Of a stretch of DNA of 46,059 bases, positions 1 to 46,059 are shown one piece after another. Under the pieces are notes generated by a model. That model saw only the letters and a list, made by a program, of their open reading frames with translations. It was not told where the DNA came from and did no database searches. Numbering within the stretch: the first letter of the stretch is position 1; each line of letters begins with the position of its first letter. The stretch lies in UHGV virus genome UHGV-0171654; one strand, written 5' to 3'. Made by a program: the position numbers and the translations under genes. The stretch comes from a virus.

Positions 1-2
1 AA

Positions 3-47
3 TGGTACGCCCTACAGGGTTCGAACCTGTGACCTACGGCTTAGAAG
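3..47 (-). other. 3' portion (~45 nt) of a tRNA-Arg(UCU)-like gene: attR-type duplication of the integration-site core
   Basis: Reverse complement reads CTTCTAAGCCGTAGGTCACAGGTTCGAACCCTGTAGGGCGTACCA: anticodon loop CUUCUAA (anticodon UCU), T-arm GGTTCGAACC, acceptor 3' half and CCA. Sequence beyond nt 48 does not continue as D-arm/5' half, so it is a partial tRNA. Confidence 0.6.
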
Positions 48-181
48 AAAGTAGAGCGTTAAATAACACACTGTAAACACATATGTTTTCCGCGTTCGCA
101 TCCGGTTTTGTGTCGTTACGTGTCGTTGTGTGACTTCCTTGTCCTTATCGCGCCATTCAGTTACGCCACATTTACGACACA

Positions 182-535
182 TCAAACAGGACTGGTATCC
201 TGTCTCAAATCGTTGATCGCATGTGTTGCGACTCCGAGCACTTCGACATCATCCAGAGCCTCACCTTCGATGCTCTCTCCCTCCACTGTGATGAACGACT
301 GTCCCATCAGCTTTGCAAATTGCAACTCACCCGCACAACGGATAAGTACAACGCTTCCCTGCGTCACTTTTAACGACAAGTCCAGAACAACATAGCCGCG
401 GTCAGTCTGGATAACCTGCGAGTTAGCGCCAATGTCACACGCAGCGGTTACCGTCAACGCAGACTCGATGTAATCAGCTGCCGGTGATGGAAATGGGCCC
501 ATTACATAACCCTCCCCATATTGCGGAGTATCCAC
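182..535 (-). CDS. hypothetical protein (117 aa), cargo gene between tail spike and att end
   Basis: ORF with protein-like composition; no motif recognised. Confidence 0.35.
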   Translation of the reverse strand: MDTPQYGEGYVMGPFPSPAADYIESALTVTAACDIGANSQVIQTDRGYVVLDLSLKVTQGSVVLIRCAGELQFAKLMGQSFITVEGESIEGEALDDVEVLGVATHAINDLRQDTSPV

Positions 536-762
536 AGCCGATTATCCGTATGCTCCGGCGTTTTGTCAGCGAAGCACGACTGATAGCGCTCTATCCAGCG
601 GTTAGCCTCGGAATAAGATAAGTGGATGCCACGGCCCACAAGGGAGGAGATGAAATCACCGGTGTAAATGTACTGGTAGCCCTTAGAATTGCGAAGGATA
701 GACTCCCGAAAAGCGTTGTTGATATCTGTTTGTCGAAGCATGATCAGCCCTTCCATAAACAC
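502..762 (-). CDS. hypothetical protein (86 aa; start may be internal), overlaps downstream ORF by 34 nt
   Basis: ORF downstream of tail spike on the same strand; no motif recognised. Confidence 0.35.
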   Translation of the reverse strand: MFMEGLIMLRQTDINNAFRESILRNSKGYQYIYTGDFISSLVGRGIHLSYSEANRWIERYQSCFADKTPEHTDNRLWILRNMGRVM

Positions 763-851
763 TGTTTATGCATACAGTAGTTTTGTTTGATGGGAAGATC
801 AAGAGAGGTTGCGGCTATCAATATCCATGACAGCCGCAATGTTTAACGAAC

Positions 852-3800
852 TTATGAGGGTAGTACAGCAGTCAGCAGGTGTGCCGGTTCTGCCGTGTAT
901 GGTTCGGTTGAGGTATCTGTACCTGTGTAACTCGGCCCGCGACTGAGCATAATCATGAGCTGGTTATGCTCCCGCGCGATAGACGTATTAACCACAAGCT
1001 CCTGCGCACCGGGGTTGTAGGTGCCTACCAGCCACTCAACCAGATTATCGGGATCGGTACAATCAACGGCTCGAATCTGATTTTCACGCCCCATCTGTGT
1101 TGTGTGATAGAGCATGAAAACGCGACCATAGCGGGACCGAGCCAGTACAGGACGGCTGGCAATCGGAACCAGGATATTCGTTGCGGTAATGACTGTAAAT
1201 TCATAGTCAGTGAGAATATCTGTGGCCCAACCCGAACCCGTCCAGCGGATACGCACAACCTGAGTGCGACCGTTTGCCTGATGCTGCCATATGACAGTCT
1301 GGAACCGGTTTTCGACGTCAGTGCAGGAGCCGCACTGGTTGACGTAGCCGGATGACTGCGCAATGTTTGCGATGCGCTCCGAGTTTGATTCAGTCATCGG
1401 CAGTGCAAAACTCGCAGACCCCGCTGCGCTGGTAAACGTCTGACCTTTATCCGCCGAGACCCCGTAGAACATCCCGTAGTTTGTGTCAGCATTCCCCGCG
1501 CTCTGACGATAGCCCCAGCAGAGATGCAATCTGTCGTTATCATCCACGACAATGCGCTGTTCATACGGGTTCGAGTCCGTTGCATCAATGATTTTTGTTT
1601 CATTGATAAACGTTTTCGTCGCATCGTCAAACGTTGACATGTAGTAAGCGCCATCGCCGGAACGACCTACACGATAAAACGCACAAACGGTGCCGTCAGA
1701 GAACGTGACGAATCGCGGATACGTGATAAGGTCAAATGCAGTAAAAGAAATCGCTTCCCATGCCGATATGTCGTGCGGGTTTGTGGTGATAGCCGCCCGG
1801 CATGGGTGCGCGTGCATATTGCCCGCAACAATTACGTATCCCTCTTTCGTCACGACTAGCGAAAACAGGTTGTGTCCGTCGGGTTCGTTCGGAGAGTGGA
1901 ACGGATTACCTGCAATCGTGCTGAGGTCAAATTTTTGCCACGCACCACCATAAATACTGCGCTGCAAAATCATCGGGTTTCGCCCCAGAGAGACACCCAC
2001 CACGTACACATAATCACCCGCAATAACAACGTTGTCCTGACTGACCGGGTTGAAATTGTAGTCGGCGTAGTTGTCCAGCTCGAACGGCAGGCGCTCAATT
2101 GTCGCCTGCATGCGGTTTTCCGGGACTGAACTCAGGGCGTTAACCCGACGAGCTAACACTGACTCCGGTTTAATTTTTTCTACTTTGTGGTCGTAGTATT
2201 GTGCCGCCGTCATTCGCACGCGAACATACACATATCCGTCCTGGGTTGCCGTGCCCTCAACAGAGGCGTCCACCAGTCGTCCTGCGTTAGTGAACGTTAC
2301 GAGAACACCGACGAAATTTTTGGACGCGTCACACTGAATTATCGGCGCATACGTTCCTGTTGTTGATAACGCCCCCAGCCAGCCACGCAGCCGGATAACA
2401 TCCCCGACCGAGACAGGGATGTAATAAGCCCACCATCTGCTGGCAGTAGTAATCGACCCATCGCTGTTCATCACCTGACCCTTCGTGAGAACCGCTTCAT
2501 CGCAGGTATAGTCCGCGATAACCCGACTATCCAGCCCCTGGGTTGCATCCAGTTCGTCTACGGATTCGCGGTATTCATCGCCGGGTGCGAACGTGGACAG
2601 TTTTTTAGAGAGGACAAACGGGCTGGTGCCGAGACGATGACGAATGGCAATATAACCGTCTTGCGTGGCCGTGGCCTCCAGTTCACGAACCACTATCGCT
2701 CTAGTAGAGGCCCAGTATGTGAGGACGGAAACGAAGTTTTTATTTTCGTCAACCTGGAACATCCATTCGGCATTTCCTGTGGAATTGACGCCGACAGGGC
2801 CGCGATATTTCACGCTATCGCCAGGTTTGGCGGGAACGTATAACGTAATAAACGACTCGGTTGCCGTCTTCGTCCCGTCTGCATTCAGAGCATAGAAAAT
2901 CCCAAATTCATTATCCTGGGATTTTGAGATATCAAAATATCCGAGGTTTTTTTCAATCATCCCCACCCGGTCAGAACTGGCAGCACCGCCGGACTGGTCT
3001 GCTGTTTCCTCCGTGAATGTCCGCGCCTTGCGTAACACGATGGAAAAATCCAGAATCCCTGACGCGTCGGATTTTCGCACGCGCACAGCGATAAAACCGT
3101 CCTGCGCAGCGATCGCCGTCATCGAACCGTCTTCGGTAACCCCTTTTGATACGTAATATTTCAACACAGAGACAACGTTTTTATCAGCATCGCACTGTAT
3201 CATCTGTGGGATTTGTTCATTGTACGGTGCGCTGCCCAGCTTCCCGGTGAAATCAACCGCCTGATGCTTCTTAACCGGGATGTAATACATTGAAAAAGCG
3301 GCCGCAGGAGTCGTTGTGCCATCGGCATTTAACACAATACCGTTAACTTCAGTGGCCAGTGGTACAGCATCAACGCCCTCATAGCCAAATAAAACAGAAT
3401 CAGTAGCGTAACCGGCAACCCCGCCAGCGACATCAATATCAGACTCAACCAGAATCGTTTTTTTACGCTGCGTCAGAGTGAATTCGGCCGTGTCTCGCAC
3501 TCTGACGTATATATAACCGTCCTGAGTAGCCGTCGCCGATAATGTGGATTTGTCGGTTGGACTCCCCGTTGAGGTCCAGTAGGCAAGCGGCGCGACGAAC
3601 GATTTGTTGTTGTCGAGCTGGATGAGATACGCCATCTCCTCACCCACCGTATTAGATCCCACCGTGCCGCTGTAAGTGAATGTCTCCCCCTCGCGCGCCT
3701 TGAGATAGTAAGCATCCCATGATGCATTTGACTGCGTAGAGCCGTCAGCATTAATAACCAACCCGGCCGTAATATCAGCAGCGCCTTTTGCGTCCACTGT

Positions 3801-4439
3801 CACGTAGCCGGTTGTCAGCGCAGTCATTGATGGCATCGCCCGCCCGGTAGCCGCCAGCGTGCCACCGTTATTGATGTACTCGTTAGCCAGAGTGCTGTCA
3901 GCAGAATCCCTTACCCAGCAATACCCACCGCTTAAAATATTTCCTGCGGTGACATCACTTTGCGCCGCGCTTAATGTTGCATACTCCCTTATGCTGTTAC
4001 TGATTGAACCTTGCCCGGGATACTCAGCAACCTCAGAAGCCACGCCGGCATTATTTTGGTAATATCGAAATGCCAGAACATTACCAACGCCCTGAGGAAC
4101 GCGGAAATATTGACCAGAAGTTGTCCCGGCAATACCGGCAGTGGTGTCGGCAAAGGTGAGCTTATTGTCGCCGAACTCTGCGGCGGTTGATGCGGAAGCC
4201 ACAGCCTCATCTCTTGCAACTCCCGCCTCTGTTGCATATTGCAGTGAGTTTTCTTCTGATGTAGCCGCGCTTTGCTTGGATAAAAGAGCTGAGCCAGCTG
4301 CATCCTGGGCTTGCTGGGCGGCAGCACTAGTATCCTGATATCCTTGCTCGGCTTCCAGCATGTATTGTTTGGCTTCTGCGGCGCTAACGGCGGCATCTGC
4401 TGCTAATTGAGCAGTTTTTTGCGTTTCGGTGGTTGTCAT
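852..4439 (-). CDS. tail spike/tail fiber protein (1195 aa): N-terminal fiber anchor, four tandem ~145-aa repeat modules, C-terminal Asp-box (BNR)-containing putative glycosidase/depolymerase domain
   Basis: Last gene of tail module. Internal repeats each ending in ATQDGY[IV]x[VI]R[VH]R (aa ~304, 445, 591, 731), with NADG and QCDAxKN motifs. C-terminal region contains S-A-D-K-G-Q-T-F, a canonical SxDxGxTW/F Asp-box. Confidence 0.8.
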   Translation of the reverse strand: MTTTETQKTAQLAADAAVSAAEAKQYMLEAEQGYQDTSAAAQQAQDAAGSALLSKQSAATSEENSLQYATEAGVARDEAVASASTAAEFGDNKLTFADTTAGIAGTTSGQYFRVPQGVGNVLAFRYYQNNAGVASEVAEYPGQGSISNSIREYATLSAAQSDVTAGNILSGGYCWVRDSADSTLANEYINNGGTLAATGRAMPSMTALTTGYVTVDAKGAADITAGLVINADGSTQSNASWDAYYLKAREGETFTYSGTVGSNTVGEEMAYLIQLDNNKSFVAPLAYWTSTGSPTDKSTLSATATQDGYIYVRVRDTAEFTLTQRKKTILVESDIDVAGGVAGYATDSVLFGYEGVDAVPLATEVNGIVLNADGTTTPAAAFSMYYIPVKKHQAVDFTGKLGSAPYNEQIPQMIQCDADKNVVSVLKYYVSKGVTEDGSMTAIAAQDGFIAVRVRKSDASGILDFSIVLRKARTFTEETADQSGGAASSDRVGMIEKNLGYFDISKSQDNEFGIFYALNADGTKTATESFITLYVPAKPGDSVKYRGPVGVNSTGNAEWMFQVDENKNFVSVLTYWASTRAIVVRELEATATQDGYIAIRHRLGTSPFVLSKKLSTFAPGDEYRESVDELDATQGLDSRVIADYTCDEAVLTKGQVMNSDGSITTASRWWAYYIPVSVGDVIRLRGWLGALSTTGTYAPIIQCDASKNFVGVLVTFTNAGRLVDASVEGTATQDGYVYVRVRMTAAQYYDHKVEKIKPESVLARRVNALSSVPENRMQATIERLPFELDNYADYNFNPVSQDNVVIAGDYVYVVGVSLGRNPMILQRSIYGGAWQKFDLSTIAGNPFHSPNEPDGHNLFSLVVTKEGYVIVAGNMHAHPCRAAITTNPHDISAWEAISFTAFDLITYPRFVTFSDGTVCAFYRVGRSGDGAYYMSTFDDATKTFINETKIIDATDSNPYEQRIVVDDNDRLHLCWGYRQSAGNADTNYGMFYGVSADKGQTFTSAAGSASFALPMTESNSERIANIAQSSGYVNQCGSCTDVENRFQTVIWQHQANGRTQVVRIRWTGSGWATDILTDYEFTVITATNILVPIASRPVLARSRYGRVFMLYHTTQMGRENQIRAVDCTDPDNLVEWLVGTYNPGAQELVVNTSIAREHNQLMIMLSRGPSYTGTDTSTEPYTAEPAHLLTAVLPS
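2205..3872 (-). repeat. Four tandem in-frame ~430-nt repeat modules inside the tail spike gene (protein-level tandem domain array)
   Basis: Recurring NADG...YY[IL]P...QCDA.KN.V.VL...ATQDGY..VRVR blocks at aa ~220-320, 360-460, 510-605, 650-745 of the encoded protein. Confidence 0.7.
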
Positions 4440-4448
4440 TTTTTATTC

Positions 4449-5492
4449 TCATGAATATTCATAAATTATCACGATGCCTTCTTTCCCCCGGGCGCCATTC
4501 ACTGCCGGAGAGGATGGTCCTTGTGAAGAACCAGATGCGCCTGAACCATATGCCTGCCCATCAATAGCCGGATCTCCAAATGATGGCACCCATCCCCCGC
4601 CTCCAAAAACGCTACTTGCCCCAGGTGATCCGAGGAATGACTGGGTTGCGTTAGCGTATGCAGGTGTAGAAGGTGCCCCTGGAGAGCCTATGATGTTGGC
4701 ACCAGACGGTGCGTTTGATGCGACATTACCCTGAGGAAGAAAAGGTGGATTTGCTGGTCCGGCAGATGGACCTCTTGTTCCGCCAGGTGCAACCATCAGC
4801 GATCCAAATGAGCTTGAACTACCAACAGAGCCAACTGGAGATGCTGCGGTCCCTCCCTGCCCGCCAGCGCCAACAACGATGCTAATGCTGGTGAAATTTA
4901 TTGAAAATCTACCCTTAGCATATGACCCGGCTCCACCACCTGAAACTATTGACACCTGCCCCGCTCCAGTGGCTGGGGCGGCGTCGCTCCCACCACCACC
5001 GCCAACCATTTCTACAACAACCGACTTTGTGCCCGGGGTCGGCGTATAGGTGCCGGATGATAAAAACGGCTGCACGTTCAGGAGTCGCCCGGATGAAAAG
5101 TTAATCCACCCAATACCGCCAGCATCAGGATTTGTCGTGTTATTTTCGATAGTGCTTTGCCAGAATCCATCCCTGGCTGAATTGATAAGAATTGCGCCTT
5201 TTGGGTATCCACCGATAGCTGCCGAAAATGCAGAGTCGAATGTATAGAAACCTCCGGCTTGCTCCCATTGAAGGCGGGTATAGGCATCATTAAAAATCCC
5301 ATTAAAATCCTGCCCCTTTGGCGGCTTACCGCCAGCAGATAGAGCGATGCGGGTCAGCGGAGGAAATCCTGAGTCCATCGCCGCAAGGCCATCAGCCAAC
5401 GTTTCAGAGGTGGAATTGACCGGGATCGTGTTTTTGTCGCCACTCGCAGAAAAAACAACCGTCAGACGTGACGGCATGGCTGAATTGTTCAA
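4449..5492 (-). CDS. tail fiber protein with glycine-rich (collagen-like/GGxGG) central region
   Basis: 347 aa; runs of GGGGGS, GGGAGS, GAGGQGG; positioned between baseplate genes and tail spike. Confidence 0.65.
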   Translation of the reverse strand: MNNSAMPSRLTVVFSASGDKNTIPVNSTSETLADGLAAMDSGFPPLTRIALSAGGKPPKGQDFNGIFNDAYTRLQWEQAGGFYTFDSAFSAAIGGYPKGAILINSARDGFWQSTIENNTTNPDAGGIGWINFSSGRLLNVQPFLSSGTYTPTPGTKSVVVEMVGGGGGSDAAPATGAGQVSIVSGGGAGSYAKGRFSINFTSISIVVGAGGQGGTAASPVGSVGSSSSFGSLMVAPGGTRGPSAGPANPPFLPQGNVASNAPSGANIIGSPGAPSTPAYANATQSFLGSPGASSVFGGGGWVPSFGDPAIDGQAYGSGASGSSQGPSSPAVNGARGKEGIVIIYEYS

Positions 5493-5493
5493 T

Positions 5494-6081
5494 TCAGACC
5501 TCCTGAACGATGTTTACTTTTACCCCTGGCGGGGAAGGAAGCGCGCCGGAGCTTTGCACTATGGCCAGCTCAGATTCGGAAAGTTGAAACTCGAATACGT
5601 AACTCATGACATGGTTGCCATCATCACGCACATAAGCTCGCCCGCTGGAGCCGAACATGTACATCAGCATGCGATTCATGACCGGCACAGTGCAGTCGCT
5701 GATGTTAGCCATCGCTTTGCACATGATCAGCTTGCGGTATGCGTCATTGGTCAGGACGACAGTGTTTGTGTCCTGTGCGCCGGTATAGAAAGGTGCCTGG
5801 TTAAAGGGTTGCGGATCGGTGAGTTCTGCCGGAGTGCTGGTCGCTTCGCCAAAGCCCAGAAACTGCTGGGATGGCGTCACGGTCAGCAAACGCCCTACAT
5901 CAACGATTTTACCCCAGCACATCAGACCGTAATCGCCACATGTCTCGATGTTGAATACGAGGTCATAGAACGTGTCTATCCAGTCCTCTGGCGCTACTGA
6001 AGCGTTAAAGGTATCAATCAGTGAGCGTAGGCTTGTTGAGTTCACGTACTGCGCGTAGATCGTCCAGTCGACATTATTCAC
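5494..6081 (-). CDS. phage tail/baseplate protein (gpI-like position; uncharacterised family)
   Basis: 195 aa ORF immediately downstream of baseplate J-like gene, 8-nt overlap. Confidence 0.5.
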   Translation of the reverse strand: MNNVDWTIYAQYVNSTSLRSLIDTFNASVAPEDWIDTFYDLVFNIETCGDYGLMCWGKIVDVGRLLTVTPSQQFLGFGEATSTPAELTDPQPFNQAPFYTGAQDTNTVVLTNDAYRKLIMCKAMANISDCTVPVMNRMLMYMFGSSGRAYVRDDGNHVMSYVFEFQLSESELAIVQSSGALPSPPGVKVNIVQEV

Positions 6082-7306
6082 TTACCGCCTCCGTTATGAT
6101 GTTTGTCGCATCGAGAGTCGGTTCCTGATCAATGCCCATGGTCAGCGCACTAGACCAGGTTGTTCCATCCAGGGATATCTGGACCGAAAGAACGTTCATG
6201 TTCTGCGCATCGAGCGCCTGGATAGGGCCGATATACCGGCTGCCATAAATTCGCGCGCCGGCACGCGCCCGGGTGCCACCATCTGCGCCGGTGAAGGAAT
6301 TCAGGACGACCGCTCTGATCTGCGCGTTGATATCTGACGGAAGGCCATCATTCTCTTCGTATTCCACCTTGATATGAACGCTCACCGCATCCAGCGTTTT
6401 CCACCTGTAGGTGTACTCCGGATAAGGGGCGTCATAATTTTCGGTATCCTGCACGGTCCCAGTGGTGTCACCGTTCATAACGGTGCCCGGGGGAAGTTTT
6501 TTATTGATGGCCGCTGCAATGTCAGCCACTGCTCCGCCATAAACCCCGATATAAATCGAGCTGGCCAGCAGCGTGTAATTCGTGGAACCTTTCTCGACGG
6601 AAGTCGGCTCTTTGTTGTCGATCACATAAACATCAAGCACCCCGTCGACTTCCAGGACAGCAGCCCGCACAGCAGCTGCCGTGTTGAAGGCGTTACGCGC
6701 TACCGACTGACGGCGCCGATACTCAAAGGCAGATCGCCCTTCCACATTTGATCCCGGAACGCCTGCGGTCTCGTTGGTAATGCTCGACCAGCCACTTACC
6801 GCAACATAGATGTTTGTCAGCGTCCCGATTGGGCAGGCTATCGGCCCGGTAGTCAGGTTCTGGAACTCGATTTTTACCGTCCCGTCTGCGCCTATCGTTC
6901 CGGCCGCCAAAGACACGTACATATAGCCGTTATCGTCGGTTGCATAGGACTGTGCGGGAATTACCGTTCCCGGCACGCCGGAGCATGTGGCCGTTACAAC
7001 CGTGCCCGCCGCAGCAATGCGGTCGAGGAAGTAAATCCTGCCGATGCCATCCTGAAATCTGCCGGAAGAAAAGTCCGGGTTCATGTTGTTGACGATAGCC
7101 AGAAGCTGATCGTTTTTGTCAGCGATGATTGCAGTATCAGTGACAGCCAGTTGCCCCTGCGGCGTCTTGAGGTTCATGCTCATCGCCGTCCCGAATGCAG
7201 AACCAATATCTGCTATACGCCCGGCAAGAATGTCTCCCTCATCTGGAACATCAAGGCCAGTGGTGGAAAAGGTCACGGCCGGTACCGCCGTAGAGATTGT
7301 CGTCAT
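6074..7306 (-). CDS. baseplate J-like protein
   Basis: ~410 aa; start chosen at MTTISTAV preceded by GAGGAAAAAATG RBS; conserved position after gpW-like gene; composition typical of Baseplate_J family. Confidence 0.7.
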   Translation of the reverse strand: MTTISTAVPAVTFSTTGLDVPDEGDILAGRIADIGSAFGTAMSMNLKTPQGQLAVTDTAIIADKNDQLLAIVNNMNPDFSSGRFQDGIGRIYFLDRIAAAGTVVTATCSGVPGTVIPAQSYATDDNGYMYVSLAAGTIGADGTVKIEFQNLTTGPIACPIGTLTNIYVAVSGWSSITNETAGVPGSNVEGRSAFEYRRRQSVARNAFNTAAAVRAAVLEVDGVLDVYVIDNKEPTSVEKGSTNYTLLASSIYIGVYGGAVADIAAAINKKLPPGTVMNGDTTGTVQDTENYDAPYPEYTYRWKTLDAVSVHIKVEYEENDGLPSDINAQIRAVVLNSFTGADGGTRARAGARIYGSRYIGPIQALDAQNMNVLSVQISLDGTTWSSALTMGIDQEPTLDATNIITEAVSE

Positions 7307-7313
7307 TTTTTCC

Positions 7314-7670
7314 TCACAGGGTGACGCTGGAATCCAGGCCGTTGGTATCCACGATCGCAATAACGCCGGTAGTGCGGCGCGTATCTCGGTTGTTAATCAG
7401 CGTCGGCTCAGCGCGCGCGATATAGCTCATTCGCAACGCTTCAACCTGAAGCGCGGCCGCCATGGCGCCAGTGCTAGCCTTAACGTTCAGCAGCTCTTTG
7501 TAATTAACGCCGGTGTCTTTTTCGTAAATGCATTCGCCGCGTATAGCCAGGCATGCCGTCGCTACGTCCTGAGCGCAGGCGTAGGGGTTTTCTACCGTGG
7601 CGATATTACCCAGCTCATCAAGGACAAGGTCCCAGGTTTCGGGATCGAGTTTGAGAGAGATTGTTTTCAT
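7314..7670 (-). CDS. baseplate wedge protein (gpW/gp25-like), 118 aa
   Basis: Small ORF starting MKTISLKLDPETWDLVLDELGNIATVENP..., between spike (gpV-like) and J-like genes; start follows a terminator T-tract. Confidence 0.5.
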   Translation of the reverse strand: MKTISLKLDPETWDLVLDELGNIATVENPYACAQDVATACLAIRGECIYEKDTGVNYKELLNVKASTGAMAAALQVEALRMSYIARAEPTLINNRDTRRTTGVIAIVDTNGLDSSVTL

Positions 7671-7683
7671 GGATTTCGCCCAT

Positions 7684-7708
7684 AAAAAAACCCCGCCGAA
7701 GCGAGGTT
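7684..7708 (-). terminator. rho-independent terminator after the lipoprotein moron
   Basis: Minus strand CCTCGCTTCGGCGGGG hairpin (TTCG tetraloop) followed by TTTTTTT. Confidence 0.7.
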
Positions 7709-7735
7709 TGAAAAACATAAGGTTAAGTGGTTGTG

Positions 7736-8392
7736 TTAATACATTGATTTGATCTGCGTGGTGCCGTCCGCAATACCGTACTTGCTCATTTTCCAGCAAG
7801 CCTCAGCAACCTGGATTATCTGGTATCGCATTTCAGGGCCAATTCCTTCTGTTAGGCTGATATTCTGTTTCATCAATTCCAAAGAAACGCCAGATCTCTC
7901 AGCCTCGCCTGCCGCCCGGCACATACGCCTTACCCCAGCGTCAGAATCAGCCTGCTGGTATGGATATCGGGCCATTAGAGAATAGTAGACATTATTTAAA
8001 GTGTAAGATGCGGAATCGATCTCACGCTTGGCCATGCACTCTTTACTAGCCTGACACTCAGCTTCTTTTTGCTTGGCTAATTCTTCATTTTCTTTTTTCT
8101 GCTGCTCTATCTGCCGCTGATACATCAAGTCGTGAAATAGGTCATTGTACCTATTGAAATAGCATTTATTATCTTTCCTACAATCGCTTGTATCTTGATC
8201 AGGAAGATTTTTACCAGTCACATTTCTATAAATTTCTCGCAAATCAGAAACGGACTGCAGGCCTCCAGAGTTCGTGGAAAATTTTGCCTTATCGAAGTTA
8301 TTTGATTTTTGATAATTAATATATTCCGCTGGCGACATTGCACATCCCGCCAAAGAAAACGAAATCATGAGAAGAAAAGACTTTTTTATCAT
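7736..8392 (-). CDS. putative lipoprotein (218 aa), low-GC moron inserted between baseplate genes
   Basis: Signal peptide plus lipobox (LMISFSLAGC); markedly AT-rich relative to flanks; own terminator downstream. Confidence 0.7.
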   Translation of the reverse strand: MIKKSFLLMISFSLAGCAMSPAEYINYQKSNNFDKAKFSTNSGGLQSVSDLREIYRNVTGKNLPDQDTSDCRKDNKCYFNRYNDLFHDLMYQRQIEQQKKENEELAKQKEAECQASKECMAKREIDSASYTLNNVYYSLMARYPYQQADSDAGVRRMCRAAGEAERSGVSLELMKQNISLTEGIGPEMRYQIIQVAEACWKMSKYGIADGTTQIKSMY

Positions 8393-8394
8393 TG

Positions 8395-8982
8395 TTACGG
8401 CTCCAGAGGATTTGTGCGGCTTCCTCCAGATTCTACCCCGCCGTGGTCGTGCCCATCAACGATTGAACCATCAACCAACTGCAATTTCCCGTTCGCGAGT
8501 ATCTTCAGGCCATTGATGTTAACCACGCCGGGGCTTTTGATGTTTATGCCGCTGCCGGTAAACTCTGCGTACTCAGTAGGATCGCCGTTCAGGCTAGCGA
8601 TAGCCGTGATGTAAACGGCATCTGAATACGAGTGCCTGCGCTGAGTTGGTGGCGGACCGCTTTGCCTTGATGCTCTGACATTGGTTGTGTCTTTGTCACA
8701 GGCGATTACCAGACCAATATCACCGATGCGGGGAGTCATTTTTACAGCGCTATTACCTGCCTGATACCGAATGAATGGAATGTCATATACCTCCTGACAT
8801 TTAATCTCCCCACCGGATACGTTCGCCCCGCTCACAAGAGGGAGCACAGTCATAACGCCATCACCAACATCTTTAACCAGAACAATATCAGCAAAAACAT
8901 TGCCCTTTGATGCCGAGGCTATAAGCGACAAGATCGCATTCCCCTGACAGGAGATGTCAGAAGCTTTTTGGTTAGTTGCCAT
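8395..8982 (-). CDS. baseplate central spike protein (gpV-like)
   Basis: Start at MATNQKAS (GGGGATAGCAATG); C-terminal ...LKILANGKLQLVDGSIVDGHDHGG typical of gpV spike tips. Confidence 0.6.
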   Translation of the reverse strand: MATNQKASDISCQGNAILSLIASASKGNVFADIVLVKDVGDGVMTVLPLVSGANVSGGEIKCQEVYDIPFIRYQAGNSAVKMTPRIGDIGLVIACDKDTTNVRASRQSGPPPTQRRHSYSDAVYITAIASLNGDPTEYAEFTGSGINIKSPGVVNINGLKILANGKLQLVDGSIVDGHDHGGVESGGSRTNPLEP

Positions 8983-9841
8983 TGCTATCCCCGCCGATGA
9001 CAGATGCAGGAGACGCCACAACAAATGTCTCCCAAAGTCCACCAGGTACCTTACAAGACAAGTAGTGGGTTGTTCCCGCTTGTACCACCCACTCTCCGCT
9101 AGCATGTGGAAGCTCTGTTTCAAGAATGATCTTAGTGTTCAATTTTAGCGCCGGTGAATAAATGCACCTAAAGTTAATCCCCATCTCATAAAATATTGGA
9201 TAACCAATAAGCCCAGTGGCTGGAGAAATATACGGAACAACTGAATCCGACGGTGTTTTACCTGTGTAAATTGTGACAGTGCCAAAATCTATATCAACAG
9301 ATATGTTATGCGCTGCCGCAATTTTTAATATTTGCATTATAGCGTTGTCATCGAAATATGGATTTCGATGGGTAGCCTTGACGTCCACGTTAATGAACTT
9401 TAAACCAACTTTAAAGGCAAGAGCACGAATCATATCAGCCACATCAGCATCGCCACGAATGGACGTTGGCTCACATGGGATCAGGCGCTCCCTTCCGGCT
9501 GCCGCCGCAGTTATCTCAATCGGGGCATCCGGCATCTGGTTCAGGTTAATCCTGGCAGATGTTATTGACCCGGAAAAAACACGGGTATCACCGGCATAAA
9601 CGACGATTGAATTCTGTGCATACGCGATTATCTTTTGCGCGTTTGTCGTCAGCTTGGACATGTTTTCCAGGGAAAGTCCCCAGAGGCTAAGTTCAAGAAT
9701 GGTTCCGGTAGCGCCGCCAAAGGCAGATATAGCCGCTTCACACTTGAACCCCTTAACAGTCAGGGTGTCACCAGTATCGCCATCAAAAGTTCCATTGGCC
9801 AGCGTGAACGATACAGTAAGCTCTCTCTCCTTGTAACTCAT
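8972..9841 (-). CDS. baseplate/tail protein (hub-like, 289 aa)
   Basis: Position between tail protein genes and gpV-like spike; overlapping stop/start. Confidence 0.45.
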   Translation of the reverse strand: MSYKERELTVSFTLANGTFDGDTGDTLTVKGFKCEAAISAFGGATGTILELSLWGLSLENMSKLTTNAQKIIAYAQNSIVVYAGDTRVFSGSITSARINLNQMPDAPIEITAAAAGRERLIPCEPTSIRGDADVADMIRALAFKVGLKFINVDVKATHRNPYFDDNAIMQILKIAAAHNISVDIDFGTVTIYTGKTPSDSVVPYISPATGLIGYPIFYEMGINFRCIYSPALKLNTKIILETELPHASGEWVVQAGTTHYLSCKVPGGLWETFVVASPASVIGGDSNGN

Positions 9842-10143
9842 CTGCCTACCTCACTGCTCGTCGCATAATACAGCTTGAATCTGGTGCCTATTTCGTCGTA
9901 ATACGGATCGGCTGTGCCTTTCGAGTCAACGAAAACCAGATCGCCACTGAAACCCAGATATTTATACCGAACCAGGTAAACGCAGTTCAGGCAGAGAACA
10001 CCCTGAAATATCGGCTTGTCATCGACATACAGATCGGCGTAAAACCCGGTTGATCGCTGATGCAACTTGATAGCGCAGTTCTGGCCGCCAAGCGTGACAT
10101 ACACCTTTTGGGATAGTGACGGCGATAAGCTAATTTCCTGCAT
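9838..10143 (-). CDS. hypothetical tail-module protein (101 aa)
   Basis: ATGA-type overlap with neighbours, same operon. Confidence 0.45.
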   Translation of the reverse strand: MQEISLSPSLSQKVYVTLGGQNCAIKLHQRSTGFYADLYVDDKPIFQGVLCLNCVYLVRYKYLGFSGDLVFVDSKGTADPYYDEIGTRFKLYYATSSEVGR

Positions 10144-10144
10144 G

Positions 10145-10984
10145 TCACATCACCTTTTCCAGAAAGTCGGAGACGGTGCTTTTTATCTGCTTAGAAACTG
10201 CAGTAGAAGAGCTGTCCCACGTCTTAGAGACTGACTCGGCCGCCGAGTTAACGTTAGATACAATCGCTGCCCCTGTCGTCTGGAGAGCGTCTGATAAGGT
10301 TGTATCGGCGCTTGACCAGGCATTCTTGACATCGCTCAATGTCACCTCTTTCGTTGCCCCGGTGATCACCTGCGTTGAGGCTGCGGTGCCATTGTTGGTT
10401 TTCGCGTTGCTGGTCGGTGGGCCTTCAATTACAGCGTTTGAAAGCATGACCTCCCCGCCGTCCATGATCTCCTCGAAAGTGCAGTTCGCCATCAACAACG
10501 TCTGCCCACGATACGACCCCACAAAGTAATCAAAATGGGTCAGATCGTAGCTGTAATACACCGTATCAGGTGTCTCGATGTTGTAGGTGCTGGCCGTGTT
10601 TTTCATCTCATCCAGTTTCTGAATGAAATTGTTCCGGCTCAGCAGGGAGAAGTTGGTCAGGTTGGGCAGGGACCCGGAAAAAGCCGTCCACCCTTCAAGG
10701 GCAAAAATGATCCTGAGTTCAGACGGCTGTTTCACTTTGTTGTAGGACGTGTACCGCCCCTTTTCTACCGGCCCCTTAGTCACCGCTGCATCACCGTAGC
10801 GATCAACACTAACCCAGCCGGACGGGGAGAAAACCTCCTGCCCGGCTGCAGCCGTCAAAAGCGACTCGTCAACGGTGTTATAGGTGATCCGGTAAGTTGG
10901 CGACAGGGCGCTGTTAAGGACGGATAACAGGCTTCCTCCCTGAATGGCGGATAGCACTGTCGAGACATTCAGAGAAAACGACAT
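10145..10984 (-). CDS. tail protein (279 aa; DNA-circulation/tail-completion position)
   Basis: Directly downstream of tape measure gene. Confidence 0.45.
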   Translation of the reverse strand: MSFSLNVSTVLSAIQGGSLLSVLNSALSPTYRITYNTVDESLLTAAAGQEVFSPSGWVSVDRYGDAAVTKGPVEKGRYTSYNKVKQPSELRIIFALEGWTAFSGSLPNLTNFSLLSRNNFIQKLDEMKNTASTYNIETPDTVYYSYDLTHFDYFVGSYRGQTLLMANCTFEEIMDGGEVMLSNAVIEGPPTSNAKTNNGTAASTQVITGATKEVTLSDVKNAWSSADTTLSDALQTTGAAIVSNVNSAAESVSKTWDSSSTAVSKQIKSTVSDFLEKVM

Positions 10985-10987
10985 GAG

Positions 10988-12952
10988 TTATTGTCCTGAG
11001 TAGCCAGCCAAAAGCATGACACGGTTGTCGCCGTGCTTTTTGATGTCGCTGGTAAGCTGTTCCACGTTCTGGGCCTGGGTGGTGATTTTGGTGCCATAAA
11101 ACTGATAAGTCGCACCGGACTGTCCGGGCATTGCGCGGTCTACGGCCATCCCGGCGCCAGGGCGCATTCCGGCCATGACTTTAGGGACGTAATTGCGAGT
11201 TTCCGACGGCAGGTTACCCATGCCTTTCTTCTGGACGTTTCCGAGCCCCCAGTTATAGGAGGCAAGAGTTTTTTCCAGGTCGCCACCGGTAGCATCCAGC
11301 AGATAGCGCAGGTATCTTGCAGCGGCATCAGCTGACTTGTGGGGGTCATAAACGTCCATCCCCTTCAAACCCAAGTCTCTGGCAGTTCCATCCATAAACT
11401 GGAATGGGCCTTTCGCCCCTTTAGGGGATACTGCGAACGGGTCGCCACCTGATTCAGTACCAGCCACCGAAGACAGCAGCCGGGCGGGGAGTCCATATTT
11501 ACCTTCCAGCGCCCCGAATTCGCCAGCCATCGCCTGAAGAAATGCCTTTCCTTTGGCGCCAAGGCGAGCGGCCTGCGCGTTAAGCGGGACGTTTGACTGG
11601 TATCCCGAGGTATCTGGCTGCATTGTTGCCGCGCCAGCTGGAGAGATCAGGGCGTCAGCGATTTTTGAAAGGAGATTTTTGGTGCTTTCCCAGTAGTCTC
11701 TTTCATCCTGCTGCTGCCGACGCTGTTCAGGAAGTGGCTGAAACTTAACAGCATCAAGCATTTTTTGCGTTGCCTGCTGCTGCGGGCTTAGATACGCAGA
11801 GTCCTGATCAGGTTTAAAATCCAGTGTGCCGCCGTTTTTCTTCAGCGCCTGCTCGGCTGCCCTGGTCACTCCGGGCAGCGCATCATTACCGGTAGGCTTT
11901 CCGTCTTCAGTGCCGTACCACGCCTTTTTAAACTCATCGGCAGCCTTGGAGAAGTTGCCGTTATTGAGCTCGTTTAAAGCGTTACCCAGGTGGTTTAGCA
12001 CTTTTCCGAGCATGGAAAAGTTATCTTTGAGGTTGCGCAGATCGCCTGATAGCGTCCAGCTACCAAGGTCAATACCAGTAATGTCGTTAATGTCCCGCTT
12101 CAGCTCTTTGAAGAATGAAGAGGATTTTGCGTTACCAGACGACCACTCAATGAGGAGGCCATTCAGATCGCGAATGGTTGGTATCAATCCCACGTAAATC
12201 TGGTTTTTTACCGTGTCGAGATTTTGCCCCAGCTCCGCCCATGCGGCTGTAAATTCCTTTGCGCCTTTGGTTGAGGCATCTGTAATGCCGGAGCTTTTAG
12301 TCAGCCGGTCAACATCAGTTAGGAATTTTCCTTCCTGATTGCGCTGGTTGATAGCGTCATCAATACCAACCAACTGAAGAATCTGACGGCGGATATCTGG
12401 ATCGGTAACCTTCCTTGCCGACTCCAGTATTTTCCTGAACGTGGTTTGTGCTGAGTCGTCCCTGATGTTGAAAGAATCATGGGTCAGTGAATTAAGCCGG
12501 ATTGCTGCTTCCTGCACTGGCGTATCGTACACTCCGACCTTGGCCAGTTGCTTTGCATTCTGAAATCCCTGCAATGCTGCACTTATTTTCTCGACAGAAC
12601 TACCGGCCGCCTCTGCCGCCTTACCCACGCCGTCAAGCTCTTTGGCTGTCATCCCCAGCGATTTAGCCTGAATGGACAACTCCATCAGTCCGGAGGTGGT
12701 GCTTTTCACAAAGCTCATCAGGCCGCCGGCCGTGACGGTAACGCCAGTAAGTGCCAGAAGTTCCGTCTTTATGCTGCTGAAGAACGAAGCAGCTTTCTTG
12801 CCCTGCTCTGCCATTTCTTTGGCGGTGTTTTTGGCGTCCTCGCGCTGCTTTTTCAGGTCGTCACTGACTTCCTGCTGGCCTTTGCGGAACTGAGAAGTAT
12901 CAAGGCCCAGCGTCACCAGGAGGGCGTCAATTACCGTTGCTGCCATGATCAC
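10988..12952 (-). CDS. tail tape measure protein with C-terminal soluble lytic transglycosylase (SLT) domain
   Basis: 654 aa, alpha-helical N-terminal region; SLT motifs GTESGGDPFAVSPKGAKGPFQFM ... ASYNWG at aa ~480-620 (nt ~11093-11521). Confidence 0.8.
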   Translation of the reverse strand: MIMAATVIDALLVTLGLDTSQFRKGQQEVSDDLKKQREDAKNTAKEMAEQGKKAASFFSSIKTELLALTGVTVTAGGLMSFVKSTTSGLMELSIQAKSLGMTAKELDGVGKAAEAAGSSVEKISAALQGFQNAKQLAKVGVYDTPVQEAAIRLNSLTHDSFNIRDDSAQTTFRKILESARKVTDPDIRRQILQLVGIDDAINQRNQEGKFLTDVDRLTKSSGITDASTKGAKEFTAAWAELGQNLDTVKNQIYVGLIPTIRDLNGLLIEWSSGNAKSSSFFKELKRDINDITGIDLGSWTLSGDLRNLKDNFSMLGKVLNHLGNALNELNNGNFSKAADEFKKAWYGTEDGKPTGNDALPGVTRAAEQALKKNGGTLDFKPDQDSAYLSPQQQATQKMLDAVKFQPLPEQRRQQQDERDYWESTKNLLSKIADALISPAGAATMQPDTSGYQSNVPLNAQAARLGAKGKAFLQAMAGEFGALEGKYGLPARLLSSVAGTESGGDPFAVSPKGAKGPFQFMDGTARDLGLKGMDVYDPHKSADAAARYLRYLLDATGGDLEKTLASYNWGLGNVQKKGMGNLPSETRNYVPKVMAGMRPGAGMAVDRAMPGQSGATYQFYGTKITTQAQNVEQLTSDIKKHGDNRVMLLAGYSGQ

Positions 12953-13150
12953 TCTCCGCTGCTATGGCTCTGTTGGTGTTATCCACGGTCATTATTTCAA
13001 TCAGCCACCACATATCCTGGACGCTGTATACCGTGTCCAGTTCGTGGAGTGTCGCCATTTTCCCGGAGATCACCGCGGCGATACTGCGCGGCACGTTCTC
13101 GTACTGAATGAAGCCACGATCTGAGTCTTCCGGGACGGATAAGGGGATTT

Positions 13151-13627
13151 CTAGCTTGCGGTGGCTGCTACAAAAGCGATATGGAGTTTGAAGGCTTCGA
13201 TTTTCAGGCGCGACCAGGTGCTGATTTCTTCGATCTGACCTTCGTCAACAAGCGCTGTTTCGATACCATTGCCGCCGAGGAATTTCACGCAGCCAAGCAG
13301 CTCATCAAGCAGAGGCTTTGACTGTGCGAACGGGACTTTAGCCAGTGAAGTGATACCCCACTGAGCGAGACCGGCCATACCGCTGGCCATCACGCTTTCG
13401 TACAGCTCGCGTGCTTCTGCATTATCCTCGGCCGGGGCCGGAGCAACCGCGGCACCGATGGCCGCCATCATATTGTCGGGAACGGTAACCCCGGCGCCAA
13501 TCACAGCGCACGCCAGGCGGATCGCCCACTCTTCGGCCTTTCTCGCCGGCATTTCGGTTATTTTGAACTGCTTACCCTTGTCACGGTTATCTGCCTCAAC
13601 CGTAAATACGATGCTTTTACGAGCCAT
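13151..13627 (-). CDS. tail assembly chaperone (gpG-like)
   Basis: 158 aa, immediately upstream of tape measure with ~200-nt gap in which a -1 frame stays open (see findings). Confidence 0.5.
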   Translation of the reverse strand: MARKSIVFTVEADNRDKGKQFKITEMPARKAEEWAIRLACAVIGAGVTVPDNMMAAIGAAVAPAPAEDNAEARELYESVMASGMAGLAQWGITSLAKVPFAQSKPLLDELLGCVKFLGGNGIETALVDEGQIEEISTWSRLKIEAFKLHIAFVAATAS

Positions 13628-13655
13628 TTTTGTTTCCTGAATGAGTTATCTGGCA

Positions 13656-13680
13656 ATAAAAAAGCCCACCAGAGTGGGCC
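13656..13680 (-). terminator. rho-independent terminator downstream of Rha-like gene
   Basis: Minus strand GCCCACTCTGGTGGGC hairpin followed by TTTTTTATT. Confidence 0.65.
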
Positions 13681-13706
13681 ATTCAAAAACCACTGAACTG
13701 TGGGTT

Positions 13707-14261
13707 TCATGATTCGACAAGCGCACCAGGAAATCCTGGCAATGCCAACTGACCTTGCTTTTCCAATTGCTCAATGCGTGAAAGTAACTGCGGCTTCTTC
13801 TCTTTTCCCCAGCGTCGTAGCAGGCGACCCGACATACTGGCGACATCCTTCTCTTTCATGAACTCCAGCATGACGGCATTACGCTCAGACTCTAAATTTC
13901 GCGTCCCTTGCGCAATCATATCGGCCATCCAGTCAAAAGCGGCAATGTATGCTTCCTTAAATGCAAAGGCGGCAGCACCGGTAAAGCTGAAGACCAGCAT
14001 AGTCCATCCGTTGCGAGTCATTTTGTAGAAAGGTTGAGGCTTTCCGTTCTGTAACTCATTGTTTTCATGGCAAAGCGTAAAATTGCGCTCTGCAAAATCT
14101 GGCGAACATGAACTGATTACCTTCCTGGTTTTCCTCATAACGTCCTTGTGTTCTTTCCTGAACGCCTTCGCGACTTTAAATGTATCGGTCGCAGACTCTG
14201 TGCCAGAGAGAAAAATCAGCTCTCGAAAATCGAAACCGTTAATAACAGTTGGGTATTGCAT
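13707..14261 (-). CDS. Rha-family phage regulatory protein (moron between tail tube and chaperone genes)
   Basis: N-terminal VAKAFRKEHKDVMRKTRKVI resembles the Rha F-G-K-x-H-x-x-V-L-R-x-I signature; flanked by terminators on both sides. Confidence 0.5.
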   Translation of the reverse strand: MQYPTVINGFDFRELIFLSGTESATDTFKVAKAFRKEHKDVMRKTRKVISSCSPDFAERNFTLCHENNELQNGKPQPFYKMTRNGWTMLVFSFTGAAAFAFKEAYIAAFDWMADMIAQGTRNLESERNAVMLEFMKEKDVASMSGRLLRRWGKEKKPQLLSRIEQLEKQGQLALPGFPGALVES

Positions 14262-14403
14262 CGGTAATTACCTTTTAGTGATGAACCTTGTCTCACAGGA
14301 ATCCGGCCCACAGAAAGGCACCGACAGCCAGCCGGTATCCTCAAGGGTCATCCTGAAAGGTTCTGTGTGAAATGCGCGTGAGATGCGCGGTGAATTGCAG
14401 GAA

Positions 14404-14430
14404 TAAAAAAAGCCCGGGCTTAGCCGGGCT
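14404..14430 (-). terminator. rho-independent terminator after tail tube gene
   Basis: Minus strand GCCCGGCTAAGCCCGGGC hairpin followed by TTTTTTTATTCC. Confidence 0.7.
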
Positions 14431-14436
14431 GATTGT

Positions 14437-14880
14437 TTACGCTGAGTACTCTGCTGGGGTGACAGTTTCCCACTGGATGAGTCCAGTTACCGGCTGAAGA
14501 ACACGACCAGCAGACGGCATACGGCGCGCGCGCTGCAGGATACCGTTGGTCATGATGTACTTTTTACCCAGCGACGGCAGGATCACCGTCCCATTAACAC
14601 GCAGCACAGACCGCGTGGTCATCTGCGTGGTTTGCCAGTTGTCGATGTACTTAATCGACGGGGATGATGCCGCCAGATGGAAAGTCCACGGCAGATCACC
14701 ATAAACAAAACCACCCAGCAGTTTCCCGTCAGCAGTACGCTGGTACTCTGCCGTGTCGGTATCACCCATTTCGAAGATGTTTTGCGCTTCGAACTGTTCC
14801 AGGTTAAAACCGGATGGGTAGAGCTCAGCGATTACCAGCTCGATGATGGCGTCAGCCGCCGTAATATTTTGACCGGGCAT
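14437..14880 (-). CDS. tail tube protein
   Basis: 147 aa, immediately downstream of sheath gene (ATGA-type overlap), typical myovirus order. Confidence 0.65.
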   Translation of the reverse strand: MPGQNITAADAIIELVIAELYPSGFNLEQFEAQNIFEMGDTDTAEYQRTADGKLLGGFVYGDLPWTFHLAASSPSIKYIDNWQTTQMTTRSVLRVNGTVILPSLGKKYIMTNGILQRARRMPSAGRVLQPVTGLIQWETVTPAEYSA

Positions 14881-16361
14881 TACTGTACCTCCACGCTGTT
14901 AACGGTGATACCCTGGATGATCCCGCCGTCGGTGTACCAGAAGTAAACCGTTGGCTTGGTACGCGCGGCGCGCATTGCTGGGGTGAACGGACCGATGTAG
15001 ACGTAATACCCTTCGGCCAGAAGCGAATCCGTAACATCAACGCCAGTGATGGCGTTAATCTGGTCGATCTGCGACTGGTCAAGATCGGTGCCCGCCGTCA
15101 TACCGCCCCACGTCCTGAATTGCTCAATGGTCGGCTTCATGCACGACTCAATGCGAGCTTTTCCGGCAGCCGCGAAGGGCAGATTGCTCGCCTGCTGGAA
15201 CAGCACAACAAGAGCCGCCTGCAGCTGAGCATTCACCCATACCTGACCCGCCCAGGCGTCAAGCCAGGCATAATCACCGGTAATAGAGCCGGGCGCCCAC
15301 TGATTGGTTTCGACGGCATTCGAGGCATAGTTGCCGTAGAAGTTATAGCCGTTAGCCTTGGCAGCCTCGTAATCAGTATCGTTACTGATCATCGGCAACA
15401 GGCCGGACACCTGACGGCCATTCAGCGAACAGCGCCCATTGGCCTGCGTGAAGTTCAGCGCGGCCACAAACCCCATCGCGTTTGCTGCGTGGTTCGGGTA
15501 ACCATACACGGGGCAGGTATCGTTGTAGGCGTAGGTGTTGATGATGTCATACACCAGTGCATTCGAGCTGCCCGCCACGATTGCCGTTCCTGATGCGTCC
15601 CATGGGACATAGGCAAAGCGGTGGTTCTGGCTGTTTGCCCAGAGCGCAAACGCATTAGCCTGGTCTTTGGTTACAGCGAACGTCGTGGAGAATGTTACCC
15701 AGTCCTGCTCTTTGGCAAGAATGGCAGTAAAGATATCGTCAACTACTGCCGGCGCAGCGCCCTGGGAAATTACCGCGCCAGTCGCCTCGGTAAGCTTGAG
15801 GCCAGCGGCCAGTGTGCCGTCATCGGCGAAGGTGATCGAACTCTCTGAGCCGGTGGTGGCAGAGGTGATGATAAATTTCTTCAGCACGCTATCCCAGGTC
15901 ACCACAACCGAGGAGCCAATACCGGTTTCAATCAGCTCTGCCGCGTTATCAAAACTGGTCACGCCGCTGAGGTTGATAGCCGCTGAAGTCTCCTCCGTAC
16001 CGTCGACGGTCAGAGTCAGCGTGCCGTTCAGCAACTTGAGCTGTGCCAGCGTGGTCGCGGCATGCGATCCGGAACGAAGGAATGCAGCCACTGCCGCAGT
16101 ATTGAATCGGCTAAAATACAGCTTGCCGGGCATCTGCGTTTTGCCGTTGAAGGCGGCGAAATACAGCACCGCGGCGGTGTACTCAATCGACGCGCTGCCG
16201 AAGTACGCCTTTACCTCATCCGCACTGGAAAATGAGGGTACTGCACCAACCGGCGCGTATGCGCTGTCGGTCAGGAACAGGCCATTGAGATCAATAGCCG
16301 TCCCTGTCGCCTTCAGTACGCCGGGAAGCATCTGGGCGATTTTTGATAGCGAAATTGCCAT
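14880..16361 (-). CDS. tail sheath protein
   Basis: 493 aa, size and position (upstream of tube) typical of contractile tail sheath (Mu L-like). Confidence 0.7.
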   Translation of the reverse strand: MAISLSKIAQMLPGVLKATGTAIDLNGLFLTDSAYAPVGAVPSFSSADEVKAYFGSASIEYTAAVLYFAAFNGKTQMPGKLYFSRFNTAAVAAFLRSGSHAATTLAQLKLLNGTLTLTVDGTEETSAAINLSGVTSFDNAAELIETGIGSSVVVTWDSVLKKFIITSATTGSESSITFADDGTLAAGLKLTEATGAVISQGAAPAVVDDIFTAILAKEQDWVTFSTTFAVTKDQANAFALWANSQNHRFAYVPWDASGTAIVAGSSNALVYDIINTYAYNDTCPVYGYPNHAANAMGFVAALNFTQANGRCSLNGRQVSGLLPMISNDTDYEAAKANGYNFYGNYASNAVETNQWAPGSITGDYAWLDAWAGQVWVNAQLQAALVVLFQQASNLPFAAAGKARIESCMKPTIEQFRTWGGMTAGTDLDQSQIDQINAITGVDVTDSLLAEGYYVYIGPFTPAMRAARTKPTVYFWYTDGGIIQGITVNSVEVQ

Positions 16362-16364
16362 TTA

Positions 16365-16916
16365 TTATTTCTCCGGAGGAAATCTCACGTCGACCGGCTG
16401 CGATATCACATCTGCGCCTGTCATAAACTGCTGAGGAACGCTGACGACAATCAGCGGGTTTGCGTGGAATTCAAGCGTCCAGCGGGATTCCCACTGTTTC
16501 TCGCCGTTGATCATCGAGGTTTGCCGCGGTGGGCCGGAATAAAGCGGCACCAGGACATTCGCATTTTCCCTGAACCAGGTGCATGCGAATTCAGAGCGTG
16601 CGATGCGCGAAAAGATGGTGGCATTGTTTTGCGCCTGATCCCCGTAGAAATCGAGCTGACACTGCCATTCATCAACGCGGCGAAGTTCTGCCCGCCCGTA
16701 ATCACTGACGCCGTCATACTCGTAATCAACAGCACTGGTTGAGAGGTCAGTCAAAAAAAGCGGAGTCATGGTAATGAAACCGCCTTTCGGCATTGGGGTT
16801 TGGTTTTGCTGTGTCTGCGTGACTTCTGCGTCCGGGAAAAGAGCTGAAAGGAAATCGCCGGTCGCCTTAAACAGATCGCTTTCAGTGACCTGCAGGCCTA
16901 CGTCAATTGTTGACAT
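16365..16916 (-). CDS. phage virion protein (neck/tail completion position)
   Basis: 183 aa between head-completion genes and sheath. Confidence 0.45.
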   Translation of the reverse strand: MSTIDVGLQVTESDLFKATGDFLSALFPDAEVTQTQQNQTPMPKGGFITMTPLFLTDLSTSAVDYEYDGVSDYGRAELRRVDEWQCQLDFYGDQAQNNATIFSRIARSEFACTWFRENANVLVPLYSGPPRQTSMINGEKQWESRWTLEFHANPLIVVSVPQQFMTGADVISQPVDVRFPPEK

Positions 16917-17266
16917 GCGATAACCCTCGTCCAGTCCGGCCAGACTTCAGGAACAGCCACAACCAGCCATGTTTCATTGCCGATAACGAACTTATCCCCA
17001 CCCTGCTGCCGATCCCTGTTAATCCCGCACCAGTTGCCATCCGTCCAGATGCTGACCAGTACACCCTGGATATTCATGTTATCCATGTGTCTGATATCTT
17101 CCTGACTTAACGCCTGCTTCTGCACCATCATCGTCACTGGCGGATCGAAACCAGGCGAGGTCGAATAATCTGGGTTTTTGACGGGCCCGGATGAGCGATA
17201 AATTTGCGCTTCGACGCGAGGATTGACCGCGCTAATGGCGCTGCGCACTATGGAATGCAGATTCAC
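16898..17266 (-). CDS. hypothetical virion protein (122 aa)
   Basis: Overlapping operon gene. Confidence 0.45.
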   Translation of the reverse strand: MNLHSIVRSAISAVNPRVEAQIYRSSGPVKNPDYSTSPGFDPPVTMMVQKQALSQEDIRHMDNMNIQGVLVSIWTDGNWCGINRDRQQGGDKFVIGNETWLVVAVPEVWPDWTRVIACQQLT

Positions 17267-17826
17267 TCTTTCACCTCGTAGTCGACCGAGTTCAGCATGT
17301 GAGCGGAGTCGATTAACGGGTCATTAAACCCTTTTTTGTCGACCGTGCTTTTTGCGTTCGGCGGTTCAGAAAAGGCGATGATTGACGACTGAATCTGCCC
17401 CTTAATCCGCTCCCCCATCAGAGCCAGGCTTTTTCTGGCGTCAAAATCGTTGGCCTTCATGAGTTTCCCAAGTTCCCCGCCCCACTCCGGCCCATGTTCG
17501 GAAATGGTCTTCCTGAAGTACGGTCGGGATGGGATCGTAACGATATGCTCGGGTATCATTACTGACTGCGCGAAATTGGCCTTCGATGGCTTTGCGAAGC
17601 GCGAAACGCCGTCGCGGCGAACGTAAAAGTTCAAATCCCTGGTATGCGCCGGGATTTTTACCGTACCGCCGAATTCGTTGGTGGCCGCCACAAGCGCTAC
17701 CGCCGTCCCGTCGGGGTACTTAGCCCCCTCAAGGAAACCAACCTTTAAATCATCGCCAGAGGACAGCCCCTTTGCGATCGACTTCAGGTGCTCCATCAGC
17801 TTGTCGCCGCCTGACATTCCATCCAT
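17263..17826 (-). CDS. virion morphogenesis/head-tail joining protein (187 aa)
   Basis: Position downstream of capsid genes; ATGA overlaps. Confidence 0.45.
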   Translation of the reverse strand: MDGMSGGDKLMEHLKSIAKGLSSGDDLKVGFLEGAKYPDGTAVALVAATNEFGGTVKIPAHTRDLNFYVRRDGVSRFAKPSKANFAQSVMIPEHIVTIPSRPYFRKTISEHGPEWGGELGKLMKANDFDARKSLALMGERIKGQIQSSIIAFSEPPNAKSTVDKKGFNDPLIDSAHMLNSVDYEVKE

Positions 17827-17828
17827 AG

Positions 17829-18272
17829 CTACCTCCGGATGAATGAACGGCGGTTGTAATGCCCCGGGTACATAGAAGGGGATGAGCCAGGGACATAAAA
17901 CCCGGTTCTGTAAGGCTTAGTAGCCTCCCAGTAAGCTGAACCGTAAGTGGTCTGCTTATACCACCAGGAGCTTTCGCTTGAGGGTCCTGCGTCAGCTGAT
18001 ACTGACACTGAACCCTCCGATGCGCTTGCCACACGACCAACCAGACCAGAAGCCTTTTCGCCGTTTACGCCTGAATTCAGCGCAGCAATGTGCGCAACCA
18101 GCATATTCAGGAAAAGAGCCCGGATAGAGATATCTTTTACCGGGCTGCTGTCCGTGTTATTCAGGTAAATCGTTGCCTCCGTGAAGTACGCATTAAGCAG
18201 CGTTTCACTTACGGCATCGAACTCCGGATAACGCTCACGAAATGCGGCAACATCAAAGACAACGATCGCCAT
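17829..18272 (-). CDS. DUF4054-like head-tail connector protein
   Basis: Starts [18 protein letters not shown], characteristic of DUF4054 phage proteins. Confidence 0.5.
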
Positions 18273-18598
18273 TATTTTTTGTCCGCCTTCTCAATGCCCG
18301 GGGCCGGATTGTTCTGATCCAGACCTTCCAGACCGGTTTTCTCCGAAGCGTTTTCATTCGCTTTCGCCTGGGCGCTGCTGGTTTTCGCCTGGGCAAACAC
18401 CAGCTCTTTAAGAACGTATGGCTGATCAGCATGTACTGCCAGCCACGCCTCAAAGGCTTCCTTGTCTACGTTTTCGGTCAGGCCGTAGCCGCCGACAACG
18501 ATAGAGGAGTTGGAGCCGTTAAGCTCCACTTTGTACCCGCCCTGCTCCAGGATCAGGCCGTTCGGCAGTTTGCATCCTACAGTTACTGTTTCGGCCAT
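18272..18598 (-). CDS. small structural protein (108 aa) downstream of major capsid gene
   Basis: Position and size. Confidence 0.45.
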
Positions 18599-18599
18599 G

Positions 18600-19637
18600 T
18601 TACACCCCGATCATGCTGGCAATACCCAGCGGTTGACGAATGATTGCACCCCAGGTGCCACCAGATTTTTTCTGACGCCAGGAAGACTCTTCCACCACGA
18701 CAGCGTGGGCGCGCATCTTCTCGGTGAATGCTGCGTAAGCGGTGTCCTGCTCACCCAGACGCTCAACAATCAGCTGCACAAGCTCGCCCGCGTCGGTGCT
18801 GTATTCAACAGCGGTTTCGATACGCATGTTCGGGAAGTTTTTCTTCAGCTGATCGGTGACGTTCACGTTGTACTGGTTCGTCTTGGTCAGGTTGACTTCC
18901 ATTTCCGGCGACATGCCGAGAACCATGCGATCGGTGCGCTCTACGAGGCCTTTGGTCTGAGAGACCAGCTGCTTATAGAGGCGACCGGAAATGTCGTCAT
19001 ATACAGCTTGCCCGTCTTTCGTTGCCCAGGTAACGCTCCCGCCGGAACCAGTCGCCGCCGGCGTCACCGGAGCGCTCAGCGACGGATCGTTGAGCAGACC
19101 GTGGTTTTCCAGCCCGGCGATGCCGTAGAAGTAGGACTTGTTCTGGAACTTGTTCAGCACAAGCGCAGAGGCCACGTTGAGCTCTGCGGCATAGCCGATA
19201 CGCCCGGCGCCGTACATGTCCAACTCGCGCTCACCCCAGCGGGTGTGAGTCTGATAATGGAACGACTGGCGCGGTACCCAGTTGACGTTGGCAGACGTCA
19301 TGCCGTTGTTGTTGAAGTCGCCGTAAGCGCTGGTTTCACCAGTCGACTCGACGATCGGGAACTGCGAGGTCAGCGTCGTCCAGTCGCCTTTTTTCACTTC
19401 ACCGATAATCTCTGCGGCCTTCATCGGCGTTACGAGAACGCGGATAAGTTCCGGATCGACGTAGTTCGTGAAGTATGCCGGGATACCGGCGTTATTCGCA
19501 GTAACCATTTGCGGCTGGGCATCCATCGCCAGTGCGAAATTCTCCGCAAACTCCGGCTTCAGGTAGTCCTTTGCGCCGGGCAGCACAATGCCATATTTCC
19601 CGCTGGCTGCGGCGTAGTGTCGCTGAAATTCGTTCAT
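18600..19637 (-). CDS. major capsid protein
   Basis: 345 aa, central position of head module after scaffold and decoration-like genes; strong RBS context. Confidence 0.65.
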
Positions 19638-20119
19638 TACTTGCTCCAGGTGCTGATTTTGACCAGCTCGCCAGCGTCACAATCGCTTGCGGCATAGAAT
19701 GCGGTCTCGATAAAACCGGCCACGGTTGCGCCGGCTGCGGCGACTTGCACCTCACCGGTGGTCAGGGATGCAAAAACCTTCTGCCCGCGGGTGGCAGCGG
19801 TTGACGTTTTGGCCCAGAAGTCACCGGCAACCATCAGGGTGATTTCGCGGCCGGGCTGGATAAGCATGGATGCCTGGTCGAGCCAGATGGTGATCGACGC
19901 CTGACCGTCACGATGGACAAAGCCAGACGGAACACCGCTACCGGCATTGGAAGCCACACCGTCAACACCCCAGGCGAAGCGGCCGACAGTCAGGCCGTCA
20001 TTGCCAGCAACCAGAGCGCCCTCGCCAGCCTGATAGGTCGCGTGAGGGTTGGTGCCAGCAAAGGCCCCTTCGACGCCGGGGGCCGGATACTGGTTAATTC
20101 GTGTCTGAAAACCTGCCAT
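19637..20119 (-). CDS. head protein (decoration/stabilisation-type, 160 aa)
   Basis: Gly/Ala-rich small protein between scaffold-like gene and major capsid gene. Confidence 0.45.
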
Positions 20120-20120
20120 G

Positions 20121-21293
<1,173 letters not shown>

Positions 21294-22091
21294 TCAATCC
21301 TGTTTTGAAAGCCCTGGAATGACAGCCTCCCAGGTGCAACGACAATTTGGTAATTCGCCTGGCATGATGTGCTCGCCATCAATGAGCATCCCCTCCGAGA
21401 GCTCGAAAAGCCTGCCATTAGCTTTCACATGGGACTGGCGAGGCTTCTTACCTGCATGGGAGTGCTTCCATATACCCTGGGTAATGCCTAGCGCCTGCTG
21501 TCGCGCAGACTGAACGACTGAGGTGGCCTTGTTGTTCTGATCTCGGGCAATGAACGCCGCACGCCGCCGGGTAATCCCGTATCGCTTCTGGAGTTCATCG
21601 GTGAGATAGGACATGTCGCGCCCACGCGCTACCGACCGCATAACCAGCCCTTCCACCTCGGTGAAATACTTTTCGGGGATGGATCGGATAAGGCCGACAT
21701 TCTCGGCGATGGTCGCCTGAAGAGCGTTATTCATCTGCGAGGTCATCTTGAACTCGACAGTAAACCCCGCATCTTTGAAGGCTGTGGCCAGTGAAGCATC
21801 CGCGTTTTTCATGGCGTCGTTAGCGAACCTGTCGGCCAGCTTTTGCGCCATGTCATCAAACCGCCGCGTCCAGCGCTTAGACAGTTTATGCATGGCATTC
21901 CGCATCATCACTGCAGGTGATGCATCCATGGCGACAGCCGCGCCGCTGGCCCGATAGTTTGCCGACAGCCAGTAGACAACAGATGCCTGCATTTCCTGCA
22001 CCTGCTTATCAAGCTGTCTGCGGTACCATGCTTCGACGCCAGCGTTAGGCCTGATAGGCCGGATAGTTTTTGGCTTTTTCTTTCCGGTCAT
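21294..22091 (-). CDS. head morphogenesis protein, Mu F / SPP1 gp7 family
   Basis: 265 aa; C-terminal conserved GELPNCRCT motif typical of Phage_Mu_F. Confidence 0.8.
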   Translation of the reverse strand: MTGKKKPKTIRPIRPNAGVEAWYRRQLDKQVQEMQASVVYWLSANYRASGAAVAMDASPAVMMRNAMHKLSKRWTRRFDDMAQKLADRFANDAMKNADASLATAFKDAGFTVEFKMTSQMNNALQATIAENVGLIRSIPEKYFTEVEGLVMRSVARGRDMSYLTDELQKRYGITRRRAAFIARDQNNKATSVVQSARQQALGITQGIWKHSHAGKKPRQSHVKANGRLFELSEGMLIDGEHIMPGELPNCRCTWEAVIPGLSKQD

Positions 22092-22100
22092 CAGGAATTC

Positions 22101-24047
22101 CTATATTGGCTTAAACTCCTCTCCATCCAGACGAATAACCTTGATGGGTAGCGGAGTATCTTTCAGCTTTTGCAAGTCGCCATTTTCGGGGTTGTATTTA
22201 ATGGAAAGATGAGCGCGATATTCTGGGTATGAATGTTCTGCACCAGAGGCCTTCAGCTCCGCAAAACGCTTTTGCAGGTCAGGGCTTTCAAGATGCATAA
22301 CCAAGGCTCGCCAAGGCTCCTTGCCCATAATTTCGATATCGCCACTAATTTGTGCCTCATAAACCCTAACAGGGTCAGCATCTACCGTGATTGGCTTGTT
22401 GCGTGAGTACATGAGCGTTACATGCATGTCACTCGGGGCGATTAAATTATTTATGCCAAGAGATTCAAGGTGCGAATATATGGCAGACGCCGTTTCTGCA
22501 TCGGGCTTAACACTTGCATACCCATTCATCTGATTCGAGTCATTAGCTGTCACGGTGGGCTCTTCCTCTTCGTCGTAGTCGTCTTCGATTTCGAGGTCAT
22601 CATTCAGGTCCAGAGAGTGATAGGGCGAGTCCGGGTCACCGGCAATTTTTTCACGGACTTCGTTGCCAGAGAGCACGCTGGCAGCCACATAGACAGCGTC
22701 AGTGTCCGCGTCTACTTTGCGGATTTCCGCCCGCTCTTTAGCGCTCATCTCGTACAGCGGCTCAAAGTCGAAGGTGATCCCGTCGTCAATGTCGCCAAAC
22801 TCAGAGAGCTGAATGATGTCCATCACACGCTTCAGGTTGTCTTTGAAAACAGACTGCTGTAGGGCGTGAATGTAATCGTAGAAAACGCGGATTTCGCCGT
22901 CAGACGATGCATTGAGGCCATTGGGCGTAATGCCCAATAGTTTGACCAGCGGAATGCTTGATACCGATGACATCTGCTCCTGAGACTGTGCCTGTAGCGC
23001 ATCAAGACCAGCTATAGGCGCGCTGACGAACTGCACAGTCTCTGGCTTGTTCGGGTCATTATTGACGGCGAACGCACCGCGGTTATCACGACACTGATTC
23101 ATGATCTGCAGACGTGAAATCAGCGTATCCGCTGCGCCGCCTGTCAGGATTTGGCTCATATCGGTACTGAAAACCGGTATCGAATAGGAGTGAATCATGT
23201 CGCTGACGCTGTCGCGGGTGCGAAGCCAGTTATTGACGTAAGGCTCGGCGATCTGCGAGAGAGACAGGCCGCGAAAGTTATACGATGCCTTCAGCAGGTC
23301 AGGCACCTGCCGAGAAACGAAGTCAATCATACGGCTTGCATGTACGGTCCGGCCCATGACAAACCACTGCGTCGGCTTGTAGAAATCCGGGCTCAGCGGG
23401 TTGTCGGAGTTATAAATCCCCGGGTAGGTCCAGATAGGCTCTATTACCCGGAAACCCTGGAGGCTGCCTTTCGTGATCTTCTTGTCGCTCATGAAGAGCT
23501 TCGATTGCAGCTCATTGTCGTCCATCCATGCGGAGATTCCCCGCGGTGAGCGAACATCAATGTAAATCTGGCCGCCGCCGAAGTAGCCATCATGCTCTAC
23601 GGCCTCTTTAAAGCGCTCGCGCACCTTAAACCGCTTCATGGCCTCTTCGAGTTTCTTTACCCGATCCGCTTTGTCTTCATTGCCGACGGTTTTGAGCTTT
23701 ATCCATTTGCGGGTCATTTCTTCCGCAATGGTGCCCACCATCTTGCGATATTCAGGTTTCTGCGCCAGCGTGGCCAGGTACGGATAGCCTGGGAAACTCT
23801 CGAAGTCGCCGTAGCCGTAACCGCCATACGCAGCATTGAGGGCATCGTAAGGCGTGGAATCCATTGCCAGAATGGCGCTTTTGATGGCCTCGGGGATCAC
23901 GCCTTTCGGGGGTTCGTAGCGCTGAAACTCTCTTCTCGGCGCTGCGCGGACATCGGCCACTGCTTCCGGCCTAATCCCGACTTTCGGCGCTTCAGGTTCT
24001 TTAGCCGGCTCAGGCGCGGCGACTTCTTTCTTTTTAAACCACCACAC
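22101..24047 (-). CDS. portal protein (Mu gp29/DUF935-like) with a C-terminal 2H-phosphoesterase-like domain
   Basis: 648 aa following TerL. Residues ~1-470 portal-like; acidic linker (EIEDDYDEEEEP); C-terminal ~145 aa contain two H-x-[ST]-x motifs (MHVTLMY at aa 541-547, AHLSIKY at aa 612-618) spaced 71 aa apart, as in LigT/Acb1-type 2H enzymes. Confidence 0.75.
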   Translation of the reverse strand: MWWFKKKEVAAPEPAKEPEAPKVGIRPEAVADVRAAPRREFQRYEPPKGVIPEAIKSAILAMDSTPYDALNAAYGGYGYGDFESFPGYPYLATLAQKPEYRKMVGTIAEEMTRKWIKLKTVGNEDKADRVKKLEEAMKRFKVRERFKEAVEHDGYFGGGQIYIDVRSPRGISAWMDDNELQSKLFMSDKKITKGSLQGFRVIEPIWTYPGIYNSDNPLSPDFYKPTQWFVMGRTVHASRMIDFVSRQVPDLLKASYNFRGLSLSQIAEPYVNNWLRTRDSVSDMIHSYSIPVFSTDMSQILTGGAADTLISRLQIMNQCRDNRGAFAVNNDPNKPETVQFVSAPIAGLDALQAQSQEQMSSVSSIPLVKLLGITPNGLNASSDGEIRVFYDYIHALQQSVFKDNLKRVMDIIQLSEFGDIDDGITFDFEPLYEMSAKERAEIRKVDADTDAVYVAASVLSGNEVREKIAGDPDSPYHSLDLNDDLEIEDDYDEEEEPTVTANDSNQMNGYASVKPDAETASAIYSHLESLGINNLIAPSDMHVTLMYSRNKPITVDADPVRVYEAQISGDIEIMGKEPWRALVMHLESPDLQKRFAELKASGAEHSYPEYRAHLSIKYNPENGDLQKLKDTPLPIKVIRLDGEEFKPI

Positions 24048-25724
24048 TTAAATTCTCCTGAGTTGATTCGGGTCGATAACCATCGGCTGCGGGCCGGAAA
24101 TCAGGTTGTCGTCGATTGCGTCCATCCATGTGTCGAGGATGTCGTCGTTGTCGTGACTGTCATCAGCGGAGAAAGCGGCGCATTCCGTCATCGCCGTCAG
24201 CACCCAGTCTGTTGAGCCTGCGATCGTCCCATCTTCGTAGAAGATGCTGGATAGTTTCTGGCCGTCGTCGGTGTGCGTTGCGGGGACAAAGACTTTCCCG
24301 GTTTTGATTTGCGGAATAACATTCAGGCAGCGAACAAGCTTGTTCTGCCCGGTTCCACGGGGAATTTCCCTTACCGGGATAGCGAGTTGCCCGGGCGTCT
24401 GGCTGCGCTTTTTCAGGGTGGTGATGAGGCCCTGACCGGCCTGTTTCTCTTCAATGGCCATATGGCGAAGCGGCATAACCCTCATGGACCCGGACAGGCG
24501 CCATTTCTCCCAAACCTCTTCCGCTTTCTTCAGGAGGTCCTCCGGGTCCCATCGACCGCGGACGACATCGATGATGTAAAGATTCCCGTCCACTCCCATG
24601 CCAGCCAGCGTAAACACGGTGTAATCCAGCCAGTCCTCTACCTTGCCGCTGTTCGTATCGACGTACACAGCACGATGCGTAAGCTTCGGCAGCGTGGTGT
24701 ACGTTCTGAACCAGCTGGTGTCGATGATCCCGCCAGTCAGTGCCATCGGGTTTTGCTGGTATTGCGACAGGAAGGTATAGCGATCCTTTTCCCACAACTG
24801 CAGGAGGTCGTTAACGTCTTCCATCTGCGGCCAGTAGGACCAGTAGCGAACGCCACCAACGACCACAGAATCGGTATCTTTGACCGTTTCCCAGCAAAGC
24901 GAACGCCATGGCTCATCGAGCGACTGGATGTACTTCTCGTCGATCATGGCCGGTATGGCGACATGGTGAAACGGCACCCCCATTCCGCCGGCAAGCATGA
25001 AGCCCGTTGCGTCGTCGGTGTGCAGACGCTGCTGAATGCTCACAAATGGCGTAGGGTGCTCTTTCGACTTATCGCCGCGCCGCGATCGAATGGTGTTAAC
25101 CAGCAGCGTATTCGCGCTTTTGCGTCGGGACTCGCTGAGCATGTCCACCGGCTTGTTGTAGTCGTCCAGCATCACCATGCCGGAAAACTCTGGTCCGTAG
25201 TAGCCACCACGACCACCGGTGATCTGCCCGTTGCTTGAGCGCGATACCGTCTGGCCTATAGAGCGCCCTCGCTCGTCCTTTATCTCCCACTCTTCTGCCT
25301 GGTTGACACCAAACGAGCATGGCCAGAACTCCTGATATTCACGGCTGGCGATAATGTCGCGGGTGCGCCGGCTGTTACGCTTTACCAGCGTGTCAGCAAA
25401 AGAGATATTCAGGTTGCGAAAGCGTTTAAGCCGCTTCTCCTGCACCAGGGCGTTGACATACGCCGGGAAGTGGATGGAGAAGAACTCTGTTTTTGTACCG
25501 CCGGGCGGGATGTTGATAATCAGGTTTCGCGGGACAAGGCGCCCGGCAAGCAGATCATCAATTTTCGAAGCCATTAGGCGGTGATGCCAGTTAACCAGCA
25601 GCCGATCGCCCTGAATCAGCTCGAACCATATCCGGGTGAAGTTGAGGAATGACTTCGTGGACTTTGAACGGATGATCACGCGTTCCGGGAATGACAGGTC
25701 ATCCCATTCGATAATTCCGCTCAT
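24048..25724 (-). CDS. terminase large subunit
   Basis: 558 aa; Walker A-like PPGGTKTE; position between TerS and portal. Confidence 0.85.
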   Translation of the reverse strand: MSGIIEWDDLSFPERVIIRSKSTKSFLNFTRIWFELIQGDRLLVNWHHRLMASKIDDLLAGRLVPRNLIINIPPGGTKTEFFSIHFPAYVNALVQEKRLKRFRNLNISFADTLVKRNSRRTRDIIASREYQEFWPCSFGVNQAEEWEIKDERGRSIGQTVSRSSNGQITGGRGGYYGPEFSGMVMLDDYNKPVDMLSESRRKSANTLLVNTIRSRRGDKSKEHPTPFVSIQQRLHTDDATGFMLAGGMGVPFHHVAIPAMIDEKYIQSLDEPWRSLCWETVKDTDSVVVGGVRYWSYWPQMEDVNDLLQLWEKDRYTFLSQYQQNPMALTGGIIDTSWFRTYTTLPKLTHRAVYVDTNSGKVEDWLDYTVFTLAGMGVDGNLYIIDVVRGRWDPEDLLKKAEEVWEKWRLSGSMRVMPLRHMAIEEKQAGQGLITTLKKRSQTPGQLAIPVREIPRGTGQNKLVRCLNVIPQIKTGKVFVPATHTDDGQKLSSIFYEDGTIAGSTDWVLTAMTECAAFSADDSHDNDDILDTWMDAIDDNLISGPQPMVIDPNQLRRI

Positions 25725-25725
25725 A

Positions 25726-26355
25726 TCAGTCCAGCCCTTCTAACCTTCCCTCCAGCTTCTGCTGGGCCTTCGCATAGTCTTCAGCGGTGTATGTCACCTG
25801 ATTCAGTGGGCCGCCGTCTTTACCGGTCAGCTCGGTTTTCTTCGGAGCGTCCCAACCCTGCATTTCGGCCAACTGCTTAATTGCCGCTTTGGGGTCGTGC
25901 ATCTTCAGCTTGATGCCGTCCTTTCCCGTAGTGAGCTCAGAGATTGCACTCATTGCGTCAGAGTCCTGAAGAACGGAATCTTTGAAGCTCCACACGGCCT
26001 GGAACACAGGATTGCCATCGTCATCTTCGCCAACGATGCTGTTGCTGAACTCGGCTATATCGGCGATGGATGTTCGACCCATCTTAGAAAGGCGCTTTAA
26101 CGCCTCCTCTCGGGTCATGATTGCCTCATCGACAACTTCACCCTGGACGGCTTGCAGGAATGCCACAACGTTAACATTTGCATACATTCGTGACGCCGCT
26201 GCTCGCATCGCATCACCTTTGGCTTTCCCTTTGGCCGTCTTGTAAGCGTCCGTCTGGTTCCTGCCTTTGATGATTGCAAGTGCGAATCTTTTTTGTAGCG
26301 GAGTCAGCACATCGAAAAGCTTCTGCTGCTCTGCCGTGAGCTTTTTCGATGCCAT
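25726..26355 (-). CDS. terminase small subunit
   Basis: Start at MASKKLTAEQQKLF (AGAGGATTGTTCTGTATG); basic HTH-like N-terminus typical of TerS; 2-nt gap to TerL. Confidence 0.65.
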   Translation of the reverse strand: MASKKLTAEQQKLFDVLTPLQKRFALAIIKGRNQTDAYKTAKGKAKGDAMRAAASRMYANVNVVAFLQAVQGEVVDEAIMTREEALKRLSKMGRTSIADIAEFSNSIVGEDDDGNPVFQAVWSFKDSVLQDSDAMSAISELTTGKDGIKLKMHDPKAAIKQLAEMQGWDAPKKTELTGKDGGPLNQVTYTAEDYAKAQQKLEGRLEGLD

Positions 26356-26823
26356 ACAGAACAATCCTCTGGTTTACTTTGATACTTCCCCGACAATTTC
26401 GAGACCATCGCGTCTGAAAACTTATATAAAACTCTGTCAATGGTGCTTTTATGGCACCATTTGCAGAACTTTATATTTACGCCTGCTTGCCAATTACAGG
26501 GGTAATCCGGATGCACTTCTTAGTGAGCCAGCCCCAGCGCAAAAGCACTGAAAGGATGAGCAGCGGCTTCATATGTGGGCGAAGCGTAATTTCCGCCATT
26601 AGGATCCCAGTAGTGCGCATATGGATTACCTCGTTGTGACATTATCGAGCCACCTCTTGAAGTGGCTCTGTAATGCCCGATCAGGCCTCGCTAGCCAGCT
26701 CAACCAAATCTTTGAAGTCCTGGCACATATGCAGTAGATGACCATGATCGTCGACAAAGTTGTAGCTTTTGAATAGTTCTACGATTTCCTCGGGACTCTT
26801 CCCACTCAAACGAGGAAACCGTT

Positions 26824-27039
26824 TTGAATCGTCAACCTGTTTCATCTTCAAATCTCCATTCAGTTGGTTACGACCACGCCACTTCAACACTGGAAATTGC
26901 ATTCCATAGCGGTGGCATTTATCAATACTCTCGGGTTCCATCTACCGTATACACAGCACTAATGAATGCGTCGTCAAAAGGCCAGTATTTTGATGCCCAC
27001 ATCAAAAAAGCTGGCTACCCTTACCGCAAAGTTGGGTGA
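26824..27039 (+). CDS. KTSC-domain protein (71 aa), opposite strand to flanking late genes
   Basis: TTG start 7 nt after GAGGAAA RBS; sequence V.SSNL.SVGYD...LEI.F..GGIYQY..VP..VY.....SKGQYF...IK matches KTSC domain consensus; terminator immediately downstream. Confidence 0.6.
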   Translation: MNRQPVSSSNLHSVGYDHATSTLEIAFHSGGIYQYSRVPSTVYTALMNASSKGQYFDAHIKKAGYPYRKVG

Positions 27040-27046
27040 GAAATCT

Positions 27047-27072
27047 AAGCGAGGCTTGGCCTCGCTTTTTTA
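27047..27072 (+). terminator. rho-independent terminator after KTSC gene
   Basis: GCGAGGC-TTG-GCCTCGC hairpin followed by TTTTTTAT. Confidence 0.75.
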
Positions 27073-27118
27073 TCTGAGGCTCTGTGTGCGGATATAGCCC
27101 TGCATGCATCTGGACTGT

Positions 27119-27295
27119 TTACTTCTTAACGCTGTCCGGCATTACTGCACCCACAACACCAGCCAGTGCTACGCCGCCAGCAATGACCGTTTCCTGAATG
27201 CCCGGAGGCATCTGATAGCCGAATACGCCAGCAACAACAAGAATGATGCCGCGCCAGGTGGACGGCTCCTTCAGTCGATTAATGAGATAGTTCAT
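27119..27295 (-). CDS. small membrane protein (58 aa, two predicted TM helices), lysis-cassette accessory (holin/antiholin-like)
   Basis: Start MNYLINRL... overlaps endolysin stop (ATGA); hydrophobic stretches IILVVAGVFGY and VIAGGVALAGVVGAV. Confidence 0.45.
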   Translation of the reverse strand: MNYLINRLKEPSTWRGIILVVAGVFGYQMPPGIQETVIAGGVALAGVVGAVMPDSVKK

Positions 27296-27834
27296 AGTTC
27301 CACTCTTTCCTTTACCCAACCATAGAGAAAATCTTCATTTGCCGCCCGAGCTTCAGCAAGCTCAAGATAGCGAGCCCCCTGGCTGCAATTCAGCGCCTTT
27401 AGCAGCGTGGCTTCGCCATCTTTGCCACGAACGGCGAGATAACTTTTCAGGGCGGCGATGGTGAGATTGCCGATCGCGCCGTCCGTCTTCAGATCCGGAT
27501 ATAGCTTGCCCTGCATATTCAGCGCCGATAACCAGCGCTGCAGGAATGTACTGGCGACACGCGGCCCCATGTTCACGCCGGTATCACATAACTCCTGCGC
27601 AATGGCTGGCGACAACTCGGCGATGCGGTCAAACTTCGGTTCTGTCCAGTATTGCGACAGGTAAATGGCTTTGGCGGTTTCCCGTGGTAACGCCTTCATA
27701 TCACCTGCGTAACCATATGCGCGGGCGGTAGTCTGCGTGATGCCCCAACGCGTAGGTCCGCCTTTATCATTCGGGTTATTAACATAGCCCCCTTCTTTGC
27801 CGAGGATGCCCTCGATAATCTGATCTGCTGTCAT
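27292..27834 (-). CDS. endolysin: glycoside hydrolase family 108 lysozyme with C-terminal peptidoglycan-binding (PG_binding_3-like) domain
   Basis: N-terminal EGGYVNNPNDKGGPTRWGIT is the GH108 signature; overlaps holin stop. Confidence 0.8.
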   Translation of the reverse strand: MTADQIIEGILGKEGGYVNNPNDKGGPTRWGITQTTARAYGYAGDMKALPRETAKAIYLSQYWTEPKFDRIAELSPAIAQELCDTGVNMGPRVASTFLQRWLSALNMQGKLYPDLKTDGAIGNLTIAALKSYLAVRGKDGEATLLKALNCSQGARYLELAEARAANEDFLYGWVKERVEL

Positions 27835-28142
27835 GGCGCCTTAACCCCGGTAATGCGCTCCCAGAAATAGGTCAAAGCAACAGAACCCATTGCCCCGCTA
27901 ATTCCGGAAGTGGCCAGTATCATGTAAATGCTGAGTCCGCTTTCAATGCTCACCAGACCAGAAATAACGCCGGTAAACCCTGAAACCACCATTTGGGCAA
28001 GAGCATTGATCAAGCTCCATGTTGCCTTGCTCTGCTTCACATCTATCAGGTAGCGGACAAGTCCACCCCAGCAAGCAATGATCAGCAGAACCAGCCAGGA
28101 CATCCCGGCAATGCTCTCTTTGTCTTGCATACGTTTAGCCAT
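27831..28142 (-). CDS. holin (class I, three TM segments)
   Basis: 103 aa with three hydrophobic helices and charged C-terminus; GGAGGCGGTAACTATG RBS; directly upstream of endolysin. Confidence 0.7.
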   Translation of the reverse strand: MAKRMQDKESIAGMSWLVLLIIACWGGLVRYLIDVKQSKATWSLINALAQMVVSGFTGVISGLVSIESGLSIYMILATSGISGAMGSVALTYFWERITGVKAP

Positions 28143-28384
28143 AGTTACCGCCTCCGATGAAAAATCGGGAAGCTGTGTGTTTGAAAAGGGTCAGGCCCGT
28201 CAGGCTGGATTTAACAACGAAGCGTGTCGATGATGATTCCTGCGGGACCTGATAATAAAAAAGCCATGCAAATGCATGGCCTTGTGGTTTGAATCCGTTA
28301 TTTACAAAATGTATTCGAGACAGTATCTTTCGACTTCCGGACAAAAAAACATATACCGGGACAAAATCTAAATGTAACTGCCTT

Positions 28385-28415
28385 GCCTGCATGAAACCAT
28401 GCGGGCTTTTTTTTT
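28385..28415 (+). terminator. rho-independent terminator (plus strand)
   Basis: GCCTGCATG-aaacc-CATGCGGGC hairpin followed by TTTTTTTTT. Confidence 0.6.
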
Positions 28416-28446
28416 GGCCAAAGAAAAAGCCCACCGAAGTGGGCCT
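28416..28446 (-). terminator. rho-independent terminator (minus strand) in the Q-to-lysis leader
   Basis: Minus strand GCCCACTTCGGTGGGC hairpin followed by TTTTTCTTT; back-to-back with the plus-strand terminator. Confidence 0.6.
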
Positions 28447-28470
28447 TACAGCTATCATCATTTTTTATTA

Positions 28471-28585
28471 GGTGTGGTGCCGGGTGCCTCCCGGTAAGTC
28501 GCCGCCAGTCCACAGACGACTCGCAATGCGCAAAAAAACATATCAGACTGGCAATGCCCCTCCGCATAGGGGGATTCACCACACC
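28471..28585. ncRNA. Candidate structured RNA element (~115 nt closed by a perfect 9-bp long-range stem) in the late leader region
   Basis: GGTGTGGTG (28471-28479) pairs with CACCACACC (28577-28585); internal local hairpins (CCGGGTGCCTCCCGG; CCCCTCCGCATAGGGG); not tRNA-like by length. Confidence 0.3.
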
Positions 28586-28687
28586 AAAAATTTAACATCT
28601 GATGAAACTCGTTTCAATGCTCTACGACGATGTGACAGGGGTACTGATGCAATGCATCTCGCGAATCCCCCTGTCGTATCATCGGAA

Positions 28688-28730
28688 AGCAAAAAGCCCA
28701 AGGCGTTAACCTCGGGCTTGAATTTTTTTG
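28688..28730. terminator. Bidirectional rho-independent terminator ~110-150 nt downstream of Q stop (tR'-like position for the minus-strand late transcript)
   Basis: AAGCCCAAGG-cgttaa-CCTCGGGCTT hairpin flanked by A-run upstream and TTTTTTT downstream. Confidence 0.55.
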
Positions 28731-28740
28731 CTTCGGAACG

Positions 28741-28838
28741 ACTGAACGGATTCCCAGCGTTAGAGATGAATCTAACCAGTTTTCCGGGATTTGCAATAGC
28801 CATTTTCCACAAAAATATATTTTTATAGAAAATACTCA
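28741..28838 (-). promoter_or_regulatory. Candidate late promoter (PR'-like) and Q-utilisation region immediately downstream of Q
   Basis: Minus strand TTGCAA - 16 nt - TAGATT located ~25-55 nt after Q stop, followed by short transcript to the tR'-like hairpin; by analogy to lambda PR'/qut/tR'. Confidence 0.3.
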
Positions 28839-29648
28839 TCATCTCGTCACCCTGGAGAGAATGACATCAGCGTATGATTCCTGTTTGTGACATTCGGATA
28901 CCAGCTCCTCGAAGAACGGCTTCAACTGCTCATAAGCTACCGTTTTCTTAATGTCAGCAACGGCCCTTACTCCTTCCATTACCGTCGAAAACTTCATGCG
29001 AGCATAACCTTTTCCGCTGCAGCGATCGCACACCTTCATTACCGGTATCCCAAGTCGCTCGCTGGTCTCTTTATCCAGTACCTTTCCTTTCCCATTGCAG
29101 CGACACGAATTGCTGATAACACCCTTTCCGTTACAGGCAGAGCATTTAACTTTGACCACCTCGCGGATTTCGCTCCAACACTCCCAGTGGCTTGGGCGTA
29201 CCGCGCGGGACATCTTTGCCCAATAAGGTGGCTTGCCCCACGGATATGAGCATTTATTGGTGAACACCTGGGCCTCTGTGAAGCCAGTCCCATCGCAGCA
29301 AGTGCATTTTCTAACGCTGGCAGCACTTCGCGTGTAATCCTGGTATGCAAAAGCACACAGAACTTCGAGAACTCTTTTGCGAACGTCCTGGCTGAGTTCT
29401 GAAACGATGTTAAAGCGGTTTGATAATCGTTCTGCTGATTCATAAAGTAGCTCCATTGCTCGGTCAGGTGTGCTTACCCCAATCTTTGCCAGATAGAGGT
29501 CGAAGCCGAATCCGCACTTGGCATTTACCAGCCCAAGAGCGGCCATGATGTCAGTGCCGGTTAGGCCATCCGATGCAGTAGCCCGTGGCGAGTCACTCAG
29601 CATTGGTGATTTAGGCGCGAAGTATTTGGCGATAGATTCGAGGTTCAT
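28839..29648 (-). CDS. Q: late gene antiterminator, lambda Q family, with expanded zinc-binding region (four CxxCxGxG-type repeats)
   Basis: N-terminus MNLESIAKYFAPKSPMLSDSPRATASDGLTGTDIMAA closely matches lambda Q MRLESVAKFHSPKSPMMSDSPRATASDSLSGTDVMAA; C-terminus ...ECHKQESYADVILSRVTR matches ...QCHKEESIADNILNAVTR; central CTCCDGTG, CSACNGKG, CRCNGKG, CDRCSGKG. Confidence 0.85.
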   Translation of the reverse strand: MNLESIAKYFAPKSPMLSDSPRATASDGLTGTDIMAALGLVNAKCGFGFDLYLAKIGVSTPDRAMELLYESAERLSNRFNIVSELSQDVRKRVLEVLCAFAYQDYTRSAASVRKCTCCDGTGFTEAQVFTNKCSYPWGKPPYWAKMSRAVRPSHWECWSEIREVVKVKCSACNGKGVISNSCRCNGKGKVLDKETSERLGIPVMKVCDRCSGKGYARMKFSTVMEGVRAVADIKKTVAYEQLKPFFEELVSECHKQESYADVILSRVTR

Positions 29649-29784
29649 GCTGTCTCTCCCAGGGTCTGATAGATGCGAACGAAATTTCTCAGTATGCGGT
29701 AGTCAACCAGTACGGTGCCGCTGCTGCGTAAAAGGCGAAGCTTTATCCAGCGGTCGCGGATGCGTTCGATAACGTCACGGCTCA
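29644..29784 (-). CDS. micro-ORF (46 aa) translationally coupled between the 76-aa ORF and Q
   Basis: MSRDVIERIRDRWIKLRLLRSSGTVLVDYRILRNFVRIYQTLGETA; its ATG overlaps upstream stop (ATGA) and its TGA overlaps Q ATG (ATGA). Confidence 0.4.
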
Positions 29785-30012
29785 TTTGGTCGTCCTCGCC
29801 ATGGCCTTGGCCATCGCCTTGTATGCCCTGAGCACATACGCGCTCTTTCCGTACAGGGTGATCTGGAAGGTAATTCCGCGAGACTCCCAGGTGTTGACCG
29901 GTGACTCGTCCAGACCTGCATCCGCAATACGCCTGGCCTTAGCCATCTGCCAAAATGGACCGGTCAGCCAGATGCGGGCGTAAGCCCCTTCGTCGCTGTA
30001 GGTGATCTTCAT
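29782..30012 (-). CDS. hypothetical Nin-region protein (76 aa)
   Basis: ATGA overlap with NinG-like gene upstream. Confidence 0.45.
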   Translation of the reverse strand: MKITYSDEGAYARIWLTGPFWQMAKARRIADAGLDESPVNTWESRGITFQITLYGKSAYVLRAYKAMAKAMARTTK

Positions 30013-30590
30013 GCGGCCTCCCGTTGTTTTATTAGCGTACGGCGTAGCGCGCTGTAATGGCGCCTGATGCCTTCCAGTTCTTCGATGGTGTATCGGTGAG
30101 GGGTGTTGTTGTTTTCCAGCGCCTCGACGCGCTCAGCGCCGATTTTCTCTACCAGGCCAATGCGGTACTGCTGCTGGTTTCCTGACATCTGCACGTTGCA
30201 GTGATGGCACTGCTTGTGAATATTGTCCTCGTTGTAGCGCAGGTGCGATGCTTTACCGCGGGAACGGTAATGGCCGGCCTCCCACTGAACCGTGTCGAAC
30301 GTTCCGCAGCTGATGCACGGCAGGTCGTGGTCACGCTCGCGGATATAGTCGTTAACGACACGCTGGGTCATATCTTCCCAGTGCCTGAGAGGTTTCACCG
30401 CGGCTTTGCGCTTGCGCCAGGCTGCGCGCTCTTTCTTCGCTTTTGCCTGTGCCTGCTTCTCGCGCTTCTTCTCCAGTTCCTGCATGGCAAATTCAGCGCC
30501 ATGCTCAGGGCAGCACCAACGATGATTTTCGAATGCTGGGGTGAATTTTGTCCGGCAGATTTTGCACCGGCGCTGAGCACGTTTAAGCAT
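30009..30590 (-). CDS. ninG: NinG/Rap-family recombination protein
   Basis: [18 protein letters not shown]...CCPEHG...[27 protein letters not shown]...[10 protein letters not shown] closely parallels lambda NinG. Confidence 0.8.
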
Positions 30591-31257
30591 GATCACCACC
30601 CTGGATCTGCACCAAGGTCAGGCGGCCGCAGAATACAGCCCCAGTGTCGATATACATCTGATTGGCGTACTGGCTTGGCTGACGTGCCGGGGTGTGACCA
30701 AAAATAAACAGGTCTGCACCGGATATTTCATTCACAATCCCATCCTGAGCTGCGCTCACTCGCTCACGATTCCAGATCACCAGATCTGCGTCCACTGGCT
30801 TGCCGAACTCGTAATCATCGTCCGGGTAATCCGCGTGGCAGATGACGAACTTCTTGCCGTCCTTCTCCACCTCGATGATGAACGGCAGTTCTGCAACTTT
30901 GCGGATTAGTGACTTTGCCAAAATCTCCTGCTCCGGGTTGAGGAAGTAGTACCAGGTTCCGCCGTTCTGCCTCCAGTGAATCTCCTTGCTGCCGTATCCG
31001 GCTGCGATAGCATCCAGCATCATCTGCTCATGGTTGCCGCGCACCGCGCGGAACCATGGCTGATTAATCAGGTCGAGGCATTCGACGTTCTCGGTGCCGC
31101 GGTCGATGAGGTCGCCAACCGAAACCAGCAGATCCTGTGCTGGGTCGAACCCGACCGCGTCCAGCCGGTTCATCAGGTTGGTGTAGCAGCCGTGCAGGTC
31201 GCCAACAACCCAGATATTGCGCCAGTCAGCGCCGTTAATGCGTTGATAGATGCTCAT
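30583..31257 (-). CDS. serine/threonine protein phosphatase (lambda PP / NinI-like metallophosphoesterase)
   Basis: GDLHGC, GDLIDRG, GNHE metallophosphatase motifs; 224 aa. Confidence 0.85.
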
Positions 31258-31421
31258 GCAATTTTCCTTCTGGCAGCGCGGCGCAGCCAGCTGACATCTG
31301 CCAGGTGAGCCGTATAGTGAAAGGTGGGGATGTCGGAAGGCTTAACTTCGACCTTGCGCTTGCGGCGCGCCGGTACGCGGAAGATGCCGCGATCCATTAC
31401 TTTGGCGAGGGGACTATGCAT
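31254..31421 (-). CDS. small Nin-region protein (55 aa)
   Basis: Start MHSPLAKV overlaps NinB stop (ATGCATAG); basic protein. Confidence 0.35.
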
Positions 31422-31863
31422 GGGATTCTCCCCAGCGCTTGGCCCATTCGATTTCAATGCGGGACTTTTCGCTGAACTTAACGCCCTGTTGAGTGCCGAA
31501 CCAGTAGATCGCCTCAATGACTTCAACCATCTGACGCACTGTCATTTTGCTGGTACGCTGACCGAACATCACAACGCCGCCATCCAGCCCGGGGGCCATG
31601 CGCTGCTCTTGTTTTTTTGACTTGGCCACAAGAGCAGTAATGAGGTCTTTCCAGTCGTCGGAGTCGTATTTGTTACCGAACCAGATAACCTGATCTGACA
31701 GGTCTTTCAGTAGTGGCCACATTTTCTTGTTTTGTTCGAGAGTGCGCGTCATCTCCTTGATATCTAGGATCAGAGGGCGCTTAGCATCCACTGGCAACTC
31801 TCGAATGAAATTGATGGCGTTCTGTTTGATAGCGTCGTTGACGAGGTGGAATTGCTGTTTCAC
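31414..31863 (-). CDS. ninB: NinB-family protein
   Basis: 149 aa, GTG start with GGAGGTGAAGCGTG RBS; C-terminal SEKSRIEIEWAKRWGE typical of NinB. Confidence 0.7.
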   Translation of the reverse strand: MKQQFHLVNDAIKQNAINFIRELPVDAKRPLILDIKEMTRTLEQNKKMWPLLKDLSDQVIWFGNKYDSDDWKDLITALVAKSKKQEQRMAPGLDGGVVMFGQRTSKMTVRQMVEVIEAIYWFGTQQGVKFSEKSRIEIEWAKRWGESHA

Positions 31864-32064
31864 GCTTCACCTCCGAAGAGGTTAAACGCAGAATGCAGGA
31901 AATCGCCGGTGACTTTCGCCATCGGTGACAGGTATTGCTTTAAGGTTTTGTGCGCCATGTGTCCCCACTTGGCGCCGGATAACAGGTGTCAGTTGCTCAG
32001 GCTGACGAGGTAATTATCGCCCTTCCCGAGGATAAAAGCAAAATGAGCATATACGATAAAACCG

Positions 32065-32322
32065 CTATTTCTTGGCGTTCTGCTCAGCCATTTCCAGATA
32101 GCGCGGATCGGATGCGCGGGGTAGCTGTACGCTTTGCTCGCGATAGTAGCGGACGCGCTCCATGAAATACTCGCGCAGGTGTTCAGGCTGCTCTCTGGCC
32201 ACCACTTCGGCGACAACTGGCATGTTCAGCCGCTCTTTGTAGGCGACGCCGGACGCTGCGAGGTCTACATTGACCTTATCCTGCTCGTCTTTTGTCTTTG
32301 ATGCGATATTCCACTGTGACAT
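32065..32322 (-). CDS. hypothetical protein (85 aa)
   Basis: Charged, protein-like ORF; overlapping alternative ORF 31989-32216 judged less likely. Confidence 0.35.
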
Positions 32323-32398
32323 AAAAATCCCCTCTGCTGTGGAGGGGATTATATAGCATCAACTGGATGGGTGCGCGGCTTTGCGTTCTGCGGGGGAT

Positions 32399-32647
32399 TT
32401 AGGCATCGCCAACTTCCTCAAGAATCTTTGAAGCATCGATTTTACTAAGGCGATTAACCATGGCTTCCATCTCCCTGCGCATGATTTTTTGAAGCACCCT
32501 GTCTCTTCTGAAATGGCAAGGTTGTGGCCTGTGCTTACGCTTTTCACGAAACGGAAGAGATGATGATTGCCAGTATCGCTTTCTGAGCGCCCCAGACTGC
32601 ACCATGTCAGACCTGACGATTTCGCCTACCGTACTAGCCCTCGGCAT
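32399..32647 (-). CDS. hypothetical small basic protein (~82 aa)
   Basis: Start MPRASTV abuts stop of the upstream DUF551-like gene. Confidence 0.3.
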   Translation of the reverse strand: MPRASTVGEIVRSDMVQSGALRKRYWQSSSLPFREKRKHRPQPCHFRRDRVLQKIMRREMEAMVNRLSKIDASKILEEVGDA

Positions 32648-33099
32648 CACCTCACCTCCTGCGGACCGGCCGGCAGCGGCATCCAGTGGGTTATATTCTT
32701 GGCAATGAATTGGTTTGCCTGCCAAGCACCAAATATGAATGCGTAGGTAGTTACGTAACGATTATCCCAGCAAAGATATGCCCCATCATTCTCCGGCATC
32801 CGCTCGCTTACCGGAATCCATTTACCCGGCACGGTAGCGGGTTCACTGCCGGGTGACTGCGGGGCGGCGTAGACCGGCATAACATCATCATGACCCTTGT
32901 TACTTTCATCCGTCAGAGACCAGAACAACCGTCCTGCTGGATGCTTGAAGATGTACGCCACCGGCTCGCTGTCCATTGCGGCCAGCGATTGACGAATGAG
33001 AGCCTCTAATTGCCGGTCAGTGGCATCGCAGCCGCCATCTTCATCAAATTGTGCAACCCATTCTTCCAGCTGCTCTCTGGTTATGGTTGATTTGGTCAT
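32647..33099 (-). CDS. DUF551-like phage protein
   Basis: Start MTKSTITREQLEEW; C-terminal ...KWIPVSERMPENDGAYLCW resembles DUF551 conserved W-x-P-x-x-E-x-x-P core. Confidence 0.5.
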   Translation of the reverse strand: MTKSTITREQLEEWVAQFDEDGGCDATDRQLEALIRQSLAAMDSEPVAYIFKHPAGRLFWSLTDESNKGHDDVMPVYAAPQSPGSEPATVPGKWIPVSERMPENDGAYLCWDNRYVTTYAFIFGAWQANQFIAKNITHWMPLPAGPQEVR

Positions 33100-33275
33100 T
33101 GATTGGCTCCCCGTCCAAGTTCTGCGCAAATAAATCCTGCTATAATCGCGCCGCAGTGCCCGGCAATAAGCACCCAAACAGGAACGTCAATCTTTGCCGC
33201 TACCATGCTTATCGGCGTAGCTCCCAAGCCGATGAATGCAATAGTGAGATAAATTTTCCAACGTTCCGCCATCAT
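33096..33275 (-). CDS. small membrane protein (59 aa, two TM helices), not in ORF track
   Basis: MMAERWKIYLTIAFIGLGATPISMVAAKIDVPVWVLIAGHCGAIIAGFICAELGRGANQ; ATGATG start overlaps upstream stop, TGA overlaps downstream ATG (ATGA). Confidence 0.45.
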   Translation of the reverse strand: MMAERWKIYLTIAFIGLGATPISMVAAKIDVPVWVLIAGHCGAIIAGFICAELGRGANQ

Positions 33276-33928
33276 TCAGCCTCCACCTTGATGCCAGCGG
33301 CGGCCAGCGCTACCTTTACGTCCTGGCTGTAGTTATAAACGCCATCAGACCATACATATCTGTCCCCAGACACAATCTGTCGTAAGTCTGGCAGCTTCAC
33401 GGTGCGGGACTCCAGCTCAGCGATGCGCTGGCGCAGTGCTGCAATCTCCATATCTGCAGCGTCGGCATAATGGACGTTTTCATGCTCCAGCGGCGGCAGG
33501 TCTGGAGTATTCACGCCAAACAGCGCCGCCAGTGCGCGATAGTTCTGCTCGCTGTGATAGCGACCTTTGCAGCGAACCAACTTCTCGGCTGCTGCGTTGA
33601 TGGTCTGCGCCTTCTCCAGCTTTTCACCGGTCGACTCAGCTGTTTTTCTCCACGTTGCACAAATACGTTTCTCTGATTCCAGTGCCTCTACCAGTTCAAC
33701 GTTTCGTTTTCCTTTGGCCTCAACCTGTCGATACAGCTCATCCCAACTTTTTGAGTTGTCGCGCACCAGACTTGTCACGCGCTCTTCACGTGACTTGTAA
33801 TACTCCAGCGCCTCTACCAGCGCCAGAGTTTCGTCTACAGAAACGGTTAAAGTAAGGCTGCGGTATTTTTTCGCTAACACAGCTGCGGCCTTCATGTACT
33901 GCGCCAGTTCAGTGATATCAGTTGTCAT
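33272..33928 (-). CDS. coiled-coil hypothetical protein (218 aa; Ea22-like region)
   Basis: Long heptad-like charged helices (EALEYYKSREERV..., IAALRQRIAELESR). Confidence 0.45.
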   Translation of the reverse strand: MTTDITELAQYMKAAAVLAKKYRSLTLTVSVDETLALVEALEYYKSREERVTSLVRDNSKSWDELYRQVEAKGKRNVELVEALESEKRICATWRKTAESTGEKLEKAQTINAAAEKLVRCKGRYHSEQNYRALAALFGVNTPDLPPLEHENVHYADAADMEIAALRQRIAELESRTVKLPDLRQIVSGDRYVWSDGVYNYSQDVKVALAAAGIKVEAE

Positions 33929-34160
33929 GTTGTGCCTCCTTCACGCTATCCCATTCAACCCAGGCGTTTTCACCGTCTGCATCAATTTCGCCTTTGTGTC
34001 CGCATTTCGTGCATACGGCTTCGTCGCCAGACCAAAGAGTATCCGGAGACACAGACCATCCAGTCACACTAGCTTTGTCGTTGTTGCAGTTTGGGCAGTT
34101 ATCAAGCCAGCCAACAGTAACCGTTAATGGCCCGTATCCATGCTCTGTTCTGATGCTCAT
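33918..34160 (-). CDS. small zinc-ribbon protein (80 aa)
   Basis: CPNC...CTKCGHKG cysteine pairs. Confidence 0.45.
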   Translation of the reverse strand: MSIRTEHGYGPLTVTVGWLDNCPNCNNDKASVTGWSVSPDTLWSGDEAVCTKCGHKGEIDADGENAWVEWDSVKEAQHDN

Positions 34161-34738
34161 TTGTCGGCCCCCTCGCGCATAGCCCGCACTGCTGCGGCGC
34201 TATCATTGGCGTGCTGCTCCAGCCAGTCGACAAGAGAGCCAAGGTCGGTTACGGCAGGATTATCAAGAATGCTTTGGGAAATGAATTTCGCCTCATCAGC
34301 CTTAATCCCGGCTACGATGCGATCGGTGGCGGGGGTTTTGACATTTGGGCGATACTCAGTGTCAGGAGTCTGCATCCACCCTACTACCCAATCCTTGGTG
34401 TAATAGGTGCCATCATTGGTGCGATAATCGTATGAATATTCCTCTGGCAACGCCTTCAGAGCTGCGTACTCACCATTTTTTAACTTGGCAATAAACCACT
34501 CGCTTGCGTAAAAGCCATGCAGAGGGCGCCCATCTTGCAGAGTGCATACCGAAGAATTTATCAGCGCCGAATTATCTGCCGCCAGCGCCCGCACCTGCTC
34601 ATTCAGCCCCACATTCTCCGCCGCCAGCTGCTGGTAAGCTTTCGCCAGCGCCATAACCTTTGTCTCTCTGATCGACAGCTCGCCTGCGCTCTCCAGGGAG
34701 GCGATGAGCTCGTTTACTGCCTGTAGTGTGATAGTCAT
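34157..34738 (-). CDS. hypothetical protein (193 aa)
   Basis: ATGA-overlapped operon member. Confidence 0.45.
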   Translation of the reverse strand: MTITLQAVNELIASLESAGELSIRETKVMALAKAYQQLAAENVGLNEQVRALAADNSALINSSVCTLQDGRPLHGFYASEWFIAKLKNGEYAALKALPEEYSYDYRTNDGTYYTKDWVVGWMQTPDTEYRPNVKTPATDRIVAGIKADEAKFISQSILDNPAVTDLGSLVDWLEQHANDSAAAVRAMREGADK

Positions 34739-34959
34739 TTGGCGGCTCCTGCAGCGATCATGGCGGTGATTTCTTCCGGGGTTTCTTTCACTTCAATGCG
34801 CTCTCCGGAGGTCATTTTCAGGACTGTCAGCCCGGCGAAAAACATACTGATAATGTGGTCTGCGGCAACAAACACAGGCTCGTAGACTGTTTCAGATTCC
34901 CAACCGTGTGCACCCTGGTGCTGAACCACCACTTTTTGTGCTAATTTGAGAAAAATCAT
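34735..34959 (-). CDS. hypothetical small protein (~74 aa)
   Basis: Start taken at MIFLKLAQK; long ORF 34956-35486 upstream portion is Arg-rich and implausible. Confidence 0.35.
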   Translation of the reverse strand: MIFLKLAQKVVVQHQGAHGWESETVYEPVFVAADHIISMFFAGLTVLKMTSGERIEVKETPEEITAMIAAGAAK

Positions 34960-35261
34960 TTTCTTACTCCCGCCAGGCACTGGTTAAAAAGGTTGGTCAG
35001 CTTGTTGGCGCCGCAATGATGATTGCTAAACTGAAAATCCGCCGACGTGCTTTCGGTTACGGTTGTCTTATCGGCCAGGGTGTAGCGATAGCCTTTGCGC
35101 TCACCTGCTCGCAAAACTCGGCCATCGTTAAACGTGGCCCAGATAGCTGAGTTAACGACAGAAGAGTGCAAGCCTGTTCCGGTGCGTATCTCTGAAAAAG
35201 TGCAACCGGGATTGCTGCCGATAAAATTGATGACGATTTGAGTACCGGATATACGTTTCAT
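34956..35261 (-). CDS. Ren-like protein (101 aa) downstream of P
   Basis: Start MKRISGTQIV overlaps P stop (ATGA); order O-P-ren as in lambda; ...IVINFIGSNPGCTFSEIRTGTG...RAGERKGYRYTLA parallels lambda Ren. Confidence 0.45.
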   Translation of the reverse strand: MKRISGTQIVINFIGSNPGCTFSEIRTGTGLHSSVVNSAIWATFNDGRVLRAGERKGYRYTLADKTTVTESTSADFQFSNHHCGANKLTNLFNQCLAGVRK

Positions 35262-36052
35262 TGAATCAGCCCTTTTTCTTTGCCAATCAGGTATTCGTCT
35301 CGCAGCCACTGAGCCGGGGTTAGCGCGCCGAGTGATGCGGCACCTGGCATGCATCCGAAGCTTTTTCCTTCCGGGTGATAACCGCGCTGCCTGCTGGCGT
35401 GATTTGTGGGGATCACTTCCTGGTTGTTCTCCAGAGCCAGTACCGGTGACGGTATTTGTTCTCCGGCGGCGACTTTCAGCGCCCACTCTTCCAGTTTCTT
35501 GGCGGCATATTTCTCGGTTTCTGCCTCGCTGAGCTGGCGCTGGTACATTGCCCGCCGGGTATCGGTGACAATCCAGTACATGACCGGGTGAGACCAGGGG
35601 AAACGCTCTGCGCCTCCGGTGTGGAGCCCCTTCTCGCGGTTGTATCGTTGAAATTCACCCATCACGTCAGCCAGCTTGATACCGAGTACTGTGCCGCTGT
35701 CCTTGCACCACTTGATGAACTGGCCCGGCGATGGCCAGAACGGCGATTCACTGGCTCTTGCATGGCGTACGCCGGCGGATAGCTGATCGCGGGTGCGGAT
35801 GCCGTTTTCCGAAAATGCCGCTATCCACTGCTGCTTAGCCACTCGCTCATCAGCATCTGACCGGAGGTTGGTTTGCGTCGCTGCCGGAAAAATCTGCTTC
35901 AGCTGCATGAACAGCGCGTCAACAAGGCGCTCAGCGTCTGAATTCACAACCCGGCCATGCTCAGGGTTACCCCCCGCCATGCTTGCCATCGCTGCGCCAT
36001 CCCGATTGTTTATTGCGCGGTAGAGTTCAGGTTTCACAGGAAATCCCTCCAT
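35258..36052 (-). CDS. P: replication protein P (DnaB helicase loader), lambda P family
   Basis: AKQQWIAAFSENGIRTRDQLSAGVRHARASESPFWPSPGQFIKWCKD matches lambda P RRQWVLAFRENGITTMEQVNAGMRVARRQNRPFLPSPGQFVAWCRE. Confidence 0.8.
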   Translation of the reverse strand: MEGFPVKPELYRAINNRDGAAMASMAGGNPEHGRVVNSDAERLVDALFMQLKQIFPAATQTNLRSDADERVAKQQWIAAFSENGIRTRDQLSAGVRHARASESPFWPSPGQFIKWCKDSGTVLGIKLADVMGEFQRYNREKGLHTGGAERFPWSHPVMYWIVTDTRRAMYQRQLSEAETEKYAAKKLEEWALKVAAGEQIPSPVLALENNQEVIPTNHASRQRGYHPEGKSFGCMPGAASLGALTPAQWLRDEYLIGKEKGLIQ

Positions 36053-36870
36053 GCATCCAGGCTGTTCCAGTGGAGGTCTTCCTGGCCGGTATCTCGGCTG
36101 CGCTTAGCCTGCCCGTCAGGCTCGAACAGACCCTGCCAGCCATTGGCGATGCTCCGGTTAATAATTTCTTCAGGCGCGTACCCGTTCAGCCGGCAGCGGT
36201 CGAGCAGATTGATAGCCTGCGTCACGGTCTGCTGAGACTTGATCGGCTTTTTCAGGTCACGGCGGTATTCGACCCATGAAGACCAGGTGACTACGGACAG
36301 CCAGTCAGGCAGCTGAACACTGGACGCATCGAACGAACACGCCCTGGGGGATTTAGGGGGTTTATTACTATTGTCTTTATTGTCTTTTGTATGTTTGTCT
36401 TTTGTGTTTACCTGATTCTGGTAATTAGCGTTACCTGATTCGGGTAATCTTTTCTTGCCTGATTCGGGTAGATTTACCTTTTTCAGGTATGGTTTTTTTT
36501 CTGTACCTTTTTCAGGCAAAGATAACCATTCTCCGACCGTTTTATTAATCCCGATAACACGCCCGGTTTTGGTTAATATCCCGCGCTTAACCAGGGCGCT
36601 TTTTGCAGCTGAACACTTATGCGGAAGAATGCCGGTCAGCACCGAGATCTGCTCGTTACTGACCCAGTCAGATTTCTTATTGAAGCCGTATGTTTTGCGC
36701 ATGATTGCCATGAGCACTAAAAGCTGATGCTGCGACAAACCTGCATGCATGACAGCCTCAAGGAGCTCATTGGCGATGCGCGTAAACCCATCGTCGAGAT
36801 CTGCCACGCGCAGCTCCTGTAGTGCCACGACAGGCACAGGGAAATTGATTACTTCGGCAGTATTTGCCAT
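36034..36870 (-). CDS. O: replication initiator O-like protein (N-terminal iteron-binding domain) containing the origin
   Basis: N-terminal ...NFPVPV...QLLVLMAIMRKTYGFNKKSDWVSNEQISVLTG... typical of phage_rep_O; AGGAGTAATTATG RBS; internal iterons and AT-rich tract. Confidence 0.75.
   Translation of the reverse strand: MANTAEVINFPVPVVALQELRVADLDDGFTRIANELLEAVMHAGLSQHQLLVLMAIMRKTYGFNKKSDWVSNEQISVLTGILPHKCSAAKSALVKRGILTKTGRVIGINKTVGEWLSLPEKGTEKKPYLKKVNLPESGKKRLPESGNANYQNQVNTKDKHTKDNKDNSNKPPKSPRACSFDASSVQLPDWLSVVTWSSWVEYRRDLKKPIKSQQTVTQAINLLDRCRLNGYAPEEIINRSIANGWQGLFEPDGQAKRSRDTGQEDLHWNSLDAWRDFL
36361..36520 (-). repeat. Replication origin: 3-5 iterons (TACCTGATTC[T/G]GGTAAT-like) followed on the coding strand by an AT-rich TTGTCTTT-repeat region, embedded in the O gene
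   Basis: tacctgattctggtaat (36409-36425), tacctgattcgggtaat (36432-36448), gcctgattcgggtag (36457-36471), degenerate copies to ~36519; AT-rich ttgtctttattgtcttttgtatgtttgtctttt at 36371-36405. Confidence 0.6.
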
Positions 36871-36956
36871 AATTACTCCTGTGAATTGATCCAGTTAATT
36901 CGCGTAGAAAGCCGTTAGTGCTCGAACACTGCGGCTTTCGCCTTTTCTTCCCTTCA

Positions 36957-37277
36957 TTAGTCCCATCCCAACGGTCCTGGTCGGCACCGCTCTGCACGTA
37001 ATCCGATATCTGCCAGCGTTTCTACCGACTGCAGGTAATGCCGGGAAACCACTACCGCCTCAGGCGGCACAACCTGCAGACCAAGCACGGACAACTCTTT
37101 TGCTATGTCAGCGAAATGCCCTTCCCCCTTTCTGCGACTGACTGTTGATTCACTGATACCCAATATCTCCGCGTAAGCCTTCTGCCCGATGGATGAAAGG
37201 CGGTTGAGTAAAACCCCTTCCAGCTCAATCGGGTTGAGGATCGGCGGTTCTAAGTTGCGGGCTATTGCGCTTTGCAT
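36957..37277 (-). CDS. cII: CII-like transcriptional activator (106 aa)
   Basis: Position after cro-like gene and before O; HTH segment LSSIGQKAYAEILGISESTVSRRKGEG resembles lambda CII. Confidence 0.5.
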   Translation of the reverse strand: MQSAIARNLEPPILNPIELEGVLLNRLSSIGQKAYAEILGISESTVSRRKGEGHFADIAKELSVLGLQVVPPEAVVVSRHYLQSVETLADIGLRAERCRPGPLGWD

Positions 37278-37295
37278 TTGTGATATTTCCTGTTG

Positions 37296-37529
37296 TTAAG
37301 CCGCGGAAAATCGCGGACGTGAAAAAACAAGGCTCTCTTTGGATACGGGTTGGTAATGGCTAAACCCTTTGGTGGCCTCTTCTATTGCCTCTGCCTTCTC
37401 AGGCGAGGCCCGACGATTTCCATAGGCGATTTGATCCAGATAACCAACGGTTGTGTTTGCCAGTTTTGCCAACTGAGCCCACTCGCCTGTGCTGGCATCT
37501 TTTCGCCAGCGTAAAAGTTCATTACTCAT
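37296..37529 (-). CDS. Cro-like HTH repressor (77 aa)
   Basis: Start MSNELLRWRK; HTH GEWAQLAKLANTTVGYLDQIAYGNRR; divergent from cI across operator region. Confidence 0.5.
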   Translation of the reverse strand: MSNELLRWRKDASTGEWAQLAKLANTTVGYLDQIAYGNRRASPEKAEAIEEATKGFSHYQPVSKESLVFSRPRFSAA

Positions 37530-37560
37530 GGGACCTCCCCGTGACTTATTTAAAATGGAG

Positions 37561-37626
37561 TTTAGCGTTATGCTAAATACTAAGCAAGAAAGATTTAGCA
37601 ATTTGCATATTTATCATTCTGCTAAA
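37561..37626. promoter_or_regulatory. OR-like operator cluster between divergent cro-like and cI genes
   Basis: TTTAGCgttatGCTAAA perfect palindrome (37561-37577), TTTATCattctGCTAAA (37610-37626), weaker copy at 37594-37610. Confidence 0.5.
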
Positions 37627-37644
37627 AATGACAAAAATGAGCAG

Positions 37645-38322
37645 ATGGAAAGTAAAGAGATTAGAAAAGCGAATCTGGAGAACTTGGTCGAACAGCAGCG
37701 TGTAGATGCAGGCCTGAACAAGGCTCAATTTGCAGAGCTTATTGATACAAGCCCAGCAGCACTGAGTCAGCTGATAGGTGATAAACCACATAGAAACATC
37801 GGCGATAAAATGGCTCGTAAAATTGAATCTGCACTCAATCTGCCTTTCGGCTGGATGGATACATTACATGCCAAAGAGAACCACACGAACGTAACATTCA
37901 GATCAGTAAATACCCCTCAGGGGAGCTACCCAGTGATCAGTTGGGTTAGTGCAGGGCAGTGGATGGAAGCTGTGGAGCCTTATCACCGAAGAGCGATTGA
38001 CCGCTGGTATGAAACAACCGTCGAATGCTCTGACGATTCTTTCTGGTTAGATGTCCACGGCGATTCTATGACATCTCCTGTCGGCCTTAGCATTCCTGAA
38101 GGTGCAGCTATCCTGGTTGATCCTGAAGTAGAGCCTATTAATGGGAAATTGGTTGTGGCCAAGCTGGAAGGCGATAATGAAGCCACTTTCAAAAAGTTAG
38201 TAATTGATGCTGGAAGGCGCTTCCTGAAGCCCTTAAACCCACAGTACCCGATGATTGAGATTAACGGAAACTGTAGGATTGTAGGGGTTGTCGTCGATGC
38301 TAAAATATTGAATATTCCCTGA
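37645..38322 (+). CDS. cI: CI-like repressor with C-terminal S24 (LexA-like) autopeptidase domain
   Basis: Start reassigned to [11 protein letters not shown] (downstream of operators); HTH [19 protein letters not shown]; C-terminal ...[15 protein letters not shown]...[39 protein letters not shown] parallels lambda cI FWLEVEGNSMTAP...[25 protein letters not shown]. Confidence 0.8.
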   Translation: [225 protein letters not shown]

Positions 38323-38335
38323 TAATCCCCCTTTA

Positions 38336-38362
38336 GCAAACCCGCTCCGGCGGGTTTTTTTA
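38336..38362 (+). terminator. rho-independent terminator after cI
   Basis: AAACCCGC-TCCG-GCGGGTTT followed by TTTTT. Confidence 0.65.
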
Positions 38363-38417
38363 TGCCTAAAACTCCCTCTTACACCTCATTTAAAAAATTA
38401 AACCCTAAGTAAATCAA

Positions 38418-38484
38418 AATGCTAAATACCATACAGCGATAATTTAGCATTTTGCTATTGCCATTTATTTAGCATTACGCTAAA
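38418..38484. promoter_or_regulatory. OL-like operator cluster / PL region driving the plus-strand early-left operon
   Basis: ATTTAGCattacGCTAAAT perfect 19-bp palindrome (38467-38485), TTTAGCattttGCTATT (38443-38459), half-site GCTAAAT (38421-38427); same motif as at OR. Confidence 0.45.
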
Positions 38485-38564
38485 TTTAACCCATCCAAAC
38501 AACACCGGCATCGCCGGATAACAGAAAAACGTTCCGCTGGCCGGCGATAAGGCAAGGTGAAGAG

Positions 38565-38675
38565 ATGATCCGAGAACATGAAGTTCCTGCATGGCACCGG
38601 TTCTGCTTGAAGGTTGCTCTGCTTGTGATTGCGGTTGCGTGGGTAAGCTTTGAATTTTGCTGGGGTGTCGCATGA
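38565..38675 (+). CDS. micro-protein (36 aa, single TM helix), first ORF of PL operon
   Basis: AAGGTGAAGAGATG RBS; MIREHEVPAWHRFCLKVALLVIAVAWVSFEFCWGVA. Confidence 0.4.
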   Translation: MIREHEVPAWHRFCLKVALLVIAVAWVSFEFCWGVA

Positions 38676-38779
38676 GCAAACAAGGCATTCGTTCACTGAT
38701 TTACTGCCTGCTGGTCTGCGGCGTTATCTGGGCTGCGGCGATTATTAAAATTCTGCACGTTACGGGGGTGTTCAATGGT
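38672..38779 (+). CDS. micro-protein (35 aa, single TM helix), ATGA-coupled to upstream micro-ORF
   Basis: MSKQGIRSLIYCLLVCGVIWAAAIIKILHVTGVFNG. Confidence 0.4.
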
Positions 38780-38981
38780 TAGTCATCATTACGGAACACA
38801 GACCGTTAACCGCGGCGCCGTTCTGCCAGGGATGCTCGTTAAGCATCGGGAAAGCACCTGGACAGCATCAGCAAATAAACGCGGCCGCCTTTACCTTCAT
38901 CGCGGGATTGAGCGCACTTACACAACCGATTTGCTGGTTGAAGTTTATCTGAACGGGTTGGGGCAAGGCCTCCGCCGGTAA
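38775..38981 (+). CDS. hypothetical protein (68 aa)
   Basis: ATGG/TAG overlap with previous micro-ORF. Confidence 0.35.
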   Translation: MVSHHYGTQTVNRGAVLPGMLVKHRESTWTASANKRGRLYLHRGIERTYTTDLLVEVYLNGLGQGLRR

Positions 38982-39061
38982 TCGAACCAAAGAATTTAAC
39001 TGAGCTATCAGGCGGCTTTCATCGCGCCGGGGATTCTTACAACCAAATTTCAGGGGAAACC

Positions 39062-40066
39062 ATGAGCGAAATAATGGATTTAGTAGTCATCGAGAAAAAG
39101 AACGCGATGGCGGTTTTCACCAATAACGACCAGCTCGACCCGCTTATCGAACTAATCGAAAAAGAGGCTCGCAGCCTGGTGCCGGACGTGACCACGAAAA
39201 AAGGCCGCGATGCCATCGCATCCATGGCTCACAAGGTCGCGCGCTCTAAAACCTACATCGACAACGCAGGTAAAGACCTGGTCGCTGAGCTGAAGGCTCT
39301 GCCAAAGCAAATCGACGAAAGCCGCCGCGTTGTCCGTGAACGTCTCGATGCGCTGAAAGATGAAGTGCGTCGCCCGCTGACTGAATGGGAAGCCGAGCAG
39401 GAGCGCATTAAGGCCGAAGAAGCCATGAACGCGATGCACGCCGAAGCGCTGGAAATGAACATCAAGTTTGATCAGGAGTTGGCGGCCAAGTTCGAAGCGG
39501 ACCACGAAATGGCCCTGCTGATGGATAAAGATATTGACCGCGAACGCGCAGATAAAGCAGCCGAAGCCGAACGCCAGCGCATTGCCCGCGAAGAAGAGAT
39601 TAAGCGCCAGGCGGAAGAGAAAGCCAAGCGTGAAGCAGCTGAAAAGGCACAGCGTGAAATTGACGCTGCGGCAGCCAGAGAGCGCGAGGCGATTTTGGCA
39701 AAAGAGCGCGCAGAACGTGAGCGCATTGAAGCTCAGCAGCGGGCCGAACGCGAACAGCGAGAAGCAGCTGAACGTGCTGAGCGTGAAAAACAGGCCGCCG
39801 TGGAATCTGAGCGCCGCAAGGCTCAGGAAGAAGCCGACCGCATCCGCCGAGAGGCAGAGCAACGCGAACAGGCCCGACTTGCCGAAGAGAAGCGCAAAGC
39901 CGATGAGCAGGCGCGCCGCGAAGCCGACGTTAAGCACCGCAAAACTGTCGGTACTGAAATCGTCAAGGCTTTGCTGGCCAATACCAGCTTATCCCGCGAT
40001 CAGGCGATTGAAGTCCTGACTGCGATTAAAGACGGAAATATCCCACATACCGGGATCAGCTACTGA
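39062..40066 (+). CDS. hypothetical protein with long E/R/K/A-rich predicted single alpha-helix (334 aa), recombination-module gene
   Basis: CAGGGGAAACCATG RBS; ~170-aa stretch of [32 protein letters not shown]... repeats. Confidence 0.55.
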
Positions 40067-40067
40067 G

Positions 40068-40370
40068 GTGTTTATGGCGGCTTATCACTTTCAGGACCGG
40101 ATTGAAGAGCAATCCTGGAACCAGCATTACCAGCAATTGGCGCGCGAAGAGAAAGAATCTGAGCTCGCTGATGACATGGAGAAAGGTCTCCCTCTCCGGT
40201 TGCTGGAATCGCTTTGCATTGACGAACTTCAACGCCGCGGCGCCAGCAAACAGGCGATAAGCCGCGCATTCGACGATGACGTGGGGTTCCAGGAACGGAT
40301 GGCAGCTAACGTCCGCTACATGGTTGAAGTTATCTCCCGGCATCAACTCAACATCGAAGAGGAGAAATAA
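40068..40370 (+). CDS. hypothetical protein (~100 aa)
   Basis: Coupled ORF between ER/K protein and annealase. Confidence 0.4.
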
Positions 40371-41296
40371 TGGCTACTCAACTCATCGAACAGGTATTTA
40401 GCCTAGTAAATCCACTAAAGGCTGAATTTGAGCAGGTTTGCTCTGAACCTTCTATCAATTTCAGGCGTGAATCTGAGTTCGCAATGCAGATTTTCGCCAA
40501 TAACGACTACCTGGCTAAAGTCGCCATCGGCAATCCGGTTAGCACCAGAAGTGCAGTAATGAATGTTGCCGGGATCGGCGTGTCCCTTAATCCGGCTCAG
40601 AAGCTGGCTTATCTGGTGCCGCGCAAAGGGGCTATCTGTCTCGACATCAGCTACATGGGCCTGATGCACATTGCGCAGCAATCCGGGGCTATCAAGTGGT
40701 GCCAGTCGGCAATTGTCCGTAAGAACGATCAGTTCCGCCGTGAGGGACTGGATAAGCCACCGGTTCATATTTACAACGATTTCGACACCGCAGAACAGCG
40801 CGGAGACATTGTAGGTGCATACGTCGTTATCAAAAGTGACGACGGCGACTACCTGACTCACACGATGCGCATTGCTGATATCTACGCGATTCGAGACCGC
40901 TCAGAAGCATGGAAAGCCTACAAGAACAAAGGCACATCATGCCCGTGGCTCACAGACGAAGAGCAGATGATCCTCAAGACGGTTGTTAAACAGGCTGCGA
41001 AATATTGGCCACGCCGTGAGCGCCTGGACGCGGCTATAGACCACGTGAACACCGAAAGCGAAGAAGGTATTAACTTTTCAGCACAACGCCAGCTAGAACG
41101 CGATGTTACCCCGGCAGAAACAGCAATCATCAAAGAGATTAACGACGTTCTTATCGCGATGAATAAGACATGGGATGACGACCTGCTGCCCCTGTGTTCA
41201 AAAATATTCCGCCGTGACATTCGTGAATCATCAGAACTGACTCAAGAAGAGGCGGTTAAGGCTCTCGGATTTCTGAAAAATAAGGCGGCCGCATGA
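40370..41296 (+). CDS. single-strand annealing protein (RecT/Redbeta superfamily) with lambda Bet-type C-terminal tail
   Basis: Central [23 protein letters not shown] resembles RecT GPWVTHWEEMAKKTAIRRLFKYLP; C-terminal ...[42 protein letters not shown] nearly identical to lambda Bet C-terminus as recalled. Confidence 0.75.
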
Positions 41297-41973
41297 CACC
41301 TGAAATCATCTTTGCACGCACCGGCATTGACGTTACCCGCGTTGAACAGGGCGATGAAGCCTGGCACCGCTTGCGCCTCGGCGTCATAACCGCCTCAGAA
41401 GTTCACAACGTCATTTCAAAACCGAGATCTGGCACAAAGTGGACTGACATGAAAATGTCCTATTTCCACACGCTACTCGCAGAGGTTTGCACCGGTGCGG
41501 CACCGGAAGTTAACGCCAAGGCGCTGGCCTGGGGGAAACAGTACGAGGACGACGCTCGTACCCTGTTTGAGTTCACCACTGACGTGAAAGTCACCGAGTC
41601 GCCGATCCTCTTCCGCGACGAAGGCATGCGCACCGCCTGCTCACCAGACGGTCTGTGCAGTGATGGCCGCGGTCTTGAGCTGAAGTGCCCTTTCACCTCT
41701 CGCGACTTCATGAAATTCCGGCTTGGCGGCTTCGAGGCTATCAAATCTGCTTACATGGCCCAGGTGCAATTCAGCATGTGGGTAACCGGAAAGGATGCCT
41801 GGTATTTCGCGAATTATGACCCTCGCATGAAGCGAGAAGGCATCCACCACGTGGTTGTTGAGCGCGACGACAAATACATGTCCGACTTCAACGAAATGGT
41901 GCCGGAGTTCATCGAGAAGATGGACGAATCGCTGGCGGAGATAGGCTTCACCTTCGGGGAGCAGTGGAAATGA
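41293..41973 (+). CDS. exo: lambda-type 5'-3' exonuclease (Red alpha / Exo)
   Basis: [47 protein letters not shown]... near-identical along full length to lambda Exo as recalled. Confidence 0.9.
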
Positions 41974-42128
41974 AAACTCACCACGACGGTATCACCGTTG
42001 GCAGTATCACCCTTCCCTATTCCATCAATCGCCGGGGATGGATCGCCCCAAGCGGCGACGTTATCAAAAACCCATTAAAGGCTCAGCGCCTGGCCGAGCT
42101 GATGAACAGTAAGAAGGTGGTGGCATGA
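41970..42128 (+). CDS. micro-ORF (52 aa) ATGA-coupled between exo and the N6A-methyltransferase gene
   Basis: [52 protein letters not shown]. Confidence 0.4.
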
Positions 42129-42784
42129 GCGGAAAATACTCTCTGATTTATGCGGACCCGCCATGGGCTTATGGGAACACAATCAGCAACGGCGCCGCTG
42201 CCGAACACTACTCGACGATGCGACTCATCGACCTGAAGCGTCTGCCTGTGTGGGAGCTGGCTGCCGAAAACGCGGTGCTGGCGATGTGGTACACCGGCAC
42301 CCACAACCAGGAGGCGATCGAGCTGGCCGAGGCCTGGGGCTTTACGGTGCGCACTATGAAGGGCTTCACCTGGGTGAAGTTGAATCAGCTGGCCGAGTTA
42401 CGCATTACCAAGGCTCTGGCAGAGGGAGATGTGGCCGACTTTTACGACTTCCTCGACCTGCTGAATGCAGAGACGCGCATGAACGGCGGCAATCATACCC
42501 GCGCCAACACGGAAGACGTACTGATCGCCACCCGCGGCGCCGGGCTGGAGCGCAAGCACGCCGGCATTAAGCAGGTGGTCTACAGCCCGCTCGGCGCGCA
42601 CAGCGAGAAACCGTGGGAAGTTCGCCACCGCCTGGAACTGCTCTACGGCGACGTGCCACGAATTGAGCTTTTCAGCCGCAGCGCAGCGCCAGACTGGAGC
42701 CACTGGGGCAACCAGTGCGCCACCGCTTCCGTTGAACTGATCCCCGGCTGCGCCATCGACGTTGTGAAGGCGGAGGCAGCATGA
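42125..42784 (+). CDS. DNA N6-adenine methyltransferase, MT-A70 family
   Basis: LIYADPPWAY (DPPW catalytic motif) near N-terminus; 219 aa. Confidence 0.8.
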   Translation: MSGKYSLIYADPPWAYGNTISNGAAAEHYSTMRLIDLKRLPVWELAAENAVLAMWYTGTHNQEAIELAEAWGFTVRTMKGFTWVKLNQLAELRITKALAEGDVADFYDFLDLLNAETRMNGGNHTRANTEDVLIATRGAGLERKHAGIKQVVYSPLGAHSEKPWEVRHRLELLYGDVPRIELFSRSAAPDWSHWGNQCATASVELIPGCAIDVVKAEAA

Positions 42785-43833
42785 GCGCGGCAGCGTACTA
42801 CAACGAGATCGACCCATTCGCGGCGCAGTGGCTGCGTAACCTCATAGCCGCCGGGCATATCGCCCCGGGCGAAGTTGACGAACGGAGTATTGAAGATGTC
42901 ACACCTGACGACCTCAGAGGATTTACCCAGTGCCACTTTTTCGCCGGGATTGGTGGATGGTCATATGCTTTGCGTCTGGCCGGATGGCCGGATAACAGAC
43001 CGATTTGGACAGGAAGTTGCCCATGCCAGCCTTTCTCCTCGACTGGCAAAGGCGCTGGGTTTGGTGACGACAGACATTTGTGGCCTGCCTTTGGCTGGCT
43101 TATCAAGCAGTGCCGACCTCAGCGCATCGCTGGCGAACAAGTTGCAGGAGGTCGTGCGGATCCATGGTTCGACCTTGTACAAAATGACGTGGAAAGAATG
43201 GGCTACGCCTTCGGGCTTACGCCGTTCCCGGCTGCGGGTGTCGGGTCGCCGAACGAACGAGAGCGGGCCTACTGGGTGGCCGACGCCAACCTGCAATACG
43301 AATCCACAGCCAGAAACGAAGCGCGGACTGCAGAACCTGTCCGGAGCGGTGAAATTATCTGGCTGGCAAACTCCGCTCGCGAACGACGCGACGGGGTCGA
43401 CCCATTGCTACAGCGGAAAGAACCCGGACGGTACTCCGAAAGTCTGCCTGAAATTACCGGGAACCGTTCTACTGACGGGTTGGGTAACTCCAACGTCACG
43501 CGACTGGAAGGATTCGTCGGGAATGACGGCGCAGCGGGACGGGAAAGATCGACTGGACCAGCTGCCGCGCCAGGCTTACACCTGCGGCCCCTTGAGGTTA
43601 ACGGTTTTTGGCGAGATGCGGACTGGCTCTTTTGTCGAGATGGAAAATGGCGTCCAGTTGAACCCGGCACATTCCCGCTGGTTGATGGGGCTGCCGCACG
43701 CCTGGGACGAGTCGAGCCCGGGGTGGCAAGAGTGGCAAGCAGCAACCGCGTCGGCCGCCTGAAGGGTTACGGCAACGCCATAAACGCACAGGCAGCTGCG
43801 GCTTTCATTCGCGCTTATATGGGGGTCGCATGA
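42781..43833 (+). CDS. DNA (cytosine-5)-methyltransferase
   Basis: FFAGIGGW (motif I), GSCPCQPFSSTGK (PCQ motif IV), GEQV (ENV-like), GSPNERERAYWVA (motif VIII-like), C-terminal GYGNAINAQAAAAFI (motif X-like); ATGA overlap with upstream MTase. Confidence 0.7.
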   Translation: MSAAAYYNEIDPFAAQWLRNLIAAGHIAPGEVDERSIEDVTPDDLRGFTQCHFFAGIGGWSYALRLAGWPDNRPIWTGSCPCQPFSSTGKGAGFGDDRHLWPAFGWLIKQCRPQRIAGEQVAGGRADPWFDLVQNDVERMGYAFGLTPFPAAGVGSPNERERAYWVADANLQYESTARNEARTAEPVRSGEIIWLANSARERRDGVDPLLQRKEPGRYSESLPEITGNRSTDGLGNSNVTRLEGFVGNDGAAGRERSTGPAAAPGLHLRPLEVNGFWRDADWLFCRDGKWRPVEPGTFPLVDGAAARLGRVEPGVARVASSNRVGRLKGYGNAINAQAAAAFIRAYMGVA

Positions 43834-44051
43834 CGCCAGAAGAAAAAGAAAACGCTCTCCGCGCCCAGGCTCGTCGCTGCGCAGAAGAGATAACAAAAGC
43901 GATGAGCGTAAAGCCTAAACCGAAGTGGAACGCTGTATGCCCCCCCATCCTTCGCAAGCACTACGAGAAGGTAAAGCCAATGGGCATCAGCCTTACGGCA
44001 TTCGTCAGCAGCATTGGCCGCATGAATGGGCGGTATGGAGTGGAATCATGA
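43830..44051 (+). CDS. hypothetical protein (73 aa)
   Basis: ATGA-coupled ORF. Confidence 0.4.
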   Translation: MTPEEKENALRAQARRCAEEITKAMSVKPKPKWNAVCPPILRKHYEKVKPMGISLTAFVSSIGRMNGRYGVES

Positions 44052-44248
44052 GCAAATACCCAAGAGTCGGCAGTGTTGCCGCCAAAAGCAAAAATACCTC
44101 TGCCAAATGCAAGTGCGGTGCAGTTGCGAAGTTTAAAACCACGGTTGAAGTAAATGTTTTCCGTGGTGATGACGAAGTGGTCTGGTCTTGTAACGAGCAT
44201 AAAAAAGACTGTTCATTTTTGGTCGACTGGCAAGGCGGTGCAGCATGA
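44048..44248 (+). CDS. small cysteine-containing protein (66 aa)
   Basis: MSKYPRVG...CKCG...CNEH; ATGA-coupled at both ends. Confidence 0.4.
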   Translation: MSKYPRVGSVAAKSKNTSAKCKCGAVAKFKTTVEVNVFRGDDEVVWSCNEHKKDCSFLVDWQGGAA

Positions 44249-44454
44249 GCAATCCCACTGATGATGAAATCCTTCAAATATTGCGAGAGCACAACTGGTG
44301 CATGACGTATGTCGTAGCCTATTGGCTGCGACAAAAATATAAGGACATCAATACTCCTTACGTGCTTCGCAGGCTGAAGAAAATGGAAATGGCAGGAAGC
44401 GTTAAGCGTGTAAAAAGTTTTTATAAGCGACAGATTCGCTGGGAGGCGGTATGA
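44245..44454 (+). CDS. hypothetical protein (69 aa)
   Basis: ATGA-coupled ORF. Confidence 0.4.
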   Translation: MSNPTDDEILQILREHNWCMTYVVAYWLRQKYKDINTPYVLRRLKKMEMAGSVKRVKSFYKRQIRWEAV

Positions 44455-44669
44455 GCGCAGAAATCATCGATCAGGCCAACGAGCTGGCAGAGCGCCGGCT
44501 GGAAATGACCATCCAGAACATGCGCATCAACCATAACGCAGTTTCAGCTACTCACTGCCGCGACTGCGGGGAAGAGATACCCGAGCGGCGCCGGGAACTG
44601 GTGGCGGGCTGCCAGCGCTGCGCTGACTGTCAAGAAGAAGAGGGATTACGCGGTAAGCATCGGAGGTGA
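44451..44669 (+). CDS. TraR/DksA-family C4 zinc-finger protein
   Basis: CRDCGEEIPERRR...CQRCADCQ four-cysteine motif in a 72-aa protein. Confidence 0.65.
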   Translation: MSAEIIDQANELAERRLEMTIQNMRINHNAVSATHCRDCGEEIPERRRELVAGCQRCADCQEEEGLRGKHRR

Positions 44670-44670
44670 T

Positions 44671-45006
44671 ATGGCGTCTGACAAACCGATAACAGCACAG
44701 CAGGCCGCCGATTTGCTCATCGTGTCTGCGCGGGTGATCTACCGCCTGATTGATTCTGGAGAGCTCGCCGGCCGCAAGGTCGGCAACAAGTACAGAACGA
44801 CCGAGGCTGCGTGTATTGCATATTTGAAAACCCCGCGCGATCCTGTCATCGCGAACGCGGGTGAACATAAAGGAGAAGTTTTATGTCAATCACCCTCAGG
44901 GGCGGCGTGTGGCACTGTCATTTCTTTACGCCGTCAGGGAAAAGAGTTAGGCGATCTCTTGGCACGGGGGACAAAAAGCAGGCGCAGGAGCTCCACGATA
45001 AGCTAA
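44671..45006 (+). CDS. xis: excisionase-like DNA-binding protein (Xis); ORF extends into int, true stop may be earlier in another isolate
   Basis: [36 protein letters not shown]... excisionase-type HTH; immediately upstream of and overlapping int. Confidence 0.55.
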
Positions 45007-46046
45007 AGGCTGAAGCATGGCGGGTTGACCAGATCGGCGACCTGCCTGTCAGAACCTTTGAAGAGTGCTGTATCCGGTGGCTGCGGGAGAAAGACCACAA
45101 ACGGTCGCTGGATGATGACAAAACCAAAATAGAGTTTTGGCTGCAGCATTTTTCCGGCCACGACGTTTCGAAAATAACGGCGGAGGAAATTCACGAAGCC
45201 GTTAACGGGATGATTAACCGTAAGCACCTGCAGGTGTGGGAGAGTAAACGTGATGCCGCGTTGAGGAAGGGAAGGCCGATTCCGGAGTACAAGCCACGGC
45301 AGGTTTCTCAGGCGACGAAGGCGCAGCACCTTTCCTTCATTAGGTCCTTGCTCAGGGCCGCGGCGAATGACTGGGGCTGGATAAAAACGGCGCCAGTTAT
45401 CAAAACCCGCAAGCCAATCAGTAAGCGAATACGGTGGCTGACCAGAGAAGAAGCTGAACGGTTGATCGAGTGCATGCCGGAGAGCATTAAACCAGTGGTG
45501 ATATTTGCACTGGCAACCGGCCTGCGCCGCTCAAACATCATCGGGCTTGAGTGGCAGCAGGTCGATATGCAGAGAAAGGTTGCATGGGTAAATCCGGAGA
45601 ACGCAAAAGCGGGCAAGGCGATTGGCGTAGCTCTGAATGATACCGCATGCAGGGTATTAAGGGATCAGATAGGGAAGCACTCCCGGTGGGTGTTCGTTCA
45701 CACGACGGCAAAACATCGCCCGGATGGAACGCTGACGCCCGCCGTGAGAAAAATGCGAGTGGATGACAATAACGCCTGGCGCGCCGGACTGAAAAAAGCG
45801 GGGATAGAGGATTTCCGTTTTCACGACCTCCGGCATACCTGGGCGAGCTGGTTAATCCAGTCCGGTGTCCCGCTTTCTGTTTTGCAGGAAATGGGCGGAT
45901 GGGAGAGCATCGAGATGGTGCGCCGTTATGCTCACCTGGCACCAAACCATTTGACCGAGCACGCACGGAAAATTGACGCCATTTTTGGCGCTAGCGACAC
46001 AAATACGACACAAGAAGGAAATCAGGCTGGACTAAAACTTGCGTAA
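44883..46046 (+). CDS. int: tyrosine site-specific integrase
   Basis: [11 protein letters not shown] (Arg box), [26 protein letters not shown] (catalytic Tyr) motifs; GGAGAAGTTTTATG RBS; terminal position next to expected att/tRNA. Confidence 0.9.
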
Positions 46047-46059
46047 GTGATTGTTTCTT

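Follow-up and report, generated by a model that had tools for sequence, protein, structure and literature searches.

The last gene of the late operon in a Klebsiella prophage encodes a 1,195-aa protein built of an N-terminal anchor, four tandem repeats, and a C-terminal seven-bladed β-propeller with a conserved set of lyase residues. In a temperate Klebsiella myovirus, this protein is likely (with a probability of roughly two in three) to be the distal tail spike that binds the receptor and to act as an enzyme, with the propeller serving as a polysaccharide lyase. The preliminary description had already taken it for an enzymatic receptor-binding spike; as a prediction, that view holds, and the propeller carries a complete lyase residue set.

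Gene and genomic setting

In the analyzed window (the entire 46,059-nucleotide virus genome UHGV-0171654), the spike is encoded on the complementary strand by an open reading frame of 1,195 codons plus a stop codon that starts with an ATG 10 nt past the stop codon of the upstream gene (Table 1). It closes the late/tail operon in the genome of a sheath-bearing temperate phage, placed directly after the baseplate wedge and fiber genes, with Baseplate_J, DUF2612, and Gly-rich fiber genes preceding it. A 95%-identical spike, P0001, holds the same distal position in another prophage. An earlier characterization of the baseplate as Mu-like is only loosely true: Pfam matches to Baseplate_J, DUF2612, and E217_GP41 are found in the window, but the Pfam models for Mu gp45, gp46, and gp48 have no matches there. 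The P0001 spike sits on a true Mu-type baseplate.

Table 1. Features of the tail-spike gene and its product
Feature	Residues (aa)	Coordinates (nt)	Strand	Basis
Tail-spike gene		852..4439	-	ORF list; PHROG tail-fiber and unknown families cover both ends
N-terminal anchor/adapter domain	1-199	3843..4439	-	Similarity to Klebsiella spike N termini
Repeat R1, β-sandwich module	200-326	3462..3842	-	Pairwise alignment, repeat HMM
Repeat R2, β-sandwich module, unit modeled	341-467	3039..3419	-	Pairwise alignment, repeat HMM, AF2
Repeat R3	489-614	2598..2975	-	Pairwise alignment, repeat HMM
Repeat R4	624-755	2175..2570	-	Pairwise alignment, repeat HMM
Seven-bladed BNR_4 β-propeller, predicted GH145/PL42-type uronate lyase	~776-1195	855..2114	-	Pfam, PDB matches, AF2, Foldseek
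Equivalent of His48, the hydrolase nucleophile of the GH145 posterior site; not conserved	A807	2019..2021	-	Alignment
Predicted base/acid His (FoRham1 His85, BT3686 His90) and assisting Asp (FoRham1 Asp83)	D854-G-H856	1872..1880	-	Residue map
Helper His (FoRham1 His105)	H876	1812..1814	-	Residue map, conservation
Tyr (FoRham1 Tyr150, BT3686 Tyr143)	Y907	1719..1721	-	Residue map, conservation
Predicted carboxylate neutralizer (FoRham1 Arg166)	R923	1671..1673	-	Residue map, conservation
Asp-box SADKGQTF	995-1002	1434..1457	-	Aligns with family Asp-box
Arg (FoRham1 Arg331, BT3686 Arg333)	R1096	1152..1154	-	Residue map

The N-terminal anchor

The N-terminal part of the protein, whose first ~95 residues are Ala/Gln-rich, is 65 to 95% identical to the N termini of hundreds of Klebsiella prophage spikes, with the similarity extending to approximately residue 205. 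The spikes that share this anchor end in an SGNH esterase, a β-helix, a GH43 domain, or a BNR_4 domain. The anchor also matches many tail spikes of Klebsiella phages, as well as phrog_38670 and related families; it has no Pfam match and no sequence match in the PDB. The combination of an interchangeable N-terminal anchor, common to spikes with other enzymes, and a distal position in the tail/baseplate gene module agrees with the original identification of this protein as a tail spike/receptor-binding protein. The anchor (residues 1 to ~205) can be expected to plug into the baseplate and is interchangeable among many spikes.

The tandem repeats

The anchor is followed by four tandem repeats of ~140 aa, whose N[AS]DG motifs are 141, 148, and 139 aa apart. 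In pairwise comparisons, these units are 35 to 40% identical, with Smith-Waterman scores of 142 to 185 against a shuffle mean of ~29 (z scores of 24 to 30), and the repeat HMM matches each of them at E values from 1e-52 to 1e-58. The four-repeat organization proposed earlier is thus statistically significant, although the nucleotide range assigned to it (2205-3872) is shifted ~10 aa upstream relative to the actual one (nt 2175-3842), and the motifs given for it are valid as a consensus but not for every copy: NADG is found in three of the four units and replaced by NSDG in the fourth, YYIPV and QCDAxKN are found in two units each, and ATQDGY in three, with AAQDGF in the remaining one. The repeat module represents a rare, undescribed family, with just 54 clusters among 1.84 billion proteins; its homologues carry from 1 to 5 copies, usually directly before the BNR_4 propeller. 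The R1 unit is 70 to 76% identical to the first repeat of five-repeat relatives with a different distal domain, and the module appears to mark a recombination junction.

The four ancient repeats are predicted to fold as β-sandwiches and to form a stalk that most likely lengthens the reach of the spike and/or binds polysaccharide. The AF2 model of R2 (aa 335-480; pLDDT 82.5, with a core above 90) contains 8 strands. Its fold neighbors in the PDB are almost all carbohydrate-binding modules (CBM22, CBM4, CBM35, CBM6, and CBM29), although these matches are weak (best E value 5e-3, TM 0.26 to 0.39); in BFVD, the neighbors of R2, which reach TM 0.5 to 0.58, are accessory modules from tail fibers and esterases of phages. 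None of the four units matched any Pfam family at E values of ≤0.01. An earlier suggestion of carbohydrate-binding modules may hold for the predicted β-sandwich fold, with its weakly similar neighbors, but membership in a described CBM family is not supported. An alternative, almost as probable as not, is that the repeats are structural spacers alone, forming a shaft on which spike length depends, and do not bind carbohydrates. The variation in copy number, the weakness of the PDB matches to CBMs, the lack of matches to Pfam or CAZy CBM families, and the fact that R1 stays with the anchor in spikes whose distal domains differ are all consistent with such a role. On the other hand, the polar motifs N-x-D-G, Q-x-D-x-x-K, and A-T-Q-D-G are kept across copies that share only 25 to 40% identity, which suggests a conserved site, and the nearest neighbors are, in the PDB, nearly all CBMs and, among viral proteins, accessory modules that belong to tail proteins of the hyaluronidase type and to carbohydrate esterases.

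The C-terminal propeller

The C-terminal domain belongs to the BNR_4 GH145/PL42 group. Its match to the Pfam domain BNR_4 (PF15892; aa 821-1073) has an E value of 1.2e-37 and scores 130.2 bits, the gathering cutoff being 27.3. In single-sequence (phmmer) searches, it retrieved GH145 structures (5muk) at 1e-26 and the FoRham1 lyase (7esk) at 1e-16; with a 39-sequence profile, these E values became 1e-98 for 5muk and 2e-81 for FoRham1 (7esl). The AF2 model (pLDDT 89.8, pTM 0.89) consists of 28 strands in seven blades. Foldseek placed this predicted model at TM scores of 0.77 to 0.82 (query) and 0.82 to 0.90 (target) to the crystal structures of GH145 and PL42 enzymes; the top matches were to GH145 (TMt 0.89 to 0.90), followed by PL42 (0.79 to 0.82), PL25 (0.68 to 0.70), and PL24 (~0.6), all families that cleave Rha-uronate bonds.

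The canonical Asp-box SADKGQTF is found exactly where it had been reported (nt 1434-1457). With ~0.008 matches expected from composition, and at least one in 171 of 20,000 shuffles, this motif aligns with SFDNGVTW of BT3686 and SNDDGKTW of FoRham1. In contrast, the second, degenerate Asp-box mentioned in the preliminary description could not be recovered with relaxed patterns, which returned only the loose strings SDGTVC (position 914) and SGDGAYY (position 927).

Conservation of the active site

The propeller retains all residues of the anterior L-Rha-α-1,4-GlcA lyase site that have been validated by experiment (D854, H856, H876, Y907, R923, R978, and R1096). The roles of these residues rest on structures and mutants of FoRham1 (H85A/F, H105A/F, Y150A, and R220A) and BT3686 (H90A, Y143F, and R333A, the latter two being inactive). 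In the hmmalign alignment, 11 of the 13 side-chain active-site residues of FoRham1 are identical, and counterparts are kept for His85, His105, Asp83, Tyr150, Arg166, Ser170, Tyr202, Arg220, Asn275, Gln276, Arg331, and Glu381; Tyr26, which contacts rhamnose, is replaced by Val799 and Pro223 by Ala981. At the −1/+1 subsites, six of the seven binding residues are identical (S927, Y959, R978, N1034, Q1035, and E1147). The catalytic residues, including the D854-G-H856 motif, are invariant in the alignment of 39 homologues. In a set of 63 BNR_4 domains, this motif, as well as H876, Y907, R923, Y959, and R978, is conserved in 62, the exception being a gap.

Predicted activity and its significance

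The analysis shows how the domains are arranged, the fold and family of the propeller (from its sequence and predicted structure), and the conservation of its catalytic residues; lyase activity, Rha-GlcA specificity, the capsule as the substrate, the oligomeric state, and the role of the repeats are inferred. The propeller most likely functions as a metal-independent polysaccharide lyase that uses the anterior pocket and catalyzes β-elimination at 4-substituted glucuronate in the Klebsiella capsule. R923 would neutralize the carboxylate of the 4-O-substituted glucuronate, while H856, helped by D854 and H876, would abstract H-5 and protonate the leaving O-4, and Y907, Y959, R978, N1034/Q1035, and R1096/E1147 would keep the uronate and the departing sugar in place. 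The reaction would be expected to leave a 4,5-unsaturated uronate and to release a sugar or chain. Cleavage or trimming of the substrate, presumably the host capsule or a different surface polysaccharide, would open the way to the outer membrane. The bond cleaved is probably L-Rha-α-1,4-GlcA; in every characterized relative, the departing sugar is an α-L-rhamnose linked 1→4 to the uronate. These relatives are exo-acting enzymes that remove caps from plant arabinogalactan and are not capsule depolymerases.

A broader proposal, which we put forward tentatively and with better odds against it than for it, is that the “n-bladed β-propeller” class of receptor-binding proteins of Klebsiella phages and prophages consists in part of PL42/GH145-type lyases recruited from plant-glycan catabolism. 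The present spike may share the exo action of all its characterized relatives; it would then strip terminal rhamnose from glucuronate-bearing side chains, leaving unsaturated uronate, which would amount to editing or debranching of the capsule rather than its depolymerization and would parallel the action of the deacetylating SGNH spikes on the same anchor. The four modules might provide multivalent, possibly processive, capsule binding. If true, this would give PL42/GH145 its first substrate from a bacterial capsule and would represent a new mode of capsule penetration by phages.

Tail-spike enzymes decide which capsule types of Klebsiella a phage infects and are under development as anti-virulence agents. 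Every characterized Klebsiella depolymerase is a β-helix trimer; the present analysis provides one of the propellers with a concrete predicted chemistry, β-elimination at 4-substituted glucuronate, and with named residues. For GH145/PL42, it has been stated that “other potential substrates ... remain to be identified” (PMC8406133), and bacterial capsules are suggested here as a natural substrate class.

Alternative readings of the propeller

The preliminary description recognized the C-terminal domain as a BNR/Asp-box β-propeller, which it is, and with an intact predicted catalytic site, but considered it sialidase-like. A GH33-type hydrolase acting on the capsule or O-antigen, with release of sialic acids or other nonulosonic acids, would fit the canonical Asp-box and the propeller fold, and the depositors of the homologous structures 5muk and 4irt labeled them “neuraminidase” or “putative neuraminidase.” However, these labels are older than the biochemistry that showed Rha-GlcA activity, and the propeller has seven blades instead of six, a single Asp-box instead of three to five, and no GH33 Pfam match; the sole FRIP-like string ([FY]R[IVL]P) is at residue 112, in the anchor and not in the propeller. 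The first GH33 structure (8feb) appears at Foldseek rank 48, with TM scores of 0.44/0.39 versus 0.8 to 0.9 for GH145/PL42. The catalytic set is that of a β-eliminating lyase and not of a hydrolytic sialidase, and the sialidase assignment, which retains hardly any credibility, was rejected.

A retaining α-L-rhamnosidase of the GH145 type, with an active site on the posterior face like the one with which BT3686 acts on gum arabic, would agree with the best structural and sequence matches, which are GH145 proteins. This function is very improbable, given that the essential posterior His48 is replaced by Ala807 in a variable column where Ala is the most common residue among the repeat-bearing homologues, and that GH145 members without His48 have no rhamnosidase activity while retaining that of a lyase. 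Binding of glycans alone, by a noncatalytic lectin-like receptor-binding domain, is unlikely, if less so than either hydrolase. Seven-bladed Photorhabdus lectins are distant fold neighbors (TM ~0.5), and Concha-Eloko et al. noted that phage propellers may have functions beyond catalysis. Yet the set of acid/base, neutralizer, and helper residues is complete and invariant, also in phage-borne copies, a degree of conservation not expected from mere binding, and sibling spikes on the same anchor bear bona fide enzymes.

Comparison with known systems

The closest solved structures are the Bacteroides GH145 enzymes BT3686, BACCELL_00856, BACINT_00347, and BACOVA_03493 (5MUK/5MUL, 5MVH, 5MUM, and 4IRT), whose anterior triad His90/Tyr143/Arg333 is conserved in the spike. 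Like BACCELL_00856, the spike has no posterior His48, whereas BT3686 has the posterior hydrolase site. These proteins are periplasmic or surface enzymes of polysaccharide utilization loci (PULs) for dietary arabinogalactan proteins and carry neither an anchor nor repeats. The L-rhamnose-α-1,4-D-glucuronate lyase FoRham1 from Fusarium oxysporum (PL42; 7ESK/7ESL/7ESN) is likewise a seven-bladed BNR_4 propeller (TM 0.79 to 0.82), although with only ~18 to 19% identity to the spike. The fungus secretes FoRham1 as a free enzyme, which acts on gum arabic in exo mode and takes off its terminal Rha caps, whereas the spike propeller is fused to a tail anchor and four repeats. The PL24 and PL25 ulvan lyases (LOR_107 and PLSV_3936; 6BYP and 5UAM) share the superfold and the His/Tyr/Arg chemistry but are more distant (TM 0.6 to 0.7, with sequence likeness limited to ~140 residues) and have deeper clefts and a sulfated algal substrate. 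They cleave Rha3S-(1→4)-uronate bonds within the polymer, in endo mode, and so show that this propeller fold can depolymerize.

Among phages, the spike of the Klebsiella phage MY01 (WQY99723.1; Schitoviridae) has this propeller at 43.6% identity, with two or more copies of the repeat ahead of it; in a set of 50,697 records, no other cultured phage carries this combination. In contrast to the spike described here, the 1,335-aa MY01 protein belongs to a lytic N4-like podovirus and differs in its N-terminal region; its annotation reads simply “tail spike,” and the literature searched contained no functional study of this protein. The structurally or biochemically characterized Klebsiella depolymerases include no propeller, and this fold is not mentioned in DepoCatalog (129 enzymes) or in a 2024 review. 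The capsule lyases K1-ORF34, K64-ORF41, and P560dep are also virion-borne and also catalyze β-elimination at GlcA in the Klebsiella capsule with Tyr/His/Arg sets, but they are trimeric right-handed β-helices, a wholly different fold.

A β-propeller catalytic domain on an interchangeable anchor, as in this spike, is also the design of the endosialidase (GH58) spikes of coliphages K1F and K1E. In those proteins, the propeller is six-bladed and of the sialidase type and hydrolyzes polysialic acid; a lectin domain is inserted, and the C terminus carries a chaperone.

Spike Gene and Its Place in the Prophage

Judging from its sequence and structural models, the spike (coordinates in the table) is a phage tail spike with a predicted PL42/GH145-type propeller lyase carried on a rare type of repeat stalk. 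The window represents a temperate Klebsiella myovirus with genes for an integrase, terminase, portal, capsid, sheath, tape measure with a lytic domain, hub, Baseplate_J wedge, DUF2612 protein, and Gly-rich fibre. Its late operon ends with the spike gene, whose ATG follows the upstream stop codon by 10 nt. Two small genes lie downstream of the spike, one encoding a UmuD-like protein (phrog_3469, E 6e-43), the other a protein of unknown function (phrog_3893). The DNA of the structural module is ∼91-93% identical to that of the Klebsiella phages ST15-VIM1phi2.1, RCIP0114, KpnBHU6, and others, whose spikes differ from that of the window beyond a common first ∼200-230 aa.

Coordinates of the features discussed in the text
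Feature	Sequence	Position (nt)	Strand	Residues or remark
Spike ORF	window	852-4439	minus	1195 aa
Repeat R1	window	3462-3842		aa 200-326
Repeats R2, R3, R4	window	2175-3419		aa 341-467, 489-614, 624-755
Propeller	window			∼aa 776-1195
Asp-box SADKGQTF	window	1434-1457		aa 995-1002
Small genes, UmuD-like or phrog_3893	window	182-535 and 502-762	minus	both downstream of spike
218-aa ORF	window	7736-8392	minus	possible moron
654-aa tail protein	window	10988-12952	minus	phrog_2013
Repeat and BNR_4 cassette	Klebsiella phage MY01 (PP056534.1)	3235-7242
529-aa protein	Acinetobacter baumannii (GCA_031157735.1)	8001-9590
EpsG-family gene	contig encoding P0001	11635-12849		strand opposite to P0001

In a collection of 5.8 billion proteins, hundreds from Klebsiella share the N-terminal 205 aa of the spike at 65-95% identity; their distal parts are SGNH esterases, sialate-O-acetylesterase-like domains, pectate-lyase-type β-helices, GH43, or BNR_4. 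Residues 1-205 can therefore be regarded as an interchangeable anchor and the remainder as the specificity cassette. The anchor had no match in Pfam and none in the PDB by sequence search.

Two other genes of the tail region deserve mention. The 218-aa ORF within the baseplate gene cluster, a possible moron, has a lipoprotein-type signal, MIKKSFLLMISFSLAGC, and lies where the GC content of the window is lowest (0.463 at 8001-10000); its sole match is phrog_26209, of unknown function. The 654-aa tail protein joins tape-measure-like and lytic transglycosylase/endolysin-like regions and matches the “lytic tail protein” family (E 8e-217).

C-Terminal Propeller

The C-terminal domain belongs to the Pfam family BNR_4 (E 1.2e-37). 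Sequence searches of the PDB retrieved the Bacteroides GH145 structures 5MUK, 4IRT, 5MUM, and 5MVH (E 1e-26 to 1e-22), followed by FoRham1, the Fusarium L-rhamnose-α-1,4-D-glucuronate lyase of family PL42 (7ESK/L/N; E 1e-16), and, weakly, the PL24 and PL25 ulvan lyases; with a profile of 39 homologues, the values were 1e-98 for GH145 and 2e-81 for FoRham1. The Asp-box lies where the preliminary description had placed it, is unlikely to occur by chance (a match in 171 of 20,000 shuffles), and aligns with the family Asp-box in the solved relatives; the second, degenerate copy listed there was not found in the spike.

A confident AlphaFold2 model of aa 756-1195 (pLDDT 89.8, pTM 0.89) has 28 strands. 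Foldseek ranked GH145 structures highest (TMt 0.89-0.90), then PL42 (TM 0.79-0.82), PL25 (0.68-0.70), and PL24 (∼0.6), with the GH33 sialidases first appearing at rank 48 (TM 0.44/0.39). This ranking therefore points to a seven-bladed GH145/PL42-type propeller and not to a sialidase; the GH33 reading is rejected on fold and residue evidence. The early view is partly supported: the enzymatic spike, its BNR propeller, and its accessory repeats hold up, but the sialidase-like label does not.

Active Site and Predicted Chemistry

The anterior site of FoRham1 consists of the base/acid His85, the helper His105, and the neutralizer Arg166, with Tyr150, Ser170, Tyr202, Arg220, Asn275, Gln276, Arg331, and Glu381 as binding residues (Kondo et al., PMC8377490); a QM/MM study added Asp83. 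Bacteroides GH145 enzymes share this type of anterior lyase site, and the BT3686 mutants H90A, Y143F, and R333A are inactive (Munoz-Munoz et al., PMC8406133). The hmmalign equivalents in the spike are D854, H856, H876, Y907, R923, S927, Y959, R978, N1034, Q1035, R1096, and E1147, all twelve identical to the reference residues; the sole differences are Tyr26, which becomes Val799, and the main-chain contact Pro223, which becomes Ala981. The 39-sequence alignment shows no variation at D854, H856, H876, Y907, R923, Y959, R978, or N1034. Among 63 BNR_4 domains, the first seven are kept in 62 (the exception is a gap) and N1034 in 61.

A second site on this fold has to be weighed as well. The posterior nucleophile of GH145, His48, aligns with Ala807 of the spike, and GH145 members that lack this His act as lyases only (PMC8406133); a posterior hydrolase is rejected on the fold and residue evidence. 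With the anterior residues kept and the His48 position occupied by Ala, syn β-elimination at a 4-O-substituted glucuronate is the best-supported mechanism for the predicted lyase; in all characterised relatives, the sugar that leaves is L-rhamnose. Lyase activity, substrate, and endo or exo mode are all properties that we infer for the spike.

Tandem Repeats

The four tandem units of the preliminary description are borne out, with anchor points spaced by 141, 148, and 139 aa. Since self-BLASTP of the spike returned the identity match alone, the repeats were demonstrated by Smith-Waterman comparison with shuffling and by an HMM: all six unit pairs score 142-185, versus ∼29 ± 5 when the partner is shuffled (z 24-30; identity 35-40%), and the four units match a four-sequence HMM with E values of 1e-52 to 1e-58. 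The motifs listed for the repeats hold as a consensus, but their exact form is missing from some copies. Single repeats searched against Pfam matched no family, giving only noise (PPC, E 0.4; DraK_HK_N, E 0.015).

A repeat profile run against 1.84 billion cluster representatives matched 54 proteins at E ≤ 1e-3 (27 at E ≤ 1e-10), and the module is therefore rare. In these proteins and closer homologues, it comes in 1-5 tandem copies, in many matches directly N-terminal to a BNR_4 propeller, as in an A. baumannii prophage protein. In a second group, five copies precede a distal domain of ∼560 aa, an alternative “warhead” on the same repeat stalk, which had no Pfam match and no PDB sequence match at E ≤ 1. 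These relatives, all outside the window, are P0004, P0008-P0017, and P0164 (e.g., aa 807-1370 of P0010). In the search of representatives, the 5,384-aa protein P0185 matched profile positions 55-106 in 23 stretches, and a local HMM search found no repeat domain in it at i-E < 1e-3; P0185 is possibly a remote relative of the module in highly iterated form.

Units R1-R4 pair one to one with those of the homologue P0002 at 74-87% identity, versus 30-45% among themselves; by this comparison, the units are old duplications. R1 shares 70-76% identity with the leading unit of the five-repeat proteins, in which R2-R4 have no orthologue, so that a mosaic, recombinational junction seems to lie just after R1, at the R1/R2 boundary. 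Exchange between spikes may thus take place within the repeats.

The AlphaFold2 model of R2, built from 29 aligned units, is an eight-strand β-sandwich (pLDDT 82.5, core > 90) with the conserved polar motifs N-x-D-G, Q-x-D-x-x-K, and A-T-Q-D-G at strand-loop junctions. Its PDB neighbours are weak (best E 5e-3, TM 0.26-0.39) and nearly all β-jelly-roll CBMs, namely, CBM22, 4, 35, 6, 29, and 36 and hyaluronan- and porphyran-binding modules. Its BFVD neighbours (TM 0.5-0.58, E 1e-5 to 1e-3) are accessory modules of phage SGNH esterases, tail fibres, the crAss001 “tail hyaluronidase/tail fiber,” and a CenC-like CBM protein. In our reading, the repeats form a CBM-like stalk, which would give reach and, possibly, multivalent binding; a structural spacer and nothing else is a serious alternative, rated at somewhat below even odds.

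Distribution of the Cassette and Host Polysaccharide

Among 50,697 phage records, the propeller and repeats occur together only in Klebsiella phage MY01 (Schitoviridae; propeller identity 43.6%), and two faecal contigs are distant matches. A propeller scan of the contigs of species-representative genomes yielded no confirmed relatives. Phage MY01 is a lytic N4-like podovirus; the papers searched contained no functional study of its spike, only a passing mention of its head fibre. The presence of the same cassette in a lytic podovirus and a temperate myovirus implies that it moves between unrelated tail types.

The A. baumannii protein combines a partial repeat with a BNR_4 propeller (46% identity) and sits in a Mu-like prophage with Mu Gam, rve transposase, and Mu gp45/gp46 baseplate genes. 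The position of its gene is unusual: instead of following the baseplate genes, it has the repressor region on one side and the sheath gene on the other. Directly downstream of the gene for P0001, a spike 95% identical to that of the window, a membrane protein of the EpsG family (PF14897) is encoded at the prophage edge. EpsG proteins are polysaccharide-polymerase-like, and this gene could be a surface-polysaccharide-modifying moron. The K-antigen review lists the composition of the antigens but not their linkages, and no K-type is proposed for the spike.

Comparison with Known Depolymerases

β-Propeller “depolymerase” domains make up 18% of the predicted domains in Klebsiella prophages, and every solved depolymerase from Klebsiella is a β-helix, the K1, K47, and K64 lyases among them. 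The terms propeller, BNR, PL42, and GH145 do not occur in DepoCatalog (129 produced enzymes) or in a 2024 depolymerase review, and public annotation calls the homologues merely “BNR-4 repeat-containing protein” or “tail spike.” The predicted lyase offers a testable chemistry for these phage receptor-binding domains, an uncharacterised class, and a candidate new substrate class for a CAZy family.

What the first reader, a model, noticed from the sequence alone, without database searches (positions are those of the whole stretch)
7684..8392. Low-GC lipoprotein moron with its own terminator inserted between baseplate spike (gpV-like) and gpW-like genes
A 218-aa protein with a signal peptide and lipobox (LAGC) lies in a markedly AT-rich segment inside an otherwise GC-rich, tightly coupled baseplate operon. 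It is followed by a strong hairpin-T7 terminator, the hallmark of a horizontally acquired moron expressed from the prophage. Phage-encoded lipoproteins in such positions often mediate superinfection exclusion or receptor masking (T5 Llp, Cor-type) or alter envelope properties of the lysogen. Its Cys- and charge-rich mature part has no recognisable family.
Basis: partly seen in the sequence, partly recalled or inferred. Interest (0 to 1): 0.55.

Follow-up and report, generated by a model that had tools for sequence, protein, structure and literature searches.

The report
Prophage lipoprotein moron in baseplate operon
A Klebsiella-type prophage carries an optional, foreign-looking gene for an outer-membrane-anchored lipoprotein in a swap-in cargo site inside its tail-baseplate operon; it most likely protects the lysogen's envelope against other phages, but its function is untested.

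Summary
ORF 7736-8392 (-) encodes a 218-aa protein with a lipoprotein signal peptide (MIKKSFLLMISFSLAG|C). It is the lowest-GC stretch of the 46-kb prophage (0.417 vs 0.529). It starts 2 nt after the spike gene's stop and is followed by a hairpin-T7 terminator 13 nt before the gpW-like gene.

In 76 related phages the spike|gpW junction is a cargo site of 457-3847 nt. Only 24 carry this lipoprotein. The others carry unrelated exported or membrane proteins, often with a P22 immI-like Arc/Mnt/antirepressor module.

More distant family members (26-39% identity) sit at other tail-operon junctions, on the opposite strand, in a phage early region, on a small plasmid-like contig and in an Aeromonas chromosome. 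The gene is therefore accessory, not structural.

A terminator follows the gene in all 21 lipoprotein-bearing versions of the site. A promoter-like site lies just upstream in 6 of 11 divergent loci.

The protein is all-helical, has six conserved cysteines besides the lipidated one, and matches no Pfam, NCBIfam, PADLOC or PDB entry; its only family match is PHROG 26209 (function unknown).

Superinfection exclusion is the best-supported function, by position and analogy only. Verdict: a well-supported moron from an uncharacterised family, of moderate interest.

The parts
7736..8392 (-). Lipoprotein gene (218 aa incl. 16-aa signal peptide; stop codon 7736-7738). Codons 18-105 (8078-8341) form the variable, very AT-rich half. 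Codons 106-218 (7739-8077) form the conserved helical half.
   Evidence: ORF and translation. PHROG 26209 E 2e-119. Homologues. GC 0.417. dN/dS 0.11-0.12 and N/C mosaic. AF2 all-helical model, pLDDT 88.
8342..8392 (-). Signal peptide plus lipobox (MIKKSFLLMISFSLAG|C). The Cys17 codon is 8342-8344. Ala at +2 means no Asp inner-membrane retention signal.
   Evidence: Sequence. Cys17 is invariant in the 17-sequence alignment and >=90% conserved in the 38-sequence alignment.
7684..7709 (-). Intrinsic-terminator-like hairpin (9-bp stem, TTCG loop) plus T7 run. It is the conserved boundary of the cargo site next to gpW.
   Evidence: The same hairpin is present in 59 of 76 relatives with different cargo, with one compensatory C-G to A-T change in 3 loci.
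8430..8459 (-). Sigma-70 promoter-like site TTGATG-18-TAGAAT inside the spike gene's 3' end. The -10 element ends 38 nt before the ATG. This is a candidate prophage promoter and is not demonstrated.
   Evidence: 9 of 12 matches; no excess over shuffles in this region alone. In one search, such sites occur within 100 nt upstream in 6 of 11 divergent loci (about 0.04 expected per locus, binomial 1.6e-6).
8401..8404 (-). Shine-Dalgarno GGAG, 8 nt before the ATG, lying inside the last spike codons (CTG GAG CCG TAA). This allows translational coupling to the spike gene.
   Evidence: Sequence. The motif is conserved in every lipoprotein gene shown from its true start, including L011 (where it lies in the spike-3' remnant); four of the 21 listings began at an internal start.
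8395..8982 (-). Left flank: central spike gene (gpV-like, HxH apex motif). Its conserved 3' end is the left recombination anchor of the cargo site.
   Evidence: A 45-nt remnant of a spike 3' end travels with the lipoprotein gene in L011.
7314..7670 (-). Right flank: gpW-like sheath-initiator / baseplate wedge gene, 97-100% identical in 76 relatives.
28839..29648 (-). Q-like antiterminator at the head of the single late operon (holin, endolysin, terminase, head and tail genes, all on the minus strand). It explains how late transcription could pass the terminator.
   Evidence: PHROG 127, E 4e-92.

Best explanation
The gene is a moron: an optional, horizontally exchanged cassette in a recombination-bounded cargo site between the spike and gpW genes of a lambdoid prophage with an E217/Pam3-type contractile tail.

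Shown:
- The cassette is present in about a third of close relatives and is replaced in the others by unrelated exported or membrane proteins.
- It has deviant base composition and is under purifying selection.
- It is always followed by a terminator.
- The phage has a Q-type antiterminator.

Inferred:
- In the lysogen the gene is transcribed from a weak promoter embedded in the spike gene's 3' end and stops at the hairpin.
- During lytic growth Q-modified polymerase reads through, so the gene is also made late, translationally coupled to the spike gene.
- The product is exported and lipidated at Cys17. With Ala at +2 it is sorted to the outer membrane facing the periplasm. It would form a helical protein held by three disulfides (C71-C77, C113-C119, C158-C199).
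- It consists of a variable N-terminal module in at least 5 discrete types and a conserved C-terminal bundle.

Most likely function (by position and analogy): envelope-level protection of the lysogen against superinfecting phages. It would be the counterpart of sieA in the P22 'ant moron' and of the Llp, Cor and mEpimmI-Lpp exclusion lipoproteins. It would act either on an outer-membrane receptor or on the incoming tail tip in the periplasm.
For: Accessory, mobile status:
- 69 distinct versions of the site, 457-3847 nt; the lipoprotein is present in 24 of 76 loci.
- The alternative first-position genes are not homologous to it.
- All alternatives carry signal peptides or transmembrane segments (sequences; Zn-ribbon membrane protein).
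- Family members lie after the spike gene, after the SLT tape-measure gene, between wedge and fibre genes in Yersinia phages, on the opposite strand, beside a TIR gene in a phage early region, on a 3.1-kb Rop-bearing (ColE1-type plasmid-like) contig and in an Aeromonas chromosome.

Gene and transcription signals:
- Lowest GC in the window.
- dN/dS 0.11-0.12.
- Terminator after the gene in all 21 lipoprotein-bearing versions of the site and in 7 of 11 divergent loci.
- Upstream promoter-like sites enriched.
- Q-like antiterminator.

Exported, folded protein:
- Lipobox and six further conserved cysteines.
- Confident helical model.

Exclusion analogy:
- In relatives the lipoprotein leads an Arc/Mnt plus P22-antirepressor module. 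This is the arrangement of sieA plus immI in the P22-like 'ant moron' (PMC2629481; SieA mechanism in PMC10883804).
- Lipoprotein genes inside a structural cluster were shown to exclude phages in the mEpimmI group (PMC11893012).
- The N-terminal half comes in discrete types that are shuffled independently of the C-terminal half, as expected for a specificity module.
Against: - There is no functional or expression data for any family member.
- There is no sequence or fold similarity to Llp, annotated exclusion PHROGs, PADLOC defence models or any PDB structure.
- The N-terminal type does not co-vary with the fibre, spike, hub or tape-measure alleles of the same phage. That argues against a T5-like Llp/receptor-binding-protein pairing.
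- Raoultella sp. BIGb0138 holds two related prophages that each carry an allele, so exclusion of this phage group cannot be absolute.
- The promoter call rests on a loose consensus. In the window it overlaps conserved codons of the spike apex motif.
- The window's own cargo site has no immI-like module.
Confidence: 0.45

Rival explanations
1. A lysogenic-conversion lipoprotein that benefits the host for reasons unrelated to phages, such as serum or complement resistance, envelope stress tolerance or adhesion, in the manner of lambda Bor or Lom.
For: Same moron anatomy as above. Sporadic chromosomal and plasmid-like copies function away from any phage tail. There is no co-variation with tail proteins. 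Two related prophages carrying the gene coexist in one genome.
Against: No similarity to Bor, Lom, TraT or any Pfam family. The gene is nearly always on phage DNA and mostly within one tail type. It shares its site with Arc/Ant immunity modules and, in other loci, sits beside HEPN-like and TIR genes, which are phage-conflict cargo. Discrete swapped N-terminal types fit better with an arms-race partner.
Confidence: 0.2
2. A lytic-cycle accessory function, expressed with the late genes. It could protect progeny virions from abortive ejection into debris or vesicles ('lytic conversion' as with T5 Llp), or modulate cell-wall or outer-membrane events at lysis.
For: The start codon is 2 nt after the spike stop and its Shine-Dalgarno sequence lies in the spike's last codons. 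In other lineages the gene overlaps or abuts the spike or SLT tape-measure gene. Q-antiterminated late transcription must pass through it.
Against: One relative has the gene on the opposite strand to the late operon and another has it in an early region. A terminator directly after the gene and upstream promoter-like sites point to an independent transcription unit. The lysis cassette lies elsewhere, at 27.3-28.5 kb. This role could coexist with exclusion.
Confidence: 0.15
3. A conserved structural or assembly component of the baseplate.
For: Only its position inside the baseplate gene block, and its co-orientation and coupling with the spike gene.
Against: It is absent from 52 of 76 phages whose gpW is 97-100% identical, and is replaced there by unrelated genes. 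A Sec/Lsp export signal would remove the protein from the cytoplasm where tails assemble. It has foreign base composition. Members occur on plasmid-like and chromosomal DNA.
Confidence: 0.03

Closest known systems
The 'ant moron' of P22-like phages (sieA, hkc genes, mnt-arc-sar-ant inside the late operon; PMC2629481, PMC10883804)
   Same: A variable cargo region interrupts a late virion operon between two tail or ejection genes. Its content differs among close relatives. In relatives of this window the same site holds Arc/Mnt-type repressors plus a P22-type antirepressor, led by an envelope protein. Late transcription must read through it.
   Different: The host phage is a contractile-tailed E217/Pam3-type virus, not a podovirus. 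The junction is spike|gpW. The leading gene encodes a lipoprotein unrelated to the polytopic inner-membrane SieA. The window's own site contains the lipoprotein alone.
T5 Llp (lytic conversion lipoprotein, PDB 8a60) and Cor of phi80/N15/HK022 (Cor from my own knowledge)
   Same: A phage-encoded outer-membrane lipoprotein containing cysteines in its mature part, encoded near tail genes. These proteins are proposed or shown to block reinfection at the envelope.
   Different: There is no homology: the family profile matches Llp only over the signal peptide (E 0.6). The mature protein is about 200 aa and all-helical, against about 60 aa. There is no co-variation with fibre alleles. No receptor is known.
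mEpimmI-group Lpp exclusion lipoproteins (PMC11893012)
   Same: Lipoprotein genes located within the structural gene cluster of temperate enterobacterial phages. They come in several sequence types and are present in most but not all genomes. When cloned, Lpp021 and Lpp010 excluded nearly all phages that use the matching receptor (Lpp010 also excluded lambda; mEp013 escaped).
   Different: Different phage group, with siphovirus J-type tails. My scans gave no indication of relatedness. Function has been demonstrated there but not here.
Lambda and HK97 morons (bor, lom, HK97 gp15), per the Juhala/Hendrix definition (own knowledge)
   Same: A single gene with deviant GC, flanked by transcription signals and inserted between late genes. 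It is present in some relatives only.
   Different: The cargo site here behaves as a cassette-exchange locus with conserved anchors (the spike 3' end, and the hairpin with the gpW leader). It holds at least four alternative first-position genes.
T4 Spackle (Sp) and S. thermophilus TP-J34 Ltp (own knowledge; Ltp family in PMC3952083)
   Same: Exported, largely helical proteins that block superinfection after adsorption. Sp inhibits the spike lysozyme and Ltp, a lipoprotein, targets the tape-measure protein.
   Different: No sequence or fold match was found. A target among tail-tip proteins is pure hypothesis here.

Membership tests
Bacterial lipoprotein (Lgt/LspA substrate) | Signal peptide with a basic n-region, a hydrophobic core and a lipobox [LVI][ASTVI][GAS]C | tested here: met
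   MIKK-SFLLMISFS-LAG|C. The Cys is invariant in the 17-sequence alignment and >=90% conserved in the 38-sequence alignment. LPAM_1 gave weak hits in 5 members.
Bacterial lipoprotein (Lgt/LspA substrate) | Actual acylation and outer-membrane sorting | not testable with these tools
   The only indication is Ala rather than Asp at +2, from the sequence.
Moron (Juhala/Hendrix sense) | Present in some, absent from other closely related phage genomes at the same junction | tested here: met
   24 of 76 junctions carry it; gpW is 97-100% identical across them.
Moron (Juhala/Hendrix sense) | Base composition deviating from neighbouring genes | tested here: met
   GC 0.417 vs 0.529; lowest of all 657-nt windows in the 46 kb.
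Moron (Juhala/Hendrix sense) | Own terminator downstream | tested here: met
   A hairpin plus T-run follows the gene in all 21 lipoprotein-bearing versions of the site and in 7 of 11 divergent loci. In the window the hairpin is the one shared by other cassettes.
Moron (Juhala/Hendrix sense) | Own promoter; expression from the repressed prophage | tested here: inconclusive
   The site at 8459-8430 is not above chance alone. Such sites are enriched across 11 loci, P about 1.6e-6, with a loose consensus. The opposite-strand member implies independent transcription. No expression data exist.
T5 Llp / Cor-type receptor-blocking lipoproteins | Sequence or structural homology to Llp | tested here: not met
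   The family profile against PDB matches 8a60_B only over the signal peptide, E 0.6. Foldseek against PDB gave no hit with E below 1.
T5 Llp / Cor-type receptor-blocking lipoproteins | Allele type paired with the phage's receptor-binding protein | tested here: not met
   The same 347-aa fibre allele occurs with four N-terminal types, and the same N-terminal type occurs with different fibre alleles. The true receptor-binding protein is not known.
T5 Llp / Cor-type receptor-blocking lipoproteins | Exclusion phenotype and receptor binding | not testable with these tools
   Requires plating, adsorption and binding assays.
P22 SieA-type exclusion within an ant moron | Gene lies beside an immI-like (Arc/Mnt/Ant) module inside the late operon | tested here: inconclusive
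   Met in relatives. Not met in the window itself, whose cargo site holds only the lipoprotein.
P22 SieA-type exclusion within an ant moron | Polytopic inner-membrane protein homologous to SieA | tested here: not met
   No transmembrane segment beyond the cleaved signal peptide. The only PHROG hit is 26209.
o-spanin (Rz1-type lipoprotein) | Small lipoprotein encoded in or next to the i-spanin gene in the lysis cassette | tested here: not met
   218 aa, located 19 kb from the holin and endolysin genes at 27.3-28.1 kb. One weak O_Spanin_T7 hit in 1 of 38 members.
Periplasmic lysozyme / lytic-transglycosylase inhibitors (Ivy, MliC/PliC, LprI/DUF1311) | Sequence or fold match to one of these families | tested here: not met
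   No Pfam hit in 38 members at E<=1. The best structural hit to DUF1311 (3gi7) has E 3.5 and TM 0.29.

The most novel reading that the evidence does not exclude
The family is a new class of envelope-level anti-phage effector for contractile-tailed phages. It would be an outer-membrane-anchored, disulfide-stapled helical lipoprotein whose conserved C-terminal bundle intercepts the incoming tail tip in the periplasm (the spike, or the SLT domain of the tape-measure protein). Its swappable N-terminal module would set specificity. That would make it a myovirus counterpart of P22 SieA or T4 Spackle. It would travel with an Arc/Ant module as a portable 'sie plus immI' unit shared between podovirus and myovirus late operons.
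Probability: 0.15. Interest if true: 0.65.

Novelty: new member of a known kind. Interest (0 to 1): 0.4.

Why it matters
Klebsiella prophages strongly shape which therapeutic phages can infect clinical strains, yet very few envelope-level exclusion proteins are known for this genus. This gene gives a compact test case: a single 657-nt gene from a family with no known fold relatives and natural domain-swap variants.

The spike|gpW cargo site offers at least four alternative exported proteins, all of unknown function, as a ready-made candidate list for exclusion or lysogenic-conversion functions. The site also shows that the P22 'ant moron' layout recurs in contractile-tailed phages. If the gene turns out to have no phage-related phenotype, it is simply one more moron of unknown function.

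Tried and rejected
Function searches that found nothing:
- Pfam, NCBIfam and PADLOC scans of the protein and of 38 family members gave no credible family.
- Foldseek of a confident AF2 model gave nothing against PDB (best E 1.5) and only a family member against BFVD.
- A family profile against PDB sequences matched only signal peptides.
- Rfam on 7300-9000 gave only sub-threshold hits driven by the terminator hairpin.

Relatedness and co-variation tests that were negative:
- hhalign of the family against the alternative cargo proteins (F4, F12 and the L117 224-aa protein) showed no relation.
- No co-variation of the lipoprotein N-terminal type with fibre, spike halves, hub, plug or SLT tape-measure alleles.
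- A crude Nei-Gojobori test gave dN/dS about 0.11-0.12 in both halves, so there is no evidence of positive selection; saturated pairs were excluded.

Database scans with little or no yield:
- Scanning genome contigs with the broad alignment A2 failed because no stretch was conserved enough. With A1 it found only one Raoultella genome.
- The PLSDB protein search gave no true plasmid hits.
- Distant blastn against E. coli genomes found no copy.
- The repeat finder did not detect the spike 3' remnant in L011, because the resident spike there is a different allele. The remnant was seen by direct reading.

Readings rejected:
- Spanin, structural protein and lysozyme-inhibitor readings were considered and rejected; see the membership tests.
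- Literature searches found no characterised homologue.

Full report
**What is in the sequence.**
- On the minus strand, ORF 7736-8392 encodes 218 aa beginning MIKKSFLLMISFSLAGCAMS. This is a basic n-region, a hydrophobic core and the lipobox L-A-G-C, with Ala at +2.
- Its ATG lies 2 nt after the stop of the upstream gene (TAA-CA-ATG). A GGAG Shine-Dalgarno sequence sits inside that gene's last codons.
- Twenty-six nt after the stop comes a 9-bp hairpin with a TTCG loop and a T7 run (7709-7684). Thirteen nt further on is the ATG of the next gene.
- The upstream gene (8395-8982) carries a phage-spike N-terminal domain and the GpV apex motif, both weak Pfam matches.
- The downstream gene (7314-7670) is a sheath-initiator/gpW-type wedge protein (PHROG 120, E 3e-29). 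Baseplate J follows it. A baseplate hub, plug and SLT-domain tape-measure-like gene lie upstream of the spike.
- The lipoprotein gene has GC 0.417 against 0.529 for the window. It is the lowest of all 657-nt windows in the 46 kb, and its N-terminal half is 0.352.

**The wider window.** The window is a complete lambdoid prophage. It has an integrase at 44883-46046. A Q-like antiterminator (28839-29648, PHROG 127, E 4e-92) heads a single minus-strand late operon of holin, endolysin, terminase, head genes and an E217/Pam3-type contractile tail.

**It is a real, selected gene in a small family.**
- The protein is a full-length member of PHROG 26209 (E 2e-119, function unknown).
- Pfam, NCBIfam and PADLOC give nothing credible.
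- A word-indexed search found 18 clusters at 54-94% identity, all from Klebsiella or Raoultella where named.
- A profile search of 1.84 billion representatives found only 47 clusters.
- Nearly all members keep a lipobox.
- Six further cysteines are well conserved. C158 and C199 are invariant, C77, C113 and C119 are at least 90% conserved, and C71 is less so across the broad set. A P-Y-x-Q...D...R..C motif and a C-W motif are also kept.
- Pairwise dN/dS is about 0.11-0.12 in both halves.
- The N-terminal half falls into discrete types at 100, 90, 84, 74, 56, 46 and 31% identity. These are recombined independently of the better-conserved C-terminal half (65-96%).

**Structure.** AlphaFold2 on the 17-sequence alignment gives a confident model (pLDDT 88, pTM 0.58) that is almost entirely helical. 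It includes a 40-residue helix spanning the N/C boundary. Foldseek finds no PDB neighbour (best E 1.5). In BFVD it finds only a family member annotated 'Lipoprotein'. A family profile against PDB sequences matches only signal peptides, including that of T5 Llp (8a60_B, E 0.6).

**The spike|gpW junction is a cargo site.**
- Megablast showed that Klebsiella phages and E. coli prophages share the gpW gene and the hairpin at 97% identity. Similarity stops at about 7710.
- In phage ST15-VIM1phi2.1 the gap holds a 126-aa membrane zinc-ribbon protein followed by the same hairpin.
- In E. coli AMR2684 the gap holds that protein plus two Arc-family repressors, a P22-type antirepressor and another gene.
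- Across 80 IMG/VR loci with a gpW relative, 76 junctions were complete. There are 69 distinct versions, 457-3847 nt long.
- The first gene after the spike is one of four unrelated exported or membrane proteins:
  - this lipoprotein (24 loci, 21 distinct versions);
  - a 233-aa signal-peptide protein;
  - the zinc-ribbon membrane protein;
  - a 116-aa signal-peptide protein.
- An optional second module of Arc/Mnt-like and antirepressor-like genes follows in many versions. None of the alternatives is related to the lipoprotein by profile comparison.
- When present, the lipoprotein gene usually starts 2-5 nt after the spike stop. L011 is an exception (see below).

**Boundaries and transcription signals.**
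- The hairpin at 7688-7709 bounds the site next to gpW in 59 of 76 relatives, whatever cargo precedes it. Three loci show a compensatory C-G to A-T change. The other 17 end in a 95-aa ORF without a hairpin. The hairpin is therefore a shared boundary element rather than private to this gene.
- Every one of the 21 lipoprotein-bearing versions nevertheless has a terminator directly after the gene. Single-cargo versions use the shared hairpin. Multi-cargo versions use a different one (GCCCACC-ATYA-GGTGGGT plus T-run).
- That second hairpin type also follows members with only 28-39% protein identity: P0019, P0021, P0031 and the Yersinia phage homologue.
- In L011 a reverse-strand gene separates the spike from the lipoprotein gene. 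The lipoprotein gene there still carries a 45-nt remnant of another spike allele's 3' end. This marks the left edge of the mobile unit.
- A sigma-70-like site (TTGATG-18-TAGAAT, 8459-8430) lies in that stretch. Alone it is not above chance.
- Applying the same rule to 11 divergent loci, 6 have a same-strand site within 100 nt upstream, against about 0.04 expected per locus (binomial 1.6e-6). Four of these end 32-38 nt before the ATG. I treat this as suggestive only.
- With a Q antiterminator present, the classic moron logic applies. A short terminated transcript is made in the lysogen, and antiterminated late transcription reads through during lytic growth.

**Contexts of distant members.**
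- P0019, P0027 and P0033 (33-39% identity) sit directly after the spike gene of other E217-type phages. Other cargo follows before gpW: an HTH/S24 repressor plus antirepressor, a laminin-G protein, or Bro/antirepressor plus Arc.
- P0031 sits directly after the SLT tape-measure gene and leads an Arc-Arc-antirepressor module before the baseplate genes.
- P0021 lies in the same region but on the opposite strand, beside a HEPN-like pair and Arc.
- The Yersinia phage homologue lies between a wedge gene and the tail-fibre gene of a Pam3-type baseplate.
- P0023 lies in the early region of a DNA-polymerase-A phage, next to a TIR-domain gene.
- P0024 is on a 3.1-kb contig carrying Rop, so it looks like a ColE1-type plasmid.
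- P0045 is in a non-phage Aeromonas chromosomal context and is rare, with 3 clusters.
- This pattern excludes a structural role and shows a self-contained accessory gene.

**Mechanism.**
- Shown: accessory status, export signal, conserved cysteines, helical fold, a terminator, and an antiterminated late operon.
- Inferred: prophage expression, outer-membrane anchoring and three disulfides.
- The function rests on position and analogy. P22-like phages have an 'ant moron' in their late operon that combines immI (mnt, arc, ant) with the exclusion gene sieA (PMC2629481). SieA blocks DNA entry by acting on the ejection proteins (PMC10883804).
- mEpimmI coliphages carry lipoprotein genes within their structural cluster. 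When cloned, these excluded nearly all phages that use the matching receptor (PMC11893012).
- Here an envelope protein leads the same kind of module, and all alternative first-position genes are also envelope-targeted. I therefore favour superinfection exclusion, at about 0.45.
- Four points count against this reading:
  - there is no homology to any known exclusion protein;
  - the N-terminal type does not co-vary with fibre, spike, hub or tape-measure alleles;
  - one Raoultella genome holds two related prophages that each carry an allele;
  - there are no expression data.
- Rivals are a phage-unrelated conversion function (0.2), a late-lytic accessory role (0.15) and a structural role (0.03).

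**Comparison and novelty.** This is a new, uncharacterised member of a well-known kind, the prophage moron encoding an envelope lipoprotein. It is not a member of the Llp, SieA, spanin or lysozyme-inhibitor families, since defining features were tested and not met. What is less ordinary is the cassette-exchange site with conserved anchors, the recurrence of the P22 'ant moron' layout in contractile-tailed phages, and a roughly 200-aa helical lipoprotein family with no structural relatives and modular N-terminal types. Interest is moderate (0.4).

Noticed in passing
window 13151-14261 (-), between tail tube 14437-14880 and SLT tape-measure-like gene 10988-12952: A second cargo site in the tail operon. 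It holds a Rha/ORF11CD3 regulatory protein (13707-14261) and a 158-aa protein with no family (13151-13627). In the E. coli relative L123 the same site holds a BamE-like lipoprotein and a KilA-N protein.
   Followed up: partly
L004-L083, region between spike stop and gpW start (gpW at 4001): Three other exported or membrane proteins of unknown function alternate with the lipoprotein at the first cargo position. They are a 233-aa signal-peptide protein, a 126-aa zinc-ribbon membrane protein (PHROG 8436) and a 116-aa signal-peptide protein (PHROG 13007). An Arc/Mnt plus antirepressor module is often present as well.
   Followed up: partly
L117 1214-2369 (-): Next to an opposite-strand family member lies a 134-aa protein with a HEPN-like RHHADYH motif and a 253-aa partner, beside an Arc gene. 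This may be a toxin-antitoxin or defence pair in the same cargo region.
   Followed up: no
L124 5788-6522 and L125 1758-2492: A CAP12/PCTIR TIR-domain gene lies convergent with a family member in the early region of a DNA-polymerase-A phage.
   Followed up: no
L011 3225-3281: A 45-nt remnant of a different spike allele's 3' end lies directly upstream of the lipoprotein gene, after an inserted reverse-strand 149-aa gene (PHROG 26342). It looks like a footprint of cassette exchange by recombination in the spike 3' end.
   Followed up: yes
window 7664-7690 (-): The terminator's U-run and the following bases are predicted to pair with the gpW start region (UUUUUAUGG with CCAUGAAAA). This second hairpin, directly after the terminator, could occlude the gpW start codon. 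An out-of-frame ATG lies at 7683-7681.
   Followed up: no
L113 and L114 (Raoultella sp. BIGb0138, two contigs): One genome carries two related prophages of this type, each with a different lipoprotein allele (61% and 84% identity to the window's protein).
   Followed up: partly
window 852-4439 (-): A 1195-aa distal tail protein with a BNR_4 domain (E 1e-37), possibly a capsule- or glycan-degrading tail spike. It is the most variable tail protein among relatives.
   Followed up: no
window 7736-8392 compared with E. coli genomes: No copy of the lipoprotein gene was found in 5,426 complete E. coli genomes, although five of them carry the same prophage backbone with other cargo. The numbers are too small to claim host restriction.
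   Followed up: partly

Follow-up and report, generated by a model that had tools for sequence, protein, structure and literature searches.

A Phage Portal Protein with a C-Terminal Acb1-Family Phosphodiesterase Domain: Cassette-Like Gain and a Possible Role as Capsid Cargo

The window analyzed here, a stretch of viral DNA of 46,059 nucleotides, contains a portal gene that ends in what looks like an enzyme of immune evasion. Why such a domain should be attached to a structural ring of the head, the passage for DNA into and out of the capsid, and in which cell it would act, is the question that this locus raises.

Portal Gene and Its Surroundings

The gene in question (22101–24047, minus strand, from the ORF list and translation) begins with GTG and encodes a protein of 648 aa. 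Its stop codon occupies 22101–22103, and the coding part of the interval singled out by the first-pass annotation is 22104–22535. The portal body (aa 89–451; 22695–23783, minus strand) belongs to the Phage_portal_3 family (DUF1073; Pfam E = 5.4e-93), matches PHROG 146 “portal protein” (E = 2.2e-136) and retrieves from the PDB the portals Pa193 and E217 gp19 (9b41 and 8fvh, 12 chains per entry), the closest solved portal bodies, at E ~1e-34. Phage_portal_3, the family of E217 gp19, was the only portal family returned by the Pfam scan, which corrects the earlier description of the portal as “Mu-type”. The same description gave the protein as ~140 aa longer than usual, in agreement with the 506 aa of the closest portals, a difference of 142. 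The identical protein is encoded on 15 public contigs, and the complete 648-aa ORF is found in 17 IMG/VR loci.

The neighboring genes, all on the minus strand, encode other head and packaging functions. A small terminase subunit gene (25726–26364; Terminase_2 Pfam tag) is followed by the large terminase subunit gene directly upstream of the portal (24048–25724; PHROG 38) and, directly downstream of it, by a gene for a MuF/SPP1 gp7-like minor head protein (21294–22091; NCBIfam TIGR01641, Pfam Phage_Mu_F tag, PHROG 324 “head morphogenesis”). The order small terminase, large terminase, portal, MuF fits a portal of the Phage_portal_3 family. Two genes downstream of the portal, a candidate head maturation protease or scaffold of the DUF2213/Pa193_gp24 family is encoded (20121–21290); it matches PHROG 2229 “head maturation protease” at E = 5e-168, and its Pa193 homolog gp24 has been described as a putative scaffold. 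An integrase gene (44883–46046) is present and the phage is temperate; judging from its nearest relatives, the host is probably Klebsiella.

Between the portal body and the C-terminal domain lies a tether (aa ~470–509; 22521–22640, minus strand) read from the sequence. It includes the acidic run DDLEIEDDYDEEEE (aa 483–496, nt 22560–22601), and the acidic linker described earlier as preceding the last ~145 aa is present as LEIEDDYDEEEEPTVT (aa 485–500). Residues 470–509 have no predicted secondary structure in the full-length AF2 model, a low-confidence model (mean pLDDT 57) that is too poor for placing the domain relative to the portal. The linkers of other fusion lineages differ in sequence and are acidic too.

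Acb1 Family Assignment and Active Site

The C-terminal domain (aa 510–648; 22104–22520, minus strand) was assigned to the Acb1-family 2H phosphodiesterases, which degrade bacterial cyclic-nucleotide alarm signals; the activity typical of Acb1 is cleavage of 3′3′-cGAMP and cyclic trinucleotides, by which phage is rescued from CBASS. Pfam Acb1 (PF23474) scores 84.5 bits on the fusion protein (E = 7.8e-24; gathering cut-off 27 bits), PHROG 755 matches the domain at E = 2.6e-28, and the Acb1 structure 7t26 is found in the PDB by phmmer at E = 1.9e-9 and by the family profile at E = 6.6e-18. The AF2 model of the domain alone has a pLDDT of 94.6 and superposes on solved Acb1 structures at TM 0.76–0.81. 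When this model was compared with the PDB using Foldseek, the top five matches were all Acb1-type enzymes (TM 0.72–0.82, E ~1e-8) and ranks 1–39 were all chains of the 2H type (Acb1, CPDase, LigT, Usb1, poxvirus cGAMP PDE and MHV ns2), the generic 2H enzymes appearing at E ~1e-3 or weaker. Family score, profile match, confident model and fold search, with Acb1 as the best structural match, thus bear out the first-pass proposal of an Acb1-type 2H phosphoesterase at the portal C-terminus. By our own estimate, which is a judgment and not a computed value, this identity is close to certain.

Both H-x-[T/S] motifs reported earlier are present, in MHVTLMY (aa 541–547) and AHLSIKY (aa 612–618), with H542 and H613 separated by 71 residues as stated; the sole further H-x-[ST] in the protein, HAS at aa 236, lies inside the portal body. 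In the alignments the first catalytic motif, H542-V-T544 (22416–22424, minus strand), corresponds to H44/T46 of T4 Acb1, and the second, H613-L-S615 (22203–22211, minus strand), to H113/T115. H542 and T544 are invariant in alignments of 30 and 24 sequences and in every portal-fused copy, H613 is likewise invariant, and position 615 is Ser or Thr across all compared copies; in diverged homologs the catalytic H, T and H are the only invariant residues. The change of T4 T115 to S615 is a conservative one, the HxT/HxT tetrad being otherwise retained. The motifs fall at or in strands E39–44 and E109–114 of the AF2 domain model, and the TM of ~0.8 to Acb1 crystal structures suggests that both histidines may face one cleft.

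The domain was also compared with the catalytic, stacking and lid residues of T4 Acb1 (Hobbs et al. 2022, PMC9117128). Two of the four stacking aromatics are retained, T4 Y12 as Y510 and F107 as Y607, and these positions are aromatic in nearly all portal-fused copies. T4 W74 aligns with M574, a position occupied by Met or Leu throughout the portal-fused clade and by Phe in FBB1, and a Trp occurs five residues further on, at aa 579 (in PWRALV). T4 E141, the residue in contact with adenine N6, aligns with K646, the alignment being less certain at this extreme C-terminus; the close clade shows no variation at K646, and E643, three residues upstream, is also invariant. The C-terminal lid (T4 residues 145–152, with W147) is absent, as the protein stops at I648, two residues past the E141 equivalent. 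In all, three of the five base-contacting or lid positions of T4 Acb1 are not conserved. With Met for W74, Lys for E141 and no lid, the domain may act on a substrate other than that of the T4 enzyme.

The T4 (gene 57B) and Erwinia phage FBB1 enzymes (7t26/7t27) share with the domain the PF23474 family and the compact 2H fold (TM 0.72–0.76). However, they are stand-alone proteins of ~150 aa whose genes lie apart from those for the head, whereas here the enzyme forms the C-terminus of the portal, and the identity is 25%. In the T4-like phage RZ, acb1 adjoins 57A and gene 1. The best structural match is Acb1 of Burkholderia phage BCSR5 (9q2g/9q2y; TM 0.80–0.82, E = 6e-9), for which the sequence match is also significant; this enzyme differs in being a stand-alone protein of 165 aa whose lid is seen in open and closed states, and is ~21% identical to the domain. 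Our literature search found no paper on the BCSR5 enzyme.

The dN/dS of the Acb1 domain is 0.07–0.08, as low as that of the portal body, which shows that the domain is under purifying selection, with its function maintained. The gene is predicted to encode a bifunctional head protein composed of an E217/Pa193-type portal and an Acb1-family 2H phosphodiesterase that looks catalytically intact.

Gain of the Domain Relative to Close Phages

Phages 92–95% identical in DNA carry the 506-aa portal without the Acb1 domain, and of the 120 best portal homologs about 119 have no such domain, which settles affirmatively whether homologous portals lack the extension. Phage ST15-VIM1phi2.1 is among the natural relatives that lack it. 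In the closest phages, ~30 bp stand in place of a window-specific segment of 511 bp (22050–22560, minus strand; megablast/blastn gap and junction alignment). This segment comprises the last part of the linker, the Acb1 domain with the stop codon, the spacer between the two genes and 14 new codons at the start of the MuF gene. Its GC content, measured over 22053–22560, is 0.47 against 0.54–0.57 in the flanking head genes, and the GC3 of the domain is 0.45–0.46 against 0.64–0.72. When the alignment of the cassette junctions was read through, neither direct repeats nor other scars of recombination stood out. Relative to these near-identical phages, the Acb1 domain is, by sequence comparison, an accessory gain of cassette type, and since they do without it, it is not needed for assembly.

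Recurrence and Fusion Partners

Besides two enterobacterial lineages, Pseudomonas prophages and cyanophage Pam3 also carry the portal–Acb1 architecture, and Phage_portal_3 is joined to Acb1 in at least four additional clusters defined at 50% identity. Between fusions the Acb1 domains are 46–51% identical, whereas the portal bodies are merely ~22% identical. A word-index protein search with the domain alone gave two matches, and an exhaustive search was used instead. Scanning a genome collection with the single domain sequence returned no matches; a tighter alignment returned only two Pseudomonas prophages, and the module was absent from complete E. coli genomes.

The portal gp3 of Pam3 (8hds, 621 aa; PMC9942802) carries an Acb1-like C-terminal domain at aa 482–595 with the motifs LHVTIAY and HISLSL (family profile E = 1.3e-8). 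It differs from the protein studied here in its distant, cyanobacterial host and in a His in place of the F107 equivalent.

Other partners of Acb1 domains are DarA_N, Phage_Mu_F, a polyvalent protein with SLT and ART domains, an Alt-like ADP-ribosyltransferase and an XkdF prohead protease. Together with the portal, these are all head-internal or injected proteins, and no tail, capsid-shell or terminase partner occurs among the fusions found. GNAT and Tad5 fusions were also found, so some partners are other than head proteins.

The portal–2H fusion as an architecture is already known and is flagged by routine domain annotation, as the precomputed Pfam tags of this exact protein are Phage_portal_3 and Acb1. 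The statement of the first-pass annotation that no such fusion had been described does not stand: Iyer, Burroughs, Anantharaman and Aravind (2022; PMC9503650, section 3.4.5) report fusions of 2H domains with MuF or portal proteins and propose, on the same rationale, that these are carried in the head and injected against (oligo)nucleotide immune signaling. They devote a single survey sentence to the matter and give no analysis at the level of residues, structure, populations or experiment; what the present work adds is the assignment to the Acb1 subfamily, the cassette indel and the Pam3 case. Our literature search found no experimental work on portal-, MuF- or DarA-linked Acb1.

Possible Role as Capsid Cargo

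We hypothesize that the portal loads an active enzyme into the head and that this enzyme is then freed and enters the next host, a reading to which we give a probability of roughly 0.55. Its enzymatic activity, substrate, virion location, release and ejection are all matters that we infer, the last of them purely so, and its steps differ in strength. A flexible acidic tether of ~40 residues would join the portal C-terminus to the Acb1 domain. In solved portals, which are dodecameric, the C-terminus forms a barrel pointing into the capsid, so up to 12 enzyme copies may be held inside each capsid beside the DNA end; we consider such incorporation likely (again an estimate of ours that was not computed). 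The gp19 portal of Pa193 has 765 aa, of which 94–528 are modeled, and its long C-terminal extension is invisible in the virion map, which we count as room for such cargo; the Pa193/E217 extension itself differs in having no Acb1 match and in falling into PHROG 4660 “minor head protein”.

The enzyme most likely hydrolyzes 3′-5′-linked cyclic di- or trinucleotide messengers of the CBASS type through a metal-independent His/His mechanism, and would thereby blunt abortive-infection signaling. Activity against cyclic oligonucleotides is, in our uncomputed judgment, quite likely. Capsid-packaged, injected anti-defense proteins are known from several systems, among them P1 DarA/DarB, T4 Alt and IPI, MuF-effector fusions and polyvalent proteins, and PMC9503650 discusses them. 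The logic here would be the same, a counter-defense enzyme pre-loaded in the head, with the portal as the targeting device in the way MuF, DarA and Alt-type proteins serve for other effectors; the repeated fusion of related Acb1 domains to capsid-internal or injected proteins lends the idea of a pre-packaged enzyme indirect support.

However, carriers of the DarA and Alt type are themselves ejected, whereas the portal is a fixed structural ring, and a portal-borne enzyme would therefore need a release step. Unless cleaved, a covalently attached domain would remain with the capsid, outside the cell. The enzyme would probably be freed by cleavage of the linker and then pass into the next host with the DNA; the 20121–21290 product is the sole candidate for releasing it. 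Against this, no cleavage site is identifiable in the fusion protein, the Pa193 homolog of the “protease” is interpreted as a scaffold, and twelve molecules per infection are a small dose. Delivery into the next cell falls somewhat short of even odds in our own, likewise uncomputed, estimation. The same polypeptide, possibly together with a free form made from an internal GTG, could also act in the cytoplasm late in infection, during portal synthesis.

That last activity might be the only one. The fusion may serve to couple synthesis of an active Acb1-type enzyme to late expression, when structural proteins trigger CBASS; the enzyme would then work as free portal, in procapsids or as an internal-GTG product, and the capsid copies would be incidental and never delivered. 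We regard this as the strongest competitor, yet clearly less probable than capsid cargo. It agrees with the portal staying in the virion after ejection, and also with the temperate lifestyle, since prophage induction brings no injected protein and newly made enzyme would be the only source. Furthermore, an in-frame GTG (V499; 22551–22553, minus strand) follows a purine-rich Shine–Dalgarno-like run at the domain boundary; three lineages share this codon together with the GAGGAG/GAGGAAGAG context that precedes it, and a V499-type GTG was taken by a gene caller as the start of a 152-aa protein (P0001). This GTG is possibly an internal start for a free Acb1 of 150 aa. Because Glu codons are intrinsically Shine–Dalgarno-like and three lineages are too few, we treat its conservation as a lead; we rejected it as proof of an internal start, such conservation being expected fairly often by chance. 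Timing alone, moreover, predicts any late protein as a partner, whereas the observed partners are almost all head-internal or injected, a pattern that argues for the capsid-cargo reading.

A more elaborate form of the capsid-cargo reading has the head protease cut the linker at maturation, so that ~12 Acb1 molecules are freed in the capsid, exit along with the DNA and break down CBASS-type messengers ahead of any phage gene expression, while the internal Shine–Dalgarno-GTG supplies free enzyme late. We find this combination doubtful. If true, one gene would provide a structural protein as well as two immune antagonists, one delivered by the virion and one cytoplasmic; portal-mediated delivery of an anti-signaling enzyme would be demonstrated for the first time, and the lid-less active site with Lys for Glu might confer a substrate range unlike that of T4 Acb1. 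Known Acb1 enzymes have been studied as proteins made once infection has begun; a virion-borne one would act from its first moment and would add cyclic-nucleotide signaling to the few defenses disarmed by pre-packaged proteins. The presence or absence of the cassette in phages 92–95% identical is a clean natural experiment for comparing CBASS-positive with CBASS-negative Klebsiella, and the existing Pam3 virion map and mass-spectrometry data could show whether the domain stays in the capsid.

The domain could instead heal RNA ends in the manner of LigT/CPDase enzymes, opening 2′,3′-cyclic phosphate ends for repair of tRNA or other RNA after anticodon-nuclease attack. PHROG 755 is labeled “RNA ligase”, many phage homologs are annotated as RNA ligase or 2′,3′-cyclic phosphodiesterase, LigT, CPDase and Usb1 are among the matches of the fold search, and the domain lacks both the Glu with which T4 Acb1 reads adenine and the lid. 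The “RNA ligase” labels, however, presumably predate the characterization of Acb1 in 2022. LigT-type structures reach only TM ~0.5 and E ~1e-3 against TM ~0.8 and E ~1e-8 for Acb1, the LigT and 2_5_RNA_ligase2 Pfam families fail on this protein even at E ≤ 1, and neither an RNA ligase nor a polynucleotide kinase turned up among those genes of the window that were examined. We therefore consider a role in RNA repair improbable.

Less likely still is a catalytically dead or structural appendage, such as a crown decoration affecting DNA packaging or retention. Portal C-terminal regions do contact packaged DNA, and related portals have long, invisible C-terminal extensions, but catalytic H, T and H are the sole invariant residues in diverged homologs, and near-identical phages manage without the domain.

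An assembly or sequencing artifact joining two separate genes, to which the resemblance of P0001 to a stand-alone gene might point, is effectively refuted, as the identical ORF recurs on independent contigs and in IMG/VR loci, other enterobacterial lineages, Pseudomonas and Pam3 have in-frame fusions of diverged sequence, and P0001 amounts to the last 152 residues of a fusion of the L024 type. For the same reason P0001 was rejected as an ancestral separate acb1 gene beside the portal.

In annotation, fragments of fusions are called as stand-alone genes, P0001 being one example, and another entry (P0099) is a portal without the domain, yet mislabeled “Acb1 family”.

The portal protein carries a C-terminal Acb1-type domain

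The minus-strand ORF at 22101–24047 encodes a protein of 648 aa, in which aa 89–451 match Phage_portal_3 (Pfam, E = 5.4e-93). This portal half is assigned to PHROG 146 ("portal protein"), and its closest solved structures in a PDB search are the gp19 portals of Pa193 and E217 (E about 1e-34; 12 chains per entry). The gene occupies its canonical place in the head module: small terminase, large terminase, portal, MuF/gp7-like protein, protease or scaffold, cement protein and major capsid protein, followed by E217-like contractile tail genes. The phage is temperate, encoding an integrase, two DNA methyltransferases, RecT/YqaJ, O/P replication proteins, a Nin/Q region and lysis proteins.

Translation and a motif scan located every element that the first-pass annotation had described in this ORF: the acidic linker (LEIEDDYDEEEEPTVT, aa 485–500) and the motifs MHVTLMY (aa 541–547) and AHLSIKY (aa 612–618), with a spacing of 71 residues from H542 to H613. 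Elsewhere the protein has a single H-x-[ST], within the portal body. The proposed assignment of the C-terminal part to 2H phosphoesterases of the Acb1 type is borne out by Pfam, profile search and structural modelling with Foldseek alike. Residues 510–637 match Acb1 (PF23474, E = 7.8e-24, 84.5 bits; gathering cut-off 27), and the domain also belongs to PHROG 755, a 2H family listed under the label "RNA ligase". A single-sequence PDB search retrieves Acb1 of phage FBB1 at E = 1.9e-9, strengthening to 6.6e-18 with a 30-homologue profile. AlphaFold2, given an alignment of 24 sequences, models aa 505–648 with high confidence (mean pLDDT 94.6, pTM 0.87). The best Foldseek matches of this model are a phosphodiesterase of the Acb1 type from Burkholderia phage BCSR5 (TM 0.80–0.82, E about 1e-8) and apo and product-bound FBB1 Acb1 (TM 0.72–0.76, E about 1e-8), while generic 2H enzymes such as CPDase, LigT, Usb1 and a poxvirus cGAMP phosphodiesterase rank lower (E about 1e-3 or weaker, mostly TM about 0.5). 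From the superposition scores, H542 and H613 are predicted to be juxtaposed.

Active-site residues compared with T4 Acb1

Among diverged homologues of the domain, only H542, T544 and H613 (H38, T40 and H109 in domain numbering) are invariant columns. T4 Acb1 possesses a catalytic tetrad H44/T46/H113/T115, stacking residues Y12, W74, F107 and W147, a residue reading adenine N6 (E141) and a lid formed by residues 145–152 (Hobbs et al. 2022, PMC9117128). These positions were transferred via the orthologous 57B protein from a T4-like phage (T4 number = orthologue number + 1). Y12, H44 and T46 are kept as Y510, H542 and T544, H113 is kept as H613, T115 is substituted with Ser (S615), and F107 corresponds to another aromatic residue, Y607. 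W74 is replaced by the non-aromatic M574, E141 is not kept (K646), and the lid with W147 is absent, the protein ending at I648. In the alignment of the close clade of the domain, K646 and the [FW]-K-P-[IV] ending are invariant. Judged by these residues, the catalytic centre is intact and the base-recognition parts differ in part from T4 Acb1, so that the substrate range of the T4 enzyme is not simply transferable to this domain.

The domain is an accessory cassette of the portal gene

The closest sequenced relatives are Klebsiella phages sharing 92–95% DNA identity across the head module but lacking about 480 bp. Their portal, 506 aa long and ending in ...DDYDEEEETDPDDKGGSS*, has no Acb1 domain, in line with the annotated extension relative to homologous portals; the best 120 portal homologues are likewise domain-less except for one database protein (P0007), and nearly all are about 500–515 aa. 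Homology to the relatives stops at codon position 3 of E496 (22560) and restarts at 22049 within the MuF gene, which delimits a 511-bp specific segment (22050–22560) in place of about 30 bp. Besides the Acb1 domain with its stop codon, it holds the linker end, a short spacer and 14 new codons that start the MuF gene. The GC content of 22053–22560 is 0.47 versus 0.54–0.57 in neighbouring head genes, and GC3 of the domain is 0.45–0.46 versus 0.64–0.72. The Acb1 domain is thus an accessory cassette of the portal gene.

A side observation concerns the MuF start. On our reading of the junction alignment, the MuF frame of a domain-less relative, Klebsiella phage ST15-VIM1phi2.1, is apparently open upstream to ATGATGACC, in the +1 frame within the acidic-linker codons at the portal 3′ end, and the record annotates a later start. 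The window keeps those nucleotides (about 22595–22603); its +1 frame stops after the linker, and MuF starts at 22091.

Recurrence, selection and transfer

The portal–Acb1 fusion is genuine and recurs. Fifteen public contigs encode the identical 648-aa protein, and one of them, a 339-kb scaffold, indicates that it belongs to a prophage. In IMG/VR, the complete ORF occurs in 17 loci, with one further locus cut at a contig end. Three viral loci (L022–L024) encode fusions of 650–651 aa, whose identity to the window protein is about 77% over the portal body and about 80% over the domain. More distant portal fusions are encoded at L027 and L030, in both cases with MuF following, and two Pseudomonas genomes encode fusions of 600–608 aa with a different yet acidic linker. 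An exhaustive search of representatives yielded 820 clusters with an Acb1 domain, among which stand-alone proteins of about 150 aa predominate and at least four further clusters are Phage_portal_3 fusions. The family profile also detects an Acb1-like domain with LHVTIAY and HISLSL motifs in the cyanophage Pam3 portal gp3 (PDB 8hds chain A, aa 482–595, E = 1.3e-8); the paper on the Pam3 virion cryo-EM structure (PMC9942802) does not mention it.

The dN/dS of the domain (0.07–0.08) is close to that of the portal body (0.07–0.11), both being approximate with synonymous sites near saturation; these estimates indicate purifying selection on the domain as strong as on the portal body. The Pseudomonas fusions share about 22% identity with the window protein in the portal body but 46–51% in the domain, which points to transfer of the cassette among portals that belong to one Pfam family but are otherwise unrelated.

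A 152-aa "hypothetical protein" (NCBI) of Cronobacter sakazakii, P0001, was rejected as a stand-alone Acb1: its sequence is identical to the C-terminal end of a 650-aa fusion (L024:1480–3429), with an internal Val taken as the start. It probably reflects either a fragment or a wrongly called start. A 484-aa Citrobacter freundii protein (P0099) is named "anti-CBASS protein Acb1 family" in UniRef and is a domain-less DUF1073 portal, PF06381 being its only Pfam tag, which ends in an acidic tail; plain portals seem to have inherited this name from the fusions.

The first-pass annotation knew of no portal–2H fusion, but Iyer et al. 2022 (PMC9503650) already describe 2H domains fused to MuF or portal and suggest that these are loaded into heads and injected to counteract nucleotide signalling, and precomputed Pfam tags of this exact protein list Phage_portal_3 and Acb1; the fusion type is therefore known, and the present protein is a well-supported further case. 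In the primary Acb1 paper (PMC9117128) and the later literature searched, we found neither discussion of such fusions nor experiments. Our analysis adds a clean natural presence/absence pair, evidence that the cassette is mobile, the differences in the active site and the Pam3 case, which had been overlooked.

Proposed loading into the head or a late role

Portal C-termini form a barrel directed into the capsid, and the portal could serve as a device loading the Acb1 enzyme into the head. Non-portal Acb1 fusions, drawn from eight representatives (P0124, P0127, P0130, P0228, P0258, P0143, P0260 and P0290), join the domain to DarA_N, Phage_Mu_F, a 1954-aa SLT+ART polyvalent protein, an Alt-like ADP-ribosyltransferase, an XkdF-type prohead protease, a GNAT acetyltransferase and the Thoeris inhibitor Tad5. 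All partners other than GNAT and Tad5 are capsid-internal or injected proteins, and none among them is a tail, capsid-shell or terminase protein; this bias favours the portal as a loader. Together, the fusions constitute a family of architectures of the multi-effector or capsid-cargo type. The portal gp19 of the related myophage Pa193 (PDB 9b41 chain L; 765 aa, modelled 94–528) leaves about 237 C-terminal residues invisible in the virion map, and this extension, assigned to PHROG 4660 ("minor head protein"), offers room and precedent for bulky cargo on a portal C-terminus.

Release of the domain from the portal would have one candidate agent, a putative head maturation protease or scaffold encoded two genes downstream of the portal (20121–21290, minus strand, 389 aa). 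This protein matches PHROG 2229, head maturation protease (E = 5e-168), and has a highly charged repeat region, whereas gp24, its homologue in Pa193, is interpreted as a scaffold persisting at capsid vertices. A purely late, cytoplasmic role of the domain is therefore a serious alternative. The late role is also weakly favoured by an in-frame GTG (V499, 22551–22553), 6 nt past a conserved, Shine-Dalgarno-like purine-rich run, GAGGAAGAG (upstream region 22554–22573). The GTG and its GAGGAG motif are common to two other enterobacterial fusion lineages (L022 and L024), and a gene caller chose the V499 equivalent as the start of P0001. This codon may act as an internal start, yielding a free enzyme of 150 aa. 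Head loading and a late cytoplasmic role are not exclusive of each other.

Other genes

Near the integrase gene (44883–46046), two plus-strand genes, adjoining and overlapping, encode an MT-A70 N6-adenine DNA methyltransferase (42125–42784) and a C5-cytosine DNA methyltransferase (42781–43833), and this pair probably provides anti-restriction functions of the same prophage. An early-region plus-strand gene (39062–40066) encodes a 334-aa protein without a Pfam match, belonging to PHROG 1376 (function not assigned; E = 4e-105). The minus-strand gene 852–4439, located distally in the tail gene cluster, encodes a protein of 1195 aa that is, by its position only, probably a tail fibre; its BNR_4 region (sialidase-like repeat, aa 821–1073) may serve in capsule degradation or receptor binding.
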